The notes beneath the pieces were generated by a model that worked only from the letters and a program-made list of their open reading frames with translations, did not search any database and was not told the origin of the DNA. Below, piece by piece: positions 1 through 64,000 of a stretch of 64,000 nt of DNA (the stretch's first letter is position 1; every line of letters begins with the position of its first letter). Made by a program: the position numbers and the translations under genes. The stretch comes from Balamuthia mandrillaris. Its lineage: Eukaryota. The DNA is taken from contig JAVKOQ020000098.1 in assembly GCA_031835245.2 (NCBI GenBank), forward strand, positions 1-64,000. Reading direction: 5' to 3'.

Positions 1-230
1 GTTGAATCCAACCTCAAGAATAAAAGAGTCGGTGACAAGACAAGAAGTGTATTCAAGAGAATAGAGGAAGGACAACGGGAGTGAATCTCCGACGTTGCTT
101 CAAAGTACACCGAGAGAAAAGAGAAAAGGGAGAAGGGAAGGATGGAGGATACAAAAGAAAGGAGAGCTGAGGGTCCGGGACGGATCCAACATGAGGAGTC
201 TTAAGATAAGTGTTGGTGATTTTACTAACA
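1..230 (-). repeat. 3' LTR (truncated by window edge)
   Basis: Matches 4949-5178 with about 10 substitutions by eye; starts TGTTAG on the minus strand directly after the PPT. Confidence 0.93.
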
Positions 231-246
231 TACTTCCCCTCTTAAG
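231..246 (-). promoter_or_regulatory. Polypurine tract (plus-strand priming site)
   Basis: Minus strand reads CTTAAGAGGGGAAGTA immediately before the TG of the 3' LTR. Confidence 0.85.
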
Positions 247-3200
247 AAGAAGTAGAAGGTGAAGAGGATTGTTTGAGGAGGTCCCAATAACGTTTGACGA
301 GTTTGGGAGCATGGACATCTTTAGCAGGGATCCATTGGTTATCAGAATGTAGGTAGCCTTTCCAGTGAATAAAGTATTCACGCTTATTGGCTGGGCCTTT
401 GTGATCAAGGATTTCGTCTATTTCATACTCATCGGGTGGGAGGTCATTGATAGTAGAGTCCTCTGGGGGGGCAATGAGCTTCAGCTGGTTGGGGCTGAAC
501 TTGTCCGGGAGGGTAACGCCAGTGCTGTCCTGGAGGAGGTATGCACCACCACGATTGCAGCGGATGACTGTATAAGGGCCAGAGTATTCAGGAAGAGACT
601 TGAGAGACCTGGGAGGCTTGCATAGCATGACTTTGAAGCCAGCGGAAAATTCACGGAGTGGCTTAGAAGAATCATGTTGAGCCTTGATGTTAGAGCTGTG
701 CTTCCGAGTAGAAGATGCTGATGCTGGGTAGACAATATCATGCATTTGCTTGGTGTTCTTCAAGAGGAGGGTTTCAGTAGGAAGCTGGAAAGAGGAAGAA
801 GAATAGTCTTGTGGAGTGGTAGCTGGGCGACCAAAGAACAGTTGGAAAGGGGAAGACTTGTGGCGACAAGTAATGCGTTGGTTGATTGCATATTGGGCGG
901 CAGGAAGAAAGGTGTGCCAGTGAGACCAATCACTGTTAATGAGCTTGTTAAGGGTGTTACAGGCCAGCTTGACATGGCTTTCTGCAGCTCTGTTAGCTCG
1001 AGGATGATAGGCTGAGATGAACTGATGCTCAAAGCCAGAGAGTGTCTTGAGAGCTTTGATGACCGTGTTGATGAACTCAGTGCCGTTGTCTGACTGAAGG
1101 ATCTTAGGGAGACCAAAATCAGAGACAACTTGATAGAAGGTACGGGCCACATCTTTGGCAGTCTTGGCGTGGACTGGGCGGAGGGAAGTGAACCGGGTAG
1201 CGATGTCTGTGGTGACCAGAACGTAGTTGAAGCCTTTGGAAGAAGTGGGAAGGGGACCAAACAGATTGATGGCGATGTGATTGAAGGGGTAAGTAGCGTG
1301 GATGGTTTTGAGGGGATGAAAGCCGTGTTTGGTGACGTTGTGCTTAAGGCAGTCATTGCACTGTAGGCAAGTGCGGGAACAGTCAGCACGAAGAGTAGGC
1401 CAATAATAGCCTTCATTCCAGATCTTGATGAACAAGGTTTCTGCTCCGTGATGTCCTTCTGTGTGGAACAGCTGCAGGAGGTGTTTTCATTCAGAGGTGG
1501 AAGGGAGTTGCTTGTTGAGTCTGCCCTTGATGTGCCTGTTAAGAGTGAATTTGGCTGTGGATGGGGAGTTGTCAACCAAAGTGAGAGCCTTGAGGTCACG
1601 AGGTTTGCGCTGAGGCAAGCGAGGGGCGTCCAGAGGGATGGAGGGGGGTGTAAGACCACCGTTGTCCCAGAAGGAGCGCGGGTACAGCCGAGAGAGACAG
1701 TCCTCGAGAATCATGTGAACACCAGGGCGGTGGATGATCTTGAAGTTGTACTCTGAGATGAGGAGAGCCCAATAGTTGAGGGTGTAGTTCTTACTGTTGG
1801 AAGTGAAGAGGTAGAACAAAGCCTTGTGATCAGAATAGATCGTGAACTTGTTGCCGTAGAGCCAATCGCTGAAGGAGCGGACGGCGAAGAGAATGGTGAG
1901 CATCTCATGTTTGGTGGCAGGATAGTTGTGTTGGGCAGGGTTGAGGGCCTTGCTTGCGAACATGATGTACTGGTGCTTGTTGTTAGGTCCGATCTGGTAA
2001 AGGACGGCACCAACACCAAATTGGGAGGCATCAGTGCCAACCAAAAGAGGTAAGGATGGGTCATAGAGAGAGAGCACAGGTGGGTTGGATAAGATGCGCT
2101 TGAGGGCATCAAAGGCGTCCTGGCAGTCTTGGTTCCAATGGGGACGGACGTCCTTGATGTACCAGAGGGTGTCAAGGGGCTGAACGAGTTGGGCGAACAT
2201 GGGGATGAAGTCGTGGAGGTAGCCTGCAAAGCCAAGGAAGGATTGCATTTGCTTGCCAGTGGATGGTACTTCTAGGAGTGCAAAAGTGGAGAGCTTGTGT
2301 TGGTCGGGAAGGATATTGCTGCGATCAATGATAAAACCGAGGATGCAGAGGTGTTTGTACCCGAACTGACACTTCTCCTGACGGATATGGAGTCCCGCAG
2401 CGGTGAGAGTGAGGATAACACGGATAAGGTGCTCAATATGTTCTTCCACACTTTGGGAAATGACAGCTAGATCATCGATGTAATGAGAAGTGAACTCGGC
2501 AATAGCGGCAGTGACAACATCCATGAGGCGCTGGAAGTGTTGTGCAACTATCTTGATGCCAAAAATGGCGGCGACAAACATGTAACAACAACCGTTCCAT
2601 GTGAATGTAGTTTTGACGCAGTCTTCGGGAGCAATGGGGCATTGCGTATAAGACCAGATAAGGTTGAGGGCAGAGGCGATGAAAAAGCCTTGCACTTTGG
2701 AGATAATGCTGCGGATAGTAGGGATTGGGTATGTGAGGTCCAAGAGGAGCTTGTTCAGGAGGCGTGGGTCGATGCAGACACGCCACTGGGTAACATTGCC
2801 ATCAGCGTCCTTCTTGGGTACAACGGTGAGAGGAGAGTTCCAGGGACTGTTGGGTGGGGCGAGCACGATGATGCCGGTACGCAGCCATTCTGCCACTTGC
2901 AGATTGATTACGAGCATTAAATGGTGTGGGATGGGGTATTGGTGGCGAAAGACAGGAGGGTGGTCTCCAGTGTCCAGATGGAGAACTGCTTCGGGAAGGG
3001 TACAGGAAGGTCCTGTGGGTAGAGCCTCGTTCTCCTGGAGGTATTTCTCAATGGCTTCAAGAATACGCTTGTGGATGTGTTTCTTGACAGCTTTCACCAA
3101 ACGTTGATGTTGGCGTCGGGTGATGTTGTGGTCCTTGGAGCGGGGTAGTGGTTCCTCAGGGTAGTTGATTGGAATGTCTGTTATGCCCATGCCGGACTTG

Positions 3201-4898
3201 CGCATGAAGTCGCGGCCCAGGATGATCGATTGACCATCTGGTTGAGGCAATACAGAGAACATGTGATGGAAATGGCGTTTGCTGAAGCCAATAGCAAGTG
3301 GCTCTGTTTTGGCGACACATGTAGCGGTGGTTTCACGGTGTCCGAGTTTGACCGTGTAGTTGGCTTGCTTGGTTTTGGCATGAACTAAGTCAACAATAGA
3401 AGGGTCCATAAAGGAGTGGCTGGCGCCAGAGTCTATGACAGCAGTGATATGACAGCTGTTGATGGTCATCAGGGCACAGATAGGGTCGTTGGGTCCGGGC
3501 ATGTCGTTAGTGATGGTGATAGAGTTGAGAGCCCGTTGTGACTCATAGAACTCATTGTATTCCTCTTCATCACTGATAGAGTCTTGCTGCTCAATGGTAG
3601 GAGCAGGTGTGTTGCTCTGTTGCTGTGTAGAAGCCATGGAGTTGAGGGAACGTGAGCTGGGAGACGACTGGCGTGCTGGTAGTTGTGCGTGTGTTTGTTG
3701 CGGCAGTGTTGATGTGGGGTTGTGTGTTGTAGGAGCAAAAGATGAGGCTGGTGTAACAGACGTTGCTTGAGAAGACTGCCATTGTAGCCTGCGGGCCTTT
3801 TTTTGGCACTGATCTTCCATGTGGTTGCGTGTTTTGCAGTGTGCGCAAACAGCACCTATTGTGTGGGGTAATGGTGATTGCTGTTGAGGTGATTTGCTGT
3901 GACCTTTATCTTTTGAAGAAGGTTGGGGAAACTCTGACTCAATGAGGACTACGAGCTTGAAAGCAGCAATGACGTCTTGTGGCTTGTTGCAAAGAGTCTG
4001 TTGCTTGTACTTTGACTTGATGTGGAGAAGAAGGGCTCATCCAAAGAAAAAGGCTTTGAGGTAGTCATAGAAGGTGTCAAGAAGATGATTACAGAGTACA
4101 GAGTACTGATTGATGAGCTGATGAACGCTTTCACCAGGCTTCTGTCAAAACAACGTGACGGCCTCTATCATTGTGGCCTCAATGTCTGGAAGGTGGTAGT
4201 GCCGATGGAAGAGGTCTTGAGTGATGTTCCATGGTTGGTCTTGTAGAGCGCTAATGGCCCAAAGACATCCATCTCCAACAAGGGTGGTGATGAGGGCTTG
4301 CGTCCATCTGTCCTCAGGGTAGTTGTAGGCGTTAAGGTGATACTCCAGTTCCATGGTGTGAAGAGCGGGGTCCTGGCGCCTGCTGACGTCAAACTTAGGT
4401 AGTCCGGGGGGAAGGCGAAACATTTTCTTCTAAATAAAAAAAAAAAAAGTAGTTGTGTTGCTCTATGTTTCTGGAACAGAGGGAATGTGTGTGCTGTTGG
4501 AAGCAGTTGTGTTGTTGACGGAAATGTCAACGGGAAAGGGTGAACTTGAATGAGGTGACTGTATGGGAGAGATCTGTGGAACGGGCGAGGGAGGAGAAAC
4601 AGTGGCAGCGGTAGTGTTGCATGTGGAAGAGTTGCCTAGTATGGCCGAGGTGGATGCGAGGAACACAACAAAGTTGTCTATACGCTGTTGTAACCGTTCC
4701 ATGGCCTTTCTAGTGTGTTCTGCAGCTTCATCTAACTTGCGCTGTTCTTCTTCTTTGGCGACGCGTTCAGTCTCAGGGCAGCTGGGGATGTTGAGCTCAA
4801 GTTGAAAGGATTGTTGGAGCATGCGAAGGTACTCCTGTTGTGCCTTGCAAAGCTGTTCACAGAGGGTGTCGAGAGCAGCTGAGGCTTCCATGATGTGC
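242..4898 (-). pseudogene. gag-pol polyprotein, single reading frame interrupted by in-frame stops
   Basis: ORFs 4463-4924, 4145-4423, 1487-3820 and 242-1435 share one frame. Zinc knuckle CAHCKTRNHMEDQC, protease VIDSGAS, RT YIDD, RNase H TDASQFGVGAVL, integrase H..GH..C..C / SDNGTEF / AAE, chromodomain EYEIDEILDHK..YFIHWKGY..NQW. Stops: TGA at 4145, 4037, 1487; TAG at 4463, 4430. Confidence 0.93.
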
Positions 4899-4943
4899 AT
4901 AGCACAAAAGGGGATTTGAATCACTTATGTAAGTCAAAAAAAA

Positions 4944-5178
4944 TGTTGGTTGAATCCAACCTCAAGAATAAAAGAGTCGGTGATGAGACAAGAAGTGTAT
5001 TCAAGAGAATAGAGAAAGGACAACGGGAGTGAATCTCTGACGTTGCTTCAAAGTATACCGAGAGAAAAGGGAAAAGGGAGAAGGGAAGGATGGAGGATAC
5101 AAAAGAAAGGAGAGCTGAGGGTCCGGGATGGATCCAACATGAGGAGTCTTGAGATAAGTGTTGGTGATTTTACCAAAA
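4944..5178 (-). repeat. 5' LTR (235 bp)
   Basis: Direct repeat of 1-230; ends CCAACA on the minus strand; the 5' TG appears mutated to TT. Confidence 0.93.
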
Positions 5179-6921
5179 GATAGTAATGAGAAAGAATGGA
5201 CTTTGACACATATTCCTTTATACTGTGAACTAGGATATTGTCATGATTTCTTGAATTATACATTTCTTATAGATATGCCTGCTACTGCTGCTGCCAACAA
5301 AAGAAAAAGAGAAAATATAGTTGCTTCTTATGATACTATTAGAAATTATTGTTGGGCTTTAAAACGTTGGTTAAACTTTTGTTTAGCTTTATTAGAAAGA
5401 AAAGATTCAAGATTTAGTAGTATTAGAAGAAAACTTGTGGAAGACTTTGGAAAATGGTTAACATTGACAGCTGGAAATCATGCAGAACAAGCCATGGAAA
5501 ATAAACTATTGAGAAATAACTTGGATCATTTAGTTGAAGCAAAACAATGGATGACATTCTCTAACTTATTGGAAACTTATGATAAAATGAAGGTAAAACT
5601 TTGGGACCCACTGTTAAAAAAAGTAAAAAAACAGAAAAGCAGAAAATGCAGTTATAAAGAGTTGAAATGGGGAGGAATATTTACACAAATGACTTTTTGT
5701 ATTTTTGAAGTTCTTTTAAGATCAGAAAATCTTTATAATTTGGAATTAGGCAATACACTTGAGTGGAATGAAGAGAAACAAGTCTATAAAGCTAATTATA
5801 CTAAATTCAAGTCAGTCAACAAGAATTTACCTCCTTATAGCCCAGAGTTTAGCAAAAAAACTTCTCAAGTTTTTCGTGATTATGAGTTATATATCAGATC
5901 ACGGCTGAATCCACAAACTAACTTCTTTTTTTGTAATTCTTCTGGTCAACCACATACTAAACTTGGACATCGTATGTCCATAAAACTACAAGAAAGAACT
6001 GGAGTTTTTGGCATTACTCCTGGTAAAATTCGATGCATTATTGCAAGTACTGCTAGAGATCTTTCAGTTCCAGAAGAAGTCAGAGTCAAGTTAGCTTGAG
6101 CTATGCTTCATAGTTTTGATACTCATAATACACATTATACCAAAGTATCAGCTCAAAAGGATCATCAATTAGGTAGAAAAATTGTGAATCATATGCGACT
6201 TGTTATTCAACAAAACTTGAAGATAAAAGATCCAAATTGGTGGTGTAATCATGAAGAAGAAGAAGAAGAAGAAGAAGAAAAAGAAATAAAAGATGATATT
6301 AAGGATAATGGAGAAGAAGAAGAAGAAGAAGAAGAAGAAGAAGAAAAATGGCAATCTACTTATGATGATATAGTTTCATTATTTTTAAAAGATAATAGTG
6401 AAATTGATGATGATGATGATGAAAAACAAAAAGAAACACAAGAAGAATCTGATGTACTTCAAGAATTACAACAGCAATTTGAAGAAAATGAAGAAGACAA
6501 AGGTACTTTCTTTTTCTAGTTATTTTCTTTATTTTTAATTATTAATATAAATTCTTATTTCAATCAATAGCAGCAGATCAAGCTTCAAAAAGAAGATATA
6601 AAAGACTTAGAAGACTTACATTTATGGAGGAGGATGATGATGATGATAAATATTCTGAGACAAACTTATTATTGGATGAAAATGAAAATGAAGCAATAAT
6701 GACAACAGAAATGATGGATGTAGTAAAAGAAATATTGGATCATAAATGGGAACAAACAATTGGTGATAATGATAAGGATAGCAAAGTTGTTTTATATCAA
6801 GTCAACTGATGGAAAGGAGTAAATCATCCTATTTGGAATCAAGAAAAAGAATTACCTCAGAGCTTGATTATAAAGTATTGGAATAATTTAAAGGATCCAT
6901 TATTATTTTAATCTTTCATTA
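5179..6921 (+). pseudogene. Tyrosine recombinase (Crypton/YR-like) with acidic linker and C-terminal chromodomain; 5' end cut by the retrotransposon
   Basis: YR motifs LLRSENLYNL (R), KFKSVNK (K), ITPGKIRC (R), MLHSFDTHNTHY (H..Y) read across a TGA at 6097. A GT-AG intron at 6503-6570 joins in frame to KRRYKRLRR, then VKEILDHK..LYQVN*WKGVNHPIWNQEKELPQSLIIKYW (chromodomain-like, TGA at 6807). Confidence 0.8.
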
Positions 6922-7420
6922 TAGTAATGATTGTAGCTGTATCTACAACAATGATTGTTCAGGAAAGAAGGGAGAATTTATATTTTGTTTTTAAGTTGTT
7001 GTTCTGACTGATTTAATTATTGTTTGTTTTTGCAAGGTTTTGTTTTTTTATGTTGTGAAACATTTTTTTTTCCTTGTATATTCATTCAATATTAATGAAA
7101 CACCTTTTAAACAATCATTTATTCATTATTTATCTATCTGTCAATCCTTTTATTTGTTTGTTAATCAGTTTTATCAATATTTTCTATTATTTTTAAAATA
7201 CAAAAGTATGTATATAATTAATTACTCTGTTATAAATCATTTTTACTTTTTGTAAATAAGCTCATTGGATAGAGCATGTTGAGTTCTACAAGAACCTTTT
7301 TTATTTTTTCAAACAAAAGCATTGTATTCCTTTTTTTAATTAATAAACATTAATTTTCCCTTTTTTCAATCATTTTGACTTAGAGAATGTTGAAATTTTT
7401 TCTAAGTCTGAAATTTTTGC

Positions 7421-7460
7421 TATGGAACCAGGGAACCAAGGAGGTTCCTTTGGTTCCGTA
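7421..7460. repeat. Inverted repeat / hairpin (17-18 bp arms, 5-nt loop)
   Basis: TATGGAACCAGGGAACC-aagga-GGTTCCTTTGGTTCCGTA in otherwise very AT-rich DNA. Confidence 0.75.
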
Positions 7461-7598
7461 TTTTTGCACCTCAATAACTTTGTTACATCTTAATAAAACA
7501 CAAAACTGTTTGTTGTGGCAAATACTTTAAGTATTACTCTTCCTTTGGATGTATTTAAGTTTAGGATACACCTTATACCTGTCCTGCAAAGGGTAGCC

Positions 7599-8993
7599 TT
7601 AAAACAAGGCCGATTCCCTAACCCTAACCTTTTGAGTAGAAGGTATCAATAACCAAGGTTGAATTTTGAGGAGGAAGAGTTGGAAGAAGGAGTGTAATTC
7701 AGTAGGAAGAGGTACTTGATCTGTTTTTCTCATCCTCTTTTCCTTGCCTACTGATGCATAAAAACTTATGGTCTTGCTTCCATCTTCATTATTGCTTTCT
7801 TCATAGAACAATTTATCTCGATGAAGCCCTCCAACTACTTCTCTTCTAACACCTTGCATTAAGTCTGTTGTCATGTTGATGAAACAGCATTGAGCTTGCC
7901 ATGCTGCCTTCTTCAATCCCCAGAGTTGAATATCTTCTTCTTTTTCATCATCATCATCTTCTTCTTCTTTTTCTTTTTTTTCTTCTTCTTTTTCTTTTTC
8001 TTCTTCTTCTTCTTCTTCTGTTTCTTTATCTTTTTCTTTGGTCCTGTCATTGATGGACCCAAAATATGTTAGCATAATCTTATTCCATCTTCGCAAATTC
8101 CATTCGCCAAAAGCAAGATGTTCTTGAGGTACAAAGAATTGACCAGAAGATGTCATCTCACTTTCATTGTAGATCATGGAAGTATGTGTTCGTAGTTGCA
8201 TCTTTGCATCCTGAGCAGATTCATGCAAGAATCTTTGAGCTGCATTGATAGAAAGAAGATGCTTAGACATGGTCTCAAAAGTCAACAACCAATGTAACGT
8301 CTTTGATAGATGAAGCAGATGATTGCAAACTGTACTAGGACTGCTGTACTGTAGTTGATAGAAGTGATGAAATGCTCGAAGGCGGGTTTGATCAAATAAC
8401 ATCATTACTGAGAGCTCAAATAGCTCAACTGTCTTATCATCTTTATCATCTTTTTTTTTCTTCGTCTTCTCTTCTTCTTCCTCTTCTTTCTCCTCCTCTT
8501 CTTGCTCCTCTTCCTTCTTTTTTTCTTCTTTTTCCTTATGATTGCTCTCACACAATTCCACAAATCGAAAGAAGATGCCCAGAGTAGAACATAAGTCTCT
8601 TGCTGTTTGAATTATGCTTTTTGTTGCTATGCTTTGCTAGGCCTCATTTTTTTCTTTTGTTGTGATGTCCAGTTGTGAAGCATCTTGTCGTCTTCTCTTT
8701 TTATCTTTCTCTTCTTTTATCAATTGTCGTATTTCTGGTATTCGCTTTTTGAGTTGCTTCCAATTAATATCATAAAAATGTTTGTGATGTCCTCTTTTTG
8801 TTTTCTGGTCAACAATCAGAAGTTCTCATAATAGCTCATAGTTTGAATAGCATGTTGGATAAGAAGCACTAATTGCAACAGTTTGTTTTGCTAACAAAGC
8901 TTCTTGAAGCAATGAAGAAGAAGATGAAAAAGAAGATGAAGAAGATGAAGAAGATGAAGAAAATGTAGAGATGCTGTCTTCTGGTTGTTGCAT
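7599..8993 (-). pseudogene. Second, divergent tyrosine-recombinase-like gene (C-terminus truncated or degraded)
   Basis: Frame runs from ATG 8993 through stops at 8826 (TGA) and 8637 (TAG) into ORF 7599-8561. Core-binding-like segment SPSTVCNHLLHLSKTLHWL, catalytic-R-like QGVRREVVGGL, GKEKRMRK..VPLP..LFLLKIQPWL; no clear HxxR/Y after 7600. Confidence 0.6.
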
Positions 8994-9589
8994 ATCTATT
9001 ATAATGTTTTATAATAATAAGAAACTACAACAAACAACAAAAACAATAAAAACAACACTTTAGCAACAAACCGTTGGAAAAAAGATGGCTGTAAAAGCTC
9101 ACAATCAGCACTACAAGGTCTGAAAGTGCTCTGGCGTGTGGTTCTTTCTTCTTTCTTTTTGTTTTTCGCGAAAATCAAGTAGCATTTGTGCAAAATTTGT
9201 GCATAATACAGTTTTAGTGGTTTGTTTTACTAAAAATATTCTAACTCTGTAACACTTTATTAATACCTAACATAAAATATATCTTCTCATAGCCCTTGAG
9301 TTGCTCTTTAAGATGATACAATTATTATATTTTAAAAGCTGATTCTTAGGTCAAAATCGAGCATAGAACCCTAACCTTACTTTTTTCTATTCCCTCAATT
9401 CTATTCTCTGGAAATTCGGCCAGATATTCCCACTTTTATCCATTGGATATATGCCCAAATATTTCGTTAATAGAGGTTAGGAAAGTCTTTATTTGCTATG
9501 AACATTTTTGGTAGTGTTTTATTGAAAGTATCATGATCTTTTTCTCAGCTGAAGCATCATAACTAAACTATGAAAATAAAAACAACAAT

Positions 9590-10751
9590 GAGTCCTGGGA
9601 CCAAATTTCACCTGCAAATTTATGTGACTGGGACCATGGTCCCAACCATATCAAAAATTGTGTGGGTTGGGATATGGGAAATGTTCAATACAAAGAAGAA
9701 AAAAATAAGAACTTTATTCAAAAAAAGCTAGAAAGCAACTATTTCATCTCAAAGTTGTGTACACCAGCAGCAAGCTTCAACACATAGCCTTGCTGCTTTG
9801 GAGTTTCTCTCCATGGCTGAGATAAAGCTTTCCATAGGCCAAATGGAGATTTCACTCAAGCACGGATTTGACGGATCTGAGCATTGCACTTTTTGGTTGC
9901 TTCAGAGAGTTTTGGCTGTTTCTTGCCTGGCTCAGGTACTGGGGTGATTATTTTCACATTTTCCAATGTGTCTTTGGGCAGAGAGAAGTGGCAATCTCCA
10001 ACAATACAAGCTCCTTTCCACTTTGTATCCAAGGTGTCTTGGTGGTCCAAAACCCAATGAGCATCATAAGTCTTGGGAGAGTAGGGTCCCCAAAACCCAC
10101 GAACCCTGTCTTTAAGGTCAAAAATGACCATATAACGGGTTCCTGGGCAATTCTCCTTGAAGGACCAGAGTTCTGACTTCTTTGAGGTGCTGCGTCTTCC
10201 TTCCAAGGGTAAGTCAATGGAGTCCATTGTCAGGTTGACACCTGCCAGCCATTTGGGACGTGGAACAGCAGTTGCAGCCTTGTGCCAGCTTGCCTTTCCT
10301 CCTCGCAGGATCTGTGCCTTTGCCCACCTGGCTGTGATGCATCGTAGGATTTTGGAGTTGTGTTTGAGGGACTTTTCACTTACACCAAGCCAGTTTCTGG
10401 TGTCTTTGCTCAACTGGTTGTAGCCTTTAGCACCTAGGTCCTTGTAAAGTACCACCAACACCAAGTTCTGGATGAAAGGTCCTTTCTTCTGCAATCCCCA
10501 TAGCTTTGGCTTTTTTTGTTTTACAAACTGCATAATAGACATCAGAGTTTTCTTTTTTATTGCTTTAGCTACCTTCTTCTCCACACCCTCCTTTGTTTTT
10601 GGCATGATAACGTTGTTTGCTCTTCTTCGCTTGCTTCTATGTCTTGTTCAAACGGATAAAAACCGTATCCCAACAATCACAATTTATGGTATGATTGGGA
10701 CCATGGTCCCAATCACATAAATTTTGCAGGAGAAATTTGGTCCCAGGGCTC
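9590..10751 (-). mobile_element. PIF/Harbinger (IS5-like)-type DNA transposon, 1162 bp, about 62-bp TIRs, AAT target duplication
   Basis: TIR GAG(T/C)CCTGGGACCAAATTTC(A/T)CCTGCAAA..GGGACCATGGTCCCAA at both ends; AAT at 9587-9589 and 10752-10754. Confidence 0.9.
9739..10605 (-). pseudogene. DDE transposase (DDE_Tnp_4/IS5-like), inactivated
   Basis: LTMDSIDLP, WSFKEN, GPYSPKTYD, IVGDCHF, NAQIRQIRA*VKSPFG (family-typical R.xVE.xFG with TGA at 9856 and E to K); frame continues to TAG at 9739. Confidence 0.85.
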
Positions 10752-10818
10752 AATATGAGCATGGGAACACCAGTTCAGCTGTCAAAATCCATGCATGGCT
10801 AAGGAGGTGTACAAAGAG

Positions 10819-13610
10819 TTATTCTTGCACAACCATTGGCTCAACCAGCATTTGTACTTCCTTGAGGAAGGAAAGCAATTGGTCAGTTGATTGGAAATAA
10901 AACATATGTGGTGAGTGATGAGTACCAGGCAGGAGGTCTTGAATTTGTTTCCTGAGTGATTCATAATCTCCCTTTTGGGCAGTAGTCAGCATGGAGGACC
11001 AAATTGTTGGTGCCAAATGGTAACGCCAAAACTTGATGATCTTTTCTGCCTTCTCTTCTACACGTATTTCCTCAAAGGTGGTGAAGAATAGAGTCTGGAA
11101 GACACTCTTCACTACCATCTCTAGGTCATGAGCAAAGGAAGGTTCATAGGTCTTATTCAAGTGCCAGCACTGAATAACATGCTCTGGGGCATATTGCAAG
11201 GCACCAGAGAACTTCACCTTTTTTCCCACTTTAGTTGCGCAGCCCCAGTCATTAAGAAATACCTGATGAGAGGTGTCATAAATTCAATGGTGATGACGAG
11301 ACACAAACACAAGGGGTAGTGTAGTTGAACAAGTCGGCTAATGTTAGTTCCAGTCACACGGCAAGAAGGAAGAGAACAGAAGAAGAGAGAATGAGGACAA
11401 CATTACCGTTCCAGTGTCTAGATGTCGAAAGCAGTTGGAGAGACGCACGTCCCGATGGACCCATCCATAGTTGTGGTGGACCTGCTCAAGAATATTCACC
11501 AGTTGACAGAAATCATCTGCCATGGCAAGCATTGTCTGGCGGTCGTGGCCCTGTCAGTTTGAAAATAATAAGAACTGATAATGATAATGATGATAATGAT
11601 AATGGACATACAGTATTGCAGTTGGTACAGTGGGAAAGCCGAGAAGCAAAGTGTCCTCCGACAGGACTAAGTAACAGCACAAGCTGCTCCTCATCATCAG
11701 CAACGAGTTTTGGGACTGAAGGCACCAAGTCTTGGACCTCCTCCAGGCAACGTTTTTCATTCTGCAAGTGATATATATTGTCCGCCGAGTTGAACCTTTT
11801 AACGACCACTGTATCACCTATTACCATCATGATCATCATCAGTAATCATGAACTCATCTATTGTTGTTGTTGTTTGTTGTTGTTGTTGTTGTTGTTGTTG
11901 TTCTTGTTCTTCTTCTTCTTCTTCTTCTTCTTCTTCTTCTTCTTCTTCTTCTTCTTTTTCTTCTTCTTCTTCTTCTTCTTCTTCTTCTTGTTCTTCTTCT
12001 TCTTGTTGTAAAACTCGGGGAAATACCTTTGTACTGGCCGCTGTACACGACAGCAGACCCGCCAATGCCAAGAAGCTCATTCATGATGACTGGCTCTTCA
12101 TCGATGACGATGTCTTCTGGTAAACCGTGTGTAGCTTTGTTGCTCTGAAGCAGTCCTAGTAGCCACTTGCCACCATCGCTGTGTAGATGAAGGATGGGGC
12201 TCTCGGTCCACTGATCTGTGGTTGAGAGCTTCTGTAGACGGAAGAACTGGATTAGACAGCCATCCGTGAGGAACCCATTAACCACACTACGGTAGGGCTG
12301 GTATTCAAGCAGGAGCTCTTCGAGGAAGGAGTGTAGATGACCCTTCTCAGAATCGTCAAAGTCCTCCTTTGTCGCTGTACGCCTTGCTTTGACATCGCCC
12401 AGCAATGTGATGTAAAATATGCTCTTTGGTTTGCCCTTCAAGTAGCCCACAACGTCTGGCTTGCGCCTGCCGAAAGACACCTTGTTGTAAGTATCCACCA
12501 AGGTGATAGGCAGATCCGGAAAGAGCTTCACAAGGAGCTTCAGTTGACTTGACCAGTAGGGCTGAACGACCTTACTTTCAGACGCGCCTGCGTCAGGATA
12601 CCCACGAGGAGGAAATAATGGTTTACCCCCCTTTGCTTTTCGTTGGTTGCGGCGGATAGGGAACCATGGCTCAACCACTTTGTTCTTCACTGGTAATCGC
12701 TGGTATCTCTCTGCAAAAGTTGACGGAGTACTCCCTGGTGTTTTTGTGGTTATTATCATCATGTGGTTGCTTGTAAAAATTCAAAGCGAAAAGGAAATAA
12801 TGGGTATGGACGCACGTTCTGTCCTGTCCCTGTGAGTGGCCTTTTGCATTTCGCTTGTGGCCTTTTGCATTTCGCTTGTGGCCTTTTGCACTTCGCCCAT
12901 CATTCTTTCTTCCAGCCGTTTAATGTCTGGAATGCATTGACGCAACCCTTTAGGGACAAAAAACACACATAAGAGTCAGAGGGAAGGGTAGGAACCTACC
13001 GACATTAGTCACAGGCCGGAGTGGACTGCCTGTGGCAGGTGTTGGATCTTACCAGTGAAAGAGACAAGCGGTGAGAAAAGGACAAGGTAGTGGAAAGGTT
13101 TGGTGAAGGGAACGGAAATTAGCGAGTAAAATACGACAAGAGGAGGGAACGCTCACCTTTGCCTTTTTCTAGTAGGCTCACATGGAGATTTGAAAAGGGA
13201 GCCTCTAGACCAGAGCTAGTGGACGCGGCAGTACCACGATCGGTCCCTTTTGCGTGTTTGTTTGTTTGTTTTTTTTGGTTTGGTTGGTGTTTTAGTTCTA
13301 CTGCACCACCATAATGACCAACAAAAACCATACCATAATGTTCTTGCAGCCTTTCAGTGAGGGTATTGAGAAGAGCATGCAACATCACTTGTCGCTGCAC
13401 TAAGGAGGGCAGTAGGGCTGTAGCCGCGCTGCGCAAGAGCTCGTCCGACTCCGCCCGTATTTCCGTCTTCACCTCCTGGACTTTCTCCTCTACCTCCTGG
13501 ATTTTCTCCTCTACCTCCTGGATTTTTTGCTCTACTTCCTGGATTTCCGTCTTAATGGCCTGTCTATCCACGCGCGTGGCCTCTGTCTTGCTCTCCACCG
13601 GCACCTGCAT
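10819..13610 (-). CDS. Crinkler/RHS-like effector architecture: coiled-coil header + PD-(D/E)xK nuclease-like domain + protein kinase (multi-exon)
   Basis: Heptad repeats IQEVEEK; RKPDVVGY..LLGDVKARR..GFLTDG; kinase motifs LGIGGSAVVY, VVVKRF, VHRDVRLSN, FLNDWG, GALQYAP, HDLEMVV across GT-AG introns. Confidence 0.75.
12836..12896. repeat. 21-bp tandem repeat, about 3 copies (heptad-coding)
   Basis: GTGGCCTTTTGCATTTCGCTT repeated; encodes EMQKATS on the minus strand. Confidence 0.85.
13471..13546. repeat. 21-bp tandem repeat, about 3.5 copies (heptad-coding)
   Basis: ACCTCCTGGATTTTCTCCTCT-like units encoding IQEVEEK on the minus strand. Confidence 0.8.
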
Positions 13611-13920
13611 CGCGTTCGTCCTCTTTAGTCTCCCTGTTCCTTTGTTTTTTTTTAGAGTGTGTTTTAAGGGAAGCTTCGGAAAGTTGGGGTCCAGAAAACT
13701 GGTAGAAAACTGGCTATTTTTGTCGAGCAGAGAGAGAAAATAGGTGCGTTCCACGTGGAACAGGTTTTGTGTGGACTTCTCTGCTAGTGTGACACCCTGC
13801 TTCTGTCACGCTTTGTTATCGACTTTTTCGTCACAACAGTATCTCATGGGGACTACATAGCGAAAATAGTCATGCTAGCCAATCCTCAACGGATTAACAC
13901 AACAAATCAAGAAAGGGGAA

Positions 13921-14241
13921 GTCGTGTTGCACGTGGAAGAGTTGCCTAGTGTGGCCGAGGTGGATGCGAGGAACGCAAGAAAGTGTTCTATGCGCTGTTG
14001 TAACCGTTCCATGGCCTTTCTAGTGTGTTCTGCGGTTTCGTCTAACTTCTCCTGTTCTTCTTCTTTGGCGACGCGTTCGGTCTCAGGACAGCTGGGGATG
14101 TCGAGCTCAAGTTGAAAGGATTGTTGGAGCATGCGAAGGTACTCCTGTTGTGCCTTGCGAAGCTGTTCACGGAGGGTGGGGCTTCCATGATGTGCGTAGC
14201 GCAAGAGGGGATTTGAATCACTTATGTAAGTCAAAAAAAAA
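13921..14241 (-). mobile_element. Orphan fragment of the same LTR retrotransposon family (T-tract + gag 5' end, no LTR)
   Basis: Aligns by eye to 4611-4943 with a deletion of about 12 bp; ends at the same A-run. Confidence 0.9.
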
Positions 14242-14276
14242 TGGTACTCAATTCTAAAACAAAAAAAGAGAGAAAA

Positions 14277-14815
14277 ATGGAAAAGAAACAGGACCACAAT
14301 TTGTGTTTTATGGCTTGCATGACCTTGCCAGGGATTAGTGGCGGGCTATTAGCTGGTTCTCATGTGTATATGTCTTTCATTGTAGGTCAAGTCATGAAGA
14401 CTTCGGAAAAAGGGCTGCCTTTGATGCAGACCATTGGTAATGCCTCCAAACGGTTGGCCCATGCTCTTGTTTCCTTGTACAACGTTGTTTTTTACAGCTC
14501 CGTCACCTCTCCAGGTACAATGGCGTAATGGCAGTGCTTGCTATGGGCTCTTCACTTGGATCAGCGGCTGCTACTCAAGACATGCGCTGGTTGTTGCCCT
14601 CAGTGCTGTACTTTTTGGGCTGGCCAATTACCTCCTATTTCCTTGCGCCCATCAATAAGCAGCTACGTGGTGCATCCCCTGTTAACACTGCTGCAGCTCC
14701 CCAACGTCTTGCGCGTTGGACTCGTTACGCTCGCCTTAGAGCAGCCACTCACACTTTGGGCTTTGTCACCTCTACTTTATTGTTAGTGTTTGCCTCCTCT
14801 TCCCCTTTGCAGTAG
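14277..14815 (+). CDS. Small membrane protein, DUF1772/anthrone-oxygenase-like (probably one intron, splice sites uncertain)
   Basis: GISGGLLAGSHVYMSF; PITSYFLAPINKQL..LARWTRYARLRA pattern with 4 hydrophobic segments. Confidence 0.6.
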
Positions 14816-14878
14816 CACTTTATTTTCAACCAAAAACAACCAAACAAACAAAAAAAATACTCTTCTTGGCAAAACATT

Positions 14879-15709
14879 TCATTCATCCAAGGTGAAGCAA
14901 TAGAGGTCCTTATCACAGATGACTTGCATGTTGTTGCTTTCAAACATGGATCTCGCTGTTAGAACCCTGTTCGTGGAAATCTTTCCTGGATAGTTTTGTT
15001 TCTTATTAGCATTTGGAGTGGAAATGAGCCCTCCAAATCCATAAAACTCGTCTGGTTGTTTTAGGGTCATGTGTTGCACATCTTTTGTTTTTTCAGAGCG
15101 TTCTGTTGGGCTGTCTAGCAGGTGATCCTTCACTGCGTGAAAACATGCTTCAAAAACTAAATCCACATTATCCCCAGTTGCTATTTGAAACGCAAGAGAA
15201 AGCAGATGTAAGAAGGATGAAAAGGGAATAGACATAAAGAAAATAGAAAGAATACTCACCAGAAGAACATTCCACGTAAGCACAGGCTCCCATGCGACGA
15301 GCAGCTTCCACTGCTTTAAGTCTTGGTACTTGTCGGCTCTTCTGAAAGCGTTCCACAGTCAACAAACAAGATCTTGCACCGTGGAAATATTTACATACCA
15401 TAAGGTCAGCCTTTGTGCCACAAAGTATTCTTACTTGAGGCGTATGACGTGCATAAAGTTGGACCTCAGGCACCCACTTACGCTCCACATATTCAAAGGA
15501 TTCCATATCTAAACTCAAAACACAGTCATTAGAAGAGGAATTGGAAGCTAAAGGAGGGACACTACCGTCCAAAGCAAAGCAAAAAAGAAACACGTCGGTG
15601 TTGGGATACGTCAGCAGGCGCATGGTTGTGTAATCCTCTCCTCCTCTTGCAATTGCATTGTGAATAAAGTATCTCCTAGTATAGCAGAATTCAAAACAAG
15701 AGAGGGAGA

Positions 15710-15758
<49 letters not shown>

Positions 15759-17020
15759 AGCGTTCTAACACCAAACTCCCCAAACAAGGAAATACAGAAT
15801 AAAGCATACAATACCTGCACCCTTCCAAAAATTGCCTCGTATCCCACATTTCAGTATCCCAGAGGGACAGAGCCACTTCTCGTCCTTCATGAAACACCCT
15901 TGAAAATAAATAATTCCGAGTCAGATCAGTGCAACCGATGCACTGATAGAAAGGAAGGGTACCGTGCTGTATAGTTCTGAAACTTGATGGGCAACGTCTC
16001 GGACGTTACGTCGAGACTATCACCTCTGCAGAACTTGGCGATAAGTGATGTCTTTCCAACTGGGTATGCAATCATGGTTGTTAACAACAAAGAGAAGATT
16101 ATGACGAAGACAATGTCAAAGGAGCAAAAAAGCCAAACCCCCAAGGTTGCCCATTGCAACAATCTGTTACAAAAGTGTGCTGTTAGATCGGCAGTGAGAA
16201 TGGGAGGGAGGGAGAGGGAGAGAGGAGAGAAGAGAACAATGAAGAGTTTCTTGCCTTTATGAACAATGGCTTACGACCCTCTTGAATCTCGCTGAGCTTC
16301 CACATCACAAACTTGCGGTATGGCGATGGCGGCGGGAGGATCTGCAGCCTCTTCCCAGTCGACGACCTCTCTTTGCTCCTCTTCGTTGCCATCTGAAGAA
16401 CAGAGGATAAGATGGAGGAAGTCTTCTTGTTGGTCTTCTCCTTCCAAGCAGACTCTGAGAACACCAGCGGAGGACGAAACTGCTCTCGGGTGAAGATGTA
16501 GGAAGCAACCACCTCTTCAAAGGCGGGCGCAGGAGCACAGAACTTCTTGTGGTAAGGTCCAAGACAGGGCGGCCACTCTTCCGGAGGCTGTTGCCGCTCT
16601 TTTACTGCTTCCCATGTTTCTTTTTTGTAGCGGTCAGACGAGACGAGATTGTAAGTGATTTGGTGATTTGGTGGGTTGCGACGTTGAACGAACCGTTTTC
16701 GGAGGAAAGAAGGTGCCACCAGCGAGGCTCCCAGATCAAGTCAGCAGTGAAGAGGCCGTACCACGCCCTGCATACGGCAGCAGCAGCAACGAGGTCATGA
16801 CAGTTCAATTGGGCTGTGATCGGAAGGAATAGCTCTGTTGGCAGTTCCAGCAGAAAGTCTCTGCTCTCCTCCTCCTCTTTTGCTTTTTTTTTTTTAAGTT
16901 GCGGCGGTTCCAATCATGAACGGGTTGAAGAGAAAGCAAGAAGCACAAAGCTTGGCAGGTTTTACCTTTTACTTTTTCACTGGTTTTTGCATCACAAGTC
17001 TCGCTAGGCTTCCTTTCCAT
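14879..17020 (-). CDS. F-box + atypical Rho-family GTPase fusion (multi-exon; frameshifted by an 8-bp duplication, so possibly a pseudogene or null allele)
   Basis: F-box LLELPTELFLPITAQL..AVCRAW..DLIW; Rho motifs IVAMGNLGVGKTSL, LSLWDT, EDY..RLLTYPNTDVFLFCF, KWVPEV, CGTKADL, YVECSS, NVDLVFE. Confidence 0.8.
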
Positions 17021-17191
17021 CTTTTTTTTTAAGTTGGTTATTTTGTTTTTTAATGTTTGTTTTACTTTTTGTTTTTTTAAAAGGGCGTTTATAACAGGAC
17101 AATCCATCACTTCTTTATCAAAGCCAAAAGAATACAAATGAGAGAGAGAGAGAGAGGAGTATGAATGGAGGAACCACAAAAAAAAGAAATA

Positions 17192-17240
<49 letters not shown>

Positions 17241-17255
17241 AGAGGGAGAGAGAAC

Positions 17256-20200
17256 TCAATCGAGATAGATAACGCCTTCGCAACTGCTGGTTTTGCTGAT
17301 GAAGACTCGAGGAGGTTGGGCCGGCTCTCCTCTGGCCCATGCATCGAAGAAAGCAACAGCAGCTTTCACTCGAGAGATCCGCATCCCTCCTCCGCTTCCA
17401 CTACCGCCACCACTGCTGCTTGAAGCAGAAGCTGCAGGCACAGTCGAAGAGGAAGAGGTGGCAGAAGTAGGAGAAGGTGAAGGGGAGGACACAGTTTGGG
17501 AGGCGCGGCGGGTGGCAGTGCTGGGAGAAGCAGCAGCAGACGTAGAAGGGGAAGCGGAAGCAGAAGAGGTGGAGGCTCTGGAACGCGCTGCTGCATCAAC
17601 CGGTTCGGCGGCTGCACTTTTGGCTGCTTCGGCTTCACTGGAACCGTTGTAGAGCTTCTCGATTTCCTTGCAGAAGGCTTTGGCTACGCTCTGTCGGTTG
17701 ATCTTGAGGACGTGGTTGAGTTGGCCTGCCTCAGTGGAGAAGGAGCGGGTCCACACTTTGATTTTTGTGAGGCGCTCGTGTTTGGGCAGCTCATAGTTTA
17801 TGCTCACGATGTGGGAGGCTAACTCTGTTTGTGGTACATTTCAAGGATGAACGGTTATTACAAAGACAAACGAGAAGATGGAACAGAAGATGGGAGGAGG
17901 AGAGGGATATGGCAGAACAAAGATAGAGTGAAGGAGCGTATTGTACCATCATAGAGTTCTTTGAGGGTGCGTGTGTGGGAAGGATCTTTGGCGACAACAA
18001 GAGCGACGGGATAAGGACGATTCTCACCGACAACCATTGTCGTCTCAACCAAGGGGCATTCCTCCAGCAGCTTCTCTATTCTCTCGGGAAGCACCAATCT
18101 GCCTTGGTTGTCGCTGAAGTACCTTCCTTTCTTCCTAGAGACGACCAAATAGCCCGATCCCTTATGCGGCAGAATGTAGCCCAGATCTCCCGTGTGGAAC
18201 CATCCATCTTTCAGGCGCTCCTCTGTGGTAGATGGATCCTGTTTGCAATTGTAGCAAAAGGAAAGGGCAGAATTAGAACGAGAGAGAGGGGAGGGAGAGG
18301 AGGGAGGGAGGGAGGGAGGGAGGGAGGAGGGAGGGAGGGGGAGGGAATAAGAACAATCAAACCTTCCAATAACCCATAAATACATTGTCTCCTTTGATGA
18401 GTATCGCTCTTTCAATAGGAGTGTCCTCTTCGTCATCCTCATCATCGCTACTATCCTCATTTTTTTCTTTGTCGGCTGCATTCTTCTTCTCTTCTTTTGA
18501 CGAAGTGAGGGCGTGAGGTTCATCGTTATCCACCAATTTGACTTCGGTATGAGGAAGAGGCAAGCCAACAGTGCCGGGTTTGTCATACTCTGGTGTGTTG
18601 AGACAAACCACTCCGCTGCATTCAGGCACGACGTAGATGGCATGAATAGGAACGTGACCATATTCTTGGAAGAAGTCGATGAGGTCGATTGAAATATGAG
18701 AGAGGCCCGTCAGACCCAAGCGCAGACGCAGCATTCCCACCGAAAGCTTAAACTGTTCCACTAGCACTTGAGCTTCTCCCAAGTGTTTTTCCTGAATCTC
18801 AGCCATGGACGCCTTAGCTGCTGCTTTTTGCTCTTTGAGCTGCCTCTTTTGCTTTCTCAGCTTCTTCATCTTGGCTTTGCCGGGAGATTTCTTCATCTTC
18901 TTTTTCAACTTGTTGAGCTTGTGTTTGGTGCTAATGATCTTCACTCTTTGTTCATTCTGCTCCTCTTCCATCCTCTCTTTGATGCGAATGAACTTGGCGC
19001 GCAGAGCGCAATGCACTCTCTTCCAGAACAACGGAGGAGCAGCGATGAGGGTAGGTTGCACGTCCGTCAAATCTGTCAACAGAACATTGTCTTCCGAAAT
19101 GTAGAGCTCGCTTTCTTCTTCGACTGTTTTATCCCTAGCATGCACCATCTCGTTCTCATCCTTTTCTTCCTCTGTTTCAATCGTGATTTGCTTGCTCGAG
19201 GCTTTGTTGTTGGTCTTCTCTTTCTCCTTTTCTGGTCCTTCTCTGGCAACAGGAGGAGAACAAACAGCTCCCAAAGCATTCACCGTTCTTCTTCGTTCCT
19301 TCTTGATCAATTTCAGCTTTACGTTCTGACTAAAGTAAACTTTGCAACCTGAATAGATGGGGACGTAAATGGTCCACAGTTGTTGGAAGATATGAGCCAA
19401 CGGTAAGAACGACACGAGGACGTCCTTTTCGGAGGTGTTGTAGGCTCTGGAGAGCATTTGTGTGGTGAAAGAAAGATTGCGATGACTTAGCATGACGCCT
19501 TTGCCCTTCCACTGAATTTCTGCCGTCTCCTTCTCCTTCTCTTTCCTCTCTTCTTTGTCACGGGGGACAAGTTTGGAGGTTGATGGACTGTAGATGATGA
19601 CCGCAAGATCCTCCATCTTCAAAGCACTCGTTCTTTCCGCCACGTCTTCATCTCCCACTTGTTGAGCACGATCCAGGAACTCGTCCCAAGACATCACCAG
19701 CTTCTGCTGTAGCTCGATGACAGAACCGCTCTGTCGGTAGAGTTGAGAGCCACTCTCGGAGCCCTTGTCCTTCTCATAGCGACTTTGGGGATGAGAAGGG
19801 ATAAAGACAACGTTCTTCAAGCGGGTTGTGCGTAATGCTTTCAGTCCTTTTTGAACGTGTTGCTTGTATTTCAACCCTTGAACAAAGAGCAACGACGCGT
19901 CCGAGTGTTCAAGTATTTTTGCGATCTCTGGTAATGTGGTAGTTGGGTAGAGGTGAACCACCACAACCCCCACGGCCATGCATGCCATGTGGAGCATCAT
20001 GGCTTCCTACTCAGAAAGAAGAAAAAGAAATGGACAAAACACGTGAATAAAATAACAATAAAATAACTGGAAGATGGAACAAATAGAGAGAGAGAGAGAG
20101 AGAGAAAAGAAAGAAACGACAAGAAACGACAAGAAACGACAAGAAAGAACAACATAAGACAACAAGAATGAAAACATAGAGAAGCACAGAGAATGAGGGA

Positions 20201-20752
20201 TTAAATAGCAGACAAGACTTACAGGAGAGGTCTCGGCCAGAATAGCTACAGTTGACTTGGTGGGAAGGACCATGCTCAACACCGCCCGTGCAAGCACGCG
20301 CACGCGATGAGCGTATTCTCCCCATGAGGTTTCCACCCAGTCCAAACCAGCGGCCTCTCGGTCTTGGTACGGCCGCACGAAGAAGGCGTTGTCCTGCTTT
20401 TGTTTTTCTGTGGCACCACGTTTGAACAACAGCTCGGGCAGGTTTACATCTGTTATAAAAGAACACAAAATGAGGATGAGGAGAGATAATGCAAAACAAG
20501 AGGTGAGGACAAACCTTCAAAAGAAGGTGCTGATGGGTTTTTGGTGGACAACAGATCTACAAGAGTCTATTTGTTGTTTTTTTTGCGATGCAGAAAAGAA
20601 AGTAGTAGTAAGTCGCCATCAAAAGAGATACCGAACAAAAGCCGAAATACCTCTTGTTCTTCTTCGGTGGTCTCTTCCTCGTCCTCCTCTTCGTCGGTGT
20701 CCTCCTCCTCCTCTTCCTCTTCACTCTTCCTCTCTTCTTCTGATTGCGACAT
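17256..20752 (-). CDS. Long-chain acyl-CoA synthetase-like (AMP-binding superfamily), divergent, multi-exon
   Basis: DLAVIIY..KGVMLSHRNL, SFLPLAHIF, PGTVGLPLP, IKGDNVFMGYW, DGWFHTGDLG, PERIE, LKINR. Confidence 0.85.
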
Positions 20753-21069
20753 TCTTTGGAATTTTTTTTTTTGTTAAAGAAAACAAATGGCTTCCCTCTT
20801 TCTTTCTTTCTTTCTTTCTTGTCTTGTCTTGTCTTGTCCCTCTGTGTTTGACCGTAACCAAATGCACCGCACCAACACACCCAAAAGAATCGGGCCAAAA
20901 CCAGAATAAATGAGAGATTTATTCAATTTGGAAAAGGAGCATGCTGGTATGACTGGTATTTCAAGAATGCAGATCCATTTGTGACGACAAGAATGTACGG
21001 AATGTGGCGACCAAAAGAAAGAGAAACAACTTTTTTTTGGCCCATAAGTGGTAGGCTTCGCCTGCAGGG

Positions 21070-21076
21070 TATAAAA
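21070..21076 (+). promoter_or_regulatory. TATA box of the U2 snRNA gene
   Basis: TATAAAA about 32 nt upstream of the U2 5' end. Confidence 0.6.
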
Positions 21077-21101
21077 GGAGGAAGCGGAGAAGGGAGAAAG
21101 T

Positions 21102-21312
21102 ATCTTCTCGGCCTATTGGCTCTGATCAAGTGTAGTATCTGTTCTATCTAGCTTAATCTCTAGATGACAGTCGTCCTGACTGTCTCTTAGATTAAACTTA
21201 TTTTTCACCAGGGGGTGTGGGGATACTTGGTTCGCTGGCTTGCCGGCTGAACCGCCTCACACCGCGGATCGGCTCTGCATGGCACACCCCGCAGAGTTAT
21301 TGAAACGGTCCA
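21102..21312 (+). ncRNA. U2: U2 spliceosomal snRNA (3' end approximate)
   Basis: ATCTTCTCGGCCTATTGGCT..GATCAAGTGTAGTATCTGTTCT (stem I + branch-pairing GUAGUA), stems IIa/IIb, Sm-like site ACTTATTTTTC, two 3' stem-loops. Confidence 0.93.
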
Positions 21313-21536
21313 CCCCACCGCATTCCCTTTGTTTAAATAAAAAAAACACACTCTCCCCTCCGTTGTATCTTCTATCTGGCTGCCATTCGCTTTTTTTTTT
21401 GTCCTCGCTTTGCGCCCTAGCAGAAACAACTGGGATGAGGTTGATGAAACCACTAAAAGAACAAAAATGGTTTCTATTGCTAATACAAAATGGGGTATGC
21501 ACACACGCGCTTGCAAAGGCCACCAAAAGGGCGTGG

Positions 21537-23572
21537 TTAAGTTCGTCGGGTTTCTTCGGGAGATAAACGCTTCCAGCCTTTTTTTGAAGACACAGGAGAG
21601 GCTAATGTAGCTCTTTCCAGCTTGGACTTTCTTTTCAGCTCTTTTCTTCGCTTTTTCTCCATCTCTATCTTCTCTTCCAACAGTCGCTCGCCTTCTTCTG
21701 GATTCACCAACAAAAGCTCCGATATCGTTCTTTCAAGAAGACGAGGGCTCCAATCCTTCATCTCATCTTCGGCTTTCAACTGATTGCGCAAGTCAGACAC
21801 GTTCTGTGGAAGCTTCAGCAACAAAGACCACTTTTGCAGCTTTCTTTCTGCTTCAGGAGAGGTCACTCCGTTGTGTACCACTGCTTGTAGTTGTGCCTCC
21901 CTCTCTCTTTCTCGCTCCCGTTCTCGTTCCAATCTTTCCCGTTCTGCCTCTTCCCGCTCTCGTTCTCGTTCCGCCCGTTCCCTCTCTTTCTCTCTCTCCC
22001 ATTCCTTTTCTCTTTCCAATCGCGCCTTTCGCTGTCGTTCACGTCTCTCTGAGGTGGGTGAATGCATAGAATGGAGACAAAATTAATTAAAGATTAAAAT
22101 AAAGAATAAGCAAAAGAATAAGAAAAAGGAAAAAGACGAAGAAGAAGAAGAATAAGAATAAGAATAAGAAAGAGAGCAAGAAGAATAACCCAGGACAAAC
22201 GAGAGAAAAGATAAACAATCGTAGAAAGGTAGGGACAAAGGAGGGATGAATACCGTATTCTGCGAGGTCAGCACGAGTTTGGAAGGGCAACACAGCATCT
22301 GCATTGGCGGCCTCAACAATCGCCAAACGATCGGAGTAGGAATATAGAGCGCTGACCGTCTTTGTTAGATCCTTCCCAAAGAATTCGCCGCTGCCGCCTT
22401 TCTCCTCCTGGCCTTTCTTTTTGCCAAACTTGCCACCTGGAACAAAAACGTGGTTTAACGTTACCAACGACGCAATAAACATAAGGAAGCAACAAACCTG
22501 AAATAGCGAGAAGAGTAGGTTTCATGGCCGTACGTGGAGACAGAGGCATAAGGTTTTTTTCCTTCTCGGAGGTAGCATTTGAATGTTTGGCAGCAGGAGT
22601 GTCTGTAACGGGCTCTTCTATCTTGGGCGGTGGAGACGACGGGGGAGAAGCAGCAGCAGAAGAAGGGGAAGAGGAAGGAGCAACAGTAGAAGCAGAAGAA
22701 GAAGAAGAAGAAGAAGAAGAAGAAGCAGGACGAAGGGAAATCACGTCTGAAGAAACTGGGGCAGAAGAGGAAAAAGGAAGAACAGAAGAGGAATTGTTTT
22801 TGTTGTTATTGTTGCTGTTGGATGTTGACGAACCAAAGTTGTCGCAACTGAAACTCTCGCTGAGTACTCTTTTGCGAGAACCCGTTTTGTTGGAGTCTTG
22901 GGATATTTTGCTGCCAGAACCCTTTTTGGAAAGAGAAACGAGGTCCTGAGACCTCCTCCAACTATTGTTCTTGTTTGCTTGGCTCTCCCTTGAATGTACT
23001 CCGTTGCCCCATTGCTCTTCTCCTCGTCCTCCTCCTGCGGATTTTCTTTTGGGAGACTTGAAACCCGAAGATGAAGTTGGTACTTTTGAAGGAATTATTG
23101 AGGGTTGTCTTTCGGTTGCCTCCTTGTTCTCCTTCTTGAGGCTTCTTCTTTTTTCTTTTTTGCTCTCCTTTATTGCTCCCTTCTCCTCTTCTTCTTTCTC
23201 TGCTGCTGCTGCTGCAGCTTTTTCTTCTTTCTCTGTCGCTTTTTCCTCCGGCTCTATAGCGGCGTCGTCTTCATTAGCTTTCTTTTCTTGCCGCCGTACT
23301 TCTCCTTCTTCTGGTTTGCTTTCCGTTGGCCGCGGAGACTTCTCTCCACTGCCCGTCAGGGTCCCGCTCTTTTTCATCGGCCGACTCAGCTCCCTCTTTT
23401 GTGTCTCCTCTTTCTTTAGGACCACGTCCCCCTCGGCGCTGACCTCATATTCTCGCGTCACCACGATCTCCTCCTCTCCCTCGCTTTCGCTGCTCCCGCT
23501 GGTCCACTCCGTTTCTTCCAATCGCAGCCTTATCAAACGTTGTCTTTCTTTCTCTGGGTCCGCCTCCGCCAT
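21537..23572 (-). CDS. Hypothetical charged/Ser-rich protein with coiled-coil C-terminus (3 exons likely)
   Basis: Long open frames 22313-23662, 22087-22482 and 21537-22067 separated by pyrimidine-rich GT-AG introns; no recognised domain. Confidence 0.6.
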
Positions 23573-24650
23573 TCTCTCGCATAACCTCCTCCACCTTCTC
23601 TTTCGCCCGTCGTTATGTGTTACCGCAAAGGAGGAGCGCGTTACAGCCCAAAAAGAAAACACTATGTAACCTTGTTAATTAGCTCTAGTAGTTGGCTGAG
23701 CGAGCATTTAGCGAATAATTGAAAAAGTTCCATTCGGTAACTTGCTGATATCACCATCATCGGACAATAGCACACGTCACATTTTTCCGGGATTCATCCG
23801 CACCTCTTGTGCAGCCCGTTTGCAGTTTTTCTTTAAAACAAATAAAAGAATAGAATAAAAACAGATACCTGCGCTGGCTTAAGAGATCACTTGCTTTCTT
23901 CAAAAATATTGTACCAGACAATAACGTCATCTGAACGGCAGATGTTGAGGCGGAGCAAAAGCTTGCCACGCCATGCCCTCTCCTTGTAATTGAGTATTTA
24001 ACCACATGATCGCCAAGTGGTGGTTCGCCATCGTACGCCAAGGCGATGCCCCCATCCCGCAGGAGCAGGCAAACCACTGACGCTATTCCCCTTTGTCTCT
24101 GCGGAAAAATACATGACTCCTCCTTGCGGCGCTACTCCCCATCCCGCCGAAGCAGAGCCTCCTGTTGTGCTTCGTTCCGTGGCACATAGTCGAAAAAAAA
24201 TGAAAAAATTATTTAAAAAATGAAAAAATTATTAAAAATGTCGATTCTCCTAAATTTTCCATCTCGCGAAAAGCGAGATCTTGCTATCACGGCCCAAGCG
24301 AAAAGAAGAGAACAAGCGCAAAAACTTTTGGAGAAACAACGCAACAACAACAACTTAACGAAAAAAAAAACCCTTCTCCCAAAAAAAAAGCGCATAGAGA
24401 GGAACACACAAAAAAAAACTTAGCGTCAGCTCACCCCCGCTTTTGCTTTTGAAACACAAACTCGTGCCGACCGATTCTTCCCCAGCATGTTTGTCCAAAA
24501 GGTATGTTCTCCTTCTCCTTCTTCCACAAAAGAAAAAATATATATATTGCCTCTTCTTTTATTATTGACGAATTTGGCTGGGACGGTTCGGGCGGCTTCT
24601 TGGTTCTTATTATTAATATTTTTATATAACAAAAACCCTTTGACCACGCA

Positions 24651-25985
24651 ATGCGGATGAACTTAAAGGGCCAAAAGGTTTGGTTCCCTCATGCAGAACA
24701 TGGATGGGAGTTGGGCACGGTGGTCATGATGGAGTCGGCTGGCGTTTTGGTGGAGACACCCGCCCAACAGGTTTGGATCTTTTTTTTTTCGAGCGCCTCG
24801 TTTTCTTCTTTCTCCCTTTCATCTCTCTCCTTTGGAGTAAAGGTTTGATTTTGGATTTTGTTTTGAAACCAAACAAATAGCAAAAACATTTTCAAGCGGA
24901 CTCGTTGGTTGAAGCGGAAGAGGAGAGCACAACGGAAAAGGAAGACATGGTGCGGAGCAATGACCTAAGCGAGGCTAGTCTCTTGTACAATCTACGAATG
25001 CGGTATTCTCAAGACAAGATTTATGTACGTCCTTCGTTCCAACAGTTGATTTTGTTGACGTTTCCATTTGATTTTTTTTTGTGTCTAATCTTTCTTTGCC
25101 ATACTCTATGTTGGCTCTTTTAACAGACATATGTGGGACCAATGTTGATAGCACTGAATCCATTCAAGGCGTTGGAGGAAATATATTCGAAGAACATGGT
25201 GCAGCAGTATGGTGGAAAGAGGCTCCATCAATTGCCGCCGCACATATATGCCATCGCCAACGAAGCGTTCGTTGACTTACAAAATACTGGTCGCAGCCAA
25301 TCCATTCTTATCAGGTTTGGTTGTTTCTTCTCCTCTCTTGTTTTTATTGCGCTTCGTTTTTGTCTATTCTTTGTTCGCTAAAACGTTTGTTTTTATTTCT
25401 TTCTTCACTCTTTTCGGCTCATAGCGGCGAAAGTGGAGCAGGCAAAACGGAATCTACCAAGTATGTTCTTAGATACCTTGCTGAAGCTGCTCCAAGCAGC
25501 AAAGAAAACCTGCGTCAACAAATCCTTCAGACCAATCCTCTGCTTGAGGTTCTCTCTCTCTCTCTCTGGAATGTTGCATTTCTCCTCTTCTTTTCTTTTC
25601 CTCTTCTCGCATTCTCCTCTCACTTCTCTCTCTCGCTCTCGAGCCTTACATTTACTTTCATCGTTCTTACTTTTGCTCGTTCAAAGGCATTTGGCAACGC
25701 AAAGACAGTGAAAAACAACAACAGTAGTCGTTTCGGCAAGTTCATTCAGGTGTGTTTCAATGAGCGATGCCACATCACAGGAGCCATGATCCAGACTTAT
25801 CTATTGGAGAAAAGTAGGATTGTATCCCAAGCTCCAAATGAACGCAATTACCACATATTTTATCAACTGGTTCTTGGCTCTAATGCCGAAGAGAAACAAA
25901 AATATCAACTGGAAGGTTTTCAAGTTACGGACTTTCATTATTTAAACCCTCAACGCCTGAACGCAACACTTGATGCGCGAGGTCT

Positions 25986-26039
<54 letters not shown>

Positions 26040-27576
26040 TCTCTTTCTCTCTTCCCTTCTTTTTGTTGTTCTCTTCGTCGTTCCTTCTTTTCTTTGGCAA
26101 GTTCAACATAACCATTTTTTTTTTTGGATTTTTACACAAACAGACGCTGAAGAACTAAGCAACAATTTTCAGGAAGTCAAAGCCTGTATGCAAACCATAG
26201 GCATATCAGATGAGGAACAAGACAACGTTTTTAGAGCTCTGGCAGGCATCCTCCACTTGGGCAACATAAGCTTCGTGTGCAACGCTGCCCGCGAAGCTAA
26301 GATAGATAGTAACGCCAGGTCGTCTCTAGAGCAAGCTTGCCATCTTTTGGGACTCATTCCGGATGTGTTGGAGTCAGCTCTTTGCTCTCGTACTTTTGCA
26401 AGTGGTGGTCGCGCTTCCGTATATAAAGTGCCGCTAAACACTGAGCAAGCCGTTGAAGGTCTCTCTCTTCCCCCCTCTTCTTTCTCTCTCTCTTTCCCTT
26501 CTTGTGTTTTGTAATTTTTCTTATCTTTCTTCTTAACTCGATGTATATTTAACTTTATAGGAAGAGATGCACTGGCCAAAGACTTGTATTCAAGACTGTT
26601 TGGTTGGTTGGTATCAAGAGTGAATGCTACTCTCTACGATGAGGAAGACCATCGCTCCAATTCAGCTCCCAACAAAATAATTGGAGTGCTCGACATTTTC
26701 GGTTTTGAGGTCTTTCCTCAGAACAGCTTCGAGCAACTGACCATCAACTACGCCAACGAGAAGCTCTTCCAACAGCTCAATTCGTTCTTGTTTGAATGCC
26801 AACAGAAAGAATACGCAATGGAGGGGGTAGAGTGGCAACAAATCTCCTTCCCGGATAATAAGGATTGCTTGAACCTCATCGAACAAAAGCCATATGGCAT
26901 TCTCTCTTTGCTGGATGAGGAGTGTCAAGTACCAAAAGGCAACGAGAAGAGCTTGCTCGATAAAATAACAGCGGAGCACGATAAAAAGAACGCTCGCTAC
27001 GCCTCTTCGCGTAAACCATTTCACTTCACCATTCGTCATTTTGCTGGAGAGGTGCACTACGACATTCAACACTTTTTAGAGAAGAACAAGGATACTCTGC
27101 ATGCCGACCTCAAGACCATCTTTCAGGAGAGCGAGGACCCTTTCCTCAAACTCCTCTTCTTCGTGGCTGATGTGGACAACATGGCTGCCTCGCTGCCTGC
27201 TGAACGACCTGGTCTCAAAAGACGTATGACCGGTCAACGCTCTCAACTTCCACCAAAAGCACCAGGAGTGTCAGCGGGCGGGTCATCCTCCATGTATGCC
27301 GCCTCCCCTAACACCGCTAGAAGAAAGTCAGGATTGGTAACTGTGGCCAGCACCTTCAAGCAGCAACTCACTCTGTTGATGCAAACCATCGAGCGCACAA
27401 ACCCGCATTACATTCGCTGTGTGAAAACAAATCCAGGCAACGCTCCCTCCAGATTCGATGCGGTGGAGGTTTTGAGACAGCTTCGTTACTCTGGCATGAT
27501 TGCAGCTGTGAAGATTCGCAAGGCTGGCTTTGCTTCTCGTCGTCCCTATAAACAGTTCTTAAATCGGTATGTTTAT

Positions 27577-27618
<42 letters not shown>

Positions 27619-27930
27619 GTTAATACTTTTCTGCCTTTCTTTTACAAACTTTTTTTTTCATTAGTTATAAGCCATTGTTGGAGGATGTTCTTGGCCAAGC
27701 TATCATTGCGTCGGTGGATACTTCATCTGAGTCGGCCTGTAGAAGTGTTTGTCAACAATTTGTAGACCAGTTGCCTCCTGAGCAAAAGAGCCAGGTTCAG
27801 TTGGGTCACACTAAAGTCTTCTTGAAAGCAGAACTGGTTAGTTAGAAACTCTTATCTGCTTCTCTTTCGTTAATGTCATTGTTTTATTATTTATTTATTT
27901 CTTTTTGTATCATGATCTCTCTCCCTCCCC

Positions 27931-27986
<56 letters not shown>

Positions 27987-30900
27987 TTCTTCTCTCTCTT
28001 TGTGTTTCCCTCTTTTCTTTCTCTCACTTGATACTGTTATTCTTTTTATAGGCTGAACAGTTGGAAGAGCAGAGAGAACAAAAGATGATAGACAAAATTA
28101 TTCGCATCCAGAGAGCCATGAAGGTTGCTATTCTGCGTCGCCGCTTAAAGAAGATTGTTGCAGAGAAACGAGCCCGAGAGAGGGAAGAACGACTGAGAAG
28201 AGAAGAAGAGGAAAGACAAAGGCTGAAACGTCAACAAGAAGAGGAAGAACGACAGAGGCAAAAACTCCTGGCAGAGGAGGAAGAAAGACAAAGGTTGTTA
28301 AAACGTCAACAGGAAGAAGAAGAAAGACGAAAGCAGAAACTACAAGAAGAACAAGACGAAGAAAGGCGAAAGCTGAAACATCAACTAGAACAAGAGCACA
28401 GACAAGACTGGATGCGTAAAGAAGAAGAAGAAAGACAACGGCTGAAACGCAAACAAGAGGAAGAACAAGAACTACGAAAGCTGACACCAGGGGCAGCTCA
28501 GCCACCATCTCCCACACCCTTAATGGCAGCTCAGCCTCCAACAACACAACAAAAAACTCCACAGGAACCACAATCGCCACCACAAGGCATGGTGATCCGT
28601 CAACGACGATCCGGGGCTCACCAGCCACCAGCAGTGCCACCCCGCTTTCGTCCGACAATTACGCCTAATAACGGTCCTCCTCCAAGGACACCGCCTTCTC
28701 TCTCTCCCATCCCCTCTCCCACTACCCCTTCCTCTCCGCTAATGCCACACTCCCCTAGAGGCACTGTCATGTCTGCCGCCTCCAAGCTTGAAGCCACTTT
28801 GGGGTCCTCTCCTGGATCGCAACCACCACCGCTGCAGCCTCCTCCCATTATTACCACGCTGAGGCCGTCGAGAGTGCAACCCGGCATTCCTGTTCTTTCC
28901 TCTCCACCTACTTCTTCGTCAGGTTCTACTTCCAAATTGGAAGCCTTCTTTGGTGCCACTCCACCAACAGTACGTCGACAACAACAGCCAACCCTGCCAC
29001 TAAAGCAACTACCCAACGATAGAAGAGTAGCCAGTTGTGAGGATATAAGAGCGTTGGATGCTTCCACTCTCTCTCCATCAACACAAGAACCACAACAACA
29101 GCCCCCACAACCGCCTCCCAAGCTGCACAATCTGGCACGCAGTCTAAGTGCCACGTCTCTTAACCAAAGGAACTCATTAGAGCCAAGGGCTTCACCGCGA
29201 GACGAAGAACCAAAGAGCGCCAGAACCTCGCAATACAATAACGAAAAAGACGACAAAAAACAGAGGAGGGGCTTCCTCATGATGAAGACAAAGAAGAAGG
29301 ACAAGGCACCGAAAGAGAAGGAGAAGGAAAGACAGCACAACACCCTCCAGCGAACCAATTCCTCTCCCTCCTTGAAAGGAGAGATAACTCCAAATTCCCA
29401 ACCACAGCAACAACAAGACGGCGGTAGGGCCGTCGCCATTAAACGCAAGGCATCAGAGTATGGTTCCGCTACCAACAATTCTTCTGTACGTAAAACGTCC
29501 CCTCAAGGTGGCGACACCTCAGCTCCGGAAGGTGAGCTTAAGAAGACCGTCACCGCCTTCGTCATCGAAGAGCAGAGCGGCACCCAAATCTTCTTCAACC
29601 ATCTTCGCTCAGGCGCTAGTTCTGGAGGCTCTTCTCCTTTGGTCACTCCTCGAAGCAGCTATGGCTCGGCTCCGATCGATCCCAGCAATGATGAAGCGGG
29701 GGGAGGCCCTCAGGGTGAGGAGAAGAAGAAGGAGGAAGCACCAGTATTTGCAACTCCGGAGGAGGAAGCCAAGGCGATGCGTTTGAGGGCTATGGCTATC
29801 AAGGAGACAGTGGACACAGAAAGAGACTACGTCAAGGACTTGGGGGTTATCATCAAGGTTTGCTCTTCGCTCGCTCAATCTTTTGTCTTTTATTATTTAT
29901 ACTGATAATTTTCTCCACCCATAAACTCTACAGATGTTCATATTGCCCATTCGGCAAAAAGGGATATTGTCCGAAGCTGAAATTAATACCATCTTCTCCA
30001 CAATCGAGGTGATCCGTCCTCTGAACATGCAAATTCTCAAAGAACTGGAGCGGCGCGTTCGCCAACCCCCTCCAGACTGCGAACGTTTTGGAGATATTTT
30101 CTTGCAAATGGTAATAACCGTCTTCTATCCCTGTTTTAATTCTTTTTTCTAGTACTTGGTGCTAATCTGCTTTGGCTGGTCGGTCGCAGTCCGAGTACTT
30201 TAAAATGTATAGTAACTACTGTGCGGGTCAAAGCCAACAACTATCGCTTCTTTCTGCACTGCGACATAAAAACAAGGAGTTTGCTGCTTTCCTTCTGGTA
30301 ACTCCTCTCCATTTTTTTTTTTCAAAATAGTATGCTGTTGCATCCCCAGTTCTGACTGCAAACATAAAAGGAAGCAGAACAGGACCAAGCGTGCAGAGGT
30401 CTAAGTTTAGAGGCGTATCTCATCAAACCGGTGCAACGGGTATGCAAGTACCCGCTACTCCTTCGCGAGCTGCTGCGGCACACGTCCCAATCCCACGTGG
30501 ACTACGAGAACCTCGTCGCCGCTTTGGAGAAGATCGGCAGTGTCGTGGACTACATCAATGAGGGCAAACGCCTCGCCGAGCAGCAGGAACAAACGAGAGC
30601 AATTCAGGACAGCGTGGTTGGATTGAAGGATCTCGTGAAGCCAGCCCGTCGCTTCTTGAGCAAAGGAATGTTCTTGGTGGCGTCGCAGACGGCGCAAACG
30701 CCACAGGAAATGATGCTCTTCTTGTTCAACGATTTGCTGGTGCTGTCGAAACCGCGCAGCCATCACACCAAGAAAGGATCCACCTACACCCTCGAAGCAG
30801 AGGTACCCTTGGATCAGTTTGCTAAGCTTATGACCGTCAGTGATAGAGGTTCGTTGTGTTGTGTTGTTTTTTTTTTTCTCCTGACCAAATTCTTTAATGT

Positions 30901-31166
30901 TCCCTTCAGATGATGCCTTCTATCTATCGCACGGAAGTAACGGGTGGACAATACAAAGCACCAAAGCGCAGACGGAAGAGTGGTTGGGCATGCTAAACTC
31001 CATTGTCCAAAGAATCAAGAAGAAGTACTTGTTGGATCGTTATGCTTCCCTCAAACGAAAGGAAGGGAAGAACGCACCCCTTCCTGGCACTTCTGCTTAT
31101 CTTATAGCTCAAGGAGGTGCTGTTGGCCAGGAAGAGGAAGAACAACACGATGCTTCTGCCACGTAG
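24651..31166 (+). CDS. Unconventional myosin with RhoGEF tail (motor-IQ-charged helix-Pro-rich-DH-PH; MyoM-like architecture)
   Basis: [78 protein letters not shown] (DH); [10 protein letters not shown] (PH). Confidence 0.92.
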
Positions 31167-31273
31167 AAAGACAGGTTTTTGTTTTTTGATTGTTTCTACC
31201 ATTTCTTTCTGCAACATTATTCATATATCAACAAAAACTTCAGTTTTTAAAACCAACACCGCCTTCTTTTGAT

Positions 31274-34200
31274 TTAGTCCTTTCCAAAGCGACCGACCGT
31301 TGTTTTTCCAGCTTTTCGCACATGAACACCTACAGTTCCTTTTTGTAACGTTCCTGTGTTCACCTTCAAACCCTCTTTCTTGCCATATTTTTCCACCCTT
31401 TTTTTTTCGTTGTTTAGTGGTGTTGCGGAGTAGTGCAGAGAACGAGAAAGATGTACCATTCTTCAAAGTGCATGTAGCCACCGCCAACACGAATGACGAG
31501 GTAGCCGTTGAGAATGCGGAAAGAGATGTTCTTATTTCCCAGCCGATACACTCCAGGGCGAACATATTCTAGAGGAACTTGCTCGTAAAGACCTCCTTTG
31601 CCAAGAGCAGCTGCCACTTTTTCATCAATTTCATCACCCTGTGTTGCTCAGGTTGAGTACCAAAGAAAAAGGAAGGAGGATCAGGAGAGGAGGAAAGAGA
31701 ATGGAATAGAATAGGCGAGAGAGAGAGAGAGCGAGAGAGAGAGAGAGCGAGAGAGAGAGAGGAAACCTTGCGAGGGGTGTAAGCATATCCGTTGCCATTT
31801 CCAGCTGAGGTTGTTCGAGTGTTGTTGGCAGAAGGCATGATGTCTTGTTTCAAATCATCCAAAATTAAGTTCCTCCGCGATTCAGTTCTCTTTTGTTTCG
31901 GTTTCTCCTTTTTCTCTTTCTTCTTTTCTTGTGCCTCTGCTTTTGCCTCTTCCTCGGTCACTTCCGTTATTTTTGGAGACTGGGCAGTCATCCAAGTGCT
32001 GTTTCTTCGGGGAGAGGTGAGAGTTGCAGTTGCAGCAGTTGCTGTCGCCTCGGAAGTGGTCGTTGTAGTGGTTGTTGTAGATACTTTGGTTGTCTTTGCT
32101 TTGATAGCTTTTCTTCGTTCTGTTCTCTTCTCCATCTCGCGTTGTGTACTGCTGGCCGTATGATAAATCATCACTGCTTGAGAGGTCGATTTGGCGGAGA
32201 CCACCTCTGTCAATCGTTTCTTCAGCTCGTCCAACTCGCGTTGTAGTTCGATTCTGTTTCTTTCTTCTTTAAGTGCTTTTTGTTGAGAGGCATGAAGCTG
32301 CTTTTCCTTCTCTGTAGTTCACACAACACAATTAGATATGAAGAAGAGAGATAGAAGAGAAGAATGGAGGGGGGAAAGGTCAGATGAGAGAGAGAGAGAG
32401 AGAGAGAGATACCAAGCAATTCCAATTCTAATTGATTCTTTGCGTTATCAAACTCGGCCTCAAGTTCGTCGAGATGGTCGGTAGGAATCATGTTAAGCCG
32501 CTCCAACTGCAGTTCCTCTTCCAACCTCAACTTTAGCTCCTCTAATCCTTTTCTCGCTTTAGTCTCTGCCTCCAACTTTTTCTTTAAGATCTGCAGCTCC
32601 TTGCTCCGTTCCTCTTCAATCATCTTTTCAGTCTCATCCTTCTGTTCCAACATCTTTTTAAGCTTCGTCATCTCTTCCTGTAGATTCGCCCGCGAGTTTC
32701 GTCTTGCTCTCAACTCGTCCTCCAGCTTTTTTTGCAATGTCTCCAAATCGTCTCTCTGCTTGACTGCCTCTCTGAGCTGCTCCTCGATGCTCTTTGCGTT
32801 TTGTTCCACTTGCTCATACTTGCCTTTAACTTGCCTCAACTTTTGTTCAAGATCTCTCGCTCGGTCCTCCAGTTCCTTCTTGGCTTCAGCGGAAAGATTG
32901 TCTGTCATTTGAGAGGATCCATCTTTGCCTTTGCGTTGATGCATGCGCAATGCCATCGTAAGTTCTTCCAGTTCTTGCTCCAGCTTCTGGCGAGCCTGTT
33001 GTTCGCTGCTCAGGTCTTTCGTGTCCATTTCGAGACGGAAATGAAGCATGTCGACTTCTTCTTGAAGGAGTGCTCTGCTCTGTCTCCTCTTCTTCAACTC
33101 CACTTCCAAATTGCTTTGCACTGACTCGAGCTCCTTTCTCGCCTTGGACTCACTTTCCAGCTGCTCTTTCAGTTGTTCTATGGCAGACGCAAGCTGTCGT
33201 CGCTCCTCTTCCAAAAGCTTCTTCTCTTTCTTGGACGAAGCTTTCTTCTCGCTCTGTTGCTTCAGGCGTTCTTCTGTTTGGGCCAAACGTTCGTTCAATT
33301 CAGTGGCAAGTCCGTTCTTTTCCGCCAGCGTCTCTCTCAGAGTCTTTTGAAAGCGTTCCAAATTCTTTTTGGCCTGTTCTTCTTCCGCAAGTTTGTGTTT
33401 CAACTCTTCAATGCTCTCTTGATAGATCTTTTGAGAGGCTTGAAACTCTTCCAACATGGCGAGACCTTGTTCGTACTTAGAGTAAACTTCATCGTACTCA
33501 CGCTTAAGATTTTCTGCAAAGGACTCCATCTTCTTTCGTTCTTCTTCTTCCATCAATCTTTTCTGTTGCTCTTCATCATACTTTCTTTCCAACAGACTAA
33601 CCTCCTCGCTGAGTTTCGCTTTGTCCTCGAACAATTCTGACCGAAGACATTCCATGCTTCTCCTCATTTCTTGCTCTTGCTCCAGAGTTTGTTGCAAGTT
33701 TTCGATTTTGGCATTCAACTCTTCTCTCTTCTTCGTTTCCTGTTGTTTGGTCTCGTTCAGCTCGTTTCGTAACATTTCCAACTGTTTTTCTATCTCTTCC
33801 TTCTTTTTGGCCATCTCTTCTCTAACTTGTGTCTCTCTCCTCATTTGTTCTCTCAGTTCCACCATTTCGCGTTCGTATTCAGCTGTTCTGTTTACTTCGT
33901 CTTCGATCTTTCTGGCCAGTTCTGCTTTCATCTGCTCCTGTTTCTCTCGTTCCTGCTGCGTGTCGTTGAGCTCTTTCATTGCTGCTTCTAAAAGATGTTT
34001 GTTCTTCTCCAATGCTTCTGAGTTCTCCACAGCAACTGGGAATGGAGACCCATTGATGGCTTCTCCATCCAGTTCTACATCCAAGTAGAGAGCATCAGAA
34101 AGCTTTGGAGTGTAGGAGATGGTATAGGTGCCATCTCCATTGTCGGTCACAGAGCACGCGATGCGAATGCTGGCTGTTACTGTGTGTCCTCCTTGTTTGT

Positions 34201-35189
34201 AGTCGTTGCCAAGCTTGTCCTTTGCTTGCACTTTGTAGGTGAAAAGAAGGAGTGGTTAACAAAACTATTAAAAAAGAGTGTGAACCAACAAAAGAACGAA
34301 CCAATAAAGGAAGAAGTTTCGCCAATCTTTGCATTTTGGATGCCGTCGCCGATGATGGTTGATTTGCTAGCACAGGCTCTCGGCGGCTTCACGATAATCA
34401 TCATTGGATTATCTTTGATGTTTTCCTCGTTCAGCGTAATGGACATGATATAATAGCCTTTATGTGGAGCCTCGTAGGAAACGCTGTATGTGCCATCGTC
34501 GTTGTCCTGTACAGAGATGTGGCATTGCTCGGAGATGTCGTCTCCTGGGTGGTAGAAGCTGCTTCTCTTACCTATAGAAATAGTAGACCCCCTTCTCTTT
34601 GTCTTGGCTTCATCCTTTGGTTCCTCTCTTTTGCACAGAAAAAAGAATAACAAAGACGAATGAAAAAACAAGAAAGAAAGAACAAGTTTTGAATAAGAAA
34701 AGAAAACAAGAACAAGGAAGAAGAAAGAGGATGACTGACCTTGTGAAGATTTTGAGTTGCACTTTTTCTCCTCCCTTTAGATAACGGCTGCCATCTTCAG
34801 TTTTCGTGAAGACGATAAAACGAGACTCCTCATTTGCATAAACTTTTCCATCTTCCAAACCATCTCCTTTAAATTTGAGAATGTGAGACTAACGAAAACA
34901 CAAGAGAGAAAAAGAGAAAAAGATAAGACCAGCAACAAAGATAACAAACCTGCTGCAATTGTGTGCGCTGCAGATGGTTTGCGTATGGCATGCAGCCGAT
35001 GTCGCATTTCCTGACGAAAGTAAGAAACGTACGTCATAACGGAAAGGTCATCTGGCTTTCCTTCCACCATGTCTTCCACATCCAACAATCGTGGGATGCC
35101 AAACAAAGTGTAAGCTTTACCAAATGCCAATTCCATATTTTCTCTCCGATTTTCCTGTGAGAGTGAAACGAGAGGACACACAGAGAAAT

Positions 35190-35243
<54 letters not shown>

Positions 35244-36485
35244 CAGAGAGAGAAGAGCAAGCAAGAGAGAGAGAGAGAGAGAGAGAGAAGAAACGAGGGA
35301 CAAGCAACAGGAGAGAAGAAACAGGAAGCAAAAAACAAGAGAGTAAGAAAAAGGAACAGTATATGAAAAATGGTTGAAGGAATAAATACAGGATTGAGTG
35401 TGGAGATATCGATAAGAGCTTCCTTGCCGCCATGGTCCATACTGTTCAAGAGTCCACAGAAGGCAAGTCCATCTTGCCAACTAAACAAAACAAACAAAAA
35501 ACGTTTTTTTCCTTTAAAAAAAATACAAGGATAAGATTAATCGTTAAACGGCGTACCTCTCTTGAAAGTTTGTGACTGAGACACTTTGTGACGAAAGCAC
35601 TTCGTTACACCAGGACAAAAGCTGTGCCTGAACAGAAACTTTCTTTGTCTCTGTGCCTTCCTTCCTCTTTCCCTCCTCTATTTTTTAAAACGAAAAAAAG
35701 GTAACGCTAGTTAACAACAAATGAAGTAATCATACAAAACAAAACAGTACCATCAAACTCTCCTTGTTGGATTTGAAAACGCAGAATTAGCGTCCAAATG
35801 AGACCAAGAATGAGTTTTATGTCTCCATCATAAATATCTATTTGCAGTGTGGAAAGTTATTACAACAGAGAACAGAAACAAGTGAAAAGAAAAGAAGTTT
35901 TGAAGCAGCAGAAGAAAAAAGAGAAGCAGAAGAAGAACAAGAACAAGAAGAAGGAGAACAAGAAGAAGAAGAAGAACAAGAACAAGAAGAAGAAGAACAA
36001 GAAGAACAAGAAGAACAAGAAGAAGAACAAGAAGAACAAGAACAAGAAGAGCAGCGTGACGAGAGAAAAGAGAGAAAAGAGAGCAGAGCAAACCCTCAGC
36101 GCCAAGGTTAACAAGCTTGATGTGCTGCTTCTCCAGAAAGTCGAAGGAGACGTTGAGGTTATGAATGGCCTGAAGCTTGATCTTGGGAACTTGTTTGAAG
36201 GAAGAGGTGATGAGCTTCTTTCTGGACAAGAGCTCCAATAGGTTGGCCAGCAGGACCCCGTTACTGAGGTCCTGCTCGAAGCGCTCGATCTTTAGGTTTC
36301 TCTCTTGCAAGAAGTGGTTACACCATGCTTGAAAGGTCTATGATTTTGTTGTTTTGTTTGTAATCTTTAGGTTTCTCTCTCAAAGAAAGAGAGAGGAGAG
36401 GCAACAAAGAACGAACCTTTCTTTGTTTTCTGATCCAATCAGCTTCTTCATGAGGCCCATCCAACGAAGGAGAAGAAACAGACAT
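31274..36485 (-). CDS. Tandem-CH actin-binding domain + filamin repeats + long coiled coil + GAS2/GAR domain protein
   Basis: DLSNGVLLANLLELLS (CH1), WQDGLAFCGLL..GIPRLLDVEDM..PDDLSVMTYVS (CH2), DNDDGTYSVSY and DNGDGTYTISY..GSPF (filamin), GVYRLGNK..RILNGYLVIRVGGGYMHFEEW (GAR). Confidence 0.88.
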
Positions 36486-37435
36486 GACGAAAAAAAAAAT
36501 AACTGTGTAGCACAATTACCAATCGCTGAAGCTTTTTTTTTTGATCCGCCTTCTTTTATAACTTTTTTTTTTGGTACACAAGATCCAAGCAAACGCCTTT
36601 TACGGTTTGGAGATCCTAGAGACAGGACAAACCCGAATCTTCCTCCTTCCCTTGATACCCCAAAGCAAAAGGCTCTTTCGCGGCAGTTGCTTTCTTTCTT
36701 CTCTCACTTTTTCGTCCGGTGGCAGTGGTTTTTGCCACGAGTTGGGACCTCGTCATGCATTACCTTACATAATGAAAGAGGACGTCACTAGCTCTTTTTA
36801 TAGCGAAAACGCAAGATTAAACCTTAATTTTTGTCGACTTTATTTAATTAATATTTATCCATATAAGGTTATAGAAAATAAACAAAACGCGATTTTTCTT
36901 TGTTCTGGGGGAAGTCCGGAAAGGGAGCTGGTTTTTGAGGGCGTGAAAAGCTGCTCACAACTAGAAACAACACCGGTTAGTAGTCTGTTCCTTGCTGCCT
37001 CGATCGAGAAGAAATCTATTCCAATAACTTTTTTGAACCTCGCATGACCTAATTGGAAGCATCATCGTCGTTATCTTTTTATAGTCTTTCTTGTAGACAT
37101 TTTAACCTAATATGGGTTGCATCTGCCCAAATAATTATTCCCAAAATGATTAGAACGTGTCCTTTTACGCAACTAGAAGAAAGGGACCCCAAAACGGAAG
37201 CCAAAACACGAAAAGGGAGAGAGGAGCGCAACGCCCTCGCATAGAGGGGGGTTCGAAGTACCGCGCACGAGTCTCACTGCATCGGGCCATTACTCCGCTC
37301 CTCCTCCTCCTCGACTCGCTCTCCCCCTTGCCCAGGGTACATATAAAAGAACCAAGTCTCTCGGTATTTATTTCTCCGTATTGAAAGTCGATAACAGTGC
37401 CCCAAAGAACGACGAGAAAAAAAGGAGAGAAGATA

Positions 37436-38184
37436 ATGAGCTCTTTGACACCGTCCTGCTTTGCCTTGGTTCTTGCGTTGTTTCTTGGAGGTACTTCATC
37501 TTTCTGCGGAGTTGATGTTCAAACGGTTATAATGTGTTTTTTGTTTTTCAAACAAACTTTACGTCTTCTTTTCTGCTTTTTGTTTGTCAAACAACGAAAC
37601 AGTCGTTCAAAAAGATTTTGGCTTTGCAGAGGATGTCTGCACGTCCAACTACACAATCTTCTATCCATGCGCTCATGCAATCAACTACTCTCTTCCTCTC
37701 TCTCTCGTTCTCGACGACACCATCTCCGCTCAACTCGAGTACGCTTTTTTTTTGTTTTTCTTGATCCCTTCATCCTCTTCTATTCATCCGCTCCTTCAAA
37801 AACACCTTTGTAACACTTCTTTACGAAAATAACTACAGAGATGAGTTGTTACAGTTTGTTATATATTCCCCTGCTTGTCAAATAGCGGCAACCGAGTTTC
37901 TCTGCGCTTTGCACTACCCTCCATGTGTCCAAGAGACGAATGCGAGCAACTTCAAACCTTCTTCTCCTTCAGTATTTTCGGAGGGCTCCTCTTCTTCCTC
38001 TGCTTGGCCCTTGCCTTGCCCTTCTCTCTGTCACCAATTCGTGCGGCTCTGTGCAGATGCTCTTTCCTCTCCTGTTTCTCGATATCATCGACTCAGGTGC
38101 TCCTATGGCGATGAGGATGAAAGCAATCTTTCATCCTCTGACGAACCCTGCACCGTCACCGACTACAATGGTAACTATCTTCTC

Positions 38185-38235
<51 letters not shown>

Positions 38236-40695
38236 CGTTCTACTATGCTCTGCTCTCCTCCTTTCTTTATCACCCTGTTCCTCTTTGTAGTGAGTCTCAT
38301 TTCAAGTGGCTTGGAAACAGGAGGGTTACCCGTTTGTCCATGTCCGGAAACAACTCGATACGTAAACGACGTTCAGTGCGCTCTTCCGTGTCCCTCTCCC
38401 TACTTGAATTGGGCAGTGACGGATGGCATGCTTGTGGCAGGTTCCGGATCTTCGGTCAGCTTGTTATCCGTGCTCTTGCTCACCCTCATGCTCAAGCACA
38501 AAATATCTGTCCTTTCAGATGCTGTAGTAAGTTGCTGCTTTCTTCTTCCTTCTCGTTTTCTCTATTTTTCACCTCTTTCTTCTTACTTCCTCTTTCTTGT
38601 TCTTGTTCTTGTTCTTCTTCTCCTTCTTCCTCTCTTCTTCTTCTTCTTCTTCTTCTCCTTCTTCTCCTTCTGTCCTTCTTCTTCTTCTTCTTCTTCTTCT
38701 TCTTCTTCTTCTTCTTCTTCTTCTTCTTCTTCTTCTCCTTTAAACGCTTCTTGTGCCTCCGCTTTCTCATACTTAAATACGCTTGATATGCTATCAAGTT
38801 CTGGTTGGCCTTTTGTTGGGTAATGCTGGGCATCAACATTATATGGTCTTTCGTCTATGGACAAGACCCCATGCGCTGTACAAACTCTAGTGACGCATCC
38901 AGCTCCACCTGCACATTCTTTGGTGCGCTTTATTTATTTATTTTATTTTTTTTGCATCGGTGCATTCTCTCTTCCTCACTCTCTTTCTTAAACTTATTAC
39001 GTTCCGTGCTATTGCAGCGGGGATGATGGTATTCTTCAGCATGGCAACAACCGTTTGGTGGCTTTGTGTCTGTGGGAAGATGCTGATGAGCGTCCTTCTC
39101 GACAAGAAAGGCCTGCAGCGCAAGACGCGCTGCCTCATGATCACCATGCACTCGTTGGCCTGGGGAGTGGCCTCTGTGAGCACCATCATCGCGGGTGGAG
39201 CGGGCATCCTGGGCTCTGGGCTGGGCCTGGCTTTTTGCTTCCTTAACCAGGCCATCCCTCATAAGGAACTCTCGTATGTAGGATTGGAACTGATCATCTT
39301 TTGGGTGCCCATCTCCGTCTTTTTTATCTTTGGGATGATTCTTTTAGCCTTGTTGTTAGTCTACATTCATCAGGTTAGTATTAACCATCAGGTGTTTCTC
39401 CTTATCCGCCGCTCTTCCTTTGTCTTCTTTTTTTATTCTGATTCTTCTAGCTTCATTTCGCGTTCCTTTCTTTCTGTCTTTGTTCTCATTTCCTCTTTCT
39501 CCCCACTCCATTTTGTTTTCCTCTATCTTCTTTATCATATGCTCAAGCTTTTGGTTTGGTTTTCTCTGGTTTGCAATAGATGACCGGAGCGAATGGTGTG
39601 ATGAGGCAATGGCGCCTTGTTGTATTCTTTTGCTTCTCTTTCTTCTTTGGCTGCTTCCTTCTTCTCTCTTTCTATATTTTGGCTTTCTTGATGGAGGAGG
39701 AAGACCTCTATGAGAGCGAGGCTTCATGGGAGGCTTGCATGTTGACCTCCGATAGCAAAAACGACTGCCCCTTTTCCGCTCCTGATCCGCTCACCCTGCA
39801 ATATATCAACGTATTTGCCATGAGCTTTGCAGGTTTTGTCATTTACCATCTTTCTGTTTATCAGCCTCCTTCTTCTTGTTGTTAGTAACTCACTTAAATA
39901 TTTCTGCATGAAGGAGTTGTCTTCTTTTTCATCATGGGACTGACACACGACAACACGCAATGGTGGCGGCAAAGGTTGAAGAACGTTCTAACACGACGAC
40001 CATTCTTCGCCAATTCATCGACGCTCAAGTCGTGTTCAATGGAATACATTGGAGATGACGATGTTGATGAAGACGATGAAGAAGAAGAAGACGAGGTTTA
40101 TAACGATGAACTGAAACAAACAAGAGCAAAAGGACGTGCAGAGGAAGAAGATGGGGATGCGAAAGGAGAAAACGTTTCGGGAGTGTGGCCACCCAAACAC
40201 AGGGAAGAATGGTTTGGGGAGGAACAAAGGGTGGGACGGGCAATGGAGATAGAGAAAGGAGGAGGAGAGGCAGGACAACAGGAAGGAGTGGCGGATAAGA
40301 CAAAGGAGAGGCCAACAAGAGTGAAAGAAGGAGGAGGAGAAAGAGAAGGACGCGAAAAAACGGCACATAACAAAGGACGTGCTTTGAGGCGGGTGGTAGG
40401 ATGCAAGAGTGGCAAAGAATCAGTGGACATACATCGAAAAAGCCGGGTCAGAAAGGAGGACGACACTTCATTCACGCTCTCTACGGACTCTTTTTCGTCC
40501 ACCTCTGCTTCTTCCAGTCCTAGAGAGGAGGAACGAAGAAGACACAACTGCAACAAAAAGGAAGAAACGACTACAATAGCAGAGAACAAGGCGCCAGATG
40601 CGAAAGAAGAACAACAGGAACAAGAAGAAGAAACGGAAGAAAAGGGAAACCGCGATGGAATTCGGCCACACACAACAACACCTCACGGGACATGA
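37436..40695 (+). CDS. Frizzled/Smoothened-like GPCR (signal peptide, Cys-rich domain, 7TM, charged tail)
   Basis: ACQIAATEFLCALHYPPC..PLPCPSLCHQFVRLC (Fz CRD), CALPCPSP linker, TM segments incl. ATTVWW, HSLAWGV, GLAFCFL, FWVPI. Confidence 0.8.
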
Positions 40696-41193
40696 ATAGT
40701 AAAACACCAAAAAGAAAGATGTACTTTGAAACGAACAATAATGTAAGGACCTTTATGATAGGTTGCTAGGGAGGAAAAAAACAAAAGCTTCCCACGCTTT
40801 CCTTCTGGAACCCATCACGGTGGATTTATTTGCTTTATCTCTTCTTCAAACTTACCTCTTGCTTCGTTCATGTTTCCGACGAACGCCTGGTGTGGTGCAA
40901 GACAAGGATTTCGACAAGACGGGCCAGCTTAAGTGAGCCTTCTCTGTTGCGCCAAAGGGCGCAATCAAACATTTGAGATCGATCAGTTCAGTTCAAATGA
41001 TTACTGGCTGATCGGAAGAAATTCAAAAGCCCAATCAAAAATCAATCTGATACAACTCCGCTCGACCAATAAACATGCGGTATCACAGAAATTTCCAGTT
41101 TAAAAATTTAGGAGTTTCAGACGTGTAGCTTTCCCATTGGTTGCCCAAGTATTGTAATATTTGATTTGTGTCGACTAGTTTTTTGCGGATTGC

Positions 41194-41200
41194 TATAAAT
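41194..41200 (+). promoter_or_regulatory. Putative TATA box of actin gene
   Basis: TATAAAT 80 nt upstream of ATG, with CCAAT motifs further upstream. Confidence 0.45.
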
Positions 41201-41219
41201 TGAGTTTTTTGCTGGTTGA

Positions 41220-42401
<1,182 letters not shown>

Positions 42402-43432
42402 GTTGGTTGTGTCGTGGCGTGTTCTCGCACCACGCTAAACATCCCTGTCACAATAAAACAAATTACGAAAGACTCTTCTTCTTCGTTCTTTCTCTCCCGT
42501 TTTTCTTCCCTTCGCTCTCACTTCTTTTTTGAAGCGTGCTGCTGCTAGTTGAAATCTCGGTGTTTGAGTCGAATAACCGCTGGTATCCCGGACATGACAG
42601 CCTCAACATCTTTCTCCCGATAACACTCCATACTCAAGGGACGTCACCGGACTGTGTCGGTTCCATCATGACCCAATGCAGTACAAGAGAACTATTTCTA
42701 TCCTTCCAAACGTTACAATAGCAGTTTGCTTATTTATACGCCAGATAGAAGCCGGAAAATACGCCACCACACCAATAAACGGTAGTGAGATACAATGTAG
42801 AGTGACTGACGCAGCAGACCGTGAAGCACAGTATGCACCGCATTCGCCACTGTTGATTTCAAAGATAAGAGAGCGGTCAGTCGGTTACCATCCGAAACAA
42901 AAACCATGAAGGAAGTGGCTGTGTCTAGATTGATATTCTTCAATCCCCACATCTTGTTCAAAATGTAGTCTATGGCCTCTCAGCCAACAGGGTACTTTAA
43001 TAACCGCTGTCCCCTGCGAGACAAAACTTCACGTACTAAAACGTTTGTTCCAGGCAAGAAAAATGAAGCGCTACGGCAAACGGCCATGCGAATAAAGGAC
43101 TTTGTTGGTGTCTGTACAAAGAAGGTCCACCATTTTCAAAGATTTTGTGTATGTGCTCGGTCCATGGGGAAAGACACCGAAGGAGGTGAACAAGATATTG
43201 GCCATGCAGCAGGCGGGTAGGTGGGATGTGGACTATATTGTCCGACATGAAGCCTTCCCACCATAGCTCCGAATCGATTCCCGCTCCAAAAAAAGATGTG
43301 GTCGATAGTTTCGATAAATTTTTAAATATCCAAATAATCGCAAAAAGTTCGAGGCTATAGTTGATATACTGAAATTATCATTAATAGTTATCGGTGGTCA
43401 GGAGAGAGGACAGAAGAGAGGACAAGAGAGAG

Positions 43433-43993
43433 ATGAGCAACCAAATAAAAAAGAAGTCCATGTCGTCCCATCGAGGAGGAGAAGCAGAAGAAGATAACCG
43501 AACACCAATGCAGAGCAACGGCCCCACCCAAGAAGGAACCTCCCTACCGCTGGAGGAGATCCCTTCTTCTGCTCTCGCGGAGCAAGGCCGGAAAACCAAT
43601 CAGAACTACGTGCGAGGCAGCGACACCTCCATCCAGGGATTTCCGCTCCTCCTGAAAGGCAAAGTTGTCAAAGGTTTCGGTCGTGGCAGCAAAGAGCTCG
43701 GCATTCCCACTGGTACCTTGCTTGTTTGTTTTTTTTTTTTTTTGGTTCTTTTTCGCTTTTGTTTGCACATCATTGTCTTCTTCACTCACACGAACCACAA
43801 AAAAAAAAAAGCCAATCTACCGATCGATGATTACAAAGCATTGTTGGCAGACTTTCCGGTGGGCGTGTATCATGGGTGGGGCTGCGTTCCCGCTCTGGAC
43901 GGGTCTGTGCCGCACAAAGTGGCCATGTCCATAGGTTGGAACCCTTTCTACAAAAACAAGGAAAAAACGATTGTACGTTTCTCTCTTCTCTCT

Positions 43994-44034
<41 letters not shown>

Positions 44035-44229
44035 CTCTTTCTCACTCGTTCCTCTTCTCTTCTCTTAAATACAAACAATAGGAAGCACACATCATACATG
44101 ATTATGGCAAAGATTTCTACGGGGAAGAAATGAGGATCATCGTTTTGGGATACATTCGACCGGAGCTCGACTACATCTCCAAAGGTTTTCTTTCTCTCCT
44201 TCCTCTTTCTCTTCTTATTCTTCCTCTTT

Positions 44230-44275
<46 letters not shown>

Positions 44276-44405
44276 GACATCATCGCTATCCACAGAGGCG
44301 TTGATAGAAGACATCAAGAAAGACATCGAATACTCACAACAAGTTCTCGACACTCCTCCAAACTCTTCCTATCAAACACACACTTTCTTCACTTCCTCTT
44401 CTTAA
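43433..44405 (+). CDS. RFK: Riboflavin kinase (4 exons)
   Basis: [54 protein letters not shown]. Confidence 0.95.
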
Positions 44406-44426
44406 CCACAAAAAAAATGCAAATGT

Positions 44427-45123
44427 CTATTCGCCAAAAGAAGAAGAAGAATTGCAAGAAGTGGAAGAAGAAGAAGAAGAAATGTCCAAGTAAGACTCCA
44501 CGCTGTCCACATAGCCAGAAATAGTACAAGTCTCCATGACCGTTCGCCCATCCACCCTCATCGGGATGAGTCGCGCCGTTGGGAAGCGCTTCTCGATGAG
44601 CACGTCGATGGGGACGTTCTCCTCGCTCTCCTTGAGCTTCAGGTTCTTGCGTTGAAAGGCGGAGTTGGTGGCATGGTAGACCTCCTCCCCTTCTCTGCGT
44701 TGTATGCTGAATGCCTATTTTTTGTTTGTGCGTTAGTCGAGTGAAGGAAAAGATGAGAATGAAGAAAAAGGAAAGAAGAAAGTTACCAAGGCAGTGGGAA
44801 CAGTTCGACTGAAACGAATGATAAGACAACCGGGATACATTTTACATATCTCCTCTGCACGTATTCGGTTGATCAGCCCAAGAAAGCCTTTGCCCAAAAC
44901 GTACTTTGAAAAGTTGGTGTAAAAGATGGAATAAGGGCCAAAGAGCTTCGTCAAGAGGTTCCACTTGGAGACGGTCACCGTGTCGTCTTTGGGGAAGTTG
45001 AGGAAGTAATGCATGTAAAAGTGGAACTCTGAGTGGGAGTGAGCGTCGCGCGGCATTTCTTTCTGGAGCATTTCATAGAATCGCTGTTATGTTGTTTTAT
45101 TGGTCAATTTTGTTTTTCGAAAC

Positions 45124-45187
<64 letters not shown>

Positions 45188-47415
45188 CGAAAGAAACAAG
45201 ACGTACATCAAACGAGCAATAATAAACGTCAGCGCCGACATTTTCTTCCCACACTCTTCTAGCCTAAAAAGCAAAGAAATATGAGGGTCAACATAAAAAA
45301 TGGAAGCACAAAAAAAAAAAAAAATGAAACGTACATCCAAGTCGTCAATGATTTCAGAGGGATATTTATAAGAAGGCGAAGGCAGGCCAGCCGGCGTGAA
45401 CATACACTGAAAATGATGATAATATCTAATAACGCTACAGTTAGTTTTCAAAAAGAAAACAAGAGAGAAAGAGAAACACAAAATCGATAGAGGGAAACAG
45501 AACAAGAAGAAGAAGAAGAAGAAGAAGAAGAAGAAAAAGAAGAAATAGATGGAAGAAAAAGAAGAAATAGATGGAAGAGAAAATCTACCTTCTAAGGCTA
45601 AGTTCGATAATATCATAATTAGCATTAAGTTCACGAAGGCCTTGTTGCACCTCTACCAAAAGCTGACTTGTCTCCTGCAACTGCTTGTTGAGAATGGAGA
45701 GCAAATGAACGTATTCTAAACGGGGAGTGACGTCCAACATTTCGACGTGGGCGTTGAACTCTCCGTTTACTTCGTTCGCTGTATGCTTCGTTATGCCCTT
45801 AACTCCTTTGGAGAAAAAGTCCTTCAAAAGCAATACAGTGGCCTAATTATAAAGGAAGGAAAACTTCAGAAAATACAGAAAACAGAAAGAACAAAGGAAT
45901 TTAGAAAAGCAAACCTTCAAAAAATCGATTCGAGAACCACTACGAGCATGCATGTCAAACTTCTTCTCTGTCTGTTGCTGTGGCTGCTGGGCTGCGCCTG
46001 AGATTGCACCTTTTTGCAGCGACGATGCGGTTTGTTGGTGGCTGTTGTTGATACTTCTCATTCTTGCCGTTTGTTGTTGCAAAGCAGCTTCCTTCTCGTC
46101 CTCCCGCGTCTCGATAAAGTCGACCTGCCAGTGCAGCCGTTCCAACAACCAAAACAGCCAGTTAAAGTTCTTTTCGGCCCGTTGGCGGAGGAAGAGGCCT
46201 CCTCCATTGTCCGAGCAGAGTTGATACCAACTGGCACAGACAGCAGTCAGACTGCATATCGACCTCCAATCAAGATAAGAAAATATCTGTTTTTATAATT
46301 TTTTGTTAACAAAACCAAGTACAAATATTAGCTTAAAATGAGAAACAGAGAGGGAGAGAGAGAGAGAGAGAGAGGAGAAGAAGAGAGGGGGAGAGAGAGA
46401 GAGGGAAAGAAGGAGGAATACAAACATGTGCAAATAGCTCGCTTGGAATGTAAGAAAGCGCAGACGCGTTGGCCCAGTCGGCTTGACGCAGTTTTGTGCC
46501 GTGTAAAGTGTAAGTTGCAATCTCTTCTTTCTCTTCATCGGCCTCTTCTTCTTGTTCCTCTTCCTTTCTGACGACAGTGCGTTTTAAACAAGGAACAGTA
46601 CTATCCACCATGAGATAACCATTTCCCGCAGGAGAAAGTTCCACTGCCGTCACTGAAGAAGAAGGAAAGACAGTGCCAAAAGAAGATGAAGAGGATGGGT
46701 CTATTGGCAAAGCAGCACGAAGGGACTCGATAGCTGTCGTTGGTAACGTTATAGGTACACTTAGTGGTGCGTTGACGCTCTTCGAAGAAGCAACAAATGA
46801 AGGTGTTGGAGGAGCAAGCAAAGCGGAAGACGAGTCAGCAAATCGGTGGGGGGTTCTTCGTTCGATGAGAGATTGAGGGCTTGGTAGTTCGGCACGTTGA
46901 ACGACGATAGCTGGCAGACAGCTGGATTCATGAGTCGCTTCCTTTGGTTGAGGCCAGTGAGCAACTGGGTAGTTAATTCCATCACTTCCGGGAGAAGGTC
47001 GTACATTTTCGGTGAAAGTTTGTTGGCTAGACCAAGAAGAGCTAGTTTCGGCGAGTTGGCTAAGAGCTTGCATTAATGCTCGATCTGAGGACTGGGACAG
47101 TCCAGGTGATGAGGATGCTCTGGACCTAGCAAGGTTGCCTCGCTTTGGTTCAGGAGGGGGAGTAGCTGGAATACGCCAACAGTGCTCATCTGCGTCTTCA
47201 CTTTCACTGTCATCGTCACGGTCGTTGTCGTCATCGTCGATGTAGCCAGCATCCATTGCAGGATAATCTCGCTCTCTTTCTTCTGCTTGAGTTTTGTTAC
47301 TCCATATCACACTTCGAGCGGCATCGGGATCAACAGTTGGAGCAGAGGCCAGTTGAGGTTTTAGGGACTCGTTCATTTTTCGCACTTTGGAAGCCTTCCG
47401 CCGCTGCTTTGTTGA

Positions 47416-47457
<42 letters not shown>

Positions 47458-48129
47458 GGTTGTTGCAGTTACACATTTCTTCTGTTCTCGTTCTCCCTGA
47501 GAGGAGCAAGTGCTTCTTTTTCCGCTCCTACGCAAGCTGCTGCCGCTGTTGTTGTCCTTTCTTCGTTGTTGTCTATCGGAGACCTTTCCCATGATGACAT
47601 CACTGAAAGGCCTTCGCCGAAGCTTCGGGGCTTGCTTCTCGGTTGTTCCAATAGCACTCGTTTGAGGACCAGCGGAAGAAGGAAGAGTATCGTTCCCAAC
47701 GTCTTCTTCGGAATCCCCACCGCTGATATCCCCTTCGTAACAGAAAAAGAGCTGTTGATGCTGTTGTTGGACCTTCCATTGCTCTTCCTGTTTGGCGTTG
47801 CCCGGTTCCAACAACAGAGAGTCGTCCTCGTAGCCCAACTTCTGCCATTGGGAAATGAGGTCCCCCATACATTCCTTCCTTCTCATTTCCGCAATGTTTG
47901 GGGAAAAGCAGGAAGAAGAGGAGGAAGAGAGGGAACAAGAAGAAGAAGAAGAAGAGAGGGAACAGGAAGAGGAAGAAAGGGAAGGGGAAGAAGAAGCGGA
48001 GGGCTTCTTGTGTTTCGGAGAAGAACTTTCGTCGAGACAAATGGTGTACGAGTCCAGGTCCCCTCCTCCCAGCGGGGGAGCAGCCAGGGACTCGTCGCCA
48101 TAAAACGATTTTCCTTTGAAGAGGTTCAT
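44427..48129 (-). CDS. F-box + helical region + SH2-like domain protein with long disordered N-terminus
   Basis: Spliced F-box LSYIPSELFAH|IFSYLDWRSICSLTAVCASWYQL; C-terminal LFGPY..GFLGLINRIRAEEICKMYPGCLIIRFSRTVPTAL|AFSIQ..EVYH (SH2-like). Confidence 0.72.
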
Positions 48130-49566
48130 GACTAGTCGTAATAATTGAAACTGTATCAGAGTCGGAGTACGATGAAGATTCGGAATCGGATTCGGTTTTA
48201 GTTTCGGTTTTAAAGGACTGTTTTTTCCTTTTTCTCTTTTTCTTTCTCCTACGATGCCGCGGATGATATTTCCTCAACTCCGTTTTGGACTAATCGTGGT
48301 GGTCGTGCTGTCGTTTGCGAGGGGGAGATAACAAAAGGAAAGGCTTTCTTTAGAGTTGTTGCTCTTTCCTTCCTACAATGAAAGAAAAAAAAGCAAGGTT
48401 TCAGAGAAGAACAAGCAGGAGGAGGAAGAAAAATAAAAAAATAGTAAGGCAGAGAAGAGAATATCTGCAGAAGCAAGAATAGAGAAAAGAAGGAGAAAGA
48501 ATAGGGGGGAAAAATAAGAGCTGCTTCTTCCACTTCTTCGCGTTCGCTTCTTTTCTGTTTCTTGGAAATAACGACCGCCATACTCCCACCCAACGATGAC
48601 GTTTGTTGCTTTTTCTTCAAAAGAAGAATTACGCGCATCCTCTTTCTTGGTAATCCTCTCCGCCTTAAATAAACAAATCTTCATCCTCGCCGTTGTCTTC
48701 TCCTCTCTTCTCGTTTTTCACCCATTTCTTTTTCTCCATCATCAAAAAAAAAAAAAAAAAAAAAGACTCCAACCAAAAAAATAAATAAAATAGATAAACA
48801 ACAAACAAACCTTTTTGGATGGTCTTGGTTGTTTAAACTTTCAAGCTTCTCTGCTCACCAAAAAAAAAAAGGGGGAGGAGGAAGGTTTGGACAAGCTTAA
48901 TCGCTACTCGTTGCGTGTGTCCGTTTTTGTTTTGTCTCTCTTTCTCTTCAAACTGCTGCTACCTTTTTTTTGTCCCCTTCTCCCCACCCACCAACAAAAA
49001 AAAATTCGTAATTCGAACAGCGCGCCTTTTGCTTATTTTACGTGAAGTGCGGCAAAAAAAGGAGAGAAAAAAAAAGAAAAATCGATTTTTTTTTTAACTC
49101 AATCTGTGTGCGCATTCTTAAGCTTGTCTCTTTTTATCGTCGGCACCCACGAAAAGGCACGTTCTGTTTTTTTTTTTTGGCTTTTTCTGAGCCGACGTAC
49201 CAGCCGTTTCTCTTTGCTTTGCTTTTCTTCTTTTTCTTTTTTTTTCTGGGGGTGACGGAAGTGCGTGGGAGTACATGACACTATTCATACCCCGATTTAA
49301 AAAAACTTCGGAAATACCACTTAACAAGTCATGCTGTGGTGTGTGAGAGAGAGAAGCAATTACCAACGAGAGAGCGAGAGACCGAGACGCGCCAACATGA
49401 CACCATTTTCTCACGACGACATGATGAAAATGCTCCGGTTGCTGTGCAATTAAACGTGTACCATGGAAACACATCACGACGACATGGAACCTTACATAGG
49501 TTGCTATGGTAACGATGGTTTTCCCTTAATTTCTGCTCTGGAAAGAAAAAGGAAGAGTGCAGCAAG

Positions 49567-50713
49567 ATGGAGGTGGAGAAGCCAGACGGTTTGGAAGACC
49601 TGCCCCCCGAGTTGTTGTGCCTTATCTTTGAGTTCATTCCCACGCAAGAGCTGTTGCCTGTATTACTACTTTCCAGCAAATGCCTCTCTGCGGCCTCGGA
49701 CGAGCAGTCTTGGCTGCAGCGCTGCCGCGACGACCTGAACCTTTGCTACAAGATCGATCCTGAATCCTCCTGGAAACAAAACTATCAAAGTTCATCATCA
49801 CCTTCTTCTTCTCCTCCTTCTTCTCTTGTTTCTTTGCTCATTCTTCTAAACAACTTCAAAAATGCAGTGGGGGTGATGGATTGGGATCCCTCGCAGGCCA
49901 CTCTGCCCCAACCCCAACTTAGCGTGCTGTGCAAGCAGCTAAACGTCACTTCGATCGCTTGCGCTTCGCAAGTCAGCAAGGAGACCTTCTTTTTCCCTCG
50001 CAAGGGCGTTGTTGAATGGGACGACAGGTTGGTCCTTTCGAAAAATCATCAAATATTTGCTGTTTGTCCTTTTCTTCATCTCATCTTTGCGGTCTTCCTC
50101 GTTTCTCTCTCTTTCCTCCTCTCGTCTCTACATAGCGGCTATGTGAGCGTTCGTGGCAATCGCTGCTTCACGACTGGGATTCACGCGGTGGAGTTTGTCA
50201 TCCTGAAGAGAAACCGTTCCATTTGGAGCGTTGGCTTTATCGACGATGACTTTGACTGCAGAATACGCGCGTTTTGGAGAGCGGATGGCACCAGGCCCTC
50301 CACCACCTGCTACAGCTGGGGCAACACCACCAGCGCCTCTCACAGTGGTTTGTATTTTGTCTTGGCCTTTCTTGCTTGCTGTCCTCTTCTTCATTGCTGT
50401 CTCTTCTGACTCTTAAACGACAGTGACGGGTTCACCAACAGCTTACTCACGCATCCGTGCGGTGCCATTCGGCTGGAAGGAAGGTGATCGCTTGGGCGCA
50501 TTAGTGGACATGAACGTCGGAAGGATCCATTACTTCCTCAACGACAAACACGTGGAGACTCTTCCGTTGGAACCCAAGTCCAAGAGGCTATGGCCCGTGG
50601 CCACCCTGTTGGACAAGGGCTGCTCTGTGGAGCTGCGGAGGAGCAGCCCTTCGGTGTACCTGCCGAAACTAGAGCAAGCCATTGTGAATCGTTGCCCTTC
50701 TGTGTTGCCATAA
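49567..50713 (+). CDS. F-box + SPRY/B30.2 domain protein
   Basis: LEDLPPELLCLIFEFI..SKCL..W; SVRGNRCFTTGIHAVEF..SVGF; EGDRLGALVDMNVGRIHYFLND..LWPVATL. Confidence 0.85.
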
Positions 50714-51081
50714 AAGACTTTTTTTTTTGTTCTCGTTGTGTCGTCAAAAATTAAAATTTGTGGACATGAATGTCGACAAAAATCAATGATAGACACCAGC
50801 TTTAGTGCTTCCATCCAGAGTCGAACCAACGGCAATAATGATTTACCGCCATTTTTTTGTTTTGTCGACGTTAAAAAAAAGCGGAAAGAAAAAGAGTGGT
50901 GAACGGAGTAGCGAAGAAGAGGAAGAGGAGGAAGGGAAGGAGAAGAAGCGCTGCTTCGCCTTTGTGAGAGAGGGGAAAAGAAGGAGTAGCACCACACCAC
51001 CAAACTACTCCTTTTCTGTTATTTATTCGAGCGGAATCATTTTCGAAATCGGTCACTCTCCTCACAAAAACGAAAAAAAAA

Positions 51082-51545
51082 ATGTTTTCTCCCTCTTTTC
51101 GTGCTGAGACGACCGCCACCACTACCGCCGCGGCTGCTGCTGATCCTCTTCCTCTTCAAACGCCGGGAAGTGCCGCTGCCGTTCCCTTTGACGGCAAAAT
51201 CTTGGAGGCGCTGCGCGCAGCCGCCAAAGAGATTGACCAAAATCTGGACCGCGACGATAACTTCCCTGAGCTTTGGGATCTCTTCACCTCTGGTGCCACT
51301 GCCGACTACACGCTCAGCGTTCGCCCCCAGTTTTACAGGAAGAAGATTGTGGTCCTGCCGGAGGTCTTGTTGGAGCAGTACAGCCGGCTGGAATGCAAGT
51401 GCTTCATGGGCATCTTTCCTCAGATCAACCGAGCCTGGATTACCATCGACAACCAGCTGTTCCTCTGGAATTATGACGACGGGTTCGTTGAAGCTCGATA
51501 GTTTTTGTTGATGTGGTCATGTTTTTCTCACTCTATTTTATTTCC

Positions 51546-51583
<38 letters not shown>

Positions 51584-52109
51584 TTGTTCTCTTTCTTCTT
51601 TTTTTTCCTTTTGTTCTACTTTGTCCGTCTTCCTTTGCGTTCGTTTTTTTGTTTTGCTCTTCTCTTTTCTCTTTTCTGTGTTCTCGTAGGAGCGACTTTT
51701 GCGTGTATGACGGTTTGGATCAGATTATAGTGAGCGTGGGATTGGTTACTCCCAAAGCTAACGTCTTTGTGGACGAGATCAAGTACCTGTTGGTGCTCGC
51801 TACCCCTGTTGAGATTGTTATACTGGCTGTTTGCTTTGATGGAAACACAATCTTTGGCGAGCTAAGTTTACATCCCAGTAAGCATTCTCTCGTCTCTCCC
51901 GTCTCTCCCGTCTCTCCCGTCTCTCTCTCGTCTCTCTCTCGTCTCTCTCGTCTCTCTCTTATTTTCTATTGAACAAAAGCACAATTGGCACTGGCTTCCG
52001 ATAATGTCAATATGCTGGAAATTGTTGGAACGAAGGATGGCCGTATATTCATGGCTGGCAAAGACGGTTGTCTCTACGAGCTCTATTACCAGGTTAGCCT
52101 TCCTTCTTT

Positions 52110-52148
<39 letters not shown>

Positions 52149-52807
52149 CTAATCGGAAGCTTGCTATGAGTAGGCGGAGGACGGCTGGTTCAGCAAACGG
52201 TGTAGAAAGATCAATCACTCAGCCAGTATTTTGGGATCTTTAATGCCCTCTTTTCTCAAGTATGTTTCTTTTTATCCAAAGCCATGCCTTTCCTACTCAC
52301 ACACACACACACACTCTCTCTCTCTCTCTTCCTTTCCCTACTATCTTCAGATTCGCACAAGAGGATTCACTCACCAACATTGTGGTCGACGAGGCTCGTC
52401 ACATTCTTTACACACTTTCAAAGAAGGGCAGCATTCAGGTAATATTATTTTCCATCACACTGTCTTCAGTGATTTAACAAACTCCCTTGTTGCTTCTCTC
52501 CATCACCCCATAGGTTTTTGATCTTGGCGAAAAGGGAGATTCTATGAACGTGGTCACACAAGTTGGAGATGTTGTGAAGTTGGCCTATTCGCTCTGTCCA
52601 CAGTTGAAGAAAGAGAAAGAGGTACATTTCTTTACACAGAAGCAATTTTTTTTTCGCTTTGCAAACTCAATTTCTTTCCCAAACAACAGATTAAAGTTCA
52701 ATCCATTCATGTCATACCTCCCTCTGAGTCTAAGCGGGTTCACCTTGTTGCCATTACCTCGACTGGCGTTCGATTTTACTTTACCACCAATAGCATGGAT
52801 TCTGTAC

Positions 52808-52838
<31 letters not shown>

Positions 52839-55800
52839 CCCTCGTTCCCTTATCTCACTTTAATTCTTCTTTATTATTATTTAAAGGGAGTATCTTCCTC
52901 AGTTCTACTACGACCAACTCTTTTGGGAATGATTCACGTTCGAATGCCACCTGATTATTCTCGCTTTATGACTCACGCCATGCCCCCTATATCTTCTCCT
53001 GCTGCTGCTAGGTCTGGCTATTTTCCTGGAACCGCCCAAGGTGCTCATTCTCTCGTCTCTTTCTTTCTTCTCTCCATCACTACCTTATAATGCTAACGCC
53101 TGTTATCATAAAGAACGAGAGCGCGAACGTGTGAGAACGTATTCTGTTGATACTACATTTTACTCGCACGGCGTACTTTTGATGGCCGATTCTCGAAGCG
53201 AACAAAGCGACACACTTTTGGCCATATCACCTGATATTAACGAGACTCTAATGCGCCAACGTGGAAACTATTAGTGCGTTTTCCTCTCTTACCTTCAGAC
53301 ATGTTTATTTCTATTCGTGTTTGTTATATTCTTCATATTGGATTGTTCCTTTCGTGTTGCTCTTTTCTTCCTTTCGTGCTACCTCTGTTATTCTAACTGC
53401 TGGAAAATACAGTGGAGACTCAATGATTATATCATCGCGACCGGGTTTCTTCGAGACAGCAACAGTACTGGAAATACAAGGCAAAGTGTGGAGTATTGCC
53501 CAAGTCCCTATTTCATTGTCTTTAATGCGAGGAGCGAGTTCTTCCTCCTCCATGATCGGTGCCGACGGAGAGATTTACTCTGCGGAGGATAGCACCCACT
53601 TAGAAAATTTGAGCAACGAGTTAGCAGTTCAACACTTCGTGCCGCCGCGTCAGTATCTCTGTCTCACGAACACGGGCCTCCATTTCTTGGTCAAGATGAG
53701 GCCTGTGGATCATCTTTTGCAACTGTTGCTCAATTCTGGTGGAGCTGACACGGATGCTCTTACGGTTCGTTTCTTGCTTCTCTTTCTTCTCTATTTCTTT
53801 TGCAACCCACTTAACCTCTCATTTATTTTTCTGTCCATTTGTGTTTGTTTTTATTCGTTTCATTTCTCTCTTTATTTGTTTTACAGCAATTTTTTGAGCA
53901 ATATGGAAGTACTGAGGCTTGTGCAATGTGTCTTATTTTGGCTACCTCGTCCAACACGCGATCGTCGCCAAGGTCTGCAATGGAAGGATCTCTCACTCCG
54001 GATGGTCGAGGTTACTTCTCTCCGTCTGTTACTGCACCTGATCCTAACGTGGCTCTGTGGGCTACGCGAGCCTTTTTCAAGCATGGTGGTCATCCTCGCT
54101 ACGACCCTGGTGGTGGCGCCTACTCACAACCGACGCGTATGTCTTTATCCTCTCTGTTCTACTCTACTTTGTTTCTTTAAACTTATGAACAAAAACCTCC
54201 ATTAAAATATAAAAACAGAACAAACAACACCACGAGCTCAAGCCAGAGGACAAGCAACGCCCTCTGCGGCTGATGCCTCAACTGGAGGAGCGATGTACAT
54301 GGGACAAGCCATCATGCGCCGACCAGAGATCATCTTCTCAGGCAGTCACAACGGCTTTTGTCTATATCTCTCTCGCATCTTGCGGCCGGTGTGGAATCGT
54401 CCCATCACCATTGTGGAAGGCCTCAACCAATCCCAATTTTTGGATCTAGAACAGAGCTTGTTGGCGCTTCTTCAGTTCTTAGAGCAGAACCCCCACTTTG
54501 CACCCATTCCTGCTGAACTTCGAGCTGCTGCTTCTTCGGATAGTTCTCTGCAACAAAGAGAGTTGGAATCCCCTCAAGCTGGACGTGCTGCTGCTCGCAT
54601 TCGCGTCGACGGGGATGAAGAAGGAGAGGAACGACACTATTTACGCTCTCCTGCCGCTTCTGCCAGAATGCAAGACCGTTTGCAACAGCTTTATCATCGC
54701 AAGTCGGGAGACGAGGCCAAACGCGCTGAACAGCGCTCTCTCGCCCACGCTCATCTTCTCCTGCGCCGTTGCAAAGAGACCTTCTCCTTTCTCTCCATTT
54801 TGGGAGATCATCGCTTTGCTCGCGTGGTACGCAGGATTCCAGAGGAGCTTCAAGTTCAACTCACTCGTATCACTTTCTCCGAGTTGGTGACCACTCCGGC
54901 TGGCTTTGAGCTCACTCGCTTATTGGTGAACGCTTTGCTAAGCCTTTACACGGGTAGTGCTGTCAACACTTCCGCTAAATCTGCTGATGCTTCTACATCT
55001 TCTGGCGGTTCTTCTGCTTCTTCCTCTGCTGCTTCCTCATCCGTTTCTTCCATTGGCAAAAGAGCAACCCTGGAAAGAAGGCGAGGAGCAGAACTGAACG
55101 ATGACGAATACATTCACGAATCCGTAGATGCTATCTGCCAACTCCTTCGTCAACGCTGTCCCTCCATCTTTGGCGAGGAGGACAGGATCCGCTTCAAAGC
55201 AGAAGAGCTACTCTACAAGGCCAAAACTGGAAGAACGGCTCGCGAGAGAGAAGACTACTTGGTGCCCTCTCTTCGCATGTTCCTACAGATTGCTGCCCAT
55301 ATGACTCCTGCCGAGCTGCAGGCTATCAGCGAGGAGTTTCAGTTTCTGCACTACTATCACGGCGTGGTCTCTCTTTGCTTGCTTTGTGCAGAGGGAGCTG
55401 ATCCCGCTCATCTCGCTTTATCTTGGTACAAGGAGCAACAACAACTACAACGGGATGATTCTCTCCAACCTTCTCTTTCAACGAGCGAGACAGGAGAAGC
55501 AGCAGCTAGAGCCACTTTTGAAGCGAGACAACAATGTTACCAGCCTATCATCTCCGTGTTGGACGAGCTCCTAGCCGGCATTCCTCCCTCCTTTTCGCAC
55601 AAACTACCACAAGAGGTCCTCCACGCACGACCCACGATAGACCCCACTTTACTCGAGCGCGAAAAGGCCCAAACCTTGCAAGTTGCCCTCGCCGATGAAC
55701 ACTCTCGCAACGACCAGCTCTGGCACATCACTCTCTATGACTGGTTTACCGAACACAATCTCACGCACCAACTTTTGGAGAGCTGCATCCGTTTCGACAG

Positions 55801-57157
55801 CCCCTTCATCGAGGACTACCTGCAACACACCTCTTTAGAGCTCCTCTCCAAATACTACATCCACAAACGACGCTTTGATGCCGCTGCACTCTGTAACGCT
55901 CGTTTGGCCGAGCGGAAGGGAGGAGCAGAGGAAGGATTGACGTTGGAAGTAAGAGTGGAGAACTACTTGGCGAGAGCGGTTTCTTGCGCCAAGAGTTGCG
56001 TAGGGAGGGGGGAGATGTTGCATGAGCTGCAGCAGAAGATGGACGTGGCGCAGATTCAACTGAAGATCAAGCAGGAGTTGGGCAGGCGGTTGCCCCATTT
56101 TGTCCAATTTAGCGAGAACGAACTAGAGGATGCGAAGAGGTCATTGGATTATGAGCTGCTTTCTATTTCGGAGGTACTTGCTCTTATTTCTTTCTTCTTG
56201 CTCTTGCTTCTTTGTCGTCTTTATCTTCTTTATCTTCTTCTGTTCTTATTCCATGATTAACTTTTTGACTTTTATAAACAGTTGTATAACAAATACGCAA
56301 AGAAATACGGTCTTTGGGAGAGTTGTTTGGCCATATTGAAGTGCTCTGGCCACAACGATCCCGCTCTGGTCAAAAAGTTTTGGGAAAACATCGTGTTGGA
56401 AGGTTCATTTTATCTTTTTGCTTCTGTCTTTCTTTTTTTTTTCTTTTTTCTTACAGAAAATCCTTTTTACAGAGTTATACAACGCGGACAGTCCAGATTA
56501 TACGGTGGATTCGCTGCGCACGCGCATCGTTTCCGTTGGAAGAAGTCTCCAGTATCCCAACGAGCTTGTGCTTCCCATCCGTTCGTCCTCCTTTCCTTTG
56601 CCTTTCCTCTCCCTTTTTCTGGTAATTCGTTTGCTAAAAGACATACCATTTAAACAATAGCGTGGCTGTGCAACTATTTGGAGCTCAAGAGCTTTGAGTA
56701 CCAACGATGGCACTACGGATGGGTCGTCCAAACAATGCGCGAAATCGGCGTGCCCTTCCCGCAACTCTTTCAAATCTACAACAAGTTTTTCCACTCGAGC
56801 GATTCCTACTGGAGCAGTTCAGCGACCACAACCATCCTTCCTGAATCCTCTTCTTCTTCCTCATCTTCCTCTCTTCGTCCTCAACAACAACCGTTTTCTC
56901 CGCAACTTCACATCCTAAAAGTGCTCTTCTGTTTGGTGGAAGAGTGGATGGCGTATCGATTTTCCAAGCGGGCCACCTCGTTGGACGTGGCGCAGTTTAG
57001 AGCGGCCAAAGCGGAGCTGCATTTGGAGGAGTATGTCATGGCGTTGGGCGCGTTGCCGACCACCTCCGCTTCGTTTGCTGCTGATGTGGAGAAGTGCAAA
57101 GAGGGATTCCGAGAGTTGCTCGCCATTCTTCGTGAGAAAGAAAGCGAAGAGTATTAA
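51082..57157 (+). CDS. NUP155: Nucleoporin Nup155/Nup170 (multi-exon)
   Basis: [97 protein letters not shown]. Confidence 0.93.
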
Positions 57158-57198
57158 ACAATGAATAAACTGCAGTTTAAAATGAGACCTTTTTTTTG

Positions 57199-58290
57199 TT
57201 AAGGAATGAGAGAAGGAGAAGAGGAGGAAGATGGTTGTTGGTGAGATGAAGAAGAAGAGAAAGAGAGAAGACGAAAGCGATCTCCTGACAGTTCGAATGT
57301 TGCCTTTGTAGTTGTTGTTGATGAGGACGAGGAAGAAGAAGCGCCATCTAGAAGGGAGAGAGAGAATGGGTTGTGTTGGCCTTGGAGCAGAAGCACCAGA
57401 GGGAACCACCGCTGATAGAATGCGGTGGCGCGAGAGTGAGAAGGCATTGCTTCCAAGTTCAACGTGTCTGATACTAAAACTGTTGAGAATGGGTTTGTTG
57501 AACTGTTCAACAAGTTAGAAAAAAGAAAGGAAGGTGGAAAGAAGAGAATTGAGAAGCAGAGACGAGAGAAGAAAGGAGGAAGCAGAATGAAAGAATACGA
57601 ACTTTACAGAGGAAAGATAGTTGGCAGCTTCACGAACAAAAGCGGCCGTTTTGGCTAGAGTGGCAGCGGAGGTAGCTCCCTCCACGAAAAATGAGGAAAG
57701 GTCATCGATGGCAAGGAGTTCGGGCGGCGGTTGCATGAGGTGAAGGCTCGCACAGAAGGCTCTTAACTCAGCTTCGTTATCAATGTACCTGCGGAATTGG
57801 AAGAAAGAAACGACAAGAAAGAGAGAACAGAAAAGAAAAAAACGAAAGAAAGAAAGAAACGATGAGACAAGAGAGAAAGAGAGAGGAGAGGAAGAGAGGA
57901 GAGGAAGAGAGAGAGAGAGAGAGAACTTCATTTGAATCCTTTCAAGGACAGTCATGTCCGGTTCAATGGCGGCAGGAAAGAGGGGCAGCTGGTTACAGAT
58001 CTTTTGCTTCATGCAGAGAAAGAATACAGCATTTGGTCGTTGAGCATGGCTCTTTGCATAGTTATAAGCATACTGAAACAACAATGAAGTCTTTCCACTG
58101 CATAGTTTTTTTTGTTGTTTTCATTCTTTCGTTTAAGCCATTTGAGTAGCAGAAAAAAAAAAAGGGATGCCTGATCATACCAACGAGGAGGACCCAGCAG
58201 CAAAGAACAATGCGACTCGTGTTGCCACTCGCTGGGGTCTTCAGCAAGGGCTGATGGCTCAACAGAGAAAAAGAATCTGAGGTCTAGCAT
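57199..58290 (-). CDS. SWSAP1-like RAD51-paralog ATPase (4 exons)
   Basis: LLLGPPR..GKTSLLFQYAY (spliced Walker A), LERIQMK|YIDNEAELRAFCASLHL..PELLAIDDLSSF (Walker B). Confidence 0.72.
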
Positions 58291-58565
58291 CAAATGGTTT
58301 CGCTTTTTTTTTTCGGTTATTTATTTTTTTTATCGTTTTACTTTTTTTTTAACAATTCCAAGAAAAATTTGCGATGAAATATCACCGCTTTTGCAATCCG
58401 TTGGAGTCGAACCGACGACAAAATCCCATTCCGAAATAATTAATAATAATTTCCAAATTTGTAAATAATATTTGTTTTTGTTTGTAATGCTGTACACGAA
58501 AACCTCTTCTCCCCCTATTGCCGAAATCTACACATGTTTTTTTTTGTCCCTGCTGGGAGAAAGGC

Positions 58566-59112
58566 CTATTCGGTCGAATTTTTTCTCCTTGTGAGACGTC
58601 GGTAGAAGCCTTTAAATACGGCGGGCGTTCTTCGCGAACGAACCGACTGGCGGCCTCTTCGTCGTATTGTTGGGGAGGCAGCTGTGGGCGCCTGTTCTGA
58701 GCTGTTTCTGATGATGGTATCGCCAATTACAGTTGGGGTACAGTTGTTGTCCTCCTCAAAGCACAAGAGCTCCTCTTGAGCAATTATCATGGACAATGGT
58801 TGTTGATAACAAATGGTTCGTGGAGCAGCTCTTGTTCTTCCTATTTTTTATAAATATTTTTAAACGTAGAGAAAGGTCAGAGAAAATGAGGTCGTGCTTA
58901 GGTGGTGGTGCAAATAGTTTGTGACGGGACGTACCAGTTCGTGTGTTGTTCAGAATGAGGTGACCCGAGTTGTTCAAAGAGAAAACGGCAGTGGCCTCCC
59001 TGAGGCTTCGCAATGCCTCTTCGCTCTTCTGCCGAACCATACACCCAATGCTTCTGCTTTGTGAGCCCGTTCTACGCAGGGCTCTCTGGGACGTCCGTCT
59101 GAAATTCTCCAT
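58566..59112 (-). CDS. Hypothetical small basic protein
   Basis: Two coding-like frames (58756-59112, 58566-58796) that would need a very short (about 25-nt) intron or a frameshift to join. Confidence 0.3.
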
Positions 59113-59589
59113 ATTCTGTGCGGCGGGTTGTTATGTGTGTGTATGTGTCGTGCTTTGTAGCCTGTATGTCCTTCTCAATTCAGCTTTGATCGTTGGTCGG
59201 AAAAGAAAAAAGAATAAAAAATGGGCAGCAAACTGGGTTAAAATAGGAAAAGCTCCCATACGCCACCCCACACGTCAGCTTTACCTGTTTAGGATACCAA
59301 ATGCAGATACAAAGCCGATTTGGAAAAACTGGCAAATTAGGAAGCTCCTAAACTCTCGGGAAGTTTTTTGATTGGTTGCCGAATGGAAACTGCCCGAAGT
59401 AAAAGACCAGCCTTTTCGTCGACATTTCCGCTTTTCTCCTTTTTGTATTGTTCATCTGTTTCCACGTGCGTGAAAAGAGGGATGGGTTGAACTTTGCGCC
59501 AAACATCTGCCAAAAAAAACAGGTCGCAAAGTGAATGGTTGGGTAGAAGCGGGATGGATTTTACTTGAAACACCTTTGGTCTTATCCAT

Positions 59590-60422
59590 TCAATGTTGTT
59601 TTAACAGATCGGCAGACGAGGCTTCTGGTGATGGTACAATTTTCATGGCGGCATGTATGATGCACACTGCGCATATTGAAGCAAAAGGGAAAAAGAGATG
59701 GCGAAACAGTTCAGCGAACATGGAAGAAAAGAAAAAGGAACAAAGGAAATGGTTACCGGAGAAACTGGAAAGTGATAAATAGAGTAATGGTTTCGTCAAC
59801 TCCAGGAAGAACACAAGAACAATGATCGCTGTTGGTAGAATTGTAAAACGGAGAAATACGCTTCAGAAAAACAAAAAAAGAGAATAGAGAGAGAGAAACA
59901 AAAGGAGAAGAGAGAAGAGGAGAGAAGAGAGGGGAAGAAAGAAGAAAGAAGAAATTGGAAAAGAAAAAGAGAGAGAACAGAAAGAAGAGCATGGAATAAT
60001 AATATATGGGGGAGGATAGAAAATGAAAAAGGAAAAATATGGCCGAACAGATCGAAAAGAGAAGAGAAACGAGCTTAGGGGCTCAAAAGCAAAGGATGAG
60101 GTACATCCAAGATCAACTTTTGAATAGCTTTGAGAGAGGAAAGATAGAAGAGAAACGCGTACCTAAAAGAAGAAGAGCGCTGCGATGCAGTTGCGAAAGC
60201 TCTACAGTGCCAACATGAAGGGGCGTGTTGCGGAGAGCAAAGATAATGCCGGCACCCACCACTGCCGTCAATAACACTTGGAACAACTCCATATGAAATA
60301 CAAAACTATTTTCCCAAAAAAGAGTTAGTTGATTGATGTGAGAAAAGCAAAGAGAAGGTAAGAGAACGAAGAAGGAAGATAAGAAGGAGAAGGAGCAGAA
60401 GAAGAAGAAGAAGAAGAAGAAG

Positions 60423-60454
<32 letters not shown>

Positions 60455-62049
60455 GAACAAGAATAAGAAAAAGAAAAAGAAGAGAGTATGAGACGGATAG
60501 CAACCTCATGAGAAGAAGACAAACAGCAAATAGAACCGAGTAGTTACTTTTGAAGTAAACCATGTTACGTTGAACTCTGTCTTGTGCAACGAGAACATCC
60601 TCCGGCACTTTAAAAGCAGAGGACGAAGAAGATGGTGATGAGGAAGCATCGGAGGAAGGAGAGACCCCCAAAAACTCGTTCCAGCTGCGAAAGTCTTTGT
60701 AAAGACTTTCCCCAAAGTTTGTCACTTTATCAAACAACTTATTTCCTTCGGTCGACGTTGCTGAACCTTGTTCTCTTTGTTCTTTTCTATCCTCATTCGC
60801 TTCGTTGTTTCTGAAAGTAACAGAAGAAGAAGCACTTGGCAAAGGGTCTTTTCGTCTGGGTTGTGGTTCTGGCCTTCTATTCGTTACATTGGACGGAGGG
60901 GATGGCGATGGTGAAGAAGCAGAAGAAGTAACAGAAAAAGGAAGAGCTCGTTTTGCAGGAGGAGAAGAAGACAAAGAAGAAGGGGATGGTGATGGTGGAG
61001 AAACAGAAGAGGTAACGGGCAAAGGAGGAGGTGTTCGTTTTGGAGGAGAAGATGTAGCAGTGTTGTTCTTTGCTGCGGTAAAAGCAGTCGAAGCAGAAGT
61101 TGATGGGGGAACCGAAGGAGAAGGAGGAGAAGGAGAAGGTCGGGAGAGTGATTTCACAGCTTTGGGTTGGTATTGCTTCGCCTCTTCAGGAGAGAGCAGA
61201 GTAACATAGTTGGAAGGAAACATGCCAACCGTTCCATCCTGGCTTTGTCCTTTCCACCACTGTCCTTTCTGTTCCAGCACCGTGTAAACTGCCCCCTTTT
61301 GCAGCTCTAACTCATCAGGCCTCGTTGGGGCGTAACCCCACTTCGCTCTACACATTGTCGCTGGAGGAGTAGCGGCAGGAATGGCAGGTGGCGGTCTACG
61401 TGGAGCAATGTTATTGCTGCTGCTGTTGTTTGGCTCTGTCTTTCTGAGCTGAGGAACAAAAGGAGCAGTGTTGGTATTACTGGGTGGGGGTCGAACAGGT
61501 TGAGCGGATGAGGATGGAGCGGCTGGTTGGTTCGTGGCCTTTCGAAGCTTTGGCATGCCTCCAGCAAAGGGATTGAAGCCTCCTCCCATCATTCCTGCTG
61601 GACCAGATGAACTAGCTCCTCCTCCACTCCCGCCAGTCACACCAGAACCCACGCTTCCTCCGCCTCCGCCTCCGCCTCCTCCAGGTGCATCTTGTTGAGG
61701 GCAAAAAATGAGGAAAAAAAAAATAAACAAACGAAGATGAGAAAAAATAGTGTCAAGAAAGAATGGCTAGAAAGAAGAGAAAGAACCATAACAGCTAACA
61801 AAGAAACGAGGAAGAGAGAGAGAGAGAGAGAAGAGAGAGAGAGAAGAGAGAGAGAATACTTTTATTATTGGAGATAGCAGGACCGGATTTGTCCACGGTA
61901 ACGGCCTTCTTAAGCTTTCCTTTGCGAAAGCCCTCAATGTCTTGCAGAAGCGCCCCTCTGCCAGCGGTAGAGGCCCCAGAGGGAAGCTTCACAATGTTAG
62001 CGGGCGGCGGAGGCGGTGGCCCAGCCGGCGGTGGCGGTGGTCCACTCAT
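59590..62049 (-). CDS. Verprolin/WIP-like WH2 + SH3 + Pro-rich + PRA1-family membrane domain fusion
   Basis: GRGALLQDIEGFRKGKLKKAVTVDKSGP (WH2), FAGGMPKLRK, SH3 AKWGYAPTRPDELEL..WWKG..GMFPSNYV, PRA1 FRSWNEFL..DRVQRNMVYFKSNY..IIHAAMK. Confidence 0.8.
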
Positions 62050-62145
62050 GCTTCTTGGCTACTACTTTTTTTTTGGTTTGCTCTCTTTTTTGTTCATGGA
62101 ATGCATTGGTTTGAATTGTCATTGGCCTGACACAGAGAGGAAAGA

Positions 62146-62349
62146 GGAGAGAGGAGAGAGGAGAGAGGAGAGAGGAGAGAGGAGAGAGGAGAGAGGAGAG
62201 AGCAGAGAGGAGAGAGGAGAGAGGAGAGAGGAGAGAGGAGAGAGCAGAGAGCAGAGAGCAGAGGGCAGAGAGAGAAAAGAGGAGAGCAGAGAGCCGAAGC
62301 GAGAAGAGAGAAGAAAGCAGAGAGAGAAAAGAGGAGAGAAGACAGACAG

Positions 62350-62390
<41 letters not shown>
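62146..62390. repeat. (GAGAG)n/(GA)n purine microsatellite tract
   Basis: Direct reading; lies upstream of the WH2 gene, probably in a 5'UTR intron. Confidence 0.85.
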
Positions 62391-62393
<3 letters not shown>

Positions 62394-62996
62394 GTAAATG
62401 ATAAAGAAGAGGAGCAGCAGATGAAGGGAACCAAAAAAGCGTGCCAACGGGAGACGGGCGGCCAAATGGAGAAGTTAAATTCAAAGAAGAGAAACAAGAA
62501 AGACGAACGACTGCGAAGGAACTACACGATGGAGAGCAATCACAAAGGGAAAGCAAGAAGAATACTAGCGAGAACAAAAACGAGGGTAAAGATAAAGAAT
62601 GAAACGACAAGAAAGACTGCATGCCTGGAGAGAAAAAAAGAAAGAAACAGAACAAGAACATGAATATCCTCGTTGTAAAAAAGAAGAGCACAAAGGAAAG
62701 GAATAGAGTTAAAGATAAAAACAAAAAAATAAATTAAAAGAAAAAAAAAGAAAAGGATAACAAGCCGAAGAAAACATCTCATGAAGGCCAAACGCAAGTG
62801 CTGATGCAGTGTGCTGCTTTCATTGTCGTCCACCAAACGGCTCGTATCTCCTATCACCTTTTTTCTTCCCTTCTTCGTCGTTTCCACATACTATCCTCTT
62901 TCCTTTCCCCCTTTTTTTTTCTCTACAAAAAAACTGCCCAATCTTTTTCCCCCGTCATCATCCTCTGAGGCTTTTGGTTTTGAAGCGCGTTGTGTT

Positions 62997-63203
62997 CTAC
63001 GTGGTGGTGTCGCCAGAAATCATCTGCACCGCCTCTGCGTGCTTCTGGGGGTCTGTTAGCTTTTTGAACGTCGAGTGATCAGGAGCCCCGATAACAAACT
63101 CGTCCTTCTTGCTCTTCTTCTTCTTCTTTTCCTTCTTCTTCTCCGTGGCACCACCCTCCGGGTTGTAGTCGTCCACGTACTCTCTCGCTAGCCATCCTCC
63201 CAT
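62997..63203 (-). CDS. 68-aa protein with MG N-terminus, polybasic tract and CRIB-like motif
   Basis: Coding-like codon usage; MGGW.., [26 protein letters not shown]. Confidence 0.5.
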   Translation of the reverse strand: MGGWLAREYVDDYNPEGGATEKKKEKKKKKSKKDEFVIGAPDHSTFKKLTDPQKHAEAVQMISGDTTT

Positions 63204-63744
63204 GATTAACGTTCGTTTATATGTATCGTTGTTAAATAAAGCGCCTTACCAAATGATTTGATGCTCTCTACAATATTTCAAAAAAGATTACTAAGGCTCA
63301 ACATTTAAAAAAAAAGTGAAGAGAAGAAACAAAAAAAGTGGAGCTTGGCCAAACCTTTTTGATCCACGATGAAAATAAAGAAATCGCTTTTGTGCAGCAG
63401 AGCGCGCCCGCAGTTCAATGGACAGAGGACCCGTTTCTTAAAAAGAATTCGCTGTTGGCGTGCGTGTATATGTGTGTATGCCACCCCCTGTTCCCAAGCG
63501 GTAGAGTTTTTTTGTTTGTGGCCACAGAGACGTTTTGGTCAACAAGAAATCGAGCCTACAAAAAAAGCAAAAGGCCCAACCCAAGATCTATTTCTGTTTA
63601 GTCTCCTTCTTCCCCCCTTCCTTCCTTCCTTCCTTCCTTCCTTTTTGTTTTTGGCACCCACCCACTCTTACTCTCGCTTTGGTGCCGCCAACGTCAAATT
63701 TTTCCCTCAAAGAGAGATAGAGGGAGGCTTCGGCCAAGGCAATT

Positions 63745-63999
63745 AAATTATGTCGACCCAGATTCGTTTCGATGAAAGGCAAATGATTACATCAGCAGCC
63801 ACGCTGGAAATTTCCTCCGAGGATGATGACATCACCGTTTTGCCTCCCATTTCGATGACAGCTGACGTAGGATGGCTGACGCGCGTGCCTTTATTGTCGA
63901 CTTGGAAACTTGCGAAAGCAACCCACTCATTGAAATCACCGCTCCACCAAACGAGGTTTTTGACACCGCTTGATGGTTGTAATACCGCAGGCAGGGAAA
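63745..63999 (-). CDS. Possible 3' end of a gene entering from beyond the window
   Basis: Stop-free frame FPCLRYYNHQ..IWVDII* from the window edge; no domain recognised. Confidence 0.25.
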
Positions 64000-64000
64000 T

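Follow-up and report, generated by a model that had tools for sequence, protein, structure and literature searches.

Among the described systems, Cryptons come closest to the mobile elements reported here. As outlined in section 3 of PMC3212892 and in PMC13465315, a Crypton transposes by means of its tyrosine recombinase (YR), which excises a circle and integrates it. The CryptonF, S, A and I groups (Kojima and Jurka 2011) resemble the elements of Balamuthia mandrillaris in being eukaryotic, dispersed and seemingly YR-only, in carrying an additional C-terminal domain, and in having copies that are frequently interrupted by other transposons, as in the present case. Table 1 of PMC3212892 contains no amoebozoan host, and Balamuthia is an amoebozoan. 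Chromoviruses join an integration enzyme to a C-terminal chromodomain; such domains read methylated H3K9, and the integrase tails do the targeting (PMC3059260). YRs also occur in the Starships (PMC11162782) and the ciliate Tec elements (PMC3212892, section 3), which like the present ones are eukaryotic DNA elements, and Cre, XerH/XerC/XerD and the phage integrases share the two-domain fold.

We analyzed a window of 64,000 nucleotides (contig JAVKOQ020000098.1, positions 1 to 64,000), in which a block at 5177-9588 has a GC content of 0.31 versus 0.46 in 14500-64000. A sequence-only reading had described this AT-rich block as distinct from the host genes, which the composition bears out, and as a candidate mobile element with two very different YRs. 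The two genes, here YR1 and YR2, are indeed very different, and BLASTP does not align them significantly (best E 2.2); the catalytic motifs of the two family profiles align, in a non-significant comparison (probability 0.3%, E 0.19). In our view the locus probably consists of independent mobile elements stacked in one another, with a Ty3 retrotransposon lying in a YR1 element and the latter in a YR2 element. Each YR element has one end in the window, YR1 lacking its left part there and YR2 its 3' part, and no contig in the sequencing runs covers an entire YR element.

The two recombinase genes and their families

Exon 1 of YR1 (5179..6502, forward strand) lacks its N-terminus and encodes a binding domain, a catalytic domain and an acidic linker. 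The R..K..GKIR..H..Y tetrad noticed earlier was confirmed at R5719, K5809, K6025, R6031, H6109 and Y6136 (residues R149, K179, K251, R253, H279 and Y288), which agree with the R-K-(H/K)xxR-(H/W)-Y set. One stop in the exon, at 6097, is missing from the copies in runs X6 and X1. The exon is 48% identical to residues 116-470 of P0011, a relative of 629 aa, whose Atlas model matches Phage_integrase with a TM of 0.66. The nearest predicted structures to YR1 are eukaryotic YR clusters of the ESM Atlas (chordate YR-SET, chlorophyte and diatom; TM 0.73-0.81 by query), as model-to-model matches only, below the bar for a family name. The chordate YR-SET cluster is another case of a YR fused to a chromatin domain.

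A GT-AG intron of 68 nt is predicted at 6503..6570 on the same strand, from the splice junction of annotated model P0008, and would speak against an RNA step. One RNA run, sampled at 3%, gave 9 partly fitting reads and 0 splice joints, too few for any conclusion on expression. Exon 2 (6571..6911, forward strand) has a stop at 6807 and three bases that are absent from the copies in three runs. It encodes a degenerate chromodomain-like tail, which has no Pfam Chromo match and an incomplete aromatic cage, and is matched weakly, with 15.2 bits, by a profile built from 7 chromodomains, a value equaled by 0/500 shuffles. The second exon and its tail were overlooked in the first reading. Four YR1-family proteins, on contigs of four differing sizes, are 96-100% identical, and four annotated copies make up a 50%-identical subfamily. 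Near-identical YR1 copies free of both stops are present in one run and are a candidate for an excision assay; near-identical YR copies could also be alleles or haplotigs instead of transpositions.

On the reverse strand, the window carries the 5' two-thirds of YR2 (7630..9008), with a binding domain, R7847 and K7739, and stops at 8826 and 8636. The gene is cut at 7630, inside the catalytic domain and ahead of the second Arg and the Tyr. The YR2-family profile covers the window at profile positions 9-342 of 620; its search found the second Arg and Tyr absent from the window, and an extra match of 68 profile positions (484-551 of the profile), located elsewhere in the window, was taken as low-complexity sequence. 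The gene had been described as tail to tail with YR1; the motifs quoted for it were found, and it has no tail here. Among the family rows with a residue, the first Arg is conserved in 19/20, Lys in 19/20, the second Arg in 15/17 and Tyr in 18/19. The whole R-K-R-Y set is present in 9/31 rows (10 rows span all four columns), and environmental relatives keep it. Both His positions are replaced, by Ile/Tyr/Leu and Asn, which is a difference from Cryptons.

The model of the YR2-family relative P0017 (pLDDT 82.5) aligns with XerH at Z 15.5 (rmsd 4.1, 299 aligned) and with Cre at Z 15.4, and Foldseek gives E ~2e-3 to XerH/Cre. The recombinase fold that had been proposed for checking is present in this relative, with Z ~15 to both. 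As far as models of relatives indicate, both genes belong to the tyrosine recombinase superfamily and have the YR fold. They differ from Cre, Xer and the phage integrases in their 10-13% identity and in having acidic linkers, an intron and a chromodomain tail.

Chromo matches at or above the Pfam cut-off were found in P0013, P0015, P0027, P0029 and the Ty3 integrase. In P0013, of the YR2 family, the match has an E of 1.2e-9 and the cage residues Y, W and Y are all kept; a single-sequence model of this protein (pLDDT 43.5) was left out. By sequence, the YR2 family has an HP1-type chromodomain, and histone binding is predicted. The three cage aromatics of the P0013 tail are a likeness to the chromoviruses of PMC3059260, which differ in using a DDE integrase instead of YR chemistry; the YR elements show no LTRs or RT of their own in the parts in view.

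Neither family matched the eukaryotic YR profiles in Pfam. The Crypton-linked profiles DUF3504, GCR1_C and NDC10_II were unmatched in P0001 and P0002 (E up to 2), P0011-P0013 (0.5) and 28 relatives (0.001). The Balamuthia YRs have a chromodomain or chromodomain-like tail instead of GCR1_C, and neither a GCR1_C tail nor a DUF3504-type YR was found that would place them in CryptonF or CryptonA. Cryptons have direct repeats of 4-6 bp at their two ends and lack long terminal inverted repeats; terminal direct repeats were not seen here, with one end per element in the window. The YR is the sole mobility gene, without RT, in the parts inside the window. DUF3435 was unmatched in the Pfam scans and no cargo was seen, which does not fit a Starship, where a DUF3435 captain occupies the 5' end and cargo is present.

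Relatives of the two families numbered 0 in viral contigs and 0 in metagenome contigs, and the prokaryote genomes gave one 40-residue match (L001). When P0001, P0002 and profile A4 were searched by sequence against solved structures, no YR came up, PHROGs gave nothing relevant, and an alignment search returned 2 known proteins and no more. That the YR genes are all that can be seen here of longer retroelements, or of giant or Polinton-like DNA viruses that had integrated, is highly improbable in our view. The block is AT-rich, further genes could lie in the unseen halves of both elements, and among viral proteins the YR2-family model is closest in fold to those of Tetraselmis virus 1, NIOZ-UU159 and Feldmannia viruses (E ~1e-4), but these matches are 11-14% identical and scarcely above phage integrases. 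The lack of relatives in viral contigs, the predicted spliceosomal intron in YR1, an element end within 0.5-0.7 kb before or after each gene, and the absence of capsid, packaging ATPase and polymerase families among the 16 reading frames scanned in the window all argue against such remnants. The literature searched, short of Repbase and most subscription papers, listed nothing on YR-chromodomain DNA transposons or Balamuthia YR elements. No description of either family was found, and an earlier account may exist.

Element ends and the junction of YR1 with YR2

On the right, the YR1 element probably ends in two CCCTAA telomere-type repeats (7616..7629, forward strand) abutting the YR2 break; the telomere repeat of Balamuthia is given as TTAGGG (10.1101/2025.02.25.640156). 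About 170 bp inside this end lies a palindrome (7424..7457) of two 14-15 bp arms and a 5 bp centre, a loxP-like likeness to the Cre group and a candidate recombinase binding site. The hairpin reported earlier between the two genes is real at this position (z -4.2; 0/200 shuffles fold equally well) and occurs once in the window. A second hairpin at 7377-7410 was rejected as not significant, being matched by 22/200 shuffles, and Rfam gave no match. In run X6, two separate high-depth contigs cover 7411-7618 and 7411-7625.

The DNA past the YR1-side end differs between contigs, with unlike flanks at 7630 in 2 X4 contigs (agreement 0.68), an unlike flank at 7616 in 1 X9 contig and 1 joint to LTR sequence in X3. 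Moreover, two contigs of X6 and one of X4 show, as loose ends, an intact YR2 continuation over 7630 that codes for the missing part, and the annotated relatives P0009, P0013 and P0014 also run intact across the matching position. Since in other runs YR2 is intact across 7630 and the DNA left of 7630 leads into unlike flanks, a separate YR1 element most probably ends at 7629.

The varying flanks bear directly on a composite element with two convergent recombinases, in which an internal deletion would have removed the 3' part of YR2 from this copy. Such an element, whose YRs could divide integration and resolution between them or form an XerC/D-like hetero-tetramer, seems quite improbable, because a fixed partner predicts one continuation past the YR1-side end. 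It would agree with the depth, which is raised without break across the block in contigs of runs X1, X3, X4 and X6 (contig depth here is not copy number), and with the likeness of YR1 and YR2 in domain plan, composition and the AACCCTAACC decamer. The decamer occurs 2 times in the window versus 0.09 expected, near the right end of both YR modules (second copy 9367-9376), and apart from it the end regions show no likeness above shuffles (131/300, 68/300). In X1, a contig has 7624 joined directly to 9229; this further point of contact of the modules also favors the composite.

However, annotated pairs are never adjacent: among 5 YR1-family and 5 YR2-family proteins none are neighbors, and the smallest difference in accession number between the families is 1113. 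This test covers annotated proteins and overlooks the window's own YR2, so that unannotated pairs would escape as well; to this extent the co-occurrence proposed earlier was not observed. The YR2-family proteins, 74-97% identical, are on contigs other than those of the YR1 family, and the relative searches gave no Balamuthia YR2 diverged to match the four copies of the 50%-identical YR1 subfamily. At 1.0-3.7 kb, the contigs of the 17 environmental representatives consulted are too short for linkage. By this weak test, a fixed joint arrangement of recombinase genes of the XerC/D, Tn554 or RIT type was not found, and there was no sign of YR1 and YR2 acting as an XerC/XerD-like pair. Both YRs of the proposed element stand and look mobile, but a single two-YR unit is unlikely, since the junction cuts YR2 and the neighbors differ. 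A pile-up in a transposon-rich patch, named earlier as the refuting case, fits best, and the junction differs between runs. Run X9 covers YR2 and leaves YR1 nearly bare; missing contig cover was not counted as evidence.

It is also possible, if unlikely, that two neighboring single-YR elements were joined by deletion or repair at a telomere-type seed, with loss of the YR2 3' part. The two telomere-type repeats at the junction are oriented to cap the cut YR2, an X6 contig has the same repeat joined to YR1 near 6607 like a healed chromosome end, and a deletion could also explain the X1 joint 7624-9229. The YR1-side end has non-telomeric, differing flanks in the 2 X4 contigs, which speaks against this, and the telomere-type repeats therefore seem to be a property of the YR1 element. 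The biology would be the same as in a nested stack; the history of the junction would differ.

On the other side, the upstream region of YR2 and the likely outer end of its element occupy 9009..9465 (reverse strand). At 9466, 3 X1 contigs depart into differing flanks and the summed depth drops in X1, X4 and X6, so that the repeat ends near 9465 and not at 9380, where the right edge had been placed.

Neighboring elements and a possible order of insertion

The left edge proposed at 5179 is the edge of a Ty3 LTR inside the YR1 reading frame. This chromovirus-type Ty3/gypsy LTR retrotransposon (1..5178, reverse strand) is inserted into the YR1 gene and has LTRs at 1-231 (starting just beyond the window) and 4944-5178, identical at 220/231 positions. 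It matches RVT_1, RT_RNaseH, rve and, in its chromodomain integrase, Chromo (E 4e-11), and its LTRs enclose the sole RT in view. In DIRS, Ngaro and VIPER retrotransposons, RT and RNase H are internal and the repeats are inverted or split direct ones; the YR elements show no RT in the parts within the window. An X3 contig matches the window from 5178 onward and is preceded by 1360 other bases. To the right lies a PIF/Harbinger-like DDE transposon with TIRs (9590..10751, reverse strand; DDE_Tnp_4 E 2.4e-6), whose inverted repeats (9589-9677/10663-10752) are 88% identical and flanked by AAT on both sides. A joint 9549-10751 in X1 and X6 bypasses it. With its own inverted repeats and an empty site, the DDE gene is no Tec-like partner of the YRs, and the transposon is separate from the YR stack.

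In the nested stack that we prefer, the YR1 element would have landed, in opposite orientation, within a YR2 element and there inside its recombinase gene, and the Ty3 retrotransposon would later have landed in YR1. Each element would carry one YR and move alone, Crypton-style: the YR would bind sites at the element ends, for which the 7424-7457 palindrome is a candidate, and excise a circle that would integrate via a few bases of homology. By binding to methylated histone tails, the C-terminal chromodomains would bring the three elements together in one silenced chromatin region type, and this shared pull would account for the pile-up. For the 3' part of YR2, missing here, we predict a place to the left of the window, past Ty3 and the YR1 element's left end. 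With that left end and the other YR2 half outside the window, a clean insertion of the YR1 element is a proposal. We infer mobility, element ends and chromatin targeting for the YR elements.

A broader and rather doubtful proposal is that amoebae harbor undescribed YR-only DNA transposons of at least two deep lineages, guided by chromodomains into methylated heterochromatin, bearing repeats of telomere type at the ends or close by, and with mutual parasitism in which YR1 would home into YR2 elements. The junctions cited for such homing are 7630 in the window and 7624-9229 in X1. If the reading as chromodomain-bearing YR elements holds, histone-guided integration, known in LTR retrotransposon integrases, also arose in tyrosine-recombinase DNA elements, and Crypton-like elements reach Amoebozoa in two lineages overlooked by current profiles. 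A two-recombinase eukaryotic element would have weighed more, and the evidence does not back it.

Decay of the window copy by CpG deamination was considered and rejected, with 3/17 picked transitions versus 18% expected in a subset of the compared rows. Several Balamuthia copies bear unrelated annotations: Chromobox protein 5, secreted ookinete protein and cyclic nucleotide-gated channel.

Two recombinase families in an AT-rich block

The AT-rich block carries two facing tyrosine recombinase (YR) genes, YR1 (5179-6911, forward strand) and YR2 (7630-9008, reverse strand), and Balamuthia mandrillaris NCBI proteins are the closest relatives of both. These genes represent two apparently undescribed YR-chromodomain families in Balamuthia, and the two-recombinase element proposed in the sequence-only reading is not supported. 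The block itself agrees with that reading: its GC of 0.31 (5177-9588) versus 0.46 (14500-64000) sets it apart from the host genes, BLASTP found no similarity between YR1 and YR2, which had been called very different, and the hairpin placed between them was confirmed at 7424-7457 and is significant.

The catalytic tetrad claimed for YR1 is present (R149, K179, K251, R253, H279 and Y288, with one stop read through), and a 68-nt intron and second exon are predicted. The Balamuthia protein P0008 (QOT17_010988) matches YR1 at 94-100% in four pieces, which assigns the window to this amoeba. Pfam gave only a sub-threshold integrase SAM-like match (E 0.017, and 0.0015 for the relative P0011), while the Atlas model of P0011 matched a Phage_integrase cluster with TM 0.66 and eukaryotic YR-like clusters with TM 0.73-0.81. 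In one of these, a chordate cluster with 197 members, the YR1-like fold (TM 0.78) is fused to a SET domain, which gives a further case of a YR linked to a chromatin domain.

The motifs quoted earlier for YR2 are also present. A family search of 1.84 billion representatives yielded 29 proteins with E of 0.001 or lower; two come from Balamuthia, and the 17 others looked up proved to be environmental proteins, unnamed or hypothetical, whose contigs are short. Lack of a recombinase fold in YR2 was one of the conditions under which the sequence-only reading would fall. The model of its relative P0017 (31-row alignment, pLDDT 82.5) resembles XerH (Z 15.5, rmsd 4.1, 299 aligned) and Cre (Z 15.4), and the catalytic residues are conserved (counted over rows that have any residue at the position: R 19/20, K 19/20, R 15/17, Y 18/19), so a recombinase fold is indicated, as modelled for relatives rather than the window's broken copies. 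Foldseek of the P0017 model against PDB returned zero rows at E 0.001, and both His positions are substituted in the family. The database names of three family members (P0010, P0013 and P0014) are misleading, and in the gene models P0009 and P0013 the segment encoding the second catalytic Arg is removed as intron. The first-Arg motif of YR2 also has a 40-residue match, at 50%, in a metagenome-assembled bacterial genome (L001:10001-10120); this is probably an ordinary integrase.

Edges of the block and nesting

Contigs of other sequencing runs (X1, X3, X4, X6 and X9 among them) were compared with the window; this evidence covers part of the rows (e.g. 18 of 162 loose ends), and counts are among the matches listed. 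At the left edge, an LTR at 4944-5178 pairs with another at 1-231, YR1 lacks about 115 N-terminal residues found in P0011, and X3 and X4 contigs carry a further 1360 and 766 bases ahead of the point where their match begins, with no LTR sequence matched there among the matches listed. Therefore the Ty3/gypsy chromovirus (1-5178, reverse strand) inserted into YR1.

In the middle, the match of YR2 to its family breaks off at 7630, and its missing catalytic half is absent from the window. Elsewhere YR2 continues across 7630, in at least two X6 contigs and at least one X4 contig, with sequence that codes for what follows in P0009. On the left side of 7630, the DNA leads to unlike flanks in X4 (at least two contigs, agreement 0.68) and X9 and, among the matches listed, to LTR sequence in X3; this stretch is continuous elsewhere, in contigs over 7084-7268 and 7239-7440 (both X4) and 7227-7626 (X9). 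At the right edge, at least three X1 contigs part from the window at 9466 and differ in their flanks from there on; depth falls at this point in three runs. The block is most likely not one unit, and that it might be the remnant of a virus or larger element is very improbable.

The break at 7630, the continuation of YR2 across it, the unlike flanks and the Ty3 insertion favour nesting, with Ty3 in a YR1 element in a YR2 element, which we consider reasonably probable. Against it stand an X1 joint of 7624 to 9229 (at least one contig), which could reflect either local loss of DNA or another YR1 insertion into YR2, the depth raised over the entire block, and the decamer AACCCTAACC near the right ends of both modules. 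That deletion joined two YR neighbours is unlikely. A true two-YR element is more doubtful, with YR2 cut at 7630, differing neighbours on either side, and five YR1-family and five YR2-family accessions lying at least 1113 accession numbers apart, in a test that missed the window's own YR2 and thus failed its positive control.

Chromodomain tails and mode of movement

Pfam Chromo matches the YR2-family protein P0013 (E 1.2e-9), in which the three cage aromatics are kept, and 3 of 28 scanned relatives, many of the remainder being fragments. The YR1 tail had no Pfam Chromo match; on a small chromodomain profile it scored above 500 of 500 shuffles, with an incomplete cage. The integrase of the adjoining Ty3 has a C-terminal chromodomain as well. 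Literature searches on YR-chromodomain DNA transposons found none, and the available portions of PMC11162782, PMC13465315, PMC3212892, PMC3537659 and PMC4738411, in which chromodomain was looked up, contain no such element.

The YR fold of relatives, the breaks and the differing neighbours are results; how the elements move is a proposal drawn from known systems. In the Crypton model, as parts of the sources describe it, the single YR of an element binds its ends and cuts via phosphotyrosine, so that the element leaves as a circle and enters a new site through short homology (PMC3212892 sections 3 and 5; PMC13465315). The YR1 and YR2 elements, each presumed to carry one YR, would move likewise. 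The palindrome at 7424-7457 has roughly the arm-and-spacer shape given for YR sites in portions of these papers (PMC3212892; PMC13465315). The likeness to Cryptons is one of proposed action, not a class assignment from ends or phylogeny; neither family matches the CryptonF, CryptonA or Starship profiles. In chromoviruses the integrase is held at methylated H3 by its chromodomain, though localisation does not always follow tail type (PMC3059260, in part). By analogy, the tails of YR1, YR2 and Ty3 may tether to methylated H3, because of which the elements would gather in the same chromatin and insert into one another; the convergent arrangement would then be an accident of insertion direction.

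Copies and neighbouring elements

Four proteins of the YR1 family share 96-100% identity although their contigs all differ in length; at least two X6 contigs cover 5221-6237 without the stop at 6097, at depth 244-314 versus about 62 in host genes (contig depth is not copy number); and YR1 copies from three runs, among the matches listed, lack three bases at 6806. This suggests recent, near-identical copies and hence mobility, although some of them may be alleles. At least one X6 contig joins telomere-type repeats to YR1 exon 2 sequence (window 6607-6632); a chromosome may have broken within a YR1 copy and been capped there. A deep joint in X3 and X4 (6616-7044) skips 427 bases, its shorter side having only 26 letters; possibly it is an internally deleted non-autonomous YR1 derivative.

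The first 14 kb form a transposon patch, with intron-rich ordinary genes beyond. Balamuthia telomeres are TTAGGG, and its transposons are numerous, fragmented and unannotated, according to part of the preprint 10.1101/2025.02.25.640156. CpG is depleted in 5177-10752, with observed/expected of 0.21-0.25 versus 0.78 where genes are dense, the pattern expected if the repeats were once methylated. A PIF/Harbinger-like DDE transposon (DDE_Tnp_4; 9590-10751, reverse strand) has inverted repeats of about 88 bp holding a palindrome, AAT on both sides, and a gene interrupted by stop codons; it is separate from the YR stack, and X1 and X6 have its empty site. At 10800-13800 (reverse strand) lies a multi-copy gene that is broken: a DUF6826 match (E 7e-10) precedes kinase-like segments spread over several frames, and a coiled-coil segment lies upstream; it may resemble Crinkler/RHS-type nuclease-kinase genes. 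A Ty3 fragment at 13921-14240 is 89% identical to the Ty3 5' internal region 4611-4943.
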